64,000 bases of DNA from the NCBI GenBank assembly GCA_013239625.1, contig MU053873.1:1316524-1380523 (forward strand), written 5' to 3'. This document shows positions 1 to 64,000 of this stretch, piece after piece. The DNA is from Lama guanicoe. Taxonomy: Eukaryota. Made by a program: the position numbers and the translations under genes. Under the pieces are notes generated by a model. That model made no database searches. It had not been told where the DNA came from and saw nothing but the letters and a program-made list of their open reading frames with translations. Each line of letters opens with the position of its first letter. Position 1 is the stretch's first letter.

Positions 1-2264
1 CTTTTACTTAATTATGGATGAGTAAACTTCTGTTTGCATTTTATTATGCTTGTGAAAATGAAAGTGAATCACAAATTGTAAGTGAAACTCACTTTTTATT
101 TATATTTGCCCTGTTTTCTCACTATGTCCTTTTAATAATGATTTTGTAAAATGAGAATACTGAAATGCTGTACAGGAAGAAAGGGAGAAGAGGTGTTTGT
201 ATTTCAAGGGTGGATGAAGGGGCAGGCACTGAGATCACTAGGCAACAGGCTGTGAGAAATGTAGCATTTCTCAATTGTGTTGTCATGTAACTATGGAAGA
301 ACAAGCTAGAGCCTAACCTGGTATTTCTTTTTTAATCAAGTCCAGCTGTTGGTCATATGAACACACTCTTTCCTCTGAGTATTAAGGGTGTGTTTTCTCC
401 TTTCCTATGGTATCTTAAATGGCTACTTACTTGTCACCTGGAATGTACTCATGTGTTCTAGGAGCCCCAGTACACTGGTCATTTTTCTTTATGAAGCACA
501 AGTAGAATGCTCACCCCTAGTTGCATGAAACCTTTACAACAAAGAATGTGACTTGACCACATAAGTGTGTTTTTTTTTTAATATATTTTATGAATAGAGT
601 TCTTGTTTTTAATTTGATGAGCAGGGAACTTTCCAACTCTAACCCTCTCTTTACAATCTGTCTTTAATTTGTGAAAAAGATGCACTCCAATTTTTCAGAT
701 GTAAAACTGTTTAATGGGGTTTTTTGATTTCCTAGTTCTCTAGTTGTGATGGGTTATCCTGAAATTCATCATATACCATTTCATGGGTTTCAGTCTCCTT
801 TTCTCATTTGCACACTTACATTTACTACTTTGATATTAAAAGGTAATCAGATAGTGTCTGACCTTAGTCCTCCTTAAATAATACACAGTTGCAGCTGTTA
901 GACTATTTTTATAGTGTTGTTACTAACCTGGTCTTCCATGAAAGAAGTATGAAAGCGTTTTCAACATTTTAGATTGTTTAGTTCATTTTACTTATCCTCT
1001 GTGAGGCATAATCTATGCGTATTTTTAAGGTTGTTCTGAGTTTGAGCATGGAACTTTTTAAAAAAATTCTTTATCTTCTTGGTGGCATTAAGAAACAATT
1101 ATTTTTTCCCTCTGTTTTCTGTAACCTTCTCCCCATTGCCCCTTAATTTTGTAGCATGTTTTTAAGACATTTTAAGTCCTAACACTGGACAGAGCTTGTT
1201 CCGGTAATCATCCTGATATATTCAGATAAGATAAATCTAAAAACCTGTATAGTAATCATCTATTCTTAGCTGAGAAAATTAGGTAGTTATTATAGGTATG
1301 AATATTTGCTTTATAGACCATAAAATGGTCTATATCAGGTACTTGATATGTTTTAGGTCTTATATCAGGTTCTTGAGATGCCACATACACAAGTGTGTTG
1401 TTTATGATGCACAATCTATTAATAAGATTATGCCAACTAATGTAGATGTATAGGAAAATAATCATGTGACAAAAGGAAGACATGTTCTTGCAGTCATAGC
1501 TGTAGGTGAAAATCATTGAATTCTGTTTGTTAGTGGTATCTTCCTCCTACCTGTTGAAATTTTAAATTATACGTGTATATTTGATAAGTATTCATGATTA
1601 TTAGTTTCCTTAAATACTTTGAATAATTATTTAAAATTTTATCCACCAAATCATAATATGTTATATATTTATTTCTTGGAATTGCCTGATACTTAATTCA
1701 CTACTCTATTTTTATTTTGTGACATTCTGCAGTATATTAGTTATCTCAAGGGATGATATAAAATTATTAACATAAAATTACTTTTATTTTATATAAATAT
1801 ATTTGTCTTAATTATTTTTGAGGAAGAATGCTATTGCAAAATCAAACAATGATAGAATGAGAAGATTTATTTAAATAAATGCTAATTTTCACTTAGTCTA
1901 AGAGGATATGGTTTGAAGCCCCTGGGACTTTAGCCTCCTAAGACAGTCTTTGCAATGCTTTTAGAATAAGAGATATAACTGAAACCTGAAGACCCCAAAT
2001 GTCATATTTTATAAATTACCTTAGGAGTTAATAGCAGATTTGTTGAAGAAAAGCAAATAGTGTCAGGTGAAAATAATTACAATTCTGTGTTCAGTAAGAA
2101 CAATTTTTTAGTTCTAGATCTCTTATACAGTGTTCAGTACATTACCGGTATTTGGTATATATTTTTATCATGTCTCTAGTAAATACTTAATTAAACATAG
2201 CTATGTTTGAAATTTGTATAAAAATGACATTATTTCTGAGCAGACAGATATATTCATGGGACTT

Positions 2265-2686
2265 CTGAAAAAATAATTGAATACAGCATGACGAGGCAGA
2301 GAGGTAAAGAGGTACTGCAAGCTGAGGTACCTTAAACAGAGGACAGATTGGTGGTGACCAGAGGCGGGGCTTGGAGGTGGGGAAGTGAGTGAAGGTGGTC
2401 AGAAAGTACAAACTTCCAGTTATAAGTAAGTTCTGTGAATTTAATGAACAGCATGGTGACTGTTGTTAACAATGCTGTATTTTATATTTGAAAGTTACTA
2501 AGAGAGTAGATCTTCAAAGTTCTCATGACAAGAAAGAAAAATTGTGCTGTGTGAGGTGATGGATGTTAACTAAACATTGTGGTAATCATTTTGCAATATA
2601 TACACATATAAGATCATTATGTTATATCCCTTAAACTTATACGATGTTATATGTCAATTATGTCTCAATAAAACTGGGGAAAAAAG
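2265..2686 (+). mobile_element. LINE-1 3' UTR fragment (L1MA-like)
   Basis: Typical L1 3' end text (GAGAGTAGATCTTCAAAGTTCTCA...GTCAATTATGTCTCAATAAAACTGGGGAAAAAA) with poly(A) signal and short A-tail. Confidence 0.85.
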
Positions 2687-3767
2687 TGAAAACATTCACT
2701 AAGAAAAAATCAGAAGATAGCTTGGTAACTTAAGATTTGGAGAACAATCATATTAAAGGTAACAACACTGTAACAAGAAAAATACCAAGATGCAGATATC
2801 CTTCCAGCTTATATAATTACCTATTATTTGGTAGAGAAGGAGTAATATGTCAAAAACTATCTCCAGGTTAGACAGTGTGCCCTTTCTCTGTGTTTCTTTA
2901 TTACTCTGTATGTATTCTTATTGCTGTCTTTATCCCAATTATATTAATCATTTCATTATATAACAGGAGAAACTTTGCCATCTCATTTTAAAATGATTTC
3001 AGCACTTCTGAATTTTTTCCATCTCTGATAGTAAATTTATTTTCCAACTCTGAATCAGTCATTCTCAGTCATGATTTGTGAGATATAATCTGAAAACAAA
3101 AGTTGAAATTAGGAAGCAGTTAATAAAGAGCTATGTTAATATTCTTATGGCATTTCCAGAAGTTGGCTGGGATGTGCAGATTCCATTATAGCTGCTTTTC
3201 ATTTGGGAACTCTTGGATCAGATCCAGTTCTTTGAAAGATGGATTATGTGAGTATAGAAGTGTATTTTAAAAGTGTATCAAGTATATCAATTTTTTTGAT
3301 AGTGTTCAGACACTTTAGGACTTACTACTCCAAGCACCCTGTCTTATTAATTCTTTAATATTCCTGTCAGGGATCAGAAAGTGTCCTCTTTGGTACATTT
3401 TGAAGCAATTTAATTTTGTATGGAAACTTTGGTAGATTAAAATTGTTCTTAATTTCCTTTTTCTGGAGATAGAGAATAGCCATGTATTACCCAGGTATAT
3501 TGTTTCTCTTGTCTTCTCAGCTGAAGTGAGTAGTAGCTGTGGATTATTGAGTTGTCAGCCTAGAGTATTGTAATATATATGGATGAACCTCGCTGAATAT
3601 AGCAGGATCTTCACCTTTGATGGGGGTGGGGTGTCATGTTCTTCTCTGAGAGTCTGATGGAGGCTATTGATCATTTCCCTCCCTGTACCTTTGCCCCAAA
3701 ATAGTAAATAACAGATTTTTTTCTGCTTTAGCTTTTTGCATTGGAATTTTTAATGTTTAATTGGAAT

Positions 3768-3819
3768 TTTTTTTTTTTTTTTTTTTTTTTATTTTTTTGT
3801 GTTTTTTTTTTTTTTTTTT
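3768..3819. repeat. Interrupted poly(T) tract at the edge of an L1 remnant
   Basis: About 50 nt of T with few interruptions. Confidence 0.9.
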
Positions 3820-4806
3820 GCTGTTGAGTTGTGTGAGTTCTTTATATGTTTTGGATACTACCTCCTTATCAGATAAATATTTTCTCCCATTTGATAGGTT
3901 GCCTTTTCATTTTGTTGATGGTTTCCTTTGTTGTATAGAGCTTTTTAGTGTGATGTTAGTGTGATGTAGTCTCCCCTGTTTATTTTTGCTTTTGTTGCCT
4001 TTGTGGTGTTAAATCCAAAAACTCACCAAGACTAATGTCAAGGAGCTTACTGCCTATGTTTTTTCTCTAGGAGTTTTATGGCTTCAGGTCTTACATTCAA
4101 GCCTTTAATCCATTTTGAGGTGATTTTTTGTGTTTGATGTAATATAGTCGTCCAGTTTTATTCTTTGGCATGTGGTTGTCCAGTTTTCCCAGCACCATTT
4201 ATTGTCCTTTCCCTGTTGTATATTCTTGACTCCCTTGTCATAAGTTAATTCACCATATATGTGTGAGTTTATTTCTGACTCTATTCTGTTCCATTGATCT
4301 ATCTGTGTGTTTTTATGCCAGTATCTACTGTTTTGATGACTATAATTTTGTAATATACTTTGAAATCAGGAAGTGAGATGCCTCCAGCTTTCTTCTTCCA
4401 TAAGATTGCTTTGGCTATTTGAAGTCTTTTGTGGTTCAATACAACTTTTAAGATTGTTCTGTTTCTGTTCTATTCTGGAAAATGCCATTGGAATTTGATA
4501 GGGATTGTATTGAATCTGTAAAATATTTTGGGTAGTATGTACATTTTAATACAATACAATATTAGTTCTTCCACTCTATGAGCATGGAATATCTTTCCAT
4601 TTATTTATGTCTTCATTTTTATTTTTTCATTTTCTTAATGGTCTTCTGGAGAGAAACATATATTAAATTTATGTTTAATGTTTTTTGAATATTGTAAATG
4701 ATATTGTTTAAATTTTTAAAAAATCTCATTTTTGCTATTATAAAAAGTTACTAATATAAGAAATACAGTTGACTTTTGTCTATTGACTTTCTATCTTGTG
4801 ACCTTT
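3820..4806 (-). mobile_element. Old LINE-1 ORF2 remnant (possibly two pieces), left of a nested younger L1
   Basis: Antisense ORF2-type text (e.g. TTTAATCCATTTTGAG, TTTGAAATCAGGAAGTGAGATGCCTCCAGCTTT); resumes after the TSD at 6327. Confidence 0.8.
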
Positions 4807-4985
4807 TTAGATTCACTTATTTTTTTTAATTGAGTTATGGTCAATTTACAATGTGTCAATTTCTGGTGTACAGCACAACTCTTTAGTCATACATGAATAT
4901 ACATATATTAGTTTTCATTTTCTTTTTCACTATGAGCTACTGCAAGATATTAAATATATTTCCCTGTGCTATACAGTATAAACTT

Positions 4986-5117
4986 TTTTTTTTTGCAGGG
5001 GGGCCAGATAATTAGGTTTATTTATTTGTTTATTTTTAGAGGAGGTACCAAGGATTGAACCTGGGACCTCGTGCATGCTAAGCATGTGCTCTACCACTTG
5101 AGCTATACCCTACCCCT
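4986..5117 (-). mobile_element. tRNA-derived SINE (vic-1-like) nested in L1 3' UTR
   Basis: Minus strand reads GGGTATAGCTCAAGTGGTAGAGCACATGCTTAGCATGCACGAGGTCCCAGGTTCAATCC (A and B boxes) plus A-tail; TSD CAGT(A/G)TAAACTT at 4974-4985 and 5118-5129. Confidence 0.9.
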
Positions 5118-5274
5118 CAGTGTAAACTTGTTTATCTATTTTATATATACCTGTCAGTATCTGCAAATCTCAAACTCCCAGTTTATCCCTTCCCACCCCT
5201 CCTCCTCTCTGGTAACCACAAGTCTGTATTCTATGTCTGTGAGTCTGTTTCTGTTTTATATATAAGTTCATTTT

Positions 5275-5346
5275 TCTGTCTTGTCTTGTATTGTCTGTCT
5301 TTCTTTCTTTCTTTCTTTCTTTCCTTCTTTCCTTCTTTCCTTCTTT
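5275..5346. repeat. Compound (TCTTG)/(CTTT)/(CCTT) microsatellite
   Basis: Seen directly; lies at the L1 ORF2 stop position. Confidence 0.9.
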
Positions 5347-6326
5347 TCCACATATGAGTGATATCATATGGTATTTTTCTTTCTCATTCTGGCTTACTTC
5401 ACTTAGAATGACATTCGCCAGGGACATCCATGTTGCTGCAAATGGCATTATTTTATCATTTTTTTATGGCTGAGTATTATTCTATTGTATAAATATACCA
5501 CAATTTTTTTATCCAGTCATCTGTCGATGGACATTTAGGTTGTTTCCATGTCTTGGCTATTGTAAATAGTGCTGCTATAAACATTGGGGTGCAGGTGTCT
5601 TTTTGAATTAAGATTCCTTCTGGATATATGCCCATGAGTGGGATTGCTGGGTCATATGGTAAATCTATTTTTAGTCTTTTGAGGAATCTCTACACTGTCT
5701 TCCACAACGTCTGCACCAAGCAACATTCCCACCAATAGTGAAGAAGGGTTCCCTTTTCTCCACACCCTCTCCAGCATTTATCATTTGTGGACTTTTGAAT
5801 GATGGCAGTTCTGACTGGTGTAAGATGATACCTCACTGTAGTTTTGATTTGCATTTCTGTGATAATTAGTGATATTGAGCATTTTTTCATGTGTCTATTG
5901 GTCATTTGTATGTCTTCATTGGAGAATTACTTGTTTAGGTCTTCTGCCCATTTTTGGATTGTATTGTTTGTTTTTTTCTTATTAAGTCATATGAGCTGTT
6001 TATATACTCTGGAAATCAAGCCCTTGTCAGTTTCATCTTTTGCAAATATTTTCTCCCATTCCGTAGGATGTTGTTTGGTTTGCTTATGGTTTCCTTTGCT
6101 GTGCGAAAGCTTGTAAGTTTATTTAGGTCCCATTTGTTTATTTTCCTTTTATTTCTGTTCAAATTGCCCTAGGAGAACTTTGCTGAGATATATGTGAGAT
6201 AATGTTTTGCCTAGGTTTTCTTCTAGGAGATTTGTAGTGTCTTGTCTTATGTTTAAGTCTTTAATCCATTTTGAGTTTATTTTTGTGTATGGTGTGAGGA
6301 AGTATTCTAACTTAGATTCACTTATT

Positions 6327-7660
6327 GCTTCTACTCGATTTTTGTTTGTAGATTCCTTAGGCTTTTTCTTGTTTTATTTCACTGGCTGGAACCTCCAGTA
6401 CGTTGTTAAAGAGAAGTGGTGATAATAAATATCCTCACCTTAGGGAGAAAGCCATAATCTTTCACCTTTAAGTATGGTGTTAGCTGTAGTTTTTTTTTTT
6501 TTTAACAGAAGCTCTGTATCATGTTGAGAAAGTTCCCTGCTAGTCCTAGTTTGATGAGAGTTTTTAAAAAAAAATCATGAATGGATATTGAATGTTATCA
6601 AGTGCTTTTTTACATCTATTCAATTGATTACATTTTTGTTTTTATCTGATGTAGTAGATTATATTGTTTCATTTTTAAATGTTAAATCAATCATATGGGA
6701 TATATTCCGGGAAGGCAAGATTTGTTTAACATTTGAAAATCGATTCCACCTGGTCATGATTTCTAGATTTTTTTAGATATTATTGGATTTGATTTGCTAA
6801 AATTTTATTCAGAATTCTTTCATCTTTGTTCATGAGAGATATTGGTTTGTGTTTTCTTGTAATATCTTTGCTTCCGGTTATCAGTGTAGTGCTGGTGTTA
6901 TTAAAGGAGTTTGAAAGTGTTTTCTCCTATTCTGAAACTATTTGTATAGAATTGATATTTCTTCTTTAAATATTTGATAGAATTAACCAGTGAAGCTGTC
7001 TGGGCCTGCAGCTTTCTTCTTGGGAAGGGTTTTAGATTCAACAAATTCAATTGTTTTAGTATATATAGGGCTCCTCAGTTCTTCTGTTTCTTCTTGAATC
7101 AGTTTTAGTAATCATGTCTCAAGGAATTTATCCATTTCCTTTAAGATGTTCAGTTTATTTGCATAAAATTGTTCATAGTATTTCCTTATTATCCTTTTAA
7201 TGTCTGTAAGACCTGTAGTAATATCCCCTTTGCCATTCCTGATGTTGGTAATTTGTGCCTTCTCTCTTTTTATCTTAATGAATCTACCTAGCATTTTATA
7301 ATTCTTGTTGATTTTTCCCAAAAAACAACTTTTGGTTTGACTTTCTTTATATTTTTTGTTTTTAAAAATTTTATTGATATTTATTCTTATTTTTATTATT
7401 TCTCCCTTCTACTTACTTTGAGTTACTTTGCTCTTATTCTCCTATCATTGACTTTGGACTTCTTTACTATAAGCATTTGAAGAAATACATGTCCCTCCAT
7501 GCACTGCTTTAGCTGTGTTCTACAAATTTTGATATATTTTTTTCATTTTCAACCAGTTGAAAAGTGTTTTCTGTTGTCTCTTGTGTTTGTCCCTTGACCC
7601 ATGGATAGTGCTTTAATTCAGATATTTCAGAATTTCTGTGATAGCTTTTGTTTTTGATGT
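6327..7660 (-). mobile_element. Old LINE-1 ORF2 remnant (continuation)
   Basis: ORF 7112-7321 KREKAQITNIRNGKGDITT...YYEQFYANKL...EMDKFLE matches the L1 ORF2 region between endonuclease and RT. Confidence 0.88.
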
Positions 7661-7679
7661 CTAATTTAACATTTTAGTA

Positions 7680-7850
7680 AATTTATTTTTAATTGTAAAA
7701 TATAGATAACATAAAATTTATCACTTTAACCATTTTTAAGTTCAGTGGTGTTAAGAATATTTGCATTATTATGGAACCATTGCCACCATTTATCTTCAGA
7801 ACTTTTTTCATCTTGTAAAACTGAACTCTATCTTTTAAACAATTAACTCC
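7680..7850 (-). mobile_element. LINE-1 3' end fragment (L1MA/MB-like)
   Basis: AACATAAAATTTATCACTTTAACCATTTTTAAG...TTCAGTGGTGTTAAG is a typical antisense L1 terminus. Confidence 0.7.
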
Positions 7851-7869
7851 TTATTTTGGAATGTGTATT

Positions 7870-8495
7870 CTGGTATTAAAAATAAATATTTTTGAAACAC
7901 TTGAACATAGTCGTAAATAGCTATTTAAATTTCCTTATCTGCAATTTCATCATCTCTGTCGTTTTGGGGCATGTTTATTGAATAATTTTTTTTCTGGTTA
8001 TGTTTCACACTCTCCTGATTTTTTCACATTTCTGGCATTTTTTGGATTGGATTCTAGACATTGTTAATGTTTTCCCATTGTGTATTTGGATTTTGTTGTC
8101 TTCCTTTAAAAAATGTTTCTCTTTGTTTTAGCAGGCAGTTATTTATAGATCTATGTAGCTTCCACGTCTTTGGGAGTCTGCTTCTCCACCTTTAACTGCC
8201 TCAGTTTTCTTGAATTCTGAACTCTGACTCTCCTACTCAGAAGACCTCTGTGCTTTGTTTCAGATTTGCCTCTGTGGCCTAGAGTAAGAGGGAGAAAATT
8301 CTGAAAGGCAGAAAGCGGGGCAATACTAGGGCTCACCTCATTTGTTTCCCTTCTGGGAGGCATAACAGTTTTGTGCTGCCTATTGGTCAGTGTCTAAAAA
8401 CAGTTGTTTCCTATGTCTTGTTCAGTTTTCTAGCTGTTCTGGCAGAGCATAAATGTGGTCTCTGTTACTCTATCTTGACCAGAAGTGGAAGTCAC
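7870..8495 (-). mobile_element. Ancient L1M 5' region fragment
   Basis: Degenerate antisense L1 5' text ending in ATCTTGACCAGAAGTGGAAGTC, like an L1 start. Confidence 0.55.
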
Positions 8496-8689
8496 CAGTG
8501 CTTTCAGTGTATTTTGTAACACTTTTGAGGTTGTGGTAAATAACATGTAAGTCTATCAAAGATTCTTTCTGAGTAAAAATTTGTGAAGATAGTCTGATCT
8601 TTTCTTGTTGCCTTTTAACTAGTCTCCCCTTGTTTTATGGTAATAGTAATGGAGGTGGAATGATTTAGTCTAAAATACAGAATGAAGAC

Positions 8690-8855
8690 TAGATCTGGAG
8701 AGATTGAATGTCATTTTGCCACTGACTTGTTGTATGTGTCTTTAGACATATTCAAAGTATTCAAACATCCATTTCTCCCACTATAAAATGAAAGAAGCAT
8801 ATTGAACTGACCTAAGATCTGAAGTCTTGTTCATCTACAAAATTCTGTGACTCTA
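8690..8855 (+). mobile_element. MIR-family SINE remnant
   Basis: TTTGCCACTGACTTGTTGTATGTG...CTATAAAATGA...AAAATTCTGTGACTCT resembles the MIR core. Confidence 0.5.
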
Positions 8856-9699
8856 TTATGTCTATAAACGTCACTGCAGGTTGAATTCGAAGTTCTGAAA
8901 CCAGTTAAACATTATTTAAAAGTGAAAAATCTGGGTTCTGGCTCTAGCAGTTTGTTCCTTATTTGGTCTAGTTAAATAATAAATCAAGGATGAAAACAAT
9001 ATTAGAGTATTGGATTATATAGTACAAAGGGCATTTATTCCTAAATATTGCACATCCTAACAAGTGTTTTATGCAAATAGATGGTGAAGTGCTATTATGA
9101 TATCTTGGGTTTGCATATGATCTCATTTAGAAACAACTTCCTGCAGGGAGAGGCACAACTGAATATATGGATATTAAATTCTTAATCTCTATTAAAATTC
9201 CTGCCCAAGTCCTTTAAAATATTAACTATTTTGATTATATTATTAATAATGTTATATTATATTATATGCATATCATTCCAAATATGGAAGGTACTTACAG
9301 GAATTTATAGAAATACAAATGTATCTACTTATCACCCCACCCCAACCTTCAGCAATCTAGTTTCCCTCTCCAGGACTGCTTCTCACAAGGAACACTCATT
9401 ATCAGTTTCTTCTTTGTACTGCCACAGGTATTCTCTTTAAAGTGGTCCATTTGAAAAATGAAACTCAAAAATCAAAGCATAAAGGGTATTACAGAAATTG
9501 GAAAGCAGATGAAATTTGTTTCCATTGGAAATAGACTGATAGATTTGCAAAATCACTAGTATACTGTGAATCAAAATATTTCTACATCATGTTAATATTA
9601 CAGAATTAACTTATACAAACTTTATTTCGATTCCTAGGTTGACTTTTTTTAGCAAATTGCAATTTGCTAAATTTGCAATTTTTTAATATGCCACTCTAG

Positions 9700-10500
9700 G
9701 GTTTATGGTATGCATCCTTGAGATCTGCTGGTACCAATTTATGTAAAAGGTAAGAACCTCCCAACAGTGTAGTTCTGTTTATCACTTCCCTATCCTTTGT
9801 GATATTGTTGTCATATATGTTGCACCATACACTATGAACCCCATAATATAGTGTTTTAATTTTTGCTGTAAACAGTCATGTGTTGATTGGAGGAGGCTTA
9901 AGGACGCATTATAATTACATGCAAAGTGTGATGCTAGATTGTATTGTGGAACAAAATATGGTCTATAATTTAGTTAATAGTATTGCACCAGTGTTAATTT
10001 CCTGATTTTGATAATTGCACTATTGTTACATAAAATGTTTAGTGGGTTTTGGGTAAAGGGTATACAGGAAATCTCAGTACTAGTTTTGCAACATTTCTGT
10101 AAGTCTAAAATAATTTCAAAGTATAAAGATTAAAAAAAAAAACTATTGTAATCAGCCATGTGTCCTTTAAGAAATTGAGAAGAGATTTTTTTTTTGTATT
10201 AACTCACAAGTATATCATTTCTTGTGCCCTTCCTTCTTTCCCAGAGATCTCAGTTTTCATCTTGTATCAATTCCCTTCAGTTTAAAAAACCTCCTTTAGA
10301 ATTTTCATAGGGAAGGATTGTAGATGATAAATTCTCTCAGTTTTTGTTTTTCTGAAAGTAGCTTTATTTTACCTTATTTTTTGAAGAAGTTTTTCACTGG
10401 ATATAGAATTCTAGATGGATAGTTTTTTTCCCCCCAACAATTAAAGATATTCCATTGTCTTCTGGCCTCATTATTTCTTGTATAAAATCTTCCCTATTTC
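9700..10500 (-). mobile_element. Ancient L1M fragments, with a plus-strand L1 3' piece at about 9890-10142
   Basis: AATTCTCTCAGTTTTTGTTTTTCTGAAA...TTCACTGGATATAGAATTCTAG is antisense ORF1-end text; the inner piece ends in an A-tail. Confidence 0.6.
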
Positions 10501-10780
10501 AAGTTTCAGTATCCCATTCTTTCTCAGTCAGTGTCCTAAATTTCAGATGAGAAACTTGGTGAGACTATGAATTCAACTGTTATTGTAATTCAGCAGCCCA
10601 TACAATTAAATTCTGTGTTTGATTTTTAGGAAGATTTTTTTTCTGTATCTGTAAGAAATAAAAGATTATTTTAGGATTGTCATGGAAGCTGTATGAATCT
10701 CAGGCCACATCTTGGGCTGAGAGGCAACAGACTTGAGTTTGTCAGTGTTCTCCTTGTTAGTATGGAAGTGCAGTCAAAAT

Positions 10781-11382
10781 TTATTCCACCCCTCTCCCCT
10801 TCTCCCTTGGTAACCATAGGTTTGTTTTCTGTGTTTGGGAATCTGTTTCTGTTTTGTAAATAAGTTCATTTGTATCATTTTTTTTTAGATTCCACAAATA
10901 AATGATATGATATGGTATTTTCTTTCTCTTTCTGTCTTACTTTACTTAGTAATCTCCAGTTCCATCCATGTTGATGTAAATGGCATTATTTCATTCTTTT
11001 TTTACACAGTGTAGTGTTCCATTGTATATATATACCACAACTTCTTTATCCAGTCATCTGGCAGTGCACATTTGGGTTGCTTCCATGTCTTGGCTATTGT
11101 AAATAGTGCTGCTATGAACACTGGGGTGCATGTATCTTTTCGAATTAGAGTTAACTCCAGATACATGCCCAGGAGCAGGATTCTGGATTATATGGTAAGT
11201 CTATTTTTAGCTTTTTAAGAAATCTTCATACTGTTTTCCATAGTGGCTGCACCAAACTACATTTCCACCAATAGTGTAGGAGGGTTCCCTTTTCTCCACA
11301 CCCTCTCCAGCATTTATCATTTGTGGACTTTTGAATGATGGCCATTCTGACTGGTGTGAGGTGATACCTCATTGTAGTTTTG
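10781..11382 (-). mobile_element. LINE-1 ORF2 C-terminus / 3' UTR fragment, related to 4822-6311
   Basis: Near-identical to 5180-5845 (e.g. TTCCATGTCTTGGCTATTGTAAATAGTGCTGCTAT); no A-tail or TSD seen. Confidence 0.9.
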
Positions 11383-12564
11383 GATAATCAGACTATTTAA
11401 TTAAAATGATTTATGAAAGAAAAATGCATTCTATTGTCTCAGTTTAAATTTTTTTCTATTTCCCCATAGTGATCCTAATTTTAATCATTCATTTAAAAAA
11501 GATGTGAATGTGTTTCTGCCTGAAAGATTTGTACTAGAGAATAACTAATACAAACAAAACTTCGGATTAAAAGATTTTTTAAAATACAGCACATTTTAGT
11601 TATAGATCATTTTAAAGATGCTTTAAGTATAAAGAAAAATTATAAATAATTTAACCCCAAGCAATAAGTCTGATAAACATTTTTCCCATCTGATACATCC
11701 TGAGCACTTTTTCATGGCTATAGACATTTAAAAGAATATGATTTAGAATAATTAAGTACTATTTCATTATGTGCAGATATTATAATTTTATTATGACTTA
11801 TTTATTAAATATTTTTCTATTTGGGAACATGAAGATTGCTTCCAGTTCTTCCACATTAAAATAATACTTACATGAATCTTTGCCTATGATTATTCCTTAG
11901 TATATATTCCCAGAATTAGAATTATATTGTTTAAGAGTGTTATGATTTTTGTGGCCAACAAAATGTAATTCCAAATTGTCCTTCAGAATGGTTATATTAA
12001 TTTATATTTTCATAAGCAGCATATGAGAGTGCTTATTTCATCATGCCTTTGCCGATGCTGAAGGTTATAATTAAAAAAAAAACCACTGTATTTTTGTGAG
12101 GTAAAGAATGGTTTTTCAATTTGCATTTCTTTGATATCTAGTGAGGGTAGCATTTAACATATTTACTGGCTACTGTTAATATTTTGTGGATAAATTACTT
12201 ATATTTGTTCATCACCCTTTGAAATGACTAAAATTTCAAAGAGATTCTATTAAAATAGTTTTAAATAAGGGTGAATTTTGATAAAAGTGTGACTTATTCA
12301 GAATTTGCTTTTTCATACTCTTCCTCCTTCAGGTTTTCCTACTAAGTACTATTTTTCCTTCATGTAGATTTTAAGAAGGCAGCAGAAAAGTGGGGAAAAA
12401 GAGGAAGAGGAGGGAAAATATGAAGCGCTTGGAACTTTGCATTTAGTAAGCACTTTGCAAAAATCGTTAGTATTACCACTGCTATTATTGTTATTACCTT
12501 AAAAACATACTTGTTTTCTGTTGGATTTCTTTAGATCTCTACTTTTTAAAATTTTAGCTATTTG

Positions 12565-12770
12565 GGTCATGAAGTCAAACAGATCTGGCTTTTTAGTTCA
12601 TTGTTTTACTATTTATAGATGTACCTTTGCACAAATTACCTCATCTCTCTGAGCTTCAGTTTTTACCTCTCTAAAATGGAAATAACATTTATCTCATAGG
12701 TTTTTTTCTGAGGGTTACATGTGAAAATGAATGTAATGTTTAGCTCAGTGTTAGCATATAGCAAGGGATC
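12565..12770 (+). mobile_element. MIR SINE
   Basis: CTCTCTGAGCTTCAGTTTTTACCTCTCTAAAATGGAAATAA...CTCATAGG core. Confidence 0.75.
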
Positions 12771-13554
12771 ACTGTTTATATTTGAAAAGTTGATCTTTAC
12801 AAGATAATCTTTTCAGATCTCACCACTTATATGTTGTCTTACTAAAATGGTCTTTCTGAAAATCATGCTTTCATGATTAGTGAAAGGGTAGGGGGTTTCA
12901 GTGTGGCAGGTGATGGAAAGATTTTTGAGTAAAGGAGCACACTTTGGTGGTGAGGAGGAAGACTAAGGGAAGTAATTTTATTTTTGAAAAGGAAGAAGAG
13001 AATTCACTAATACAGAGAAAAATTTTGTATGAAATTTCAGTTATTCTTAAACTTGAAGCTCTCACGTTCATAGCTCCCACTGTTGTGGTGCATTTTGAAT
13101 GCTGCAAACATATGCTAAACAATGACTGCAAGGATAGGAGAGGACAAAAAAAAAAAACTATCAAATGATGTGTCATGTAAAATTTGTATTTTACTGTATA
13201 ACATATTGGCATTTGTTTTAGTAACAGACGATTCAGGTTACTTTATAGTGAGCAAAACTGATACTGTAGGAAGATACACCGTGTTTTTTTCTATGGTTTG
13301 GGTTTCTTCTCCATCACTGCCTCTTTGCTAAGAAGTTTCAGTATCAGTTTGGAAAGTACTGCCTTTCATTTCAGAGTTTGTTTCTGCCTTTTGGATAAAA
13401 CTTAAATTAGATGGATGGCCTTCTGAAAGGTTACAGAGAATACATTGCAAAGGCTTCATCCAGGATTTGCCTTGGATCATATTCAGGCTGGTTGTCCTTT
13501 TTCTGGCTTCCTTTAAGTTTTCTGGAAAGAATATGGTTATTTTAATAATAGGCT

Positions 13555-13740
13555 TGGCATTGAACCATGGCTCTACTATTTTCTTTGCTAGCTGTGTGAC
13601 CATGAATATATTCCCTAATCTTTCTGAGGGTCTGTGTCCTTGTTTATAAAATGGGTGTAATGATACAGCTGACTGATTGTGCTATTTCAAGGCTAAATGA
13701 GACAACATATGTAGTGCTGAGCATGTAAAGACTCTCAGAT
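13555..13740 (+). mobile_element. MIR SINE
   Basis: GCTAGCTGTGTGACC...TATAAAATGGGTGTAATGATA...TAAATGAGACAACATATGTA. Confidence 0.7.
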
Positions 13741-14324
13741 ACTGACTTTCCTTCTTCACCCTCACTTCCTCTCACTTCCTTTGAGAACCTGAGAGAGCAG
13801 AACTAGAGCAAGTTTTGCCTCATCGAGGTGCCTGAAGAGTGGATTCGTGTGGCTGCCCAGGCTGAGTATTGCTGATCTCATTACTATCTGAAAGTGTCCT
13901 CAGGGGTCAGGCCAGCCCTATCCCAGTGATGATGGCAGCTGATTCAGGCTGTGCAGTTTTTCTTTTTAAATTGGCTCACACCCTTTTTACTGGAAAATTC
14001 CTGTTGGTAACAGTAAACACCCAGATAACCTGTCTTTTAATAGCATGGAGTTGAATGGGAGCAAACACACTAAGATTCAACTCTGAAGTCTCTTGGCAGC
14101 AGAGTGGAAGGCCCCAGTGTTTCTGATTTTGGATATTAGAGTTGCCAAGCCTCATTGTGTTATGGTGAGAAAAGATCTGTATAAATCGATCATGAGGTTA
14201 AGCTGAATTATTTATTTTAAAATTGATATCCTAAACACCTGAGAACAGGGATATTTGAGCCCTTTTTAATGGCACTTATCAGCTTCACATTGTACCTGCT
14301 TTGTTTCTGATATTCTTTTAGACA

Positions 14325-15560
14325 CTAGTGATACAACAGTAAAAAAACAGACTTAGAATGTGATTACAGACTTTTCATATTTATATACTAGTTGAAAAGA
14401 CAGATAATAAATTGAATTATGATAAATGCTAAAAGGTAAGTACATGGAGAGACCTAATTTTGATAGGACAGTTAGGGAAGACATTTCTGAGAAGATGAAT
14501 TTTAACATGAGACCTGGAAGGTAAGAATCATCTGCCTTCTATCTTTGTGAAGAACCTGGAGCACAAATGATTTGAGGTAAGAAAAATTCTGTTTGTTCTC
14601 TGCATTGACAAGGAGGCTCCAGGTTGTAATGTAGTACTTGAGGGGCAAAGTGGTAGGAGATGAAACTGGGCAGGTAGGCAGGGGCCAGACCATACAGAAG
14701 CTTTATTTTAAGAAGGCAGTAGGAAGTCATTTAATGGGTTTAATTAGAGAAGTGTCATGACCTGATTTGCATTTTTGAAAGGTCATTCTGGAAGCTGGGA
14801 GGAGAATAGATTATAAAGGGGGTCAGAACTGGAAATGTGAAGATAAAAGGCTACTGTAGTGTCTAAGTGAGATGTGGTGACAGCTTGGACTTTGGTAGTA
14901 GTGTTGAAGGTGAAAAGAAGTGGAGGTATAGGAGATGAATTTTGGAGATGGCATTGACAAGCATTGCTAATGAAATGTCACATAAGGAGAAGAAAACAAA
15001 GATGACTGAGGTTTCTGTCCTTAGTAACTATTGGGGAGGAACAGACTACAGAAGGAAAGGGATGAAATCAAGGGTTCTGTTTCAGACATGTGAAGTTCGA
15101 GAGACCTCTAGTAAGTAGACTCAAGGGGAGATATCACATAGGCAGTTGGATATTTGAGTCTGGAGCTCAGAGAAGAAGTCAGGGCTGGAGATGGAAATTA
15201 GGAATTATCATATAAATTGTATTTAATGCCATAAAATAGGATAAGATCATTATATGTTATGTGTAGTTTAAGTAAGGGAAGAGGGCTTGGTACTGAACTC
15301 TGTGTAACTCCTGCATTTACAGATTGAGCTGAAGAGCCAGCAAAGGGGACTGGGAGGAAGCTGCCAGTGCAATAGGAGCAAAATCAGGAGAGCATAGTGT
15401 CATCAAGATGAGAAAGACTATCTTTTTGATAAAGGGTGACAGTCGAATGTGTCAAAGGCAAGTTGCAAGATTGAATAAGATGATTTCAGAGAAGTGACCA
15501 TTGCGTTTGGTAATATAGAGGTATTGTTGGCTTTGGTAAGTGGTTTCAGTGGAATGATGC
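14325..15560 (-). mobile_element. LINE-2 remnant
   Basis: Purine-rich antisense L2 text (TTCTGTTTCAGACATGTGAAGTTCGAG, GGCAGTTGGATATTTGAGTCTGGAGCTCAG). Confidence 0.8.
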
Positions 15561-16104
15561 TACCAGATACTGTATTCACAAGAGAGGAAGAGAGGAGGAA
15601 CAAGGGTTTGAGAAAGTTGGGGGTTATACATATTGGGGTACAGTATTATGGGAGAAGCATAGCTTTGAAGCAGAGGGACGAAATGATATTTAGTATTTTA
15701 CATACCTAACATTGTACATGACTTTATCCCAAACCTGTGAAAGAGGCACTGAAGGTCACATTTTTTTAAAGCTAAAATTCAGGCCAAAAGTCAACTATAC
15801 ATACGAATTGAACTTCAATTTTAGCCTTGTTTATCAGAACATGACAGACAGTACCTTCTGCTGCAATCTTTTCTGTTCAAACGATTTCAGTTTTATCATT
15901 AACTAAGGAGGTGTGATACCAATTTGTTGTAATAAAACCAGCTGAATATTCAATTCCTCCTTGTTCTTGTAAATTTTTTGTCTGCTTGCTCTGTCAGCCA
16001 TTAAAAGAAGTATATAAAGTTTTCTGCAATAATTGTGGACTTGTCTGCTTTTTCCCTTTTTGTCAATTTTTTGCATTATATATTTTGATATATTATTGAG
16101 TTGT

Positions 16105-16498
16105 ATTAGGTGACTTTTGTGGCATACCAAACCTCAGAAATCTCTATGGCGTATAATAATAAATATCTATTTTTTGCTCATGAATCTGGGGTTGACTGGA
16201 TAGTTTTGCTTCAGGCTGCAGGTTGAGTTTAGTTCTACTACATGTGTTGTTGTTTTGCAGCCCCTGCTGATGGGTTAAGACTATCTGCAGCATTTTCTTA
16301 TAGTGGATCAATGAGACAAAACTCAGTCCAAACTGTGCAGACACATTTAAGGCCTCTGCGCATGTCATGCTCACTGACAGTCCATTGGCTGATGCCAGTA
16401 ACCTGGCCAAGCCTAACATTAAAGAGAGTTGGGAGAATACCTTTGGTGAGCTGTGGAGGGAAATTTATACTTGCTGAATAATAACCCAATTTATCATA
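16105..16498 (-). mobile_element. ERVL-MaLR solo LTR (MLT1-like) inserted in L1
   Basis: TTTTTGCTCATGAATCTG...CCATTGGCTGATGCCAGTAACCTGGCCAAGCC pattern typical of old MLT1 LTRs. Confidence 0.65.
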
Positions 16499-16499
16499 T

Positions 16500-17765
16500 G
16501 GGTATATATAGATTTAGAATTTTCCCTACCCTCTACAACCGCCCAGCCTGTGGCAAACACTAATCTACTTTCTATCTCTGTGGTTTTGCTTATTCTGAAC
16601 ATTTCATATAAATAGAATCATATAATATCTGGTCTTTTGTGCCTAGCTTTGTTCACTTTGTATTTTAGACTCTTCTATATCATAGCATGTATTAGTATTT
16701 CATTCTTTTTTTAGTAATTTTTTTCTTGCTCTGTTTCAATTTATTTTCTACTGGCTGGCTTTCTAGTTCATCAGTCATCTGCTGTTAAACTCATCTATTG
16801 AATCGTAATTCAGTAGTTGTTTGTCAGTTCTAGTGTTTCAATGTTATGTTTTTAATATTTTAATTCTCTGCTGAAATTCTCAGTCTTTTTCTCAATATTT
16901 TCCATCTGTTACTTCATTTTCTTAAACATAGTAATTACGGTACTTTAAAAGGTCTTGTTTGCTAACTCGCCTTTCTAAATTGCCTGTGATTCTCTTTGTT
17001 TTTTCTCTTGATTGTCTGCCTTGTCTTTCTTGGCATACCTGGTAAATTTGTATAGAAATGTGGGCATTATGTATAAAAATTGGTGAGTCTTCAGAGAATG
17101 TTTTCTTTTGGAGAAGTTCTTTCTTTATTAGGCATATAGAGTGGCGCTGATCACTTTAATGAGACAGTGAGTTGAGGCGAGCTTTCTAGTGAGAGCGCTG
17201 TATATTCACCAGGGCTTCTTGCCCCATGGGTTCTGAGCTCTAATTCTTGTCTCCTCAGCATTCTGAGGCTGCTGAAACTTTCTCCTGCTTTTTGAAGGTT
17301 TTCTGCTTAGCCTCATGTCCTGCACTATTTGGCAGATGTCTCAAGGAGAAAACTGGCTTTGTGTCAGGCTTAGTTCTCTACCTTTCTCTTCTCTCTAGGA
17401 TCTTGGTGCCTCAAGTTTCTAATTTTGTTTTACTAGCCTCAGGAGACAAGCAAAAGCTCTGCTGGTTTCTCTGTTATCCAGAAGCAGCCTTCCCTCTGGA
17501 GAGGAAAGCCTGGGTGGATTTGCAGCTTCTTGACCTTTGCCCAGAATTAGCAATGCCCCCAGGGAAAGAGGGGCAGCTGAATATCTGCTCACCTCTCAGT
17601 TCCTTTCTCTTCTCTGGACTCTTGGTTGCTGGAATCCTAGTTGCTTTATCAGCTCTCTCTGATACCTTTAAACAGCTAGTTTAAAGATAGATATTATTTA
17701 GACATTGTGGAATATTTTTGATAGGAGAGTTGGTCTGCCACAAACTACTTCATCATACCTGAAAT
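16500..17765 (-). mobile_element. Ancient L1M fragments
   Basis: CACTAATCTACTTTCTATCTCTG...CATTTCATATAAATAGAATCATATAATAT followed by degenerate 5'-region text. Confidence 0.6.
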
Positions 17766-17902
17766 CAATAGTTTGACCTAACTGGATGATCTCACTGCTT
17801 TTGTTTATGAGTGAGTCAAGTAGTTGGTCAGAGAACCACACTAACTTTCATAGTTTATTCATGAGCAGTTCATTTCTAGTTATTCTCTGTAAGAAGGTAA
17901 AG

Positions 17903-18110
17903 GTTTTTTTTCTGTCTAGTTTTGTTTGTTTTTGTTTTAACATTTTTTATTGATTTATAATCATTTTACAATGTTGTGTCAAATTCCAGTGTAGAGCACA
18001 ATTCCTCAGCTATACATGAACATACATATATCCATCGTCACATTCCTTTCTCTGTGAGCTACCACAAGATCCTGTATATTTTTCCCTGTGCTACACAGCA
18101 TAATCTTGTT
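17903..18110 (-). mobile_element. Short 5'-truncated lineage-specific LINE-1 3' end with 13-bp TSD
   Basis: Aligns to 39960-40133; TSD TAAGAAGGTAAAG at 17890-17902 and 18111-18123; T-rich tail on the left. Confidence 0.92.
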
Positions 18111-20029
18111 TAAGAAGGTAAAGTTTTTATATGAATTACTCCAGACTTTGAAGATGGAGATTTATAAGATATGTATATGAGACACTAGTTTGTCAAAGAT
18201 TTTATGTAATTGCAAAACACTTTCAAAGATTTCAGCTCATTTGGTCCTTTCAACTTTATGAGGATAAGCATTATTATCTTCTTCAATTTTCTAACTAAGA
18301 GTTGAGCTTGAAAAGACTATGACTTGTCCTCTGTGTTTCACGTGTTGCTTTTGAATAGAATGAAATCTCAAATCCATATCATAGAACGGCAAATCAGGTA
18401 TTTTTCCCCACATGCGTCCGTTTGGAATTCTAGAAACTGGTTCCAGTGTAAATCAATTTGTCTTACTGCCTAATACAATTCTATTAAACTGTAAAGTACC
18501 TTTACCTATAGAGTAGTGTATAATTTATAGATATACTCAAAGGATACATTTTCCCTTTTTCTCTCTCTTTAATTTGTTCTAAGTAGAACATAAGTTCACA
18601 AATAGTTTGTGTTTTGCTTTAGCTGTTAACGCTTAAAAGTGACAAATTTTATTTCTATCTTGTCTGTTTTTCTACTAGTTTTTCAACTAGTTCAGTAAAA
18701 TGACCAAAGCAAAATTGAAATGCTGAAATAGAAATAAGACCCTTGAATAAACTGTAGATAGAAGAGGTGTTTTCCTCTATTCCTGACAGACTCAGATTAT
18801 TGTGGGGTTCCTGGGTCTGATTATTAAAATATTTTAGGCACCTCCTTTGTCAGTTGCCACTTATGCCAATATCAGTGGCTTACTTCTTGTTATACTGCTC
18901 TCTTCTCTTTCTAATTGACAATTTTTGATCTGCTATTGCTCAGAAAGCTAGATAACCCAGGGTGTTAATATTGTCTTTAAAAATAAGAATACCATTTTAG
19001 GACTTAAGAGGGTAGCTGGAGTAGCTTTTCTCTCTTATACATAATGAAATTGAGGTCCAGAGAAGTCACGTGCTTTGCCAGTTAACACAGGACAACAAAA
19101 ACTAAGTCTTCTATCCTGTGGTCTATAGTATGGTCTTCAGTTGTTTCACCATTTTTATTTTTTAGGGCCTGAATGAGGGTCTGGAAGACTAATGAATAAG
19201 GCACATCGTTCTTGAATATTTAGAGACCTTTTTACTTCCTTCCTTACTGATAGATGATTTCTGCCAGACGTGCTATTCAACATAAGTTTGGTGTGTTTGT
19301 GTTATACTTACTTAATCTTGTATACTAATTCTCAAAAACTTAAATTTGTCTCTTGTGGTCGTAAAACAGGTATCTGTTAACATAAATAAACCAGTTAATA
19401 TCTCAGTTTATTGAAACCCATGGAGCTGAAACCCTATAGCAGTCTTCATTTTCATGAGTCTGAAATTTCCATGCTGAAGCCAGAAAAAGCCACTAAAAGG
19501 GAAAAGTGGGGCTTTAATAATAAATAAAATAGAGCAAGTCTTAGCAAACATTAAAAAAAAAGCTAATTGGAAGAAACTCTTTAGCCACTTATTTACACTA
19601 GAGTGTTTTAATATTGAAGATCCATCAATTTTTCCCTTTGGGAAGGCAGTTTTATATCCTGGTTTTAGAGGGCTGTTTTCCTCAAACACTGGATGACAAA
19701 TGGAATGACAGAATTTTAGATATGAAATGTATCAGGGAGTCTGGGCAATACTGGAGGGTGAGGAGTAGTTTGCTTAGTAATTTAAATTACATGTATTTTA
19801 ACTAAGTAGTTAGTGTGTATTTTTGATGTTAGTTAACAAACTTATCTTTACTTTTGGCTATCAAAGAATGCTGGAAGATTTCTTCTTTTATCCTGTTTAC
19901 TTTCATATTATGGAAACTATAGCTTTAGTCCCAGTCTTCTCTGCTAACTAGTACTTAGAGAATTGAGCTTTACACATTTATAGTTAATCTCTTTAAATTT
20001 GGTCAGGTTCATATAGAGGAAAACTGGAA

Positions 20030-20240
20030 GGCTTTAGAGTCAGTAACCCCAAGTTTGAAAACCTAGCTCTGCCATTTACTAACTCTGCAACCCTGGGCAA
20101 GATAGTGTCTCTGAGCCCAGGTTCTTCAACTATTAAATAGGTTGTAGTGAGTATTATCTGCTTGCTACAGAGTAGTGAGTTGTAGTGAGTATTACTGATA
20201 ACATACGAAAACTATTTTATTATCCTGGAGCATGGCATGT
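20030..20240 (+). mobile_element. MIR SINE
   Basis: CCTAGCTCTGCCATTTACTAACTCTGCAACCCTGGGCAAG core. Confidence 0.75.
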
Positions 20241-22344
20241 ATTTTACAATTTAATCATTGATTTTTCAGAACCTTTTAATGTCTTACATTTCTAAATAGA
20301 TTTTGGTTTTGAAATACAAAAGAAGCATCATAATATCTTGTAAACATGCTCATGCCTCAGAAAATTCATAGCATTGCCATGTTAGTTTACTATTTATATT
20401 AAAGTATGGTTAGTAAAATCATCTCTTTTGCAAATCACCTGAATTCATTGAAATTTTCTTATAAATGGAAATATGTTACTATCCATCTTTATAAAAAGAT
20501 GTGACAGGTTTATTATATAATAACATGACTTATTTTGTAATTTATGAAATTTCAGACCCCATGAATGGTGGCTAGCCTGTATCTCAGCCTCAAGTGAGAA
20601 AGGCTAGCTAAATGAAGAGATGCTGAGGCCTTTCAAAAAAGAGTGCTCAGCTCTATTTCATTGTTTAAAGATTAGGTTTCTTAAGATTTGCCTTAAAACC
20701 CTGAATAGTTTGTGCTAAGAGCTTTGCTTATCTGCTAAACTGCCTCAGTAACCAGCATGCTGTGAAGCAAGACCCCATTTGAAATCTTGCAGCAGTATCT
20801 TTTTACTTTAGTTTTTCTGTTCTTAAATGTGTAGTTGTACGTCGTAGACCAATGGAAAAAAATTTTATGTGAGTAATGTTTTTTCCTCCAGCTTTTTCAC
20901 TGGTTTGAAAAGTAATTAAGAAAGGCCTTTAATACCTCTTTGAAAATTATTATCAAGGTTTTTAACTATCTTAAAAGATCATACAATCCATTATATAATC
21001 CTTTTAACATCTTTTAAGTGGGATGTTTAAATTAGAAAAATCAGAATATTATTGGAAGCTTTTCTTTGATAGAGAAGCTGCTTTGATTTTTATTTCATAA
21101 TCATTAATTAAAGTATCAGTTACACAAATTATGATTTAAAACTCATGTAGTAATTTTCATCTATCTTCATAATAAGAATTCATTCTGTAATCTCTTGCAT
21201 AAAAAGACAGTAAACAGCACCTGCCAGAGCACTGTAGTAATAAGAGCCGTCAAGTGTGTATTCACTTGACTTTGCAAAACAACATTGAAAGAGTTAATAA
21301 AAGCTGAATATATTACAAGATTACAAAGGTTTTTATTTATTAGGGGATAGGGAAGGTATGGAATATATGGGATGAAACATTAATAACCTCTCCATTCTGC
21401 AGGACCGACCTGTTGCTTTGGAACTACTCTCTTGGTCCCACAGGGACTGTGAAACTGTGTTTTGGTGGTCTATAGGAGAGGTTCAACTTGGCAAATGTAG
21501 TGGTGAATGATGTCATTGAATGCATACCATATGTACTGAGAGTCAGTGAATGCTATTCTCACTGCTGTGCACAGGCATATGTAAGTGTTGGAATGGAAAA
21601 ATCATTTTTATGAAAATACAGAGAAGTAAAACAAGAATGTTCTGTCCTGAGCCTGATCAAATCACCAGTAGCTGCCAAGTACGAATACTCCTTGTAAGGT
21701 TTTTTCTTCTTAATTCTCCAGCTTCCTGCCTTTTGTTGGCTCTCAGAGTAGTCCATTCGGAAGGCCTTATTCAGCATGTTCTTTCTGTTGATATGATATG
21801 AACACCAAATGAAAGTTCCATTTTCTCCATTAAGTAAAGCTGGGAGAGTATTTTAGTGTGCATGGTTTGCAGCAGATGGAAATGATTAATTGATTTAGCT
21901 AACTTGCCAAATTGTTCTCTTTTTCCCAGTAGAACAGGGTTATCTGAGAGATTCATACTGCTAATCATTGTTCCACTTACTAATATATCAGAAAGGATAT
22001 AATTGTTGTGTTTTAATTATTCTCATTACTGTTATTTAAGGCATACTCTAATGATACAGTAATGGATATGTCGAATAAATAAAGCAATTGATTCCTACTA
22101 GGAATTTACAACCTATAAGATAGAGTAGAAGAATACATGGAGATATAAAAAAAATGTGATGTGCTTGGTTATTTTATTGATAAAATTTTGCTTTAAGTTA
22201 CAGTGTCCTTAGTAAAAGTCCAGTGTCACTTTTCTTAAGCTTGAATATATGCCATCTTTAAATCTTAAACTGTTTTGTATTATATACAAAGACCACGTCA
22301 TATAATAAACATTATGATTTTACAATTATACAAAAATAAAAGAA

Positions 22345-22692
22345 GGCTGAATGAAGGGGGAATTAGATGAAGGTAGTCAAAAGGTACGAACTTTAAGTTA
22401 TGAGATAAATAAGTACTAGGGACATAGTGTAAAAACATAAATATAGTTAACACTGCTCTATGTTATGTATGAAAGTTGTTAAGAGAGGAAATCCTAAGAG
22501 TTCTCATCACAAGGAAAAATATATATTTTTTCTATTTCTTTAATTTTATATCTACATGACATGATGGATTTTCACTAAACTTACTGTGGTAATCATTTCA
22601 TGTTGTATGTATGTCAAATCATTTTGCTATATAACTTAAACTTACACAGTGCTGTATGTCAATTATACCTCTACTAAAACTGGGAGTAAAAA
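22345..22692 (+). mobile_element. LINE-1 3' UTR fragment (L1MA-like)
   Basis: Similar to 2390-2686 (AGTTCTCATCACAAG, TGTGGTAATCATTTC, TAAACTTACACAGTGCTGTATGTCAATTA). Confidence 0.85.
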
Positions 22693-23654
22693 GCAATATT
22701 TGCCCATTATAGGGCATTAGAACATACAGTAAATATAAATAATAAAGTATATTATTGTAACAGAATTCTGTTAATATTTGATATATTTCCCTCTAGATTT
22801 TTTCTGTATATGTACACATACATAAATAGGTGATGTACATGTATATTAGTATAGATGTGGATGTATATTTTTATTTTTATAAAATTTGGAAACCCTTTGA
22901 AATTAAATTATCTTGACTATTTTTACTTTATAGTATATCACGAGATTTTCTCATGTCATTAGAATGTTTTTTGAAATCTCATTTTTAGTGAGAATTTAGT
23001 TTTTGTTTTTCAAAGGACATGTTGCTTTTTGGACTAGAAAAAGTCAATATACCCTTCCATTTCAGCTCCTAAAATTTAAACCAAAGAATCAATGAGTAGG
23101 ATTAAATACTAAGTTGGCCAAAGCTATCACTTGACACATTAACTCTCCTATTGGCTCTTTTCATTCTGTATCAGCATGTCTACTGTAGGTGAAAAGCAAG
23201 AACTGACATCTTCCTGACTTTGCAACAGAAATTCAAAGTGACGGCTATTTAATAACCACTATTTATTGTGTTGTCCTGAATATGAATATTGAAGAAAAAT
23301 TTTCAGGTGAAAATATTCTAAAAATCACAGTATGTAAAATTCATATGGAAAATTACTTTTTTCAGTTAAAAAGTTTTATAATGGAAAATTTCAAATATAT
23401 ATGAGAGTATAGTATAATGAACCCATATTAAAAATTCATAACTTATCAGCTCATAGACAATTTTATTCACCTTTACATCACCCTTCTCCCCTCACTGGAT
23501 TTTCTTGACAAAAATAAAAGCCATTGTATCAGGAAAGTATTTTTTATTAAGGGCATGTCTTCCTTCAGAGCTGGAAATGGACAGCCCCAGAGGTTGACTA
23601 TTACAAAGTGTGAGTCAGGTGTCAGAAAAATATTATGATGGAGAGAAACTATAA

Positions 23655-24000
23655 AATCCATTTAGCAAATATCCACTGAGTGTTACTACATTGAAATACT
23701 GCCCTAGGTGCTGAGGATAATGCAGAGTTAAAAGACATTGACTGCCTTCAAAGAGCTCACTTTCTAGGAGAAGATATGGACAAGTACTACATAATTATAA
23801 TACAGTAGAGCAAAGGTTGAGCTGATATATATATATATATATACACACACGCATATACACATACGTATCTATTGTGCTTTATAATATGTGTGTATATGTG
23901 TGTGTATATGTGAGATGAATATTTATACATACACACATGTACACATACGTACACACAATCACGTAGGATACTATAGGAACATCTAGGAGAAGTATGTAAC
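23655..24000 (-). mobile_element. LINE-2 3' remnant interrupted by a (TA)/(CA)/(TG) microsatellite at about 23825-23960
   Basis: CATTTAGCAAATATCCACTGAGTG...CTAGGTGCTGAGGATA...GAGCTCACTTTCTAG; dinucleotide tract seen directly. Confidence 0.65.
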
Positions 24001-24714
24001 TCAAGGTGTAAAATTACATACGATTAATAATTTCCCTTTGTGTGTCTAGCTTTTAGTTGTTTACATACAATTTTTTAAGTCTTCTCATGAAGACAGTTAC
24101 CAGAAAGAGGTAACTGAAAGAGGTGAGTGGGCAATTCAGTTTGTAATTGTTACTCAAATGAGAGGGAAAATAGTTCTTTCCTTTACCATATTCATAATCA
24201 GATCACTGAAGAACACAGGAAAAGAAATGTATGTTGTTTTATTGCCAGGTTTATATTAAAGATCAAAGTCTGTAAATGTAGCAAATATAACAAATTATTG
24301 ATTGACATGAGTGTATTGATTCGAGCATAGTTGGGAGTGAATTGGAGAAGCTCATCTTTCCACTACTGATCCACATTTTAACTGGTGTATTTGTTCGTGA
24401 GGCTGACTCCATAGGAAATGCGTCTTTCTGAAGAATGAATTACAGTGGGCCTGCCAGGCTTTCATGTGAGATGGACAATTATTATAAAGCTGGCAATCGT
24501 TAGATCAGTGCTTGGATGTCACAGGCTGCTGCTGACTGGAACTAATGACAACTTATTTATTTTTGTCAGATAGTTCCATTCATTATTTATTAGCATCTTG
24601 ATAGTCTATAAGATTTTCCGAAGACTTTAGATAATATCATTAAGATATAGCTAAAGACAACATTCGCTATGGTATAATGTGTAATATTCTTGCTGAGAAT
24701 AGTAATTAACATTT

Positions 24715-24875
24715 TTATACAGCATTTTAAAATTTAGAGTTCACCATAAATCCAAACAACTCAGTAAGGTAGCCTTTTCATTATCATCATTTCATAGATA
24801 TGAAAACTGAAGTTTAATAGTCTTAAGTGATCTTTTCAAAATTACATAGCAATTTGTACAGCTAGGGTTCAAACT
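24715..24875 (-). mobile_element. MIR SINE
   Basis: CATTTCATAGATATGAAAACTGAAG...CTAGGGTTCAAACTC. Confidence 0.65.
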
Positions 24876-25235
24876 CATTTATTTATTGACAGATACTCAT
24901 TTTGAGTCTGCTTGTCAAAGGCACTGGGGATAAAGTTGTGAAAACTCATGGCACTTACATCTCCAGGGAGAACCAGATATTAAACCAATCAATCACAGAA
25001 TAATTATTTAATTATAATTGTGATTAATGGTGTGAAGGAGTACAATGCGAAATGAGAGCAAACAACAGGAAGACCTGCCCTAGTCTGGAATTCCTTGGAG
25101 ACATATTTCATCTGAATTCTGAAGCAAATGGAGGAGGTGGGTTGAGAAAGAATGTTGTTAGGTTTAGGAACTGAAATTAGGTGTGTTTGGAGCACAGAGA
25201 ATGAGTGAAAACCATGTCTGGTGAGGTTAGGATCC
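24876..25235 (-). mobile_element. LINE-2 3' remnant
   Basis: GGCACTGGGGATAAAG...ATCTGAATTCTGAAG antisense L2 text. Confidence 0.6.
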
Positions 25236-26609
25236 AGATCTCATGCTTTTCATCAGAAAAATTCAATAAACTGTTTAGTGCCTACCACCACCCAGGAGAC
25301 AATATGTGACACAGTGTGAAAGAGTATAAACATCCAATCTAAATTAGAAAATGTAAAAATAAAAGTGCTGCCAAAAGCCAGTCATGGGCTTTTATGGGTA
25401 CTGTGGTATTTATTACATGATCAATTTTTATTAGCAAAATATATAACCCAAGCTAGGATATGCTTGCTTTTATCCTTGGTTTGACGGATCAATCCCTTTC
25501 CTTTGACTTTTGTAAAAAAAAAAAAAAATTGGAAATCTGCATTAGCCAGGATTTCTGCATCAACAGCCTAGTTAGAATCTTGTGGAAAGCCCTTTAGAAG
25601 GACTTTTGGGTGTTGCTTTTACATTTCCTTTATGCTTTCTTCAGAAAGGAGTTTGCACAGTTCCCAATGTGTTGCCAGTCAGTAGGTGATATTTAGTGAT
25701 ATTGAAATCAGTAGGTGAACGTTTTCCAAGCTGCAGTTCTCTCAGATGCAGGGATATCGCGGGACTTAGACTATATTAGAGAGATATTGGTGCTTCGGTG
25801 TAGAAACAGCAATTATCTCTTAACTGAATGTTATCAGATGGATTTTCAAGTCTTAGTTATAGACCATCACCAAAAATAGTAATGCCATTCTGGTCCATTT
25901 GGGAAACATATATGAGAATACTGTATTAACTATGTAAGCCTTAAAATATTTGGTGAAAAAACATAATGCTTTTATAGATACTAGAGAAGGTTTTTAGTAC
26001 CAATCAGCTCTTCAACTTAAAGCATTAAAACACACTGTAAAACTCAAAACTTAATGACAGTTAAAAAATTCATTGCATCAAAGGAGAATATATATAAAAA
26101 TGTGAATAAGTTAAGTGATGATTTAAAAAGAGTGTATTTTCCAACATTACACAGATTATGTAAAAAAACAAAAAGAGTAGTATAACAAAAAGACTCCTGG
26201 GTCATCTGTTTGCATTTATCATGAAAATATGAAGTTGTGAAATTTTTGGGGAAAGAACTCAGTAAGATTCTAATTCATTTTTTACAAAATCTGAATGAAC
26301 AAATAGGATTTCTTCAAACTTATGTAAAAGTTGTTCTTAGAGGAGATCTTGTTAAGAAATAGAATAAGAATAAATACGTATTTCAAACTGACTTTATCAG
26401 GCATTCTGAGATTTAAAACGTGAAATTTTTTCCTACATTGAGTGTGCAATATAAGCAATATGTTTTGAAGTAATATCTTGCTCTTATATTTATATTGTAT
26501 CCCTTACTACATCAGATATAGCATCTGCAATAAAAAAATTCCATCTTTTCCTCTCCATTCCTGCTGTCACTGCTCTTGTTCCGACCCACATTAACTTAAA
26601 AAAAACTCC

Positions 26610-29300
26610 ATTTTGTTTATAATATACACACAGAGAAGTGCAAAATCATGAGTATGAATCAAGAGTGAATGTACTCATATAACCACCACTCAGACTGAAG
26701 AAATGGAACATTACCAACATCTTAGAAGCACATCCTTTTGTCCCCTCCAAATCACCTCCCCCCCATTCTTCTCTAAAGGTAAACACAGTCCTAATATCTA
26801 ATATAGATTTTGACCTTTCCTTAAATGGAATCCAACAACATGCATTCTTTTACAGCTTTCTGTGTGTTTGAGCTCCTTGACTTTCATAGTGTGTTTGTGA
26901 GATTGACTTGTGTTATGTGTAACAGTTTGTTCACTTTAATTGCTGTATATACAATTTACTTTTACATTCTATTGTTGGTTATTTAGATTGTTTCTAGGTT
27001 TTAGTTGTTATGAATAATAGTGCTGTGATCATTCCTGGGTATGTCTTTGAATGTACACGTGTATACATTTCTGTTGGGTATGTACCTGGAAATGTGATTA
27101 CCTCACCAGGTAAGGTATAATTATCTGGGGCATAGGGTTAAGTGTGTGTTCAACTTCTTGGGTAATCCCAAGCGGTGTGTACCAATTTGAGCTCCCACCA
27201 GCAGTTTATTAGACTTCCATTTTTCCACATCTTTGTTGATGGTTGATATTTTCAGTCTATTTAATTTTAGCCATTCTGGTGATTATATAATGACATCTCA
27301 TTATGGCTTTAATTTATGTTTCCTTCATGATTAATGAAGTTGAGTACCTTTTGTTTACTGTCCATTTGGATATCCTAATTTGTGAAGTGCTTATTGAAGT
27401 CTTTTGCTGATTTTTTGTTTGTTTGTTTTTGTTTCTCTTACTGATTTGTAGAAAAACTCTTTATATAATTTGGATACAAATTCTTGGTCAAGATATACAT
27501 TGCATGTATTTTCTTCCACTCTGTGGTTTGCCTTTGCATTCCTCTAATGGTGTCTTTTGATAAACAGAAGTTCTTAACTTTAATGTAGTCCAGTATACTA
27601 TTCTTTTCTCTTATGGTAGCACTTTTGTTTCTTGCATAAGAAATCTTTACCACTTCAAGGTCATGAACATATTCTATTATATTCTTAAAGCTTTATTATT
27701 TTACCTTTTACATTTAGATTTACAATTTAAATTGATTTTTGTGTGAAAGAGGTAGGTGTAAAGTTTTATTTTTTTCCCAGTGTGGCTATTAATTGACCCA
27801 ACATTATTTATTGAAAAGTCTGTCTTTTCTCCACTGTTCTGCAGTAATACCATTGTCATAAATCTAATATCCATGTATGTTGGTCTACTTCTGGATTCTG
27901 TATATTGTTTTATTGGTCTTTTGTTTTGTTTTGTTTTGTTTGTTCTATTGGTCTTTTTGTCTGTGCTTGCTTTAAAACTACACTGTTTTGATTACTCTTG
28001 GTTTGTATTATGTTTTGCTATCCAGCAGAATAAGTGCTTATACGTTCCTCTGCTTCTTCAGAGTTATCTTAGTTATTCTTTGCATTTCAGTATACATTTT
28101 AAAATCAGCTTGTCATTACTACATATGTGGGATTTGGGGATGGGATTGCACTGAATCTGTAGTAGATCAGTTTAGGGAGAATGATCATTTTTACAATAAT
28201 GAAGGACCTGTAGTGATTGCCTCCCTTTTTATTCATAGTGTTAATTATATGAGCCTTCTTTCTATATGCTTTTGATCAGTCTTTTGAGTTTATAAATTGG
28301 TCTTTTTAAAGAATCAACTTTTTCTTTTGTTGATCCTCTCTATTGAATTTTCTGTAGTATTAAGTTGTTTTTAGTCTTTATTATTTCTTTCCTTCTACTT
28401 TCCTTGAGCTTAATTTGCTCTGTGTGTGTGTGTGTTTGGTTCTTGAGGAGGATGCTTAGATTATTCGTTTTTCAGTCTTTTTATTTTCATGTATATGCAT
28501 TTAAGGCTATATATTTTCCTATAAGCCCACAAGTTTTAATATGTAGTACTTTAATTATCATGTATTTAAAAATATTTTCTACCATTTTTTGTAATTTTTT
28601 CTTTTATCCATTTTTTAGGAGTTTATTGTTTAATTTTCAAACGTATTCTGATTATCTTTTTGTTGTTGATTTCTAGCTTAATCACATCATTGTCAGAGAA
28701 ATACTTTGTATGGCTAAAGTCATTTGCAATTTATTGAGATTTGCTTTTTTGACCTAGCCTGTAGTCGAATTTTTTAAGAAATCAACTCTTTTGTGTAATT
28801 TGCATACAATAAAATATGCCTATTTTAAGCATAAGTTTAATGAGTTTTGACAAATGCATATACCCATTAAACTACCACCTTCTCAGTAAAGATAAAACAT
28901 TTCTGTCATCCAAAAAATTTTCTTATACTCCTTTGCAGCCATCCCCATGGGTACTGCCCCTGGCCCCAGGCAACCACTGATCTGCTGTCACTATGGATTA
29001 GTTTTAACTGTTCTTGAATTTCATTTAAAAGGAATCATACAGAATGTATGTATTCTTTATATTCATCTACTTTTATTCAGTATAATATTTTTGAGGTTAA
29101 TATGTGTTGTACATAGCAATAATTTATTCTTTTTTATTACTAAGTAGTGTTCCATTTTATGAATCTATCACAGTGAGTTTATCCATTTACTTGCTGAGGA
29201 TATTTGAACTGTGTCTAATTTTTAGATATTATGAATGAAAGTGCTATGAACACTAGTCTTCATGTAAATGTATGCTTTCATTTCTTTTGGGTAAATACCT
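26610..29300 (-). mobile_element. Old LINE-1 block (L1MB/MC/ME-like 3' end and ORF2 pieces)
   Basis: ORF 27438-27653 (LDYIKVKNFCLSKDTI...RQTTEWKKI) matches L1 ORF2; flanked by antisense 3' UTR text. Confidence 0.8.
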
Positions 29301-29412
29301 ATCACACAACAGCTCTCCATTTCCCCTCCCCCAACCCTGGCAACCACTTTTCCACTTTCTGTTTACATAATTTTGACTCCTTTAAATATCTCTTTTAAAT
29401 AGAGTCATTATA

Positions 29413-29555
29413 GGGGAAGGTATAGCTCAGGGGTAGAGTGTGTGCTGAGCATGTACAAGGTCCAAGGTTCAGTCCCCAGTGCCTCCATTAAAAATAAATA
29501 AATAACCTAATTACCCCCCCAACACAAAATAATAAATGAATAAATAAAATCAGGG
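29413..29555 (+). mobile_element. tRNA-derived SINE (vic-1-like)
   Basis: GGGGAAGGTATAGCTCAGGGGTAGAG...GGTTCAGTCCCC...AAATAACCTAATTACCCCCCC; degenerate TSD TAAATnnnnTCATTATA at 29396-29412 and 29556-29572. Confidence 0.9.
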
Positions 29556-29674
29556 TAAATGGGATCATTATAGTATTCGGCCTTTTGTGTCTGGCTTATT
29601 TCACTCAGCACGGTATCTTCAAAGGTTTATCCATGTTGTAGCATGTGCCAGAATGTCCTTTTTAAAAACTGAAT

Positions 29675-29840
29675 GGGGGGAGGGTATAGCTCAGTGGTAG
29701 AGCACATGCTTAGTTAGCATGCATGAGGTCATGGGCTCAATCCCCAGGACCTCCATTAAAAAATAAAGAAATAAACTGAATTACCCCCCCAAAAACCCCC
29801 TAAAAACCAAAAAGTAAAAAGAAAAAAAAAGGAAAAAAGA
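29675..29840 (+). mobile_element. tRNA-derived SINE (vic-1-like)
   Basis: GGGGGGAGGGTATAGCTCAGTGGTAGAGCACATGCTTAGTTAGCATGCATGAGGTCATGGGCTCAATCCCC plus A-rich tail. Confidence 0.9.
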
Positions 29841-32699
29841 AAGCCAAATAATATTCCATTGTGTGTGTATATATGTATATATTTATAAGTGTATATATAT
29901 GTGTGTGTGTGTGTGTGTATACGTCTGAATTTTTTCCCTTAGAGTAATGTTCTTAAGGTCCATCCATGTTTTTGCAAATGGTAGAATTTCCTTCTTTTTT
30001 ATGGTGGAATAATATTCCATTGTGTATATATATCCCATATTTTCTTGTCCATTCATCTGTTGATAGATGCTTGTGCTTCTTTCATCTTTTGTCTATTGTG
30101 AATAATGCTGCAATGAACATGGTTGTGTAAATACCCCTTCAAGATCCTGCTTTCAATTCCTTTGGATATATACCCAGAAGTAGGATTGCTGGATTACATG
30201 GTAATTCTATTTTTACTTTATTGAATCATCTCCATGTTGTTTTCCATAGTAATACCATTTTGTTTTCCCACTAGTAGTGCACAAAGATTCCAGTTTCCCT
30301 ACATCCTCACCAAGACTTACTATTTGCTTGCTTGCTTGCTCGCTCACTCACTCTCAGTCTCTTTCTCTCTCTCTTTCTTTCTGATAGTAGCCATCCTGGT
30401 AGGTATGAGGTTAGGGTTAGGGTTTGTTTTGATTTACATTTCCTTGATGATTAGTGATGTTGAACATCTTTTCATATACTTTTTGGCCGTTTGTGTATTT
30501 TCTTGGAAGAAATTTCTACTCGGATTCTTTGCCCATTTTAAAAATCAGGTTATTGAGTCTTTTTTGTTGTTACTGAGTTGTAAGAGTTCTTTATATGTTG
30601 TGAACAGGAACTCCTTATCAGATATATTATTTTCACTTACTTTCTCCAGTCTGTAGTGTGACGTTTTTCTTTGTTGATTGTTTCCTTCAGTGTGCAGAAG
30701 TTTTTAAGTTTGATATAGTCCCATTTGTCTGTTGTTGTTTTTATTGCCTGTGCTTTTGATGCCATATCCAAGAAATCACTGCCAAATCTAATGTCCTGGA
30801 GTTTTCTTCTTGAACTTTTATAATTCTAGGTCTTACGTTTAGATCTTTAATCTACTTTGAGTTATTTTTGTATGTGGTGTAAGCAAGCGTACAGCTTCAT
30901 TCTTTTGGATGTGGATGTCCAGTTTTCCAGCACCATTTGTTGAAGATTGTTTTTTGCCCATTTTGGATTTTGACACCATTGCCAAAGATCATTTGGTTAT
31001 ATTTGTGGAGTTTTATTCCTGGGCTGTCTGCTCTGTTTCATTTGATTATATGTTTGTTTTTATGTTTTACCTCACTGTTTTGATTACTGTAACTTTGTAA
31101 TATGTTTTGAAATCAGAGCATATGGGGTCTCCTTTGTTCTTAGAGTCTTCTTTCCAGGTTCTGGGAAAAAAAAAAACTAGCCAGCATTTTGATTATATTA
31201 CATTATATTACATGAACTACAGATAAGTTTGGTGAGGACTGACATCTTAATATTACTGGCTTTTAGTCCACAAACATGGTATGTACTACATTTATTTAGG
31301 TCTTCCTTCATTTTCCATCAGGGTGGCATTCCAGAGTCTCCATGATCTGACCTCTGCTGAAACTTTCAGCCCTAATTCTTGCTACTTCTTACCTCTAACT
31401 GCTTTTTTCATGTACACTGAACTATTCACAGTTCCCTTCAAACATCATGTCATTTTATGCTTTGAGACTCATATGATTTCCTTACCTGGAGCACCTTACA
31501 AAATACAAAATACATCTTTGTATGATTAATAACAGGGCCCAGCACCAGACAGCCTGGGTTTGAATCTATGTAAATCTCCTAAATATAGTGCCTATCTCAT
31601 GGTAGTTGCTCAGTAGATGTTAGCTTTTATGATACTTACATGTCCTATGTCCACTAGATTGTGAACTCTAAGAATAATGACCATTTTTGTTCTTTTTTTT
31701 TTTTGGTACATCTAATGCCTAATACAATGCTTGGCATGTAGTATGTGCTCTACAAATGTTTATTTTATGAGTTTTGCAAAAGTTCTAGAGATAGAATGAA
31801 GAATATTTTCCAAAATATTCAAATTTCATGCTAGTAAGACATATTCCTCTGGCTTATGAAATTTCATCAAATAAGATACCGTTTTTCACATTTGCAAGCA
31901 AATTAAAGGCAAGTATAATAGAGTAGTTGATGTGGTTTTTTTCATTCCAACCACGGAGTGCAGTGCCTCAAGTAATCTGTTCTAGTTTCTCTTCTTGTCT
32001 TATTTCATGAAATTGTTAACTAAATCTTAAATTGATTCTTTGTACAGCTTTATGAACTCATGCTATCAGGAATAATACAGAAGATTGTTACTGCTAACAA
32101 ATAGAAATTGTTACTGCTAATGAAAATTATGGGATTATTGTGATAAGTAAGGAATTGTCTGTTATAAATGTAGAGGTTTCTGCATATTGTAGACTTTAAT
32201 GCAATTAGCTATGTCCTAGCAAGATTTTATATTATTCAAAAGATAAAACTAATCTGAATAATAAGCATAAATTGAACCTACATTAGACTACTTCTGCTGT
32301 TACCATTTGGTAATCATTTTCTCTTCGTAATGATAGATCCTTCTATAAGACAAATACTTTTGAAAGGTATCTGACATCATTTCTGATTTCTTTCTACTTT
32401 GTGAGCAAGCTTGATAAAGCCATATGGACATAATGATTAAAATACATGATCTTAAACATAGTGACAGTGAAATTCTAATAGCAGAATGTGTGAATGGTTG
32501 ATACCAGATAAATGCTGCAGCTGTCAGGCAGCTCATGGTAGTCTTCTAGGTTAAGGTGGTGATGGCTCCTTCCTGGAGACTTCTTTCACTTTCCAGACTC
32601 TCCAAAGGATTTATACATTAGTGCATCAATTGAACAAATAGTTATTCAGTACATACTGTTTGAATTGTTGGAAGAGTGTTAAAATTAAGGTGTATTATT

Positions 32700-33175
32700 G
32701 TTTTTCAGCTTTATTGAGATATAATTGTAAGAGATATAAGTTGTAAGATATTTAAAGTGTACATCATGGTGATTTGATATATGTATACATTGTGAAAGGA
32801 TTCGCCCAACCTGGTTAATTAACATATCCATCTCCTCACATACTTATTTATTTTTGGGTAAGAACGCCTAAGTTCTACTTTCTTAGCAAATTTTAGTTAT
32901 ATACTATAGTGTGACTGATTATAGTCTCTGTGTTTTACATTAGATCCAGACATTATTCATTGTACAGCTGAAAGTTTATACCCTTTTACCAACCTCTCCC
33001 TATTTCCACCAGCCCCTGGCAACCACTTTTTTTTTACTGTTTTTGTTTTTTGTTTTATTTTTAGTCTGAGTTGTTCCACCCCTGCCTCACCATCAATTCT
33101 AAATATATGTGATATCAAGCAGTATTTGTCTTTTTCTGTCTGGCTTGTTTCACTTAACATAATGCCCTCACATTA
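32700..33175 (-). mobile_element. LINE-1 3' end fragment
   Basis: ORF 32957-33160 starts MLSETSQTEKDKYCLISH (ORF2 C-terminus); left end CAGCTTTATTGAGATATAATTG. Confidence 0.85.
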
Positions 33176-33234
33176 TCTAGCTGTTTTGTGAAAAATGAAA
33201 CATGGGAAGAAAAACGTTAAAACCTTGCATGCAT

Positions 33235-36056
33235 TGCTGAAAATGTTTTTATTTTACTCCCCCAGGAGATAAACAGTTTGACTGGTTATAGTATTCTAGG
33301 CTGGGAATTATTTTCCCCTCTGAATTGTGAAGAAGTCAGTTCAGCCATTGGTCCTCTTCTCTTTTTGATGTTAAGAATCCTGATGCAATTTAAAATCTTG
33401 ATCCTTTATATGGAAATTTTCTTAGCTCTGGAAGCTTATAGAATCTTCAGTGCTGTCTAGGGAGGATTTGCTTTCATCAACTGTGCAGGACACTTGATGG
33501 ATAACTCCCAATCTAAAAACCCATGTACTTTAATTCTGGGATATTTTCTTGAATGATTTTGTTAATGATTTCATTTTTATGGTTTTCTCTGTTCTTTTTC
33601 TCTTGACCTACTTTTATTTGGATATCCAGTCTCATTAGCTGATCTTCTAATAATTTTCTTTCTCATTTTCCATCTCTCTTATTCCTTAATGTGTTTTCTG
33701 CAGTACTTCTTCAATTTTATCATCCAACTCTTCTGTTTATTTTTTCATTTATTATTTTTTATAAGACCTTTGTTCTCTGATTAGCCTCTTTTTTTAACAT
33801 CCCATTCTTGTTTCATAAATGCAATTTTTTTCTCATTTCTCAAATGGTAGTTTTGAAATTTTCTTCTTCAATCTGTTTTCTCCAAGTTTCCCCTTCCCTC
33901 CATACTGTCTGTATTTGAAGATTCCGTCTTTCATTTTTAGGTACTTTTTTCCAAATATCAGATGACCTTTGAACTTAATCTAATTTTAGGAGTGGTGTAC
34001 ATGCTGGTACTTGTTTTCTGGGGTCATCACCACAGGGTTAGTGGCTAGGCTGTTCGCCTGGGAGGAACTCCTGTTGTCAGTCACTTTAAGTCTCTTCTCT
34101 TGGGCTTGTGAGAGTCTGTAGTGAAGACTATTTCAATTTCTGGCCCGAGGGGTATTTTTCTGACTGCCAATGCTTTTGAAGTCAAATAGGAGAAGGAGGT
34201 TAGAGAAGAATCTCAACATTCATCAAGTAAACTTTCAAGTAATTCTCATTTCATGCAATATCCTACACATAACTGTTTCTGGTGTCCCTTACATCAGAGA
34301 CCCAATGTTTGTACCTCTGCAGAGGATAAATCTGTGCCATCTTCTGTTGGGATACGGGGAACAGTTATTACATAGTTTTAAAATAGATATCTGGGTGGGG
34401 GGGTGTTTAACTGCTTTTTAAAGTTTTCATTACGAAAATTTCAAGCATGTACGAGAAGAGGAAGAACAGCTCCCATGTGCAGTTACTAACTCATGACCAA
34501 TCTTTTTTTTAAAATCTGTCATTTTGAAGCAGTCCTGGACACCACTATTTCATTCATAAATATTTCAATATGTATCTCTAAAGGAAAAAGACATTTTTTT
34601 TTAAAACAAGAAACATAACTGCAACACCATCATCACACCTAAATGTAAAAAACAATGATTTCTTTTCACAAATAGGTCACTCAGTGTTCAGTTTTACCTC
34701 ATTATTTCAGTAATGGTTCCTATTTCTACCCCATAGCATATTTGTTTGATTCATGATCTACATTAAGATCTACATAATGTTTGCTGTGTCTAGAAAGTCT
34801 CTGAATCTCTGTGTCTCACTCTGTCTTTTTCTCTTGTGTGTGCCTTTGCTCTCAGTCACTCTCTGCCTCTCTTTCTCCTTACAGATTACTTGAAGAAACA
34901 GAGTCAATTGTTTTATAGTGTTTTATAGTTTTTCAGTCTGGACTTGGCTGATTGTATCCTTGTGGTGTCTTTAACATTTTATGGTGTCTCTTCTGTTTCC
35001 TAACAACTGACTGTTGGATTTAGATGCTTTGTCAGGCACACTGTTGCCATCTTTTTGGGTGGGGGAGGGAGGAGGAAGACTTGCCTCAGAACCATTGTTG
35101 CACTTCATGAGGCACTAATGCCTTGTTCCCCCTTTTTGTGTTGCTAGCATCCACTGATGATCATTGCCTAGGTCCTTAAATTAATTCGGGGTTGCAAAAT
35201 AAAGATACTCTAAGTAATTTCATTCTATCTGCATTTATTAGCTAGAAAACTCTAAAGCAGTCTTCTCCTTAACAGCTATTTGGTTACCTGTGATGTGGTT
35301 CCCATAGGAAGGCAGGGTGAATATTTCTTTCCCTTATTTTCCTGTTTTCACAGTAATGAATTTTTTCCTCCACATCCTCCAAAGGAGACCAGTGAATTTT
35401 TTTCTTTTCTTTTTAAAGTATCATCATGAATCCTTGCACTCAAATGGACTTGATGTGCCGTTACTATCATTGTCAGTGATCAGTCTCTGGGCCTTGAAGC
35501 CTCTTCAGGTTGGCTTCTGAATCATTTTGACATGACTCCAATTATCTTTGAAAGCTGTCTTACTTTTTGGAGTAACAAGATGTTTTGGGCACATTTTGTA
35601 CATTTTCTGCCTGTGACCTAGAATCAGCCATTTCATTAGGGAATTCTGTTCCTTTCTGTGGACATGATATTTAGGGACCACACTCTATATTCTAGGTGCT
35701 TCTTAAACAGATTTTTGACCAATCTTCCTATTTTTAGACCAATCTCCACATCTCTTTTTAGAAATGCTTGGTGCTGTTTCTTCCCAAGCCTTTGGGAGAC
35801 TCATCACCATAAACTGATTATTTCTTAGCTTTCTGTACCATTGGTTTAACTTTCTTGGGTCTGCCTAGTCTCTTAAAACTAGTTCATTGACTTTACAGCT
35901 TCCAAAATTTTGTTGCTCTTTTTTTCCTTCTATTCTTGGTTGGTTTTTTTCCCTTGTGGATTTATGACTTTAAGTAAATTCTCCCATTTTAGTTTTAGAG
36001 ACTTTTTTTTTTTGTGCTAACTGCTTATGTTTAATCTGTTACCTTTAACTAGAAGC
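33235..36056 (-). mobile_element. Ancient HAL1-like / L1M 5'-half element, interrupted by an L1MC-like piece at about 34420-35700
   Basis: Colinear similarity to 55900-58360 and 59070-59540; ends in TGTTTAATCTGTTACCTTTAACTAGAAG, like an L1 start. Confidence 0.6.
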
Positions 36057-36424
36057 CACCCATTAACTTTGCATAAGCAACAATTTGGCTACCTTGACTT
36101 TGCCCCCTTCAGAGTATCTATCTATTAGGCTATTTTCCTAAACCAAGATGGTGCTGTCCTTAAGAGAAACTCTTAAAATTATCTTTTATCACTTACCTTC
36201 AATAAGGAGAGGAAGAGAGGGAAATAGACGAGAAGGAGAAAAGCAAGGTGGCAGGGAGAAGTGACAAGGCTGAGGATTTCATAGAACATTCCTAAGTTTA
36301 GAAGCTTGACAGTTTTACTGCCCATGTCTTTAAAGAAAAGTTCTTGACTAAAAACAGCTTAAACTGTTATGTGATTGACTTAAGTTTTAGACAAGAGCCA
36401 TTGCTAGTGATATCTGTGGAATTT

Positions 36425-37210
36425 AAGTGCGCTATATATAATAGTGATTTTTTTTGTTATTCCATCTAGCAGTAGCTTGTTTATTTTCATTGCTGTATAT
36501 AAAATTGTACGTTATACAAAGTATATTGTAATTTATATATCCATTCTGCAGTTGAAATCTTTGTTTCAGTGTTTGATATTTAAATAATACTGCTATAAAT
36601 ATTCCTGTTATTTGTATATTTTATGCATATATGATGCATTTCGTGAAGTGGAATTGCTGGGTCCAAATGGGTTTGCTTATATTTTGCGAATATTGCCCAA
36701 GTGTTTTCCAAAATGGCTGCACAACTTCTCACTCCTACCAGTAGAGTATGAGAGTCCAGGTGCTCCACAGCCTTTGAGATAAGTGGTATTGGCAGTCTTT
36801 TAAATTTTAGACTTTGTTTTTGTGTGTGGTGCTTCCTTAATGATGTTTTTAAATATTTACTGGCTATTTGCATGTCTTCTCTCTTGACATGGCTATTAAA
36901 TTTTCAGTTCTTTTCTTATTTTTCTATGGGATTAATTATCTTATTCTTAGCGATAGATCAGAATTTTTACATGTTCTCAGTAAGTCTTATTTTCCATTAA
37001 ATGTATTACAGTTATCTTCTGCCACTCTTGATTTGATTTGTTTCTCTCTTTATGGAGTATTTGTTTGAACAGAAGTTCTTAATTTTAATGTAGTTCAGTT
37101 TATCATCTATTTCTCCTAAGTTCAGTGCTATTTTGTCTTCATTAAAATTGTTTAACTACCTCAAATTCATGAAGAAATTTTTTCTATCATCTTGAAGGTT
37201 CCTTGTTTTA
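36425..37210 (-). mobile_element. Ancient LINE-1 ORF2 C-terminal remnant (L1ME-like)
   Basis: ORF 36580-36873 contains SHTLLVG...LEN...DPAIPL. Confidence 0.7.
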
Positions 37211-37573
37211 CATTTCTATGTTACTTCATACTGTAAACAAGTATCAGTTCCATATGGATTGTCACTCTACGTAGTGATTTTTGTTGGACTTCTGTCTGTT
37301 GTGGTGTGTCAACCATTTTCTTCTCTGATTAGAGAAACATTAGGTTGGAGGGTAAATTAAGTGGGAGAGTAGATCCCTGGATAACTGCTCCATTTACTCA
37401 TTGGTAAGGGGCCTAGTAGCTGAAGCTGTTGTCCAACCCACCCTTCACTGAGACTATCTTGTGGTTCTCCATTACAACCTAGCAGGGGAATTAATACATA
37501 AACTTTCAACTGCATTCAGTTCAGTGTTTCTTTGTTTACACCAGCGGAGGTACTATTGGAAGAGTTGAAATGA

Positions 37574-37942
37574 TTGTGCGTGGTGTCCCTTAGGGCTATT
37601 CATCAGTATTTCTGGTTCTCCTCATTCTGGGCACGTGGTAGGCTTATACTTCCCTACCCCCCTGAACTTGGTCGTGGTCGTATGACTTGCTCAGACCAAG
37701 TGAATGTCAAGGAATCAGGTCACAATTTGCTGTTTGCTGTGTCCTCTTCTACCTTGTGACCTGCCTTGTTTCATATGAGAGAAGCTCTTGCCCCAGCTCA
37801 CATTCCTGTGTGAGGGCTGTTAAAGAGCAGAGCAGTGGACATGCAGTGTGGGCGAGAAAAAAAAACCTTGTTGCTTTAAGCCCCCGTGATTTGGGAGTTG
37901 TGTTGCTGTGGTGTAACTTAGTCTTTCTTTGCTAACGTTACA
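37574..37942 (+). mobile_element. ERVL-MaLR solo LTR (MLT1-like)
   Basis: TG...CA ends; CAGTATTTCTGGTTCTCC, ATGACTTGCTC, AAACCTTGTTGCTTTAAGCC...GATTTGGGAGTTG. Confidence 0.75.
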
Positions 37943-39794
37943 GTGTAATGTAGACTTAGTTACTCAAAAAGATGTGCTACTGTTTCCCTTGATTCCTGCT
38001 TAGGCAGTTAAGAACAAAAACATAGATGTGAATGATTAAAAAAAATTATGGCTATTTAAAAAATTAAGCTTCAATTTATGAAGGATGAAATTTGAAGGTG
38101 TTTTTCCAGGGTGAGATTTGGGAGGAATGTGTTCTTCACATCCTTGATAGTTATGGTTGTATCTTACGGCAAAGAAACAAAACTTTCGAATTCTGACCTT
38201 GTGAGAAGGTAAATAATTTAATGTAGTGATAAAATATAGCTTTCTTTTAGGAAAAACAATACATTTGGAAGTTTAAACCCATCATGTTTTTACTCTCAAT
38301 TATGGTGGCTTATTTCCTTCAGTGGTTTAGTGATTTTTTTTTTTTTAATTCTTAGTACATATTTGAGCTTAATCTGTGAGAGTCCTAAGGGTTTAAATTG
38401 GGGACTGTTTATTTCAGGGAGAATTTGCATTTACTTCTGTCCAAAGCCAACAGTTCTATAGACCTGGGACCACTTTAGCACCATTCAAGAGTCTGGTTTA
38501 ATTTTGAGGTGGGAGATTCTCATTCCGTTCATCCAGGTTTAGTTCTTTCATGTTCCCTATTCTATTTCAGCTCCTTGTTCCTTTCTCCCCCCTTAGAGCT
38601 TTCTCTTACTTACTTGCTTGCAAGCCCAGAAATACATTAAAATATATATTTTTATAACATGTCTTGATCTAGTTGTAGAATAGAAGAAGAGTCTTATTTT
38701 GTTTGCTGTGGAGTGAAAAAATCATAGAAAAGTCAAAGACATCATATATGATTTCAATGCCCATAGAAACACGCTATGTTCCATTGATAATAATGACATG
38801 TTACATTCATATAACCAAGGCTTTTCACATCTCATCGAGTTTAGTCTCCACAGCAACAAAGTATAAAAACCTTAAAAATAAAGGTTGGGATGTTTGTAAT
38901 TAAAACTAGTCATTGCCAAGAATGAGGAATTGGCTTTATAAGTCATAATCCGGAAGGGTATTTTAATATGAGTTCTTATAACAAAGTGTCTGTGTTGTAT
39001 TTTACTTAAGTCTTTTCATGCAGCAACATGGAACATGCTTACAATGGATAAAGAAAGAATATAAAATTGTATCGTTTATGATTATAATTGTGTCAATTAC
39101 ATGTTCATATGAGCATGCATTAGAAATGGATGTGGCAAAAATAAAGCCATAACTTAAGGTGTTGGGACTATGGAAGTTTTATTTCATTCTAGTATTATTA
39201 TTATGATTTTAAGCAGTTAATAGAAGACATTCAAAATCTACTCAAAGGATATTATTCTCTCAGTTTTTATTAAAACCTATGTATACATTTATACAGAGAA
39301 AGAAATCTAAGATGGGTGTGTATTTATGTGTGTGTGTGTTTACATGTCAAAATCTTAACCATATTATTTGGGTAGGATTTCAAGTGATTTCAAAAATTTA
39401 TTCTTTATGATATTTTGGTAATATCCAGTTTTTAAAAATAAGGATAATTTGTTAATTTTAAATTATAAAAATGATAAATCTATTTTTCATCTTGGGAAAA
39501 ATGCCCCCATGTGCTATTAAAAAGTAAGCTATTATTTAAAACTTTATCTTTTAGTGAGACCGAGGAAAAAAAGCTTATGTCTAGAGGAAAAAGAAATTTA
39601 CATAAATCTTCCCATAAGTCTTACCTCTGTATGAAAGTACTTAAAAATTAAAGACTAAATTTCTCAACTAAATGTTGAGTGAGTCATTGGCTTCAGATGA
39701 TCACACAGTATACTCAAAATTTTGATCATTTAGCAGTATATCTCAGTGTTTAAATAAATGTTTGCCTGACTTGTATATTTTACTAGAAGAATTA

Positions 39795-39950
39795 ACATTT
39801 ACTAAGGAAAGAGCCAGGTACTTTATATATATGATATTTAAAATCACAATCATCTTTAATCTCACAACAATCCTGCAGTGCTAGTGTATCCTTCATTTTG
39901 TATATTTGTGAAAATTGATAGTTGAGAGATTCAATAAATGATGCAAAGAC
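39795..39950 (-). mobile_element. MIR SINE, left half (continues at about 43061-43130 beyond the L1 insertion)
   Basis: TTTAATCTCACAACAATCCTG...GAAAATTGA...GAGAGATTCAATAAATG then, after the L1, AGAGTTAGAATTTAAACCCAG. Confidence 0.65.
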
Positions 39951-40233
39951 TTTTTTTTACATTTTTTATTGAGTAATAGTCATTTTACAATGTTGTGTCA
40001 AATTCTCGTGTAGAGCACAATTTTTCAGTTATACATGGACGTACATATTTTCATTGTCAAATTTTTTTTTCTGCTGTGAGCTACCACAAGATCTTGTATA
40101 TATTTCTCTGTGCTATACAGTATAATCTTGTTTATCTATTCTGCGTTTTAAAATCCCAGTCTGTCCCTTCCCACCCCATGCCTCCTTGGCAACCACTAGT
40201 TTGTATTCTATGTCTATGAGTCTGTTTCCGTTT

Positions 40234-40286
40234 TGTATGTATGTATGTATGTATGTATGTATGTATGTATGTATGTATGTATGTAT
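40234..40286. repeat. (TGTA)n microsatellite, about 13 units
   Basis: Perfect tetranucleotide run just after the L1 ORF2 stop. Confidence 0.95.
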
Positions 40287-40655
40287 TTAGATTCCACATG
40301 TGAGCAATCTCATATGGTATTTTTCTTTCTCTTTCTGGCTTACTTCACTTAGAGTGACATTTTCCAGAAACATCCATGTTGCTGCAAATGGCATTATGTT
40401 GTCGGTTTCTGTGGCTGAATAGTATTCCATTGTACGAATATACCACATCTTCTTTATCCAGTCATCTGTTGATGGACATTTAGGCTGTTTCCATGTCTTG
40501 GCTATTGTAAATAGTGCTGCTATGAACATTGGAGTGCAGGTGTCATTTTGAAGTAGGGTTGCTTCTGGATATATGCCCAGGAGTGGGATTCCTGGGTCAC
40601 ATGGTAAGTTTATTCCTAGTCTTTTGAGGAATCTCCATACTGTTTTCCACAGTGG
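40287..40655 (-). pseudogene. L1 ORF2 C-terminal remnant (last 122 residues)
   Basis: Open frame PLWKTVWRFLKRLGINLPCDPGIPLLGIYP...MFIAALFTIAKTWKQPKCPSTDDWIKKMWY...CGI*; no EN, RT or CCHC upstream. Confidence 0.9.
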
Positions 40656-40797
40656 CTTTCCTTGCTTCCCTCTCCCACTCTTAATGATTTAGATGTCTTC
40701 TTTTGCAATTTTGTGTTTACTCTTTTTGTAATTCATGGCAGTTATCACCTTTCCAGTTATGAGTTTCTCATTTTTGTAGCATCCTGCTTCTTTCTTT

Positions 40798-41701
40798 TTA
40801 GAGTAGACCTGTCAGTATTTCTTTTAGCATGGGTTTAGTGTTGCTAAACTCTTTTAGTTTTTGCTTGTCTGTGAAGTTCTTTATCTCTCCTTCTATTCTA
40901 AAGGATAGCCTTGCTGGATAGAGTATCCTAGGCTGCATCTTGTTTTCATTCAGGACTTTGAATATATCTTGCCACTCCCTTCTGGACTGTAGTGTTTGTG
41001 TAGAGAAATCAGCTGAGAGCCTTATGGGGGCTCCCTTGTAACTCACTCTTTGTTTTTCTCTTGCTGCCTTTAGGATCATTTCTTTATCCTTGACTCTGGC
41101 CATCTTGATTATATCATGATATGTCTTGGTGTGGGTCTGTTTGGGTTCTTCCTGTTTGGGACCCTCTGAGCCTCCTGTACTTGGATATCTGATTCCTTTA
41201 GGTTTGGGAAGTTTTCAGTCATGATTTCTTCTGATACCTTTTCAATCCGCTTTATTCTTTCTTCCCCTTCTGGAACCCCTACTATGCATAGATTGGCATG
41301 CTTTATATTACCCCATAGGCCCCTTATATTGTTTTCATTGTTTGTTATTTGTTTTTCTCTCAGCTGTTCTGATTGGGTGCTTTCTGTTGTCCTGTCTTGT
41401 AGGTCACTTATTTGTTCCTCTGCATTATCTAGCCTGCTTTGTACAGCCTTTAAGTCAGCTCTCATCTCAGCAAATGAGTTTACTAATTCTACTTGGTTCT
41501 TCTTTATAGTTCTATTTCATTTTTGACATATTTTATATCTCTAAACACTATTTCTTTTAGTTCCTTCAGTACTTTGATCACTCCTTTTTTGAAATCTTGA
41601 TCTAGTAGGCCATCAATGTCTATTTCCTTGATCGTGCTTTCAGGGGATTTCTCTTGATGTTTTAATTGGGAGTGGTTCCTCTGCTTCTTCATATTGCTCA
41701 T
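40798..41701 (-). pseudogene. L1 ORF1p, full length with two frameshifts
   Basis: ORFs 41504-41701, 41109-41465 and 40798-41103 give coiled coil (RLDNAEEQISDL), RRM (NLCIVGVPEGEE, ENFPNL) and CTD (IRLSADFS, ILYPARLSF). Confidence 0.92.
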
Positions 41702-43048
41702 ATCTCTCTGGCACTGTGGCTTAAGGAGTATCAGTTATCTAGTTCTCCTGGAGACGGTGTGCTCTTAATGATTTTATGCTCTTAATTATTGAGAGGTCTT
41801 TGTGTCTTCGCCCTGTTTTGTGAACTCAGCTTGCTGTTTCCAGAGGCTCTCTGTTGGCGTCGTCTTCTGTGCTGCTCCCAGTGGCTGTCGGCTAGCAGAT
41901 CGTGCCCCCTCCCAACACTGCAGGTGCTGAGCTCTTATCCAGTGGGCGGGCAGGTCACTCCCCCTCCCAATGACGCAGTTAGATGCTGTGCTCTGGGGAG
42001 GCAGGTGGGCGGATCATGCCCCCTCCCAGCACCGTGGTCAGGTGCTGTGTTCCTGCCAGGAAGGTGGGTGGCCGCCTGCCCTCTCCTGGCGCCGGTCACT
42101 GTGCTGCTCTGTGCAGCTGCCCTCTCTGTCTTGGGTTGGCACTCCGTAGGCAGGCTCGGGGAAGACTATGGAACAGCCCTGCCCCTGCTCTGTGCCAAAT
42201 CTCAGCTCCTTGTTTATCTTGGTGGCGCGAGTTCTCTGAGGTGCCAGGGCAGAAAGATCGTATCTGCCTCAGGCTGTAAACAAGTCTCAGTCCTGCCTAG
42301 GAGGTTGCGGAGCCCCCAGGTGCAGGTTCAGGTCTTGGCCCCATCCCCACCTGGGCGCTTGTTACAGGAGGATATGGCGGCTGTGGCTGCGCCCTAACTT
42401 TCTTCTCACGAGAAGTGCCAGTAATGGTGTCGCAAGTCTGAGGAGACAAAGGCTACGATGCCCTTCCCCCCAGGGCACACCAGCCGTGTTGCTTTGCTTT
42501 TTTCGCAATTTATGGGGAACCGAGGTTGTTCTGCTGTGTATTGCCTCCCAGCCACGTTGTGCATCACCCTACAGTCCCCCGGGGCTGCCTCAGTGCAGCC
42601 ACCCCAGTCCTCTACTTGGCTCCGGCAGCCTTTCCTGGCCCCAGCTGCTGGCTCGCGTCTCAGGCTGGGTGTCACGGGGACCCTTTGTGCCCATTTAACT
42701 TAGTTCTGTCAGTTAAGGGGTGCTCGGGGCAGATCTGAGCCTTGGAGGCTCCCCCTCCATCCCACCAGCCTCTCCCTTGGAGAGGGGGACCCAGCAAATG
42801 AGTGCTAGTCCTCCTTTGCCACTCCCTCCCCACAGGATCAGTCCCACACTGTTTTGCTTTTTCTTCTTTCTTCTTTCCTTTTCTCCTACCAGATTTTTGA
42901 GGTCTTGGTCTTTTGAAGAGGGCGATGTTCTGTCGGAGTTTGGCAGGTGCTCTGGTTGGCTGAGTAGGTCTGTAGATGTGAGTTTTGGTGTATTTGTGGG
43001 AGAGGGTGCGCTACAAGCATCCTTCTACTCTGCCATCTTGCTTAAGTC
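41702..43048 (-). promoter_or_regulatory. L1 5' UTR internal promoter with YY1 motif
   Basis: Only GC/CpG-rich segment in the window; CAAGATGGC (YY1-type) on the minus strand at 43032-43040, 8 nt from the element start. Confidence 0.75.
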
Positions 43049-45974
43049 TGGTGCAAAGACATTTAATTAGGAAATGAAAGAGTTAGAATTTAAACCCAGT
43101 TTTGAAGGATTTGAAAGGCTTTGCTCTGTCCAGCATGGCCTCCCATGAAGAGTAGACTCTTCTTGCTGTTTATCTTATTTGGTTTTGCTGTGTTTTTATA
43201 CCATTTGTATTGGCACTTTGTTATTTCAGCAAAGGAAGCTATTGAAAAATATACATAAAAAGTTGATTAGTTGTAATTTCTTGTAAGATTTGAGAGATCC
43301 CCCTCCCTTCCCCAGCAGTCTGCAAGTGGTTAAACTTGATCATACACTAATGAAGAATTACAGAGTTATTTGTTTGACTTTGCCACTTGGGACACTTGGC
43401 AAATGAGACAATTCATCTCAGTGTGCAGCTAGTCTCATTTCTTAAAGAAAATTAATTAATGCAGTTTGTCTTCCTCCCATATCTCTGATTATGGTCCTTT
43501 TATTATACCTTCACTTTCCTGCTTTACTTTTCTTCCCTGGAAATATCAGTTTTTCCAAGGCATCTTTCTTTCTTTCAACCTAAGTAAAAGCAATTTTCCT
43601 CAGTAGGAGTGTGTATTTGTAATTTTAGTACACTTTAGGCAAGACAAAGACATTTGTGCAATATCCCATAGGAAAATTCCATAGTAAAGAATTTCAAAAG
43701 CATCAACCTCTCTTTTAAAGTGATGTAATAATTTTCTTGTATACTTGTCTTTAATATTCTTTGTCTTTTTCTTTTTGGCAGAGGTGGGTTAGTATTATAT
43801 GTATCTTACCCCAGTTGTCTTCCAGTACAACAGCTCATTACTTAAATGTATTAACAACATAATTTTGCTTTTAATACCTTTACATTTTAAAAATAACAAT
43901 ACCTTTGATTTTAGAACCATATTTTAGTGGTTTTTGAAGCACAAGGACTGGTTTTCTATAATTTTAACAGTTACAATAAAAAATGTAATTTCTTTGCAGG
44001 AAATGGCTTGGAGTAGTTTCTTACTCAGTCTCTTTGAATATATTTTTTTTCTCTATTTTCACCGTGTGGACTTCTCATTTTAAAGGTAGAATGATGACAT
44101 GCTCATTTTGCTTCTCTTTTGATATTCATCTGAAAAAGTCAGATTTCAGAAAATCTGGCTTTTAAATCACTTTTAACATTTTTTATACCCCACGGACCCA
44201 GCAAGGAATCAGTTTGGAAAAAAAAAAAAGATTGTTATCACTAATCTCCCATATCAATGTTGTATAATTTTTTTTTTTAATCATGCTGGTCAGAACGTGG
44301 AGAATTGGCATGAATGTATTTAAAGCCAACCAGATTAGAAAAGATATGGGAAAGAAATTGTGCAAGTGAAGTTAATTAAGAATTAAGCAAATGCCTCATA
44401 TTAAAGATAGCAGTTTGTAGTTTTATATTAAAATTAAGTAAAGGCAATATAGAAGTCACTGTTATAGATTATTCTGGTTTTCAGATAATTTTATGATATA
44501 TATAGTATATTGACTTCCATTTAACTGAAAATGAAATGTAATGAAATGGCTTGATTCAGTCATGATATGATATCAGTTTAACAATGGATACCAGTTTAAC
44601 AATTTTATTTTTCCTAAGATTTGGTAGTCTTTTCTAATTTTCTCATCAAATGAGGTTTTAGGATTATTGGATCATTTCATTCACTTACCTTTTTAAAAAT
44701 GTTGATTCTATGTAGATTACAGAAATACTGTTCCATTATTTGCTCCTGTGATAGCTGATATCTGGCAGTTGAAGGAATGGTAACCTTTAAAATGAAATAA
44801 CCTTGTCATAATATTGTGGCAGAAAACTGACAGGATAGTAAAAATATACTGGACTTGGAGGAGCATTCTAGGGGGAGCAGTTTACAGATATTTTTATTAG
44901 GGAGATTTACAGATGTTATGCTATTCTGTGTACTTAGTGTCAAGCTGAGGAGACAGATCAGACACATAAATCATGTTTGAGGATTCTAAGATAACCCAGA
45001 AAATCTTCAGATTTCTGAGAACAGCTGTAGGGTTTGTCTGCTATTCTTTTCTCTTTACCTTTTACTTACTTATTCCTCTTACTATATACTTTCGTTGAAT
45101 TATTTCATTGCAAATCTATATAATTGTGCCATTTCAGGTTCTTTCTGGGTTGGAGTATGGAGGGTTTTCCTTTCTGGCCTCAGTCTATCATGAGGTTAAA
45201 TCCATGGAAAGGATCTTCGGTACAGGGAAGAGACTAATTGTAGAATTAGACCTAGGGCATGAGTATAGGAAACAGTTTTGAGGTTGTTTACTCTCTAGAC
45301 TTCCAGGGAGGGATCAGAGGAACTCCAAGTATTAAAAATGACAAACCATGGGGTTTACCTGTTCCTACGAATAAATTTGATGTTCTGAAGTGCTAGAATC
45401 ATAAAGCTTCTAATAAAACTTTGGGGGTGATGGGTAATGACTGTAGCAGACTTTCTGAAGAGCAAAGACAAAAAGATATTGTTTATCAGTCTTTACAAAG
45501 TTGAAGTATATATCATGAACAAAATATAACCTCATATTAACTTTCCACCAGTCCTGTTGTGAAGTAGTATATGTCATGTTACTTTTTGTATGTTAATTAA
45601 ACATTTCAGATTTTTTTATACTTCTTCAGTACTCTGTTGAATTTCATATTGGATCATATACTTAATAGTAAGCTGTAAACCCAGTTTCTCCCTCCAGTGA
45701 TTATTAATTAATTTTATGTTGTACAGTTTTTTCATTGCTCAAAGATCCTTCTGGCATTGCTCTGATCTCGTAGCAGAGAAAACTATTCTGGAAGGTTACC
45801 CTGTTGTAATACCAAGTAATAATTATGTCACCACTATGACCTAAATAAACTTTTGGCTTGCTTAAGTTTAGAAAATCCTCAACTTCTCTGAAAAGTCATG
45901 AATTCAAACAGATATAATGGCAAGGTTTTTCTTACAATCTTCAGTTAGCTGTTGCTAACATTTGTCTTGAGGAG

Positions 45975-46195
45975 GCATGTCTAGGTTCAGATTTCAGCTC
46001 TGCTATTTACTTAGTAGTTGTGTTACTACATTGGGCAAGTTACTTAAGATCTTTTTGTTTAACTTTGATGTCTGTAAAATGTGGATAATGATATTTCTTA
46101 TCTCACAGAGTTGTTAAGCATATCAAATTAGATAAGACATAAAGCATTTAGAACAGGGCCTGGTACATACTAAATGCTCAATAAATGTCAATATA
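45975..46195 (+). mobile_element. MIR SINE
   Basis: TTGGGCAAGTTACTTAA...TCTGTAAAATG...GCATTTAGAACAGGGCCTGGTACATACTAAATGCTCAATAAATG. Confidence 0.85.
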
Positions 46196-46439
46196 GGCAT
46201 ACATAATGACGCATAAGTATATAACTAAGTATATTTTAAACACTTTAGAACAAAGTTTCCTTCATTAATTTTAATCTTCTTTTTTTTTTTCTTTTTTTTT
46301 TGCACACCTACAATATTACAAGGCACTGTAGAAGTTTTCTGGTGATGGGCTGATGAATTAGATTGAGTTCACCTTCAGGTTGTTAGGGGTTGTATAGTAA
46401 TAATTTTGACTTGTAAAAAAAAAAACCCTATGTCTGTGG

Positions 46440-47615
46440 ATTCATTTATTCATTCACTCATTTATTTAATAAATATTTATCATGTGTCTGCTATATAATA
46501 GGGATTTTTTTTTTTGGAGGACCTTGGCATACAATAATAAACAAAACAAACCAGATTTCTGGTCTCAAAGAACTTGTCTTTTTGTGGGAGGAAACTGGTA
46601 ATAAATATACTAGAAAAGTCATTCTAGATAGTGATAGTGCTCCAAAGAAAATAAATTATTTGATGAGATAGTGATTTGATCTCACTGTGGAGGTAGCCTT
46701 TAAACTTGGACCTGAATAACAAGATGGAATTAGCTACATAAAGATTTGGGGACAAAGTTTCCTGAGAGAGAAAACCACAAATACCTGAGACAGAAATGAA
46801 CTTGGGGTACTTGAGGTATAGAGAGACCAGTGTCCAGGAGCACAGAGAGAAGGAAATGGTGTCAGGGAGTTTGGTGGAGACCAGGTCATGAGACTTTGTC
46901 ACAGCATGTGGAAAGATGTTTGAATCTTACTGAAGTGCAGTGGAAAGCCACTAAAGAGTTTTAAGCCTGGAAATGCCATCATCTGAGCAGTGATTTGAAA
47001 AGATACCCATTGCTGCTGTGTGGATTGTAAGGGGTCAGAAAGGAAGAGCAGTTAGAAGATGAGTCCTGTTTCATAGTTTGAGTAAGTGATGATGATGACT
47101 GAAATTAGGGAAGTAGCAGTAGAGAAGAAGAGACAAGATTCTAAATGTATTTTGGTTACAGAGCTGATAGGGCTAGGTGATAGGATGGATACGGGGAGGA
47201 GGGAAAGTTAAGAATCAAACGAATAGATGTATGTATTTGCAAGACTGGGACATTGTGCTGTATACCAGAAATTGATACATTGTCACTGACTGTACTTCAA
47301 TTTAAAAAATAAAGAATCAAGGATGGATCCTAAGTTTTAGCCTTGAGTGATCAGTTGGATAAGAGGTGCTATTTATTGTAATAGGAAGACTGGAAGAGGA
47401 ACCAATATGGCAAGGAAAATATAAAATTTGTCTTGTCCTTGTTAAAGTTGAGGTGCTCCGAAACATCTAACTGGAAAGATTTTGAAGGCAATTGGGTATA
47501 AGAGTCTGCACCTCACTGGAGAGGTTAACGCTCAAAATACAATTTGGGAGTCGTAAGCGTATAGATGATAGGACTGACTGAAGTCACCTGGGGAGAGAGT
47601 GTAGGTGGAAAATAT
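46440..47615 (-). mobile_element. LINE-2 remnant
   Basis: Starts with the L2 tail TTCATTTATTCATTCACTCATTTATTTAATAAATATTTAT; purine-rich body like 14325-15560. Confidence 0.8.
47219..47311 (+). mobile_element. Very short (about 93 bp) LINE-1 3' terminus inserted in L2
   Basis: Similar to the reverse complement of 4822-4905; TSD AAGAATCAA at 47210-47218 and 47312-47320, preceded by TT. Confidence 0.8.
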
Positions 47616-48394
47616 GTTAAGACCTAGTATATTTCTACAATGGAGAATTTTGTTTTAAAAAATATGTTGTCTGTGAAAAAAAGAGAAGTCAGTTAAATAG
47701 TTGATAAGGTAGTTTTGAATTTAGAATGAAGAAATAGGGGCAACTTTTAGATGAAGAAACTTAAGAAAGTTGATTTGATTTTAGCTGGGATTTTGGGTTT
47801 TGTTTACATCCTGGGTTTATTTATATTAAAAAAAATATAAAGAACTTAAGTGCAGAATAGTATCTTTAGTTATATTGTTAAGGTCTTTCACTGTGTAGTG
47901 GATTTTGAGTCATTCAGTCCTTTCTGGATTAGAATTCCACTTTCACTATGTATATCCGTGTAATCTTAAACACTTGATCTTAGTCTTAGTTTCTCGTGTG
48001 TAAAATGGGAGTGAGGGTGTTTATCCATGTTAGATGTGTATGATATGTATTATATATATTTTGCCTAACTATACCAAGCATGTACTAGGCATTCAAAAGA
48101 TAGTTTTATGATATTCTGTGCTGACCTTTCAATTCTTTCTATATATTACTACCCTTTGACATATGTTGATCTTAGAATTCCTTACCGATTTGGGTGGTGA
48201 TCCTTGGTTTAGGTTGTAAACTTCCAATTTCTCAATTCATCTGTTTAAACTGGGGCTATTCTCTAAAGTAGGATATGGATAGCCACTTTTTCACTCAACT
48301 AAATTGACTTAAAGACAGCCAAAGCACAGCTGTGTTTGGGTTCCTTTAGCTGCCTCTTAGAGGCTTCCGGTTGTACTATTCAAAAAGCATCTCT

Positions 48395-48555
48395 TAAACT
48401 TCAGACTAGAAGGGACCTTAGGTATTATCTCTCCTTTGCCCTCCCTGCCTCACTTTCTGAAAACTGAGATGCAGAAAAGGTAACTGACTTAGCCAAGGTA
48501 GTAGAACAGCAAGTAGAACTGGGGTTTCTAATCCTTAGCCAAGTGTTACTGCCAC
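48395..48555 (-). mobile_element. MIR-family SINE
   Basis: GAAAACTGAGATGCAGAAAAGGTAACTGACTTAGCCAAGGT. Confidence 0.65.
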
Positions 48556-48984
48556 ACATGTGGGATTTAATACTTTATCTGAGATATTCATAGTTTGCTA
48601 GTTACATTCTTTTGGGAAATTGATGGTTTGTGAGTACTACAGAGTCCTGACATTCCTCAACATTTTATTTGATGATCACCTCTAACTGTGATCATATCAG
48701 AAATACAGGTTTGTTGCCACAGTGCAGACTGGAGATCAACAAGATTCACTAGCTGGATTTTATTTTGTGTTGTACAAAATAAATAGCAAGAATCTTTATT
48801 TAAAGTTATTAGTCTGAATTAACATTCAGAAAAAAATCACAAAGGGGACATTATTCAAGCCAGAAAGATGAAAGTACTTTGGAAAAATGTAAGAAGTAAT
48901 GTTTCATAAAAAATAAACAATGTTTCACTGGCTATTAAAGTGGTCTAAAAATACCTAATGATCTCATTTAATGTTGTTTACATA

Positions 48985-49228
48985 CCAGAGAGGCTTTTCC
49001 TGACCACTCTATATAAAATAGTGCCCTCTCACAACTCTCTGACCTCTACTCCGCTTATTTTTTTCATACCACTTACCACCATCTAACATGACACTTATAT
49101 ATATATATATACTTACATATATAATAAAATTGGTGATCAATTTATATATATTTTCTCACTAGAATGTAAACTTTATGAGGGCAGGGACTTTATCTAGTAC
49201 ATGGTTAGTGCTCAGAAATGCTTGCTTG
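48985..49228 (+). mobile_element. LINE-2 3' end
   Basis: CAGAGAGGCTTTTCCTGACCACTCTA...CACTAGAATGTAAACTTTATGAGGGCAGGGACTTT. Confidence 0.75.
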
Positions 49229-49229
49229 A

Positions 49230-49842
49230 CTGTGGAGAACAGTTTGGCGTTTTCTCAAAAAGTTAAACATAGAATTACTTACTGTATGATCCTGCAATTT
49301 CATTCCGAGGTATATATGCAAAATAATTTAAAACAAGCACTCCAGTAAAGGTACACACATTCATAGCAGCTCTAGTCACAATAACCAGTAGGTGGAAATG
49401 TCCATCGGTGAATGAATGGATAAACAAATTGTGGTATATACATGCAACAAAATATTATTCAACCATAAAAAGAAATGAATATCTGATATATTCAACAGCA
49501 TGGATGAACCTTAAAAGCATGTGCTAAGTGAAAAAAACTAAACACAGTAAGTCACATAATGCATTACTCTCCTTACGTGAAATGTCCAGAATAGATAAAT
49601 CCATAGAGACAGAATACAGATTGATGGTTTCCAGGGGCGGAAGGAGAAGGGGGAATGGGGAAAAACTGCTTAATGGGTATGGAGTTTTTCTTTGGAGTTA
49701 CAGAGATGTTTTGGAGTGATGGGAGTGTTTTGGAGCAATGGTGGTTGCACAACATTGTGAATGTACAAAATGTCACTGAATTAGTTCACTTTAAATGGTT
49801 AATTTTATGTTAAGTGACTTTCACCCCAATAAATTATTTTTA
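49230..49842 (+). mobile_element. LINE-1 3' end (L1MB-like)
   Basis: CTGTGGAGAACAGTTTGGCG...GAAATGTCCAGAATAGATAAATCCATAGAGACAGA...CACTTTAAATGGTTAATTTTATG. Confidence 0.88.
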
Positions 49843-51024
49843 AGTATTCATGCTTGCTTGCTGAACAGTGAAAGCTGTCAGTTTGTTTTGAATACCTGCT
49901 CTGTAGGTTATTGTGCACAAGACTGTCAATTACTAGCTCTGGGATCTGAGCAAAATGGGAGAGTAGGAACAAGCAATGATTAGATTAAAAATCTACAGAA
50001 CTGTTTGATTCATATGGGAGAAGGAAAATCCTTGATTGACATGGAGCACACCTAGAAATAGTTCCTAAAACCTGATGTAATATGAGGGACAGAGCAGACT
50101 AAGATTGCTGGTGCATGTAGACTCTCTGTGAGTGTGGCGTTCACTTGTCAAGTTCAGAAATGCTAATTCTTTGGCTCTTTCCTTCCCATGAGACTGACTG
50201 CCTATGTGACAGAGCTCATTTTACTTCCTTTCCCTTACTTTACCCCTATAGTGGATCCTATATTACAGCTGAAATCTTTCCAGTTTGGAGATGCAGTGAA
50301 AGCATTGCAGCCCCAAACCCCCTTTAATTGGCTAAAAGTATCATGTTGAGTGACATGATCTTTCTTTCTTGGGGAATGAAGGAGAACAGTACCAAGAAAT
50401 TAATCCAAATTCTGTCTCAACGTTTGAATTCAGTCTTTTCACCCCAGCAGCTAGAAAATCTTGCCCTTTTTCAAAATAGAACAAATTTTCTTTTCCCATC
50501 TTTTCACTTAATTTTATTCTGTAGCTTTTTTGGGCTCCACAATGATTGTTTGTCACATGCAGACTTTCTGTATTTTGCTAATCAGAATCTAGATAAATTT
50601 GGATTATTGGAAATTACAACCAAGTATTCAGACTTGGTGTTTTTCTTACTAAAGTATAGCCTTTTATGTATGTTCTATAGTCATGAAGCACTATTTTCCC
50701 CAATTTACCCATGTTCCCTTCTTTCTATGCCCCTGTGTTTAATTGTTAGCAATGGCTTCTCAATTACAGGCATCTCTCAAAATGGGGGAATATCTAAGCA
50801 GTAAGCCCAGGGTTATTCTTAAGTATAGATTGTAACTGCTTTTCTATGGAAATTAATAATGAACAACCAAAATTTCTGTGGTATGTCACCTGTTATATAA
50901 GTGACAGAAGTAAGTTAAAAAGAAACATTTTATTCTTGTAAAAGTACCTGTCTTGAAATAGCCAGTTTTTTATGTTGAGTAAATTTTATAGATATAATGC
51001 AATACATAACAAAGAATAGAATAG

Positions 51025-51225
51025 GAGTAGCATAGTGGTTAAGGGTATAGGATTTTGGAATCAGACCTAAACATGCAACCCTTCTCTGCTACTTGCTATC
51101 TGTGTGACCTTGGAGAAACCATTTAACCATAATAATCCTCAGTTTATCCATTTGTGGAATGAGGATGGTCAACCTATCTCTCTGGTGTGTACAGCCCTTT
51201 TGAAAAATAGGATCTGACATGTAGT
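51025..51225 (+). mobile_element. MIR SINE
   Basis: GTAGCATAGTGGTTAAG...CTGTGTGACCTTGG...CCTCAGTTTATCCATTTG. Confidence 0.8.
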
Positions 51226-53314
51226 CAGAGTGATTATTCTCTTAATGGTTTTGAAAATGCAGTAAGTAAATTTGCAAAGTAATTTCTCTTTTTGCAGCTG
51301 TGAACATTTGACTGTATTTTCTTGTTCTTGGTCTTCTTTCTTTGCTGTTGTCTCATTTGATAGGAAACGGTCTTAAAAGCATAAAAAAGCATATGCAAAT
51401 TTATGAATGAAATGCCCTTTTCTCCTCTAGAACCTCAGCATTTGACTTGGTTCTTATGTATATATGCAAATGAAACACTGAAGAACTGTAGACAGGACCT
51501 AAATAAAACATTGGCTTACCAGTCATTGTTAGTACGCTAGAGAAATGTGCCAGACTGCTTTTGACAGAACCAGAATGAAAGACTTTTTAAACAACGTGCC
51601 AAATACTAATTAATTTTCTGAACATATCAAGATTCCTACTGAGTGTATATTCCTAAGTCTTTCCGTAGAGTCTGTGACCTGATATTATTGCCAGAAAGTT
51701 GATGGTGAGGTCACAAGTGTGAAACTTTAGTTTTATAGCAAAATTGTTGGCATTAATCCTTAAGATCTATGTATAGCTTTGTTATAAGAGAAACAAGTAT
51801 CTGAAAAACAAGAGAAAGAAAATTGTTGGATATCTTTGCAAAAATTTTCCCAACTCATTAAACAAATGCTCTTAGCATGAATGCTTGTAGCAGCACTCTT
51901 GTTTCTCATATGCAGCCTTTGTGAGATTGCTGTGGTAATCATTGTGACTGACGGTTCACATCTGGAGACTTGTAAAATCTGCATATTGATAACCCCCATT
52001 TGGCCTTGCCTCATCTTCTGTAATGTAAGCTTGCTGCTTGCCTTTTTCTCTCCCTCAGGAAGGAGATACTCAGTCTGATAGGTAAAAATGGTATCTTTTT
52101 CTAGTTTTATTTTTCATTTCTTATATTTTTAAATAAATACTTAAAAAATGTGAATAAGCTCATTTTAATGGAGGCTTGGAGGGTAAGGGAAGAAAGAAGG
52201 GTAAGACAAGGGATTGAAATGGGTACGGAGAAAAAGGAGAAAGGAAATGGAAGAGAGAAATTGAGAATGGATGGCAGAATGGCAAAGATGAAGAGACTGG
52301 GGTGTTGGATATAGGGGTGGGGGAGAATGGGGAGAGAGGACAAAGATGGTTGTTTTGAGGTTAGTGTCAGTGAGAGTTTACACTTTTCATTTTAAGCTTT
52401 GGGGTTTTGATTATCATCTGTTTCCTACTGTCCTTTGAAAGTGTTTATTAAGTAATTATGGTTCATCAGCTCTAATACTTAAGTCATTAGAGGTTTTATT
52501 CTAAATGGGGAAATCAGAGCAGCCTATTAGAATGGAAATTCTCTTAGGTGCAACAGCAATGACTAGTGTAAAATCACATGAAGGTCAGATTTGTCATCAT
52601 CTTGTGGTTAGATATGTCTTTATGGTCCCAAAGAAAAGAAACATGTATTACCATTTGTATGAGAATTTACTGTGAGGATACATGTGCATAGCACTGAGTC
52701 ACCCTAATGGGGATGTACTCACCCCGATGCCAGCAGTGGAAATGTGGTGGTGGTTATGGAGAAAGCAGCCTGCTGATGGTTAACAACCTAAGCCAACTGG
52801 CTCTCCTCATTCCATCTACTGTTTATGTATTTTCAAGACAGACATTTGATTGGGTCAGCTTGCCCCTCTGCATTGAGTACCTCTTTTGGTTGTAGTTCTG
52901 TGAGGACACCCAAGAGAGGTGTTTCCTTTCCCTTGTACTTAGCCGGTATCCATAACCCTGACTTAGGCATTTGAAACTCAGTTCAGTCAGCTGTGGTTTG
53001 ATTTCTTTCTTTATTCTTTGAGTGCCTGCAGTGAGCTACTTGTGTGCTAGATGCTGGGAAATCAGAAGTGAGCAAGATAGGCCTTCCCATCCCATCCCAC
53101 TCTCATATTATTTTGACATCATATTATTTTCTAGACATCACATTTTATCTAGGAATATTCCACCATGTGTCTAAAAGACAAGGACTCTTTTAAACAATGT
53201 AACCAAAATATTAAATCATAACTAGAAAAAAGTTAGCAGAAGTTTCTTAATATCATCAAATATCTAGTCAGTATTTACCTTCCAGTTGTCTCAAAATGTT
53301 TTGTCAGTTTTGTT

Positions 53315-53775
53315 TTGTCACAGTTATTCAGTATAACAAACAACCACCAAAGCTCAGAGGTACACAGGAGCAAATGTAGGGTCTGTGGATCAGCTGGGCT
53401 TGGAGGGACTCACTCATGTGTCTGTGGTCAGCTGTTGGTGGGCTAGGTGATTTTGTTGACTTTATTTGGGCTTTTTCATGTATTTAGGGCCTCGACTAGA
53501 CCAACTTGTTTCTGCTCCACATATTTTTTCCTCCAGGAGGCAATCTTGGGCATGTTTTCATAGTGAAAGCAGAGAAGCAAGAACAAAGTCCAGTTATGCA
53601 AGAGAGCAGGTGAGAATGAGTGAGTGCTTTTCAAGCTTCTGCTTGCCTTACTTTTGTTAACATCCTGTTGGTCAAAATAAGTAAGAGTGGGAGGGAATGA
53701 CAAAGATGCTGGACAAAGTGGAGTGAATTCAGGAAAGCCATTCATTGACTTTATTGGTGCAATCAGTCTAACACA
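53315..53775 (-). mobile_element. ERVL-MaLR-like solo LTR inserted in an L1MC-like fragment (about 53100-53900)
   Basis: TAACAAACAACCACCAAAGCTCAG...ACTCATGTGTCTGTGGTCAGCTG...TTAACATCCTGTTGGTCAAA. Confidence 0.6.
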
Positions 53776-54119
53776 AATACTGTAAATGATTTTCTCTTGC
53801 ATTTTGTTTGAATCAGAATTCCAGTAAAGGCCACACATTTTGACTAGCTGCTGTTTCTAGATTCTTCCCCCTTCACCTTTTTTACCTTGTATTTTATTTT
53901 TTAAAGGAGATTTGGGCATTTCTAATAAATATTGACAGCCTCAATGTGACTGGAATGTAGTAATGAGGGATAGAATGATAGGCAATGTTTGGAGAGCATC
54001 AGCTAATTCATTCAGTGCCTGTGCATCATGGGATGGACTTTCGGTTTTATTCTAGGAGTGATTGTGCAGCCATATTGGGTTTGGAGCAGGAGAATGACAA
54101 AATCTGACTTTTGTTTTGT

Positions 54120-54720
54120 TTTTGGTTAAGTTCAGGGTACATTTGCATGTAGTAAAATACACAGATGAGTTTTGACAAATGTGTATATTCATGTATATAA
54201 CCACTACCCGATTCAAGATACCAGATATTTCCATTACTCCAGAAAGTGCCCTCTTGCCCCTTTTGAGTCAATCTCTTTTCCATTCTAGCAACCACTGATC
54301 TATTTCTATCATCATAGATTGGTTGTATCTGTTCCAGAACTTCATATCAACAGAATCATGCTAATATATTCTTTTGTATTTGTCTCCTTTCACTCAGCAT
54401 GATGTCTGTACTGTCAGTTCATCTGTGATGTTTCAAGCCTTAGCATTTCATTTATTTTTATTGCTATGTAATATGTGATGGTTTGACTATACCACAACTT
54501 ATTTATTCACCTGTTGATGGACATTTGGGTTACTTCCAGCTTTTTGATTATTATGAATAAAGTTGCTATGAACATTTGTATACAAGTATGTCTTTTTGTA
54601 AGCATGTTTTCATTTTTCCTGAGCACATAATTTAAAAGTGGAATTGCTAAATTACATGGTTTAGTGTGTTTCAGTTTTATAAGAAACTATTAAACTGCTC
54701 TTCAGCATTGTACCAACTCA
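54120..54720 (-). mobile_element. LINE-1 3' end (L1MB/ME-like)
   Basis: GATGAGTTTTGACAAATGTGTATA...CACCTGTTGATGGACATTTGGGTT. Confidence 0.8.
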
Positions 54721-54729
54721 TTACAATCA

Positions 54730-55385
54730 GGGATATGGAAATTAATACCACAGTGAGATACTATGTTCACCTTCTAGATTTAACAGAAGTACCATTTAAC
54801 AGAGCAGAGGATGATTATCACTAGAAACTTATACCTTGCTAGTGGGAATGGTAACTGATATAGCTGATTTTGAAAATAGTTTGGCAATATTTTGAAAGTT
54901 GAACTTTATACTATACAACCCTGCAATTTCACTCCTAGGTAGAGAGGCTCCTGTACAAGCACACTAAGAACTATGAATTAGAATTTTGAGAGTAACACTG
55001 TTTACTATAGCAAAACCCCTGCAAACTACCCAAGTGTCCATTGATGAGATAAAGGATAAATTGTGCCTATTTGCATATTACAATATTATACATTAGGGAA
55101 AATGAGTGAACAACAATTATATGCATCATTGATAAAGTTTATGAACAAGCAAAACTAAATAATATTTTGTTCAGGCATAATGTGATAAAGCTATGTTCAA
55201 AAAAGGCAATGAGATGATAAATACAGCAGCAGTAAGAGTATTTCCTCAGGCAGGAGACAGGTGGATGGGGTGGTGGAGGTAGATGCAAATTATTGGCAAT
55301 GTTCTGGTCTTGGATTGCTTTGTAACTTAAATATAATCTTTGATATATCTCTTGGTATATCAAATATTGAAATGATTATACAAAT
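54730..55385 (+). mobile_element. Ancient LINE-1 ORF2 end / 3' UTR (L1ME-like)
   Basis: ACCACAGTGAGATAC...TTTGAAAATAGTTTGGCA...GCAATTTCACTCCTAGG. Confidence 0.7.
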
Positions 55386-56469
55386 TAAACAAATACTCTG
55401 GCTTTTGTGTAGAAGAATTGATTGTAATGAGGCAAAAGAGGAACTGACTTCATTCAAAGCGGAATTTGTTACAACTATTGAAGGAAAAAATTAGTTCATG
55501 CCTTTTACTTGGAAGGGGACACAGTATTTAACAGGAGTGGACAGGCTTGGCAATCCATTCTGTACTGTGTGTTTCTTGGGTTAGTGATTCCCTATTCATA
55601 CTTCAGCGTGTATGTCCAGATTTACATTAAATGGGCATTTAGAAACTTGGAAACAATTTAAAGAATTAATTTATAGCATTAATTCTTAATTTGTTAACTC
55701 AGTGTCTGACTGGCATCTCCTTAATTACAGCATTTATGTTATCACTTGGAATATAAATAAGAATAAACCTTTATTGATGGATTGATTAACTAAGCCTGAT
55801 TCTTCACATGTGTAAGAGCCAGCCCCCTCAAAGTAGTATTTTACTATGCAGTTTAAGCCCCCTCCCCACTCCCTTTCTTGTCTTATCTCTGCTCTGTAGA
55901 GAGATTTGTTGTGAAAGGATTTCCCTTTATCATCATTTGGGGAATCTGTTTCTTACCTTTTTGGATCTTCTTTCCCCTGGATCCCACATCTTCATCTTTT
56001 TTGGTTTATTCTCTCATTTTGGTAGAGCATGCTCTTCAGTACCTTCCTAAGAAAGGGAGCACGAAAGATATATTTTACTCTCACAATTAATTTAATTCTA
56101 GTTTAGAAATTATTTTCCCTCAGAATTCTTAAGGAATTGATTCTTTGCTGTCTAGTTTTCATTGTTGCAACTAAGAAGTCCAGTACTGTTCTGATTCCAG
56201 ACTCTTTGTATGAAAACTGTTTTCTTCTTTCCCCTCTCTCTTTAGAAGCTTTTAAGATCTTTTCTTTATCCCTAGCATTCTGCAGTTTCACAAGAAAATG
56301 TCTTAATATGGATCTGTTTTGTTTCTTTGTGTTCAGGTAAATTTTTACAGAACTTACAGACATATAGTTTGACAGTTTACCTCTTTCTACTTTTTTCTAT
56401 TTTCTCTTTGTAGAATTTCTGTTACTAGGATTTTGAACCTCATGGACCTGTTGTTTAATTTTTTTCTTA

Positions 56470-56648
56470 TTAATATTTTTAACGTTTATCACGTGTTAAA
56501 ATGATATTTTGGATATACTGGATTTAATAAAATATATTATTTCACATGTTTCTTTTTTTACTTACAAAAGTTGACTACAAGAAAACTGAAAATTATATAT
56601 GTGGTCCATATTTGTGGCTTGTATTATATTTCTGTCAGACAGCATTGT
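56470..56648. mobile_element. hAT-Charlie DNA transposon remnant (MER3/MER33-like)
   Basis: AATGATATTTTGGATATACTGGATTTAATAAAATATATTAT...GTGGCTTGTATTATATTTCTGTCAGACAGCATTG. Confidence 0.7.
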
Positions 56649-57094
56649 TCGAGAGAATGCCTGAGGCAGTTTTCTGTCCTTGATCAATCTTCAAGGTCTA
56701 GGTTGCACTCAGATTAAAAACCAAAGTAAAACATTAATTTTTAGGTAATGAAGTAATTCTTTTGATTTTTGTAAAGAAGCATGGAAGTGTTTCCCCCCAT
56801 TTAGAAGATTTCTCTTACTGACTTTCCACCTAATACCCCTCTCCAAAAGAAATTCAGTTCTTTGATCTGTTCTTGAAGTTTGCTGAAAATTCAGGTAGTG
56901 GTGATTCTATACATTAACCAAAAAGAGGTTACAAAAAAAACTAGCATCCTAGAGTGTCAAGGCCAGAGTAGTGAAAAATCTTCCATTTTTTTCTCCTGAT
57001 TTTGTTACTTTTTTATTTTGCTTTACTTTCTGGGACATTTCCTCTGCCTTATCTTTCAAATCTTATTTTGAATATTTCATTTCTTGTATCCTAT

Positions 57095-57420
57095 TTTTAA
57101 TTGTATAAATCATGTACCACAAAACCTACCATTTAAAAAAATGTGTAATGCAGTGATTCTTAGTTTGCTCATTAGGTTTTGCAACCATCATCACTTTCTA
57201 ATTACAGAACATTTCCATCATTCCAAAAGAAACCTCTACCCATTAGTCATTCTCTGTTACCCTTACTCCCCAGCCCCTGGCAACCACTAATCTACTTTCT
57301 GCCTCTGAATTTGCCTGTTCTGTGCATTTCATGTAAGTGGAATCATACAATATATAGCTTTTAATTTCTGGTATCTTTCACTTAGCATAATGTTTTCAGG
57401 GCCAATTCATGTTGTTGTAT
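57095..57420 (-). mobile_element. LINE-1 3' end (L1MB-like)
   Basis: CCCAGCCCCTGGCAACCACTAATCTACTTTCTG...GTAAGTGGAATCATACAATAT. Confidence 0.8.
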
Positions 57421-58389
57421 GTATGTCCTTTTTTTCCCTGAATGTTCTTTTTTAGTACACCCTGTTCTTGTTTCGTTCGAGCAATATTTTCTTTTATCAT
57501 CTTTGAGGATATTAATGATAACTTTTTGAAATTTTTAGCTATATACATATTCTTTATTTTCTCCAAGTTACTTTTTTCTGTTTGTTTTGGCATCTTCTTT
57601 TCATATGAGATGTTTTTCTCAAAAATGTCTATCATCCTTATTTTTCTGCTTAGTTAGTTTAAGAGTGAGGTACAATAAAACTTAATGGAAGCTCTCTAAG
57701 CAAGGGTGAGATTGATTGACTGTACTTTTTCATCACATGGTGGTCTGGCTGAACTATATAATTCCTTTGGGTCTTTTTTTCCCTTCTAGGGTATAGTCAG
57801 ATTTTCTAGCACCAACTCTTCCATTTTTCTGTCTGAGGATTTATGTTTGGCTGCCTGTCTCTGTTCTGAGAGTCAAACATATAAGCCTATGATTCAGCTA
57901 CATATTTTCAGTATGGAGGCCTCCAACCATGCCTGATATCTCCCAGCTCAGAGATCTCTGTTTTCCTTTATCCGGCTTCTGCCAGAAGAAGGAGGAGCAG
58001 TCATCTGGGAATGTAACTGCTTTTTAAACAGACTTTCAACCTGTCCTCCTCTTTCTAGCCTGTCTCATCTCAGCTTCCAGACATACATGGTGCTGCCACT
58101 TCCTGAGCCTGATAGGGATTCTGCAATAGAAATTGGGTTGCTTCCAGTTTCTCTCAGTGGCTTAAGTTTTGGTTCTGCTAAGTCAGTTACCACTTGTCCA
58201 TCTGCTTTCTAGCTTTTAAAACTTTGCTGTTTTTGCCTCTTCTGATTTTTTTTCTATTGTAAGTTTATGCCATTTATAAAATCCTTTTAATGTTATTTTA
58301 GTGGAATTTTGGAAGAGAGGAGGCCTAAATGCTTGTGTTTAATCCACCATGTTTAACTAGTATTAATTATTTTAACAGAGTATTAAGAA

Positions 58390-58765
58390 TATTAGCTTTC
58401 TAGGGCTACCATAACAAAGTACCACAGACTGGCTGGCTTAAATAGCAGAAATTGATTTTCTCAGTGTTCCAGAGTGTAGAAGTCTGAGACCAAAATGTCA
58501 GTAGGATTGATTCCTTCTGAAATATCTCTCCTTGGCTTGTACATAGTTGTCTTCTATCTCCACATGGACTGTGTGGTATGTGGTGGGTGTATGGTGCCTG
58601 TGTCCTAATCTCTTCTTACAAAAACACTAGTCATATTGGATTAAGGCCCACACATATGACCTCATTTTACCTTAATCATCTCTTTAAAGATGCTGTCTCC
58701 AAATACAGTCACATTCTGAGGTACTTGGAGTTAGGATTTCAATATATGAACTCAGTTCATAATAA
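58390..58765 (-). mobile_element. ERVL-MaLR solo LTR (MLT1A/B-like)
   Basis: TAGGGCTACCATAACAAAGTACCACAGACTGG...CATATTGGATTAAGGCCCAC...TCTCCAAATACAGTCACATTCTGAGGTACT. Confidence 0.85.
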
Positions 58766-59069
58766 GAATATTTTTGACATTTATTAAGTGAATTGATTTT
58801 ATTATTTTCATCCTGTGTACCTTTTCACTTTTATTTCATTATGGTGTAAAGAAATCTTTCATGTTTGTACGAATGATTATGGGCCACTTTCTCTTTTTAT
58901 TTTTTGAGTTATACTTTCCTCAAGCACAATGAGATTAGTAATGTTTTAGCTAGGGCTCTTTTACCTTTTTTTTTTTTTTCTTTTCTTTTTTTTGCAAGGA
59001 GTAGAAACTTAGTCAAACTAGCTTAAACACAGTGTTTCTGTTGAGTAGTCTAAAACCATTCTGGTTCCA

Positions 59070-59545
59070 AATCCTTTCTTCATGTCTCTTTAATACCTTC
59101 CTTTCTCTAGAAGCTTATAAGATTTTCAGTGTTCTGAAATTCCCGGTGTGATGCATTGATGTGAGTGTATTTTCATCCATTGCATTGCATATTTGTTGGG
59201 CTTTTTCAATCTGGAAATTCAAATCCTTTCAAATTTTCTTGAATTATTTCTTTAATAATTTCCTCCCCCAGTTTTCTTTTTCCTCCTTTGCTGGAATGTT
59301 TGTTATGCAGATATTGACCCTCCTGGACTGATAGTTTTTTCCCTTATGTTTTCTCTCTTACTTTCAAATTCTTTTCCTTTTGGAGAGACGTCCTTAGGTT
59401 TTATCATACTACTACCCTCTTAGTCCTTAATTTTTATTGTATATTTAATTTCAAAGAATTCTTTTTGCATCCATGAGGTTTTTGTTTTTTTTTAAGTAAC
59501 ATGTTCTTATTTCATAGTTGCGGTTTCTCTTTTTATATATTTGGG
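59070..59545 (-). mobile_element. HAL1-like fragment
   Basis: Similar to 33420-33840 and 56230-56460 (CTAGAAGCTTATAAGATTTTCAGTG, TTCAATCTGGAAA). Confidence 0.6.
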
Positions 59546-61044
59546 GATACACATACACACATATACTTCTTAAAACATTATCTACAAACACAAAGTATAC
59601 AAAACAAGGTATATGATTTACCACTAAGCAAACATCAGTGAAACAACCAGGAAAGACAAGTAATAGAATGCAGTTTTTCTATCCTCTCCTTGTTACCTCC
59701 CATCCCCAACAAGAATTAGTGTAAATTAATAAAGGAATGATAGATATAAATAGATGCTCTTTGTGTTTCTTAGTTGATTAGAGTATGGTATTATATTTGT
59801 GGCTTTAAATAGCTTATATGGGAAATGTGGAATCTTTGAAGAAAGGTTTTTGATATTAACTTGTGTCATTGACTTATCAACCAACCATACATCATTTATT
59901 AAGTAGTGAAGATTTGAAGATCCATTAAGCACAGTCACTGCCCTCCTGAGGCTTCAAGATGCTCTCTGACTTCAAACGGACCTTTCTTTAAAAGGTAGAT
60001 CCTAATAAAGGGTAGAAAACGAAGCATTAAGTTTTTATCCGAGCAAAATAGATGCATCTGAGACTGGCCTGGCAAGAGATTGGAATATTATGTTAATGTT
60101 CCCAGTGTTCTTTCTCATCTTACACAGAAACCACACTTCACTGATTCCAAGGTTCAGTGGATTAGAGGAAAATCTTAAACCCAGGAAGATTAATTCAAAT
60201 CCTGTATTAACCTATTTGATCATTTCACTGTATTACTAGATAATTTGTAATTAGTGACAAGCATTTAGAGTTCACGCATAATCCTGTTTGGGTGATTGCT
60301 CCCCTGTTCTGACCTTCTATATTCCCTGTTATTTCCAAGAGATAAATGAACACTTTAGTTATCTCTTGTTGAGGAATTCTGCTTTTTCTTCACCAAATGA
60401 TACAATATCTTCCCAATTTATTTTAAGTATGCAACATCTCCTTCAGGTCTTTTCTTTTGTCAGATAGAGTCCTTTCTAAGTAACTGTATCTTTATTTCCC
60501 ACGATTTTGGCTGTAGCATTTCAACCTGGATTAGGTTTCAGTTATGTTAGGATTTTATTTTTCTGCATCACTAATCAAACAGTTTCTAATGACATCTTGT
60601 CTTTTCATATGAATAGAAGATTGACTACTAGGAATTTCAGCACTACAATGACCTTCTCATAGAGGTACTACAAGGAAAGATAACACTATTTGGAAAAAGA
60701 ATTGATCATGCATACCATTAAAAATGCAAATAAAAGACTGATAGGCTAATAATTACTCACAAAGGCACAACTTTCTAAGCTTTGAAAGATAGAAGGGCTG
60801 TTTTTCATTGTTGAAAAGGGAAACTTAGTGATTCATTTTGGGAGAGTATAATTTCTGTACTGAGCTTTTAAAATACGTTTGATTTTGAAGCACATTTTGG
60901 TTTCTCTGTTGATCCTCTGTTTAGCCTTAGGCTGAAATGTGGGGAAAATCTGCTCAGATCATCTCCATGTTTTCCATCTAACCTTCTCTGAGTACCCAGT
61001 CCTCTTATACTGTTCTCTACCTGCTAAAACCTTTTCCTTTTTCA

Positions 61045-61250
61045 TTGCTAGTGTGTGTTTTTCCCACACCAACAACCAGTTTTCTAATTATCCAGACACC
61101 AGCTGACGGTCCAACAATTCATTTCTGAACTAACTACCTGGAATTCATGCAGACCCCACAAGTTAAGGGCTCAGTTTCACAAGACCACCCTACTTCAGAC
61201 ACCAATTCCAAGTCTTGGTTTACCACCTTTACTTCTGACCAACTGACTGT
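61045..61250. mobile_element. MER21-like LTR fragment, followed by an L1 3' UTR piece (about 61251-61365, minus)
   Basis: CCCACACCAACAACCAG...GACACCAGCTG...CAGACCCCACAAGTTAAGGGCTCAG...ACTTCTGACCAACTG. Confidence 0.65.
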
Positions 61251-62684
61251 TGAAGCTATTGAATATAGTTCCCTGTGCTATACAGTAGGACCTTGTGTTT
61301 ATCTATTTTATGTATAGTAGTTAGTATCTATGAATTCCAAACTCCTAATTTATCTCTCCCTATTCAGCTTCTTCTTGGAGAGGATTGCATCTGTTTCTCC
61401 TAAATTATGTTCACGTTCTTTGAGGATGTCTTCCTTTTGGACACATTGTCATATTTTCATAGCATTCTTACTTTGTACCTTATTTCTGTAAAATAAACAG
61501 GGCTTTTCTGAGCTCTTTCAGATTTCTTTCATTTTAGGGTATAATAAAAATTCTAAGGTTATGAGTGCTTGAGGCGCATTTTTATTTTGTATCTGCTTGT
61601 GATGTGTAATTCCTAATACGACAATTCCACACTGAAGACTAGTTGAGGATCTATTAATTGACAGCACTTGAGATGGAAGAAAATGACCATATTCAACAGT
61701 GTATTGTTAGTCTGGAAACAAATTGCTACCACAGCTGCCTTACTGAATAGGCTCACATGATGTGTCTGATTGGAGCTAGATGCCAACAGATCAATAAGTA
61801 TAGAGTTATTATAATAATTTAAAACCAGTATTAAAATTTAACAAATAAAAGCTTTGGTTTTGTAATTTTTATTGAATTTTCAAGAATATCAGTTATTAGT
61901 GTGGACTACTCTTTGAAAGAGTAGTTTTTATACTAGTAGAATATATAATTCACATTTTTGGTAGGGGGTGTTAATTTTTCACCAATAGAATAAAATGTCC
62001 ATTTTCCAAATTGTCATCCTAACGTGTTTTAAGTTAAAGTAATAGTTGCCTCTTCATGTCCTCTCTAATATATTACTTAGCAAGGTTATAGCAGATTTTG
62101 GCATAAGTGTGTTGGATGTCAGAATGCTGATTATGGGAAGTGGAGAAAGAAAGAATAAGGGGTTTATGCTAGGAAACTAATGAAGGGTAAGGGGTATGTA
62201 CTGCCAAAGCCTCGGTACCCATAAAATACAGAAGATGTGGGTGCTGACCCACGAGTATATGCAGAGTGCAAGTCTCTAAAACCATCTGGCTTAATGCATT
62301 TATATGAGCAAATTAGAGATGTAAATGTGGCCATGCAGGATTAATCACACACTGCTGCTCTTTGCTGTGTTTAGTGCCAAATAACGTTTCACATTCTTGG
62401 TACTCTGTATGATTTCTTTAGATTTATTACTTTTGTTTGGTATACTATCTTTTATAAAGCATTGATGCTTTACAGTGGAATTTTTTTGTTGTCTGTACCT
62501 GCAACACAGAGGAAAGATCTCAGAGGGAGAGAAGAAACAGAGAGCATCAAATCAGTATTGTTTTATTTCTTTTAATTGCTCCAATGCTACCTAAAATCCT
62601 TAGGAAATTTACTTCTCCCTCTAAGTTAAGACTCTCTTGGCATTCTTGATATAACCCTATATTTTCTGGCATTTTTCTTTCCTT

Positions 62685-62955
62685 TTTTTCCACCAGCTTT
62701 ATTGAGGTATAATTGTCATGTAACATTGTGTAAACACTTACATACTGCAAATGATTACTGTCATGGTAACAGCAAACATCTCTGTCATGTCACATGATGA
62801 CCTTTTTTTTTTCCCTTATGGTGAGAACATTTAAGATTTCCTCTCTTAGCAACCTGCAATTATGTAATAGAGCATTATTGACTATAATCACCATAATGTA
62901 CATTAGATCTTGGAACTTATTCATATTTTGACTGGAAGTTTGTACTCTTTACGTT
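62685..62955 (-). mobile_element. LINE-1 3' end fragment
   Basis: CAGCTTTATTGAGGTATAATTG...GGTGAGAACATTTAAGATTTCCTCTCTTAGCAA; related to 32700-33000. Confidence 0.8.
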
Positions 62956-63084
62956 TTTCTGGTTGATACTCTTCAAGCCTAGAGCTGGGAGACTTTTTGA
63001 TTGAGAAGATTGAGAAAATGTAAATTGACTTCCTGAGGTCACAACTTAAGTCCTAGTGCTCAGAAACAACAAAATGTGATCATC

Positions 63085-63575
63085 ACTGAGGCAGAAATTG
63101 CTAGCTCTTCCCCAGTATTCACTTCCCTTTTCCCATAGCATAAACTCTGCAATTATTAACTGGACTTTTGACCACCCGGAATAAAGACTACCCAACCTCT
63201 CAGCTAGGATGTATTCATGAAACTAAATTCTGGCCAGTGGAATATAATCAGAAGTGTCTCATATGATTTCTAGGACATCTTTATAGGGAGAGATATGCTT
63301 TTCTTCCTGTCTCTTTCCTTCCTGCCAGCTGGAATGTGGATATGATGGCTGGTACTTAAGTAGCTGTTTAGACATAGTTGAAAACTATGGGTTAAAGATG
63401 AGGGAAGGCAAGATAGGGGGCTGGATCCTTGTTGATAGTGGAGATAATGTATCAACTTGAACTTCTGATCTCTGGACTTTGTTTATATAGGAGAAAATTA
63501 AACTTCTCTCTTAGGTAAGCCACTATTGTTTTGAATTACCCAGTACCTGTAGCTAAATCTAACCTTGGCTCATAT
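63085..63575 (+). mobile_element. ERVL-MaLR solo LTR (old MLT1-like)
   Basis: AATAAAGACTAC...TTCTGGCCAGTGGAAT...CTGGAATGTGGATATGATGGCTGG...TAAGCCACT. Confidence 0.7.
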
Positions 63576-64000
63576 AATCATGCCAAGATAAGATTTATTT
63601 TGTACCTGTGATAAACTTGGGTTAACTGACCATTTCTAGAATTTAGGTATATGTTTTTAAAATTAAAATTTAGCTTCTGATTTTTTTTTCATTACTTTTA
63701 TCTAACCTATAGTATTCCTACAATTTTCCTACATTTGGAGCTAATCCTGTTAATTGTATTTCAGTTAGACAGCTGAAGAAAAATTTTTCTCCTAAATGAA
63801 AGAAACCAGAGTTTGTAAACCTGAATCAGTAGCCAGAAATGTAAATCTACAATGTTTTATAGTTCTGCTGATTATATATGATCATTGGACACAGAGGTGC
63901 AGAACAGCAGTAAGAAATTGAAGTTTTGGGGAGTCTATAAAATGGAAAGCATCTGGTGTGAAGTCTATAAAAGACTACAATATAAGGTCATTTCAGGTTA

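Follow-up and report, generated by a model that had tools for sequence, protein, structure and literature searches.

Sloth, hyrax and armadillo carry HAL1s (half-L1s). HAL1 families in general are mentioned in PMC5753468, PMC13756887 and PMC4161310, which cite Smit 1999 and Bao and Jurka 2010. A different kind of shortened L1 is known from human, where the SpIREs, which make use of a donor in the 5'UTR and have kept ORF2, constitute around 2% of the full-length insertions (Larson et al. 2018, PMC5860796), and spliced L1 RNAs that retain ORF2 have been described as well (PMC2896524). Finally, internal deletion or template switching is given as a leftover class among the human- and chimpanzee-specific insertions (PMC2912911), and PMC11702581 describes how the primary RT end can switch templates.

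The 64-kb stretch of DNA that was analyzed here (the window) contains a camelid L1 derivative of 3,094 bp on the minus strand (43048..39955), which is composed, from 5' to 3', of a 5'UTR, ORF1, a spacer of 142 nt, the last 122 codons and the stop of ORF2, and a 3'UTR. An earlier note on this DNA had proposed the same bounds (39955..43048), with both untranslated regions, and these were confirmed. We conclude that the element is a real, internally deleted and dead camelid L1, and that every likely explanation of its structure represents an already known kind of event. The 5'UTR (41702..43048, minus strand) measures 1,347 bp, with a GC content of 57% and a decayed CpG complement (observed/expected 0.35). 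The YY1 motif that had been reported corresponds to a YY1-like sequence, CAAGATGGCA, which lies within it at 43040-43031. No Rfam match was obtained in 41200-43600 and no tandem array in 41600-43100. The 3'UTR (39955..40286, minus strand) measures 332 bp and contains a (TACA)n repeat (~40285-40232), an AATAAA sequence (39970-39965) and a short A run.

Both flanks carry the target-site duplication (TSD) of 16 bp with two mismatches that had been claimed: the 5' copy (43049..43064, minus strand; 43064-43049 in the sense of the element) pairs with the 3' copy (39939..39954, minus strand; 39954-39939), and a 9-bp core at 43060-43052 is exact. An exact shared 9-mer is found in 0.3% of random 30x30-nt window pairs. 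The 5' copy is preceded by TT, which results in a TT/AAAT site that resembles the L1 endonuclease consensus (taken from PMC5860796). As for the A-tail that had been noted, an A run is present, but it is made up of just eight A's, four of which are located inside the TSD. The hallmarks of target-primed reverse transcription (TSD and A tail) are present in the element. Of the words sampled from 40300-43600, a fraction of 0.58-0.66 was recovered in 24 sequencing runs (10 studies, 7 organism labels), a figure in which orthologues and paralogues are not separable and to which we give no weight.

The same features bear on the question whether the element could be an artefact of the assembly, in which a 5' and a 3' part of the same full-length L1 were joined and the repetitive middle was dropped. 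The interiors of L1s are hard to assemble, which would make such an error conceivable. Nevertheless, the window is without an N anywhere, the two sides of the junction share one or two letters, which is too few for an overlap join, and the TSDs match at both ends of the element. A misassembly is accordingly the explanation that we consider the most improbable of all.

Several other L1 remains were encountered in the window. At 4807-6326 (minus strand) lies a 5'-truncated camelid L1 with around 950 nt of ORF2 and a 3'UTR, bordered by a 15-bp duplication (6326-6312 / 4821-4807); it adjoins older L1 ORF2 sequence (3794-4369), and its 3'UTR is split by a SINE-like insert at ~5116-4990. A short repeat occurs three times, with 77-81% likeness (5009-5116, 29413-29522 and 29676-29792, the latter two close together), and is presumably a tRNA-derived SINE. 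Another L1 copy, at 17932-18112 (minus strand), is reduced to the terminal 180 nt of the 3'UTR; it is 85% identical to the element and is bordered on either side by a 13-nt direct repeat. In two L1 copies on the minus strand, different microsatellites have grown at the same A-rich spot just past the ORF2 stop, (TACA)n at 40285-40232 and (GAAA)n at 5350-5290. Around 40145 (minus strand) the 3'UTR of the element misses some 22 nt relative to the copy at 5170-5145, which represents either a private deletion or a subfamily difference.

ORF1 (40798..41701, minus strand; Pfam PF02994 and PF17490) had been put forward as full-length. This is correct for its span, which is complete, but not for its reading frame. 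The stretch 41701-40798 matches the intact relative P0122 (300 aa) in three frames, with residues 1-64, 65-198 and 195-300, respectively, which means that there are two frameshifts (near 41505 and 41115) and that ORF1 is non-coding. The separate pieces show 80-89% identity to P0122 and 84-92% to P0121. Elsewhere in the window, at 56094-56333 and 10308-10493 (minus strand), remnants of the C-termini of much older L1 ORF1s are found, with 35-40% identity to P0122. In addition, the dromedary model P0149 (XP_064339253.1), annotated as 'cylicin-1, partial', contains, at its C-terminus, L1 ORF1 pieces and antisense pieces of an L1 5'UTR (compared with window 41815-42973); the L1 pieces in this model are probably an annotation artefact.

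Downstream of ORF1 the element has retained the inter-ORF spacer for its first 142 nt (40656..40797, minus strand), in line with the ~140 nt that had been estimated, although the terminal AG also fits the ORF2 parent and is thus ambiguous. The independent copy P0194 (41 aa) supports most of the 142 nt as L1 spacer, since the two translations are the same at 27 of 35 residues. A second spacer match (P0195, 35% identity, a repetitive protein of 1,641 aa) was taken as chance. The reading frame of the spacer meets the junction at a codon boundary and contains one stop in 48 codons. An in-frame fusion of the spacer to the ORF2 tail was considered and rejected: P0194, the sole close relative found, ends at the identical position, and therefore the spacer stop is not private to the element and no fusion frame is to be expected. 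There is no in-frame ATG between this stop and the junction, and the search for a fusion product delivered no candidate.

Outside the window, the metagenome contigs yielded two loci from 501 pattern matches (L001 and L002, 68% and 61% identical), neither of them camelid. Both are mammalian L1s, the inter-ORF spacers of which are only ~60 nt (L001:1200-1257 and L002:987-1044), versus more than 140 nt in camelids, and non-homologous to the spacer of the element. L002 carries a SINE-like insert inside ORF1 (~507-720). No parent or camelid L1 DNA was recovered from viral contigs, and plasmids and phages gave no match; the prokaryote genomes gave 1/96, a 22-residue match that was taken as chance. 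A crude splice-site scan of the window for host exons revealed no convincing exon.

The ORF2 remnant (40287..40655, minus strand) comprises 122 open codons followed by the normal stop, just as had been stated for the last 122 residues. Around nine tenths of ORF2 is missing, and the endonuclease and the reverse transcriptase are gone. The remnant is 89% identical to the dromedary L1 ORF2 gene model P0001, and its four best matches are all dromedary L1 ORF2 models (84-89%), the unnamed matches reaching 78% at most. The fact that the best matches of the ORF2 tail are dromedary models supports the camelid assignment. Compared to the majority of 19 dromedary ORF2-tail models, 11 of the 122 residues differ (9.0%), within the range of the models themselves (3.3-15.6%). 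Given that the remnant is open and that its divergence falls within the dromedary range, nothing indicates that it drifted for long within a master lineage that lacked ORF2. Moreover, four of the 11 rare residues are common to the dromedary model P0002, which has a normal ORF2 upstream of the break, and thus the close relatives of the element include ordinary L1s.

The jump from the spacer to the ORF2 tail is located at 40656/40655, as had been indicated, and reads GCAAGGAAAG/CCACTGTGG (GGAAAG/CCACTG around the break). The relative at 11240-11260 has the sequence that had been attributed to it, GTAGTTTGGTGCAG/CCACTATGG at the break. GGTGCAG precedes the break point in two relatives in the window; a third, older relative is gapped there. 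The earlier note let the break follow the CAG. This is one of several placements: the A and G at 40657-40656 equally make up the end of the parental CAG, so that the AG could derive from either side and the break might lie elsewhere than directly behind the CAG. The distinction is important: a parent spacer that continued with AG and GT would make the junction a splice, and an origin of the G or the AG from ORF2 would put the break within the CAG and make a splice impossible.

A splice would turn the element into a spliced L1 retrocopy comparable to the SpIREs, in which a donor within the spacer was connected to the CAG late in ORF2 and the RNA was inserted with the help of ORF2p in trans. The splice would have removed the ORF2 start, the endonuclease and the reverse transcriptase, and could have left one or several independent copies, none of them a source element. 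That spliced L1 RNAs are retrotransposed has been established in human (PMC5860796), and a second human donor is found at 290, with acceptors at 1837 and 1920 (PMC2896524). At the locus itself, the CAG is present at the junction in two of the three relatives in the window that span the site, and AAG is a possible reading of the end of the upstream piece. To put the placement of the junction in numbers, simulated joins of the retained spacer to the ORF2 3' ends of the two relatives were scored, 117,558 for one relative and 59,850 for the other. The downstream homology started exactly at the AG of a CAG in 2.8% and 2.6% of these, respectively; for a YAG the shares were 4.2% and 3.8%, and with every acceptor-compatible placement counted they were 12% and 11%. 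Considering that an exact acceptor placement is thus reached by chance in 3-4%, the position of the junction is a real but modest hint of splicing.

The putative splice sites themselves point in the other direction. By pyrimidine count, which is a crude measure and not a splice model, the CAG of the junction is a poor acceptor: only 8 and 7 pyrimidines are found in the 18 nt scored in the two relatives, and an equal or better score is reached by 20 of 28 YAG sites in one relative and by 12 of 13 in the other. Within the final 65 nt before the junction, gaa/GCAAGG (40665) resembles a donor the most, but the element retains this site, which has therefore not been used. Related artiodactyl L1 spacers are not known to have a GT donor at the break point, which has little weight and shifts the odds only slightly. 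Furthermore, the SpIREs described in PMC5860796 have a 5'UTR donor throughout, and an RNA without ORF2 has to be mobilised in trans, contrary to the cis preference of L1 (PMC5860796). All in all, we consider a spliced origin conceivable yet rather doubtful.

Alternatively, ORF2 could have been lost once, in the founder of a HAL1-like family specific to camelids. Such non-autonomous, ORF1-only elements would have preserved the promoter and ORF1 and would have spread to many copies by means of autonomous L1s. The anatomy of the element, with a whole 5'UTR, the ORF1 span, the 3' end and a TSD, suits such a family. In mammals, HAL1s have had several independent origins (PMC5753468), and the repeats of camelids are poorly curated, the RepeatMasker database being without camelid-specific repeats as of 2021 (PMC7830431). 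On the other hand, a second copy of the junction is absent from the window, which has several other L1 3' ends, and the ORF2 remnant is still open and not extra-diverged.

An excess of camelid ORF1-only copies is likewise absent from the published counts (PMC5203782). Table 6 in the supplement of that study, in which 'ORF1 only' means that ORF2 is not intact, in which assembly quality is a confounder and which is considered here for its mammal rows down to sheep, gives 677 ORF1-only versus 326 two-ORF L1 copies for dromedary, 494 versus 1 for wild camel and 519 versus 0 for alpaca. The corresponding numbers are 7,898 versus 4 in sloth, 2,926 versus 2 in hyrax and 3,636 versus 42 in armadillo, and 1,588 versus 191 in horse and 2,786 versus 424 in dog (PMC5203782). 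For wild camel and alpaca, the quality of the assemblies is probably behind the near-zero two-ORF counts. At the protein level, none of the best 120 of 8,000 proteins begins with spacer residues; as the spacer stop precludes a product that crosses the junction, this is no evidence on copy number. Among the papers searched, none was found to report an ORF2-deleted L1 family or a HAL1 of camelids. The main text of the camel transposon survey PMC8605555 is without HAL1 and ORF2, and PMC6726744 gives one 73-bp match to HAL1-3_ML in alpaca and shows the Repbase label L1-2_Vpa as a label only. These indirect signs lean against a large ORF1-only family, whereas they would miss one that numbers tens to a few hundred copies; a family origin of either size is in our view unlikely.

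Ranked first among the readings is a one-off, non-spliced internal deletion of a full-length camelid L1, which we consider probable, though by no means assured. The earlier note had itself mentioned a one-off deletion at AG microhomology as the alternative to its own proposal, and such a deletion, at a microhomology of 1-2 nt, fits all that was seen. A microhomology of at least 2 nt is expected in ~21% of random joins at such a composition. A point against a one-off deletion is that the homology begins exactly at the AG of the CAG, as in 2.6-2.8% of random joins.

For the internal deletion the following course of events can be envisaged. A full-length camelid L1 RNA was inserted by ordinary target-primed reverse transcription, as attested by the TSD, the endonuclease-like site, the A remnant and the presence of both ends. 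Its interior would have lost some 3.5 kb or more in one non-spliced event at 1-2 nt of microhomology; the missing part runs from midway through the inter-ORF spacer up to the final 122 codons of ORF2. An L1 ORF2 has around 1,275 codons, and the estimated size of the loss (~3.5 kb plus the remaining spacer) is based on that length. The loss may have resulted from end-joining repair in the genome after the insertion, or from the reverse transcriptase jumping forward on its template during the insertion, two routes that are indistinguishable here. The copy subsequently decayed, as is apparent from the two ORF1 frameshifts and the loss of CpG, and it probably founded no family.

As a one-off deletion, the element is one more dead L1, and its value is limited to that of a possible lineage marker. 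The implications would be different if the junction represented a splice common to many loci, since that would provide a concrete route to half-L1 families. In that scenario, a splice from the spacer to late ORF2 would have created an ORF1-only element that kept its promoter and was copied again, giving rise to a young, splice-born, HAL1-like family in which the ORF2 stump is still open. We consider this very unlikely. If true, the full promoter would allow renewed transcription and copying, unlike in human SpIREs, and the family would be a counter-example to the notion of spliced L1 copies as dead ends (PMC5860796).

When the element is set beside the known systems, it looks HAL1-like in anatomy: as in HAL1s, it is an L1 derivative with an ORF1 region and without a functional ORF2, the enzyme domains of which are absent. 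Yet HAL1s are multi-copy and encode ORF1p, whereas the element has one known copy, its own ORF1 contains two frameshifts and it still has an open ORF2 remnant of 122 codons. With the SpIREs it has in common that L1 structural hallmarks are present at the flanks of an internal loss, and that the 3' edge of this loss can be placed after an AG. The SpIREs connect a 5'UTR donor to acceptors in the 5'UTR or ORF1 and keep ORF2 (PMC5860796), while the element has kept the 5'UTR and ORF1, has lost ORF2 and joins the spacer to late ORF2. It thus falls outside the described SpIRE layout, though it may possibly work like a SpIRE. The camelid L1 lineage (e.g. KAB1262767.1 and KAB1283257.1) is represented by its four best matches in the ORF2 tail, and differs in that 17 of the 19 dromedary models have a normal ORF2 upstream of the break of the element, the other two beginning downstream and being uninformative. 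The internal deletions reported in 10.1101/2024.08.27.596794 accompany a 5' inversion and have a median of 14.5 bp, in contrast to the multi-kilobase loss without inversion seen here. With the L1s that were internally deleted by a deletion after insertion or by a template switch, the element has in common that both ends and the TSD are intact, that the interior is gone and that the junction shows a short microhomology.
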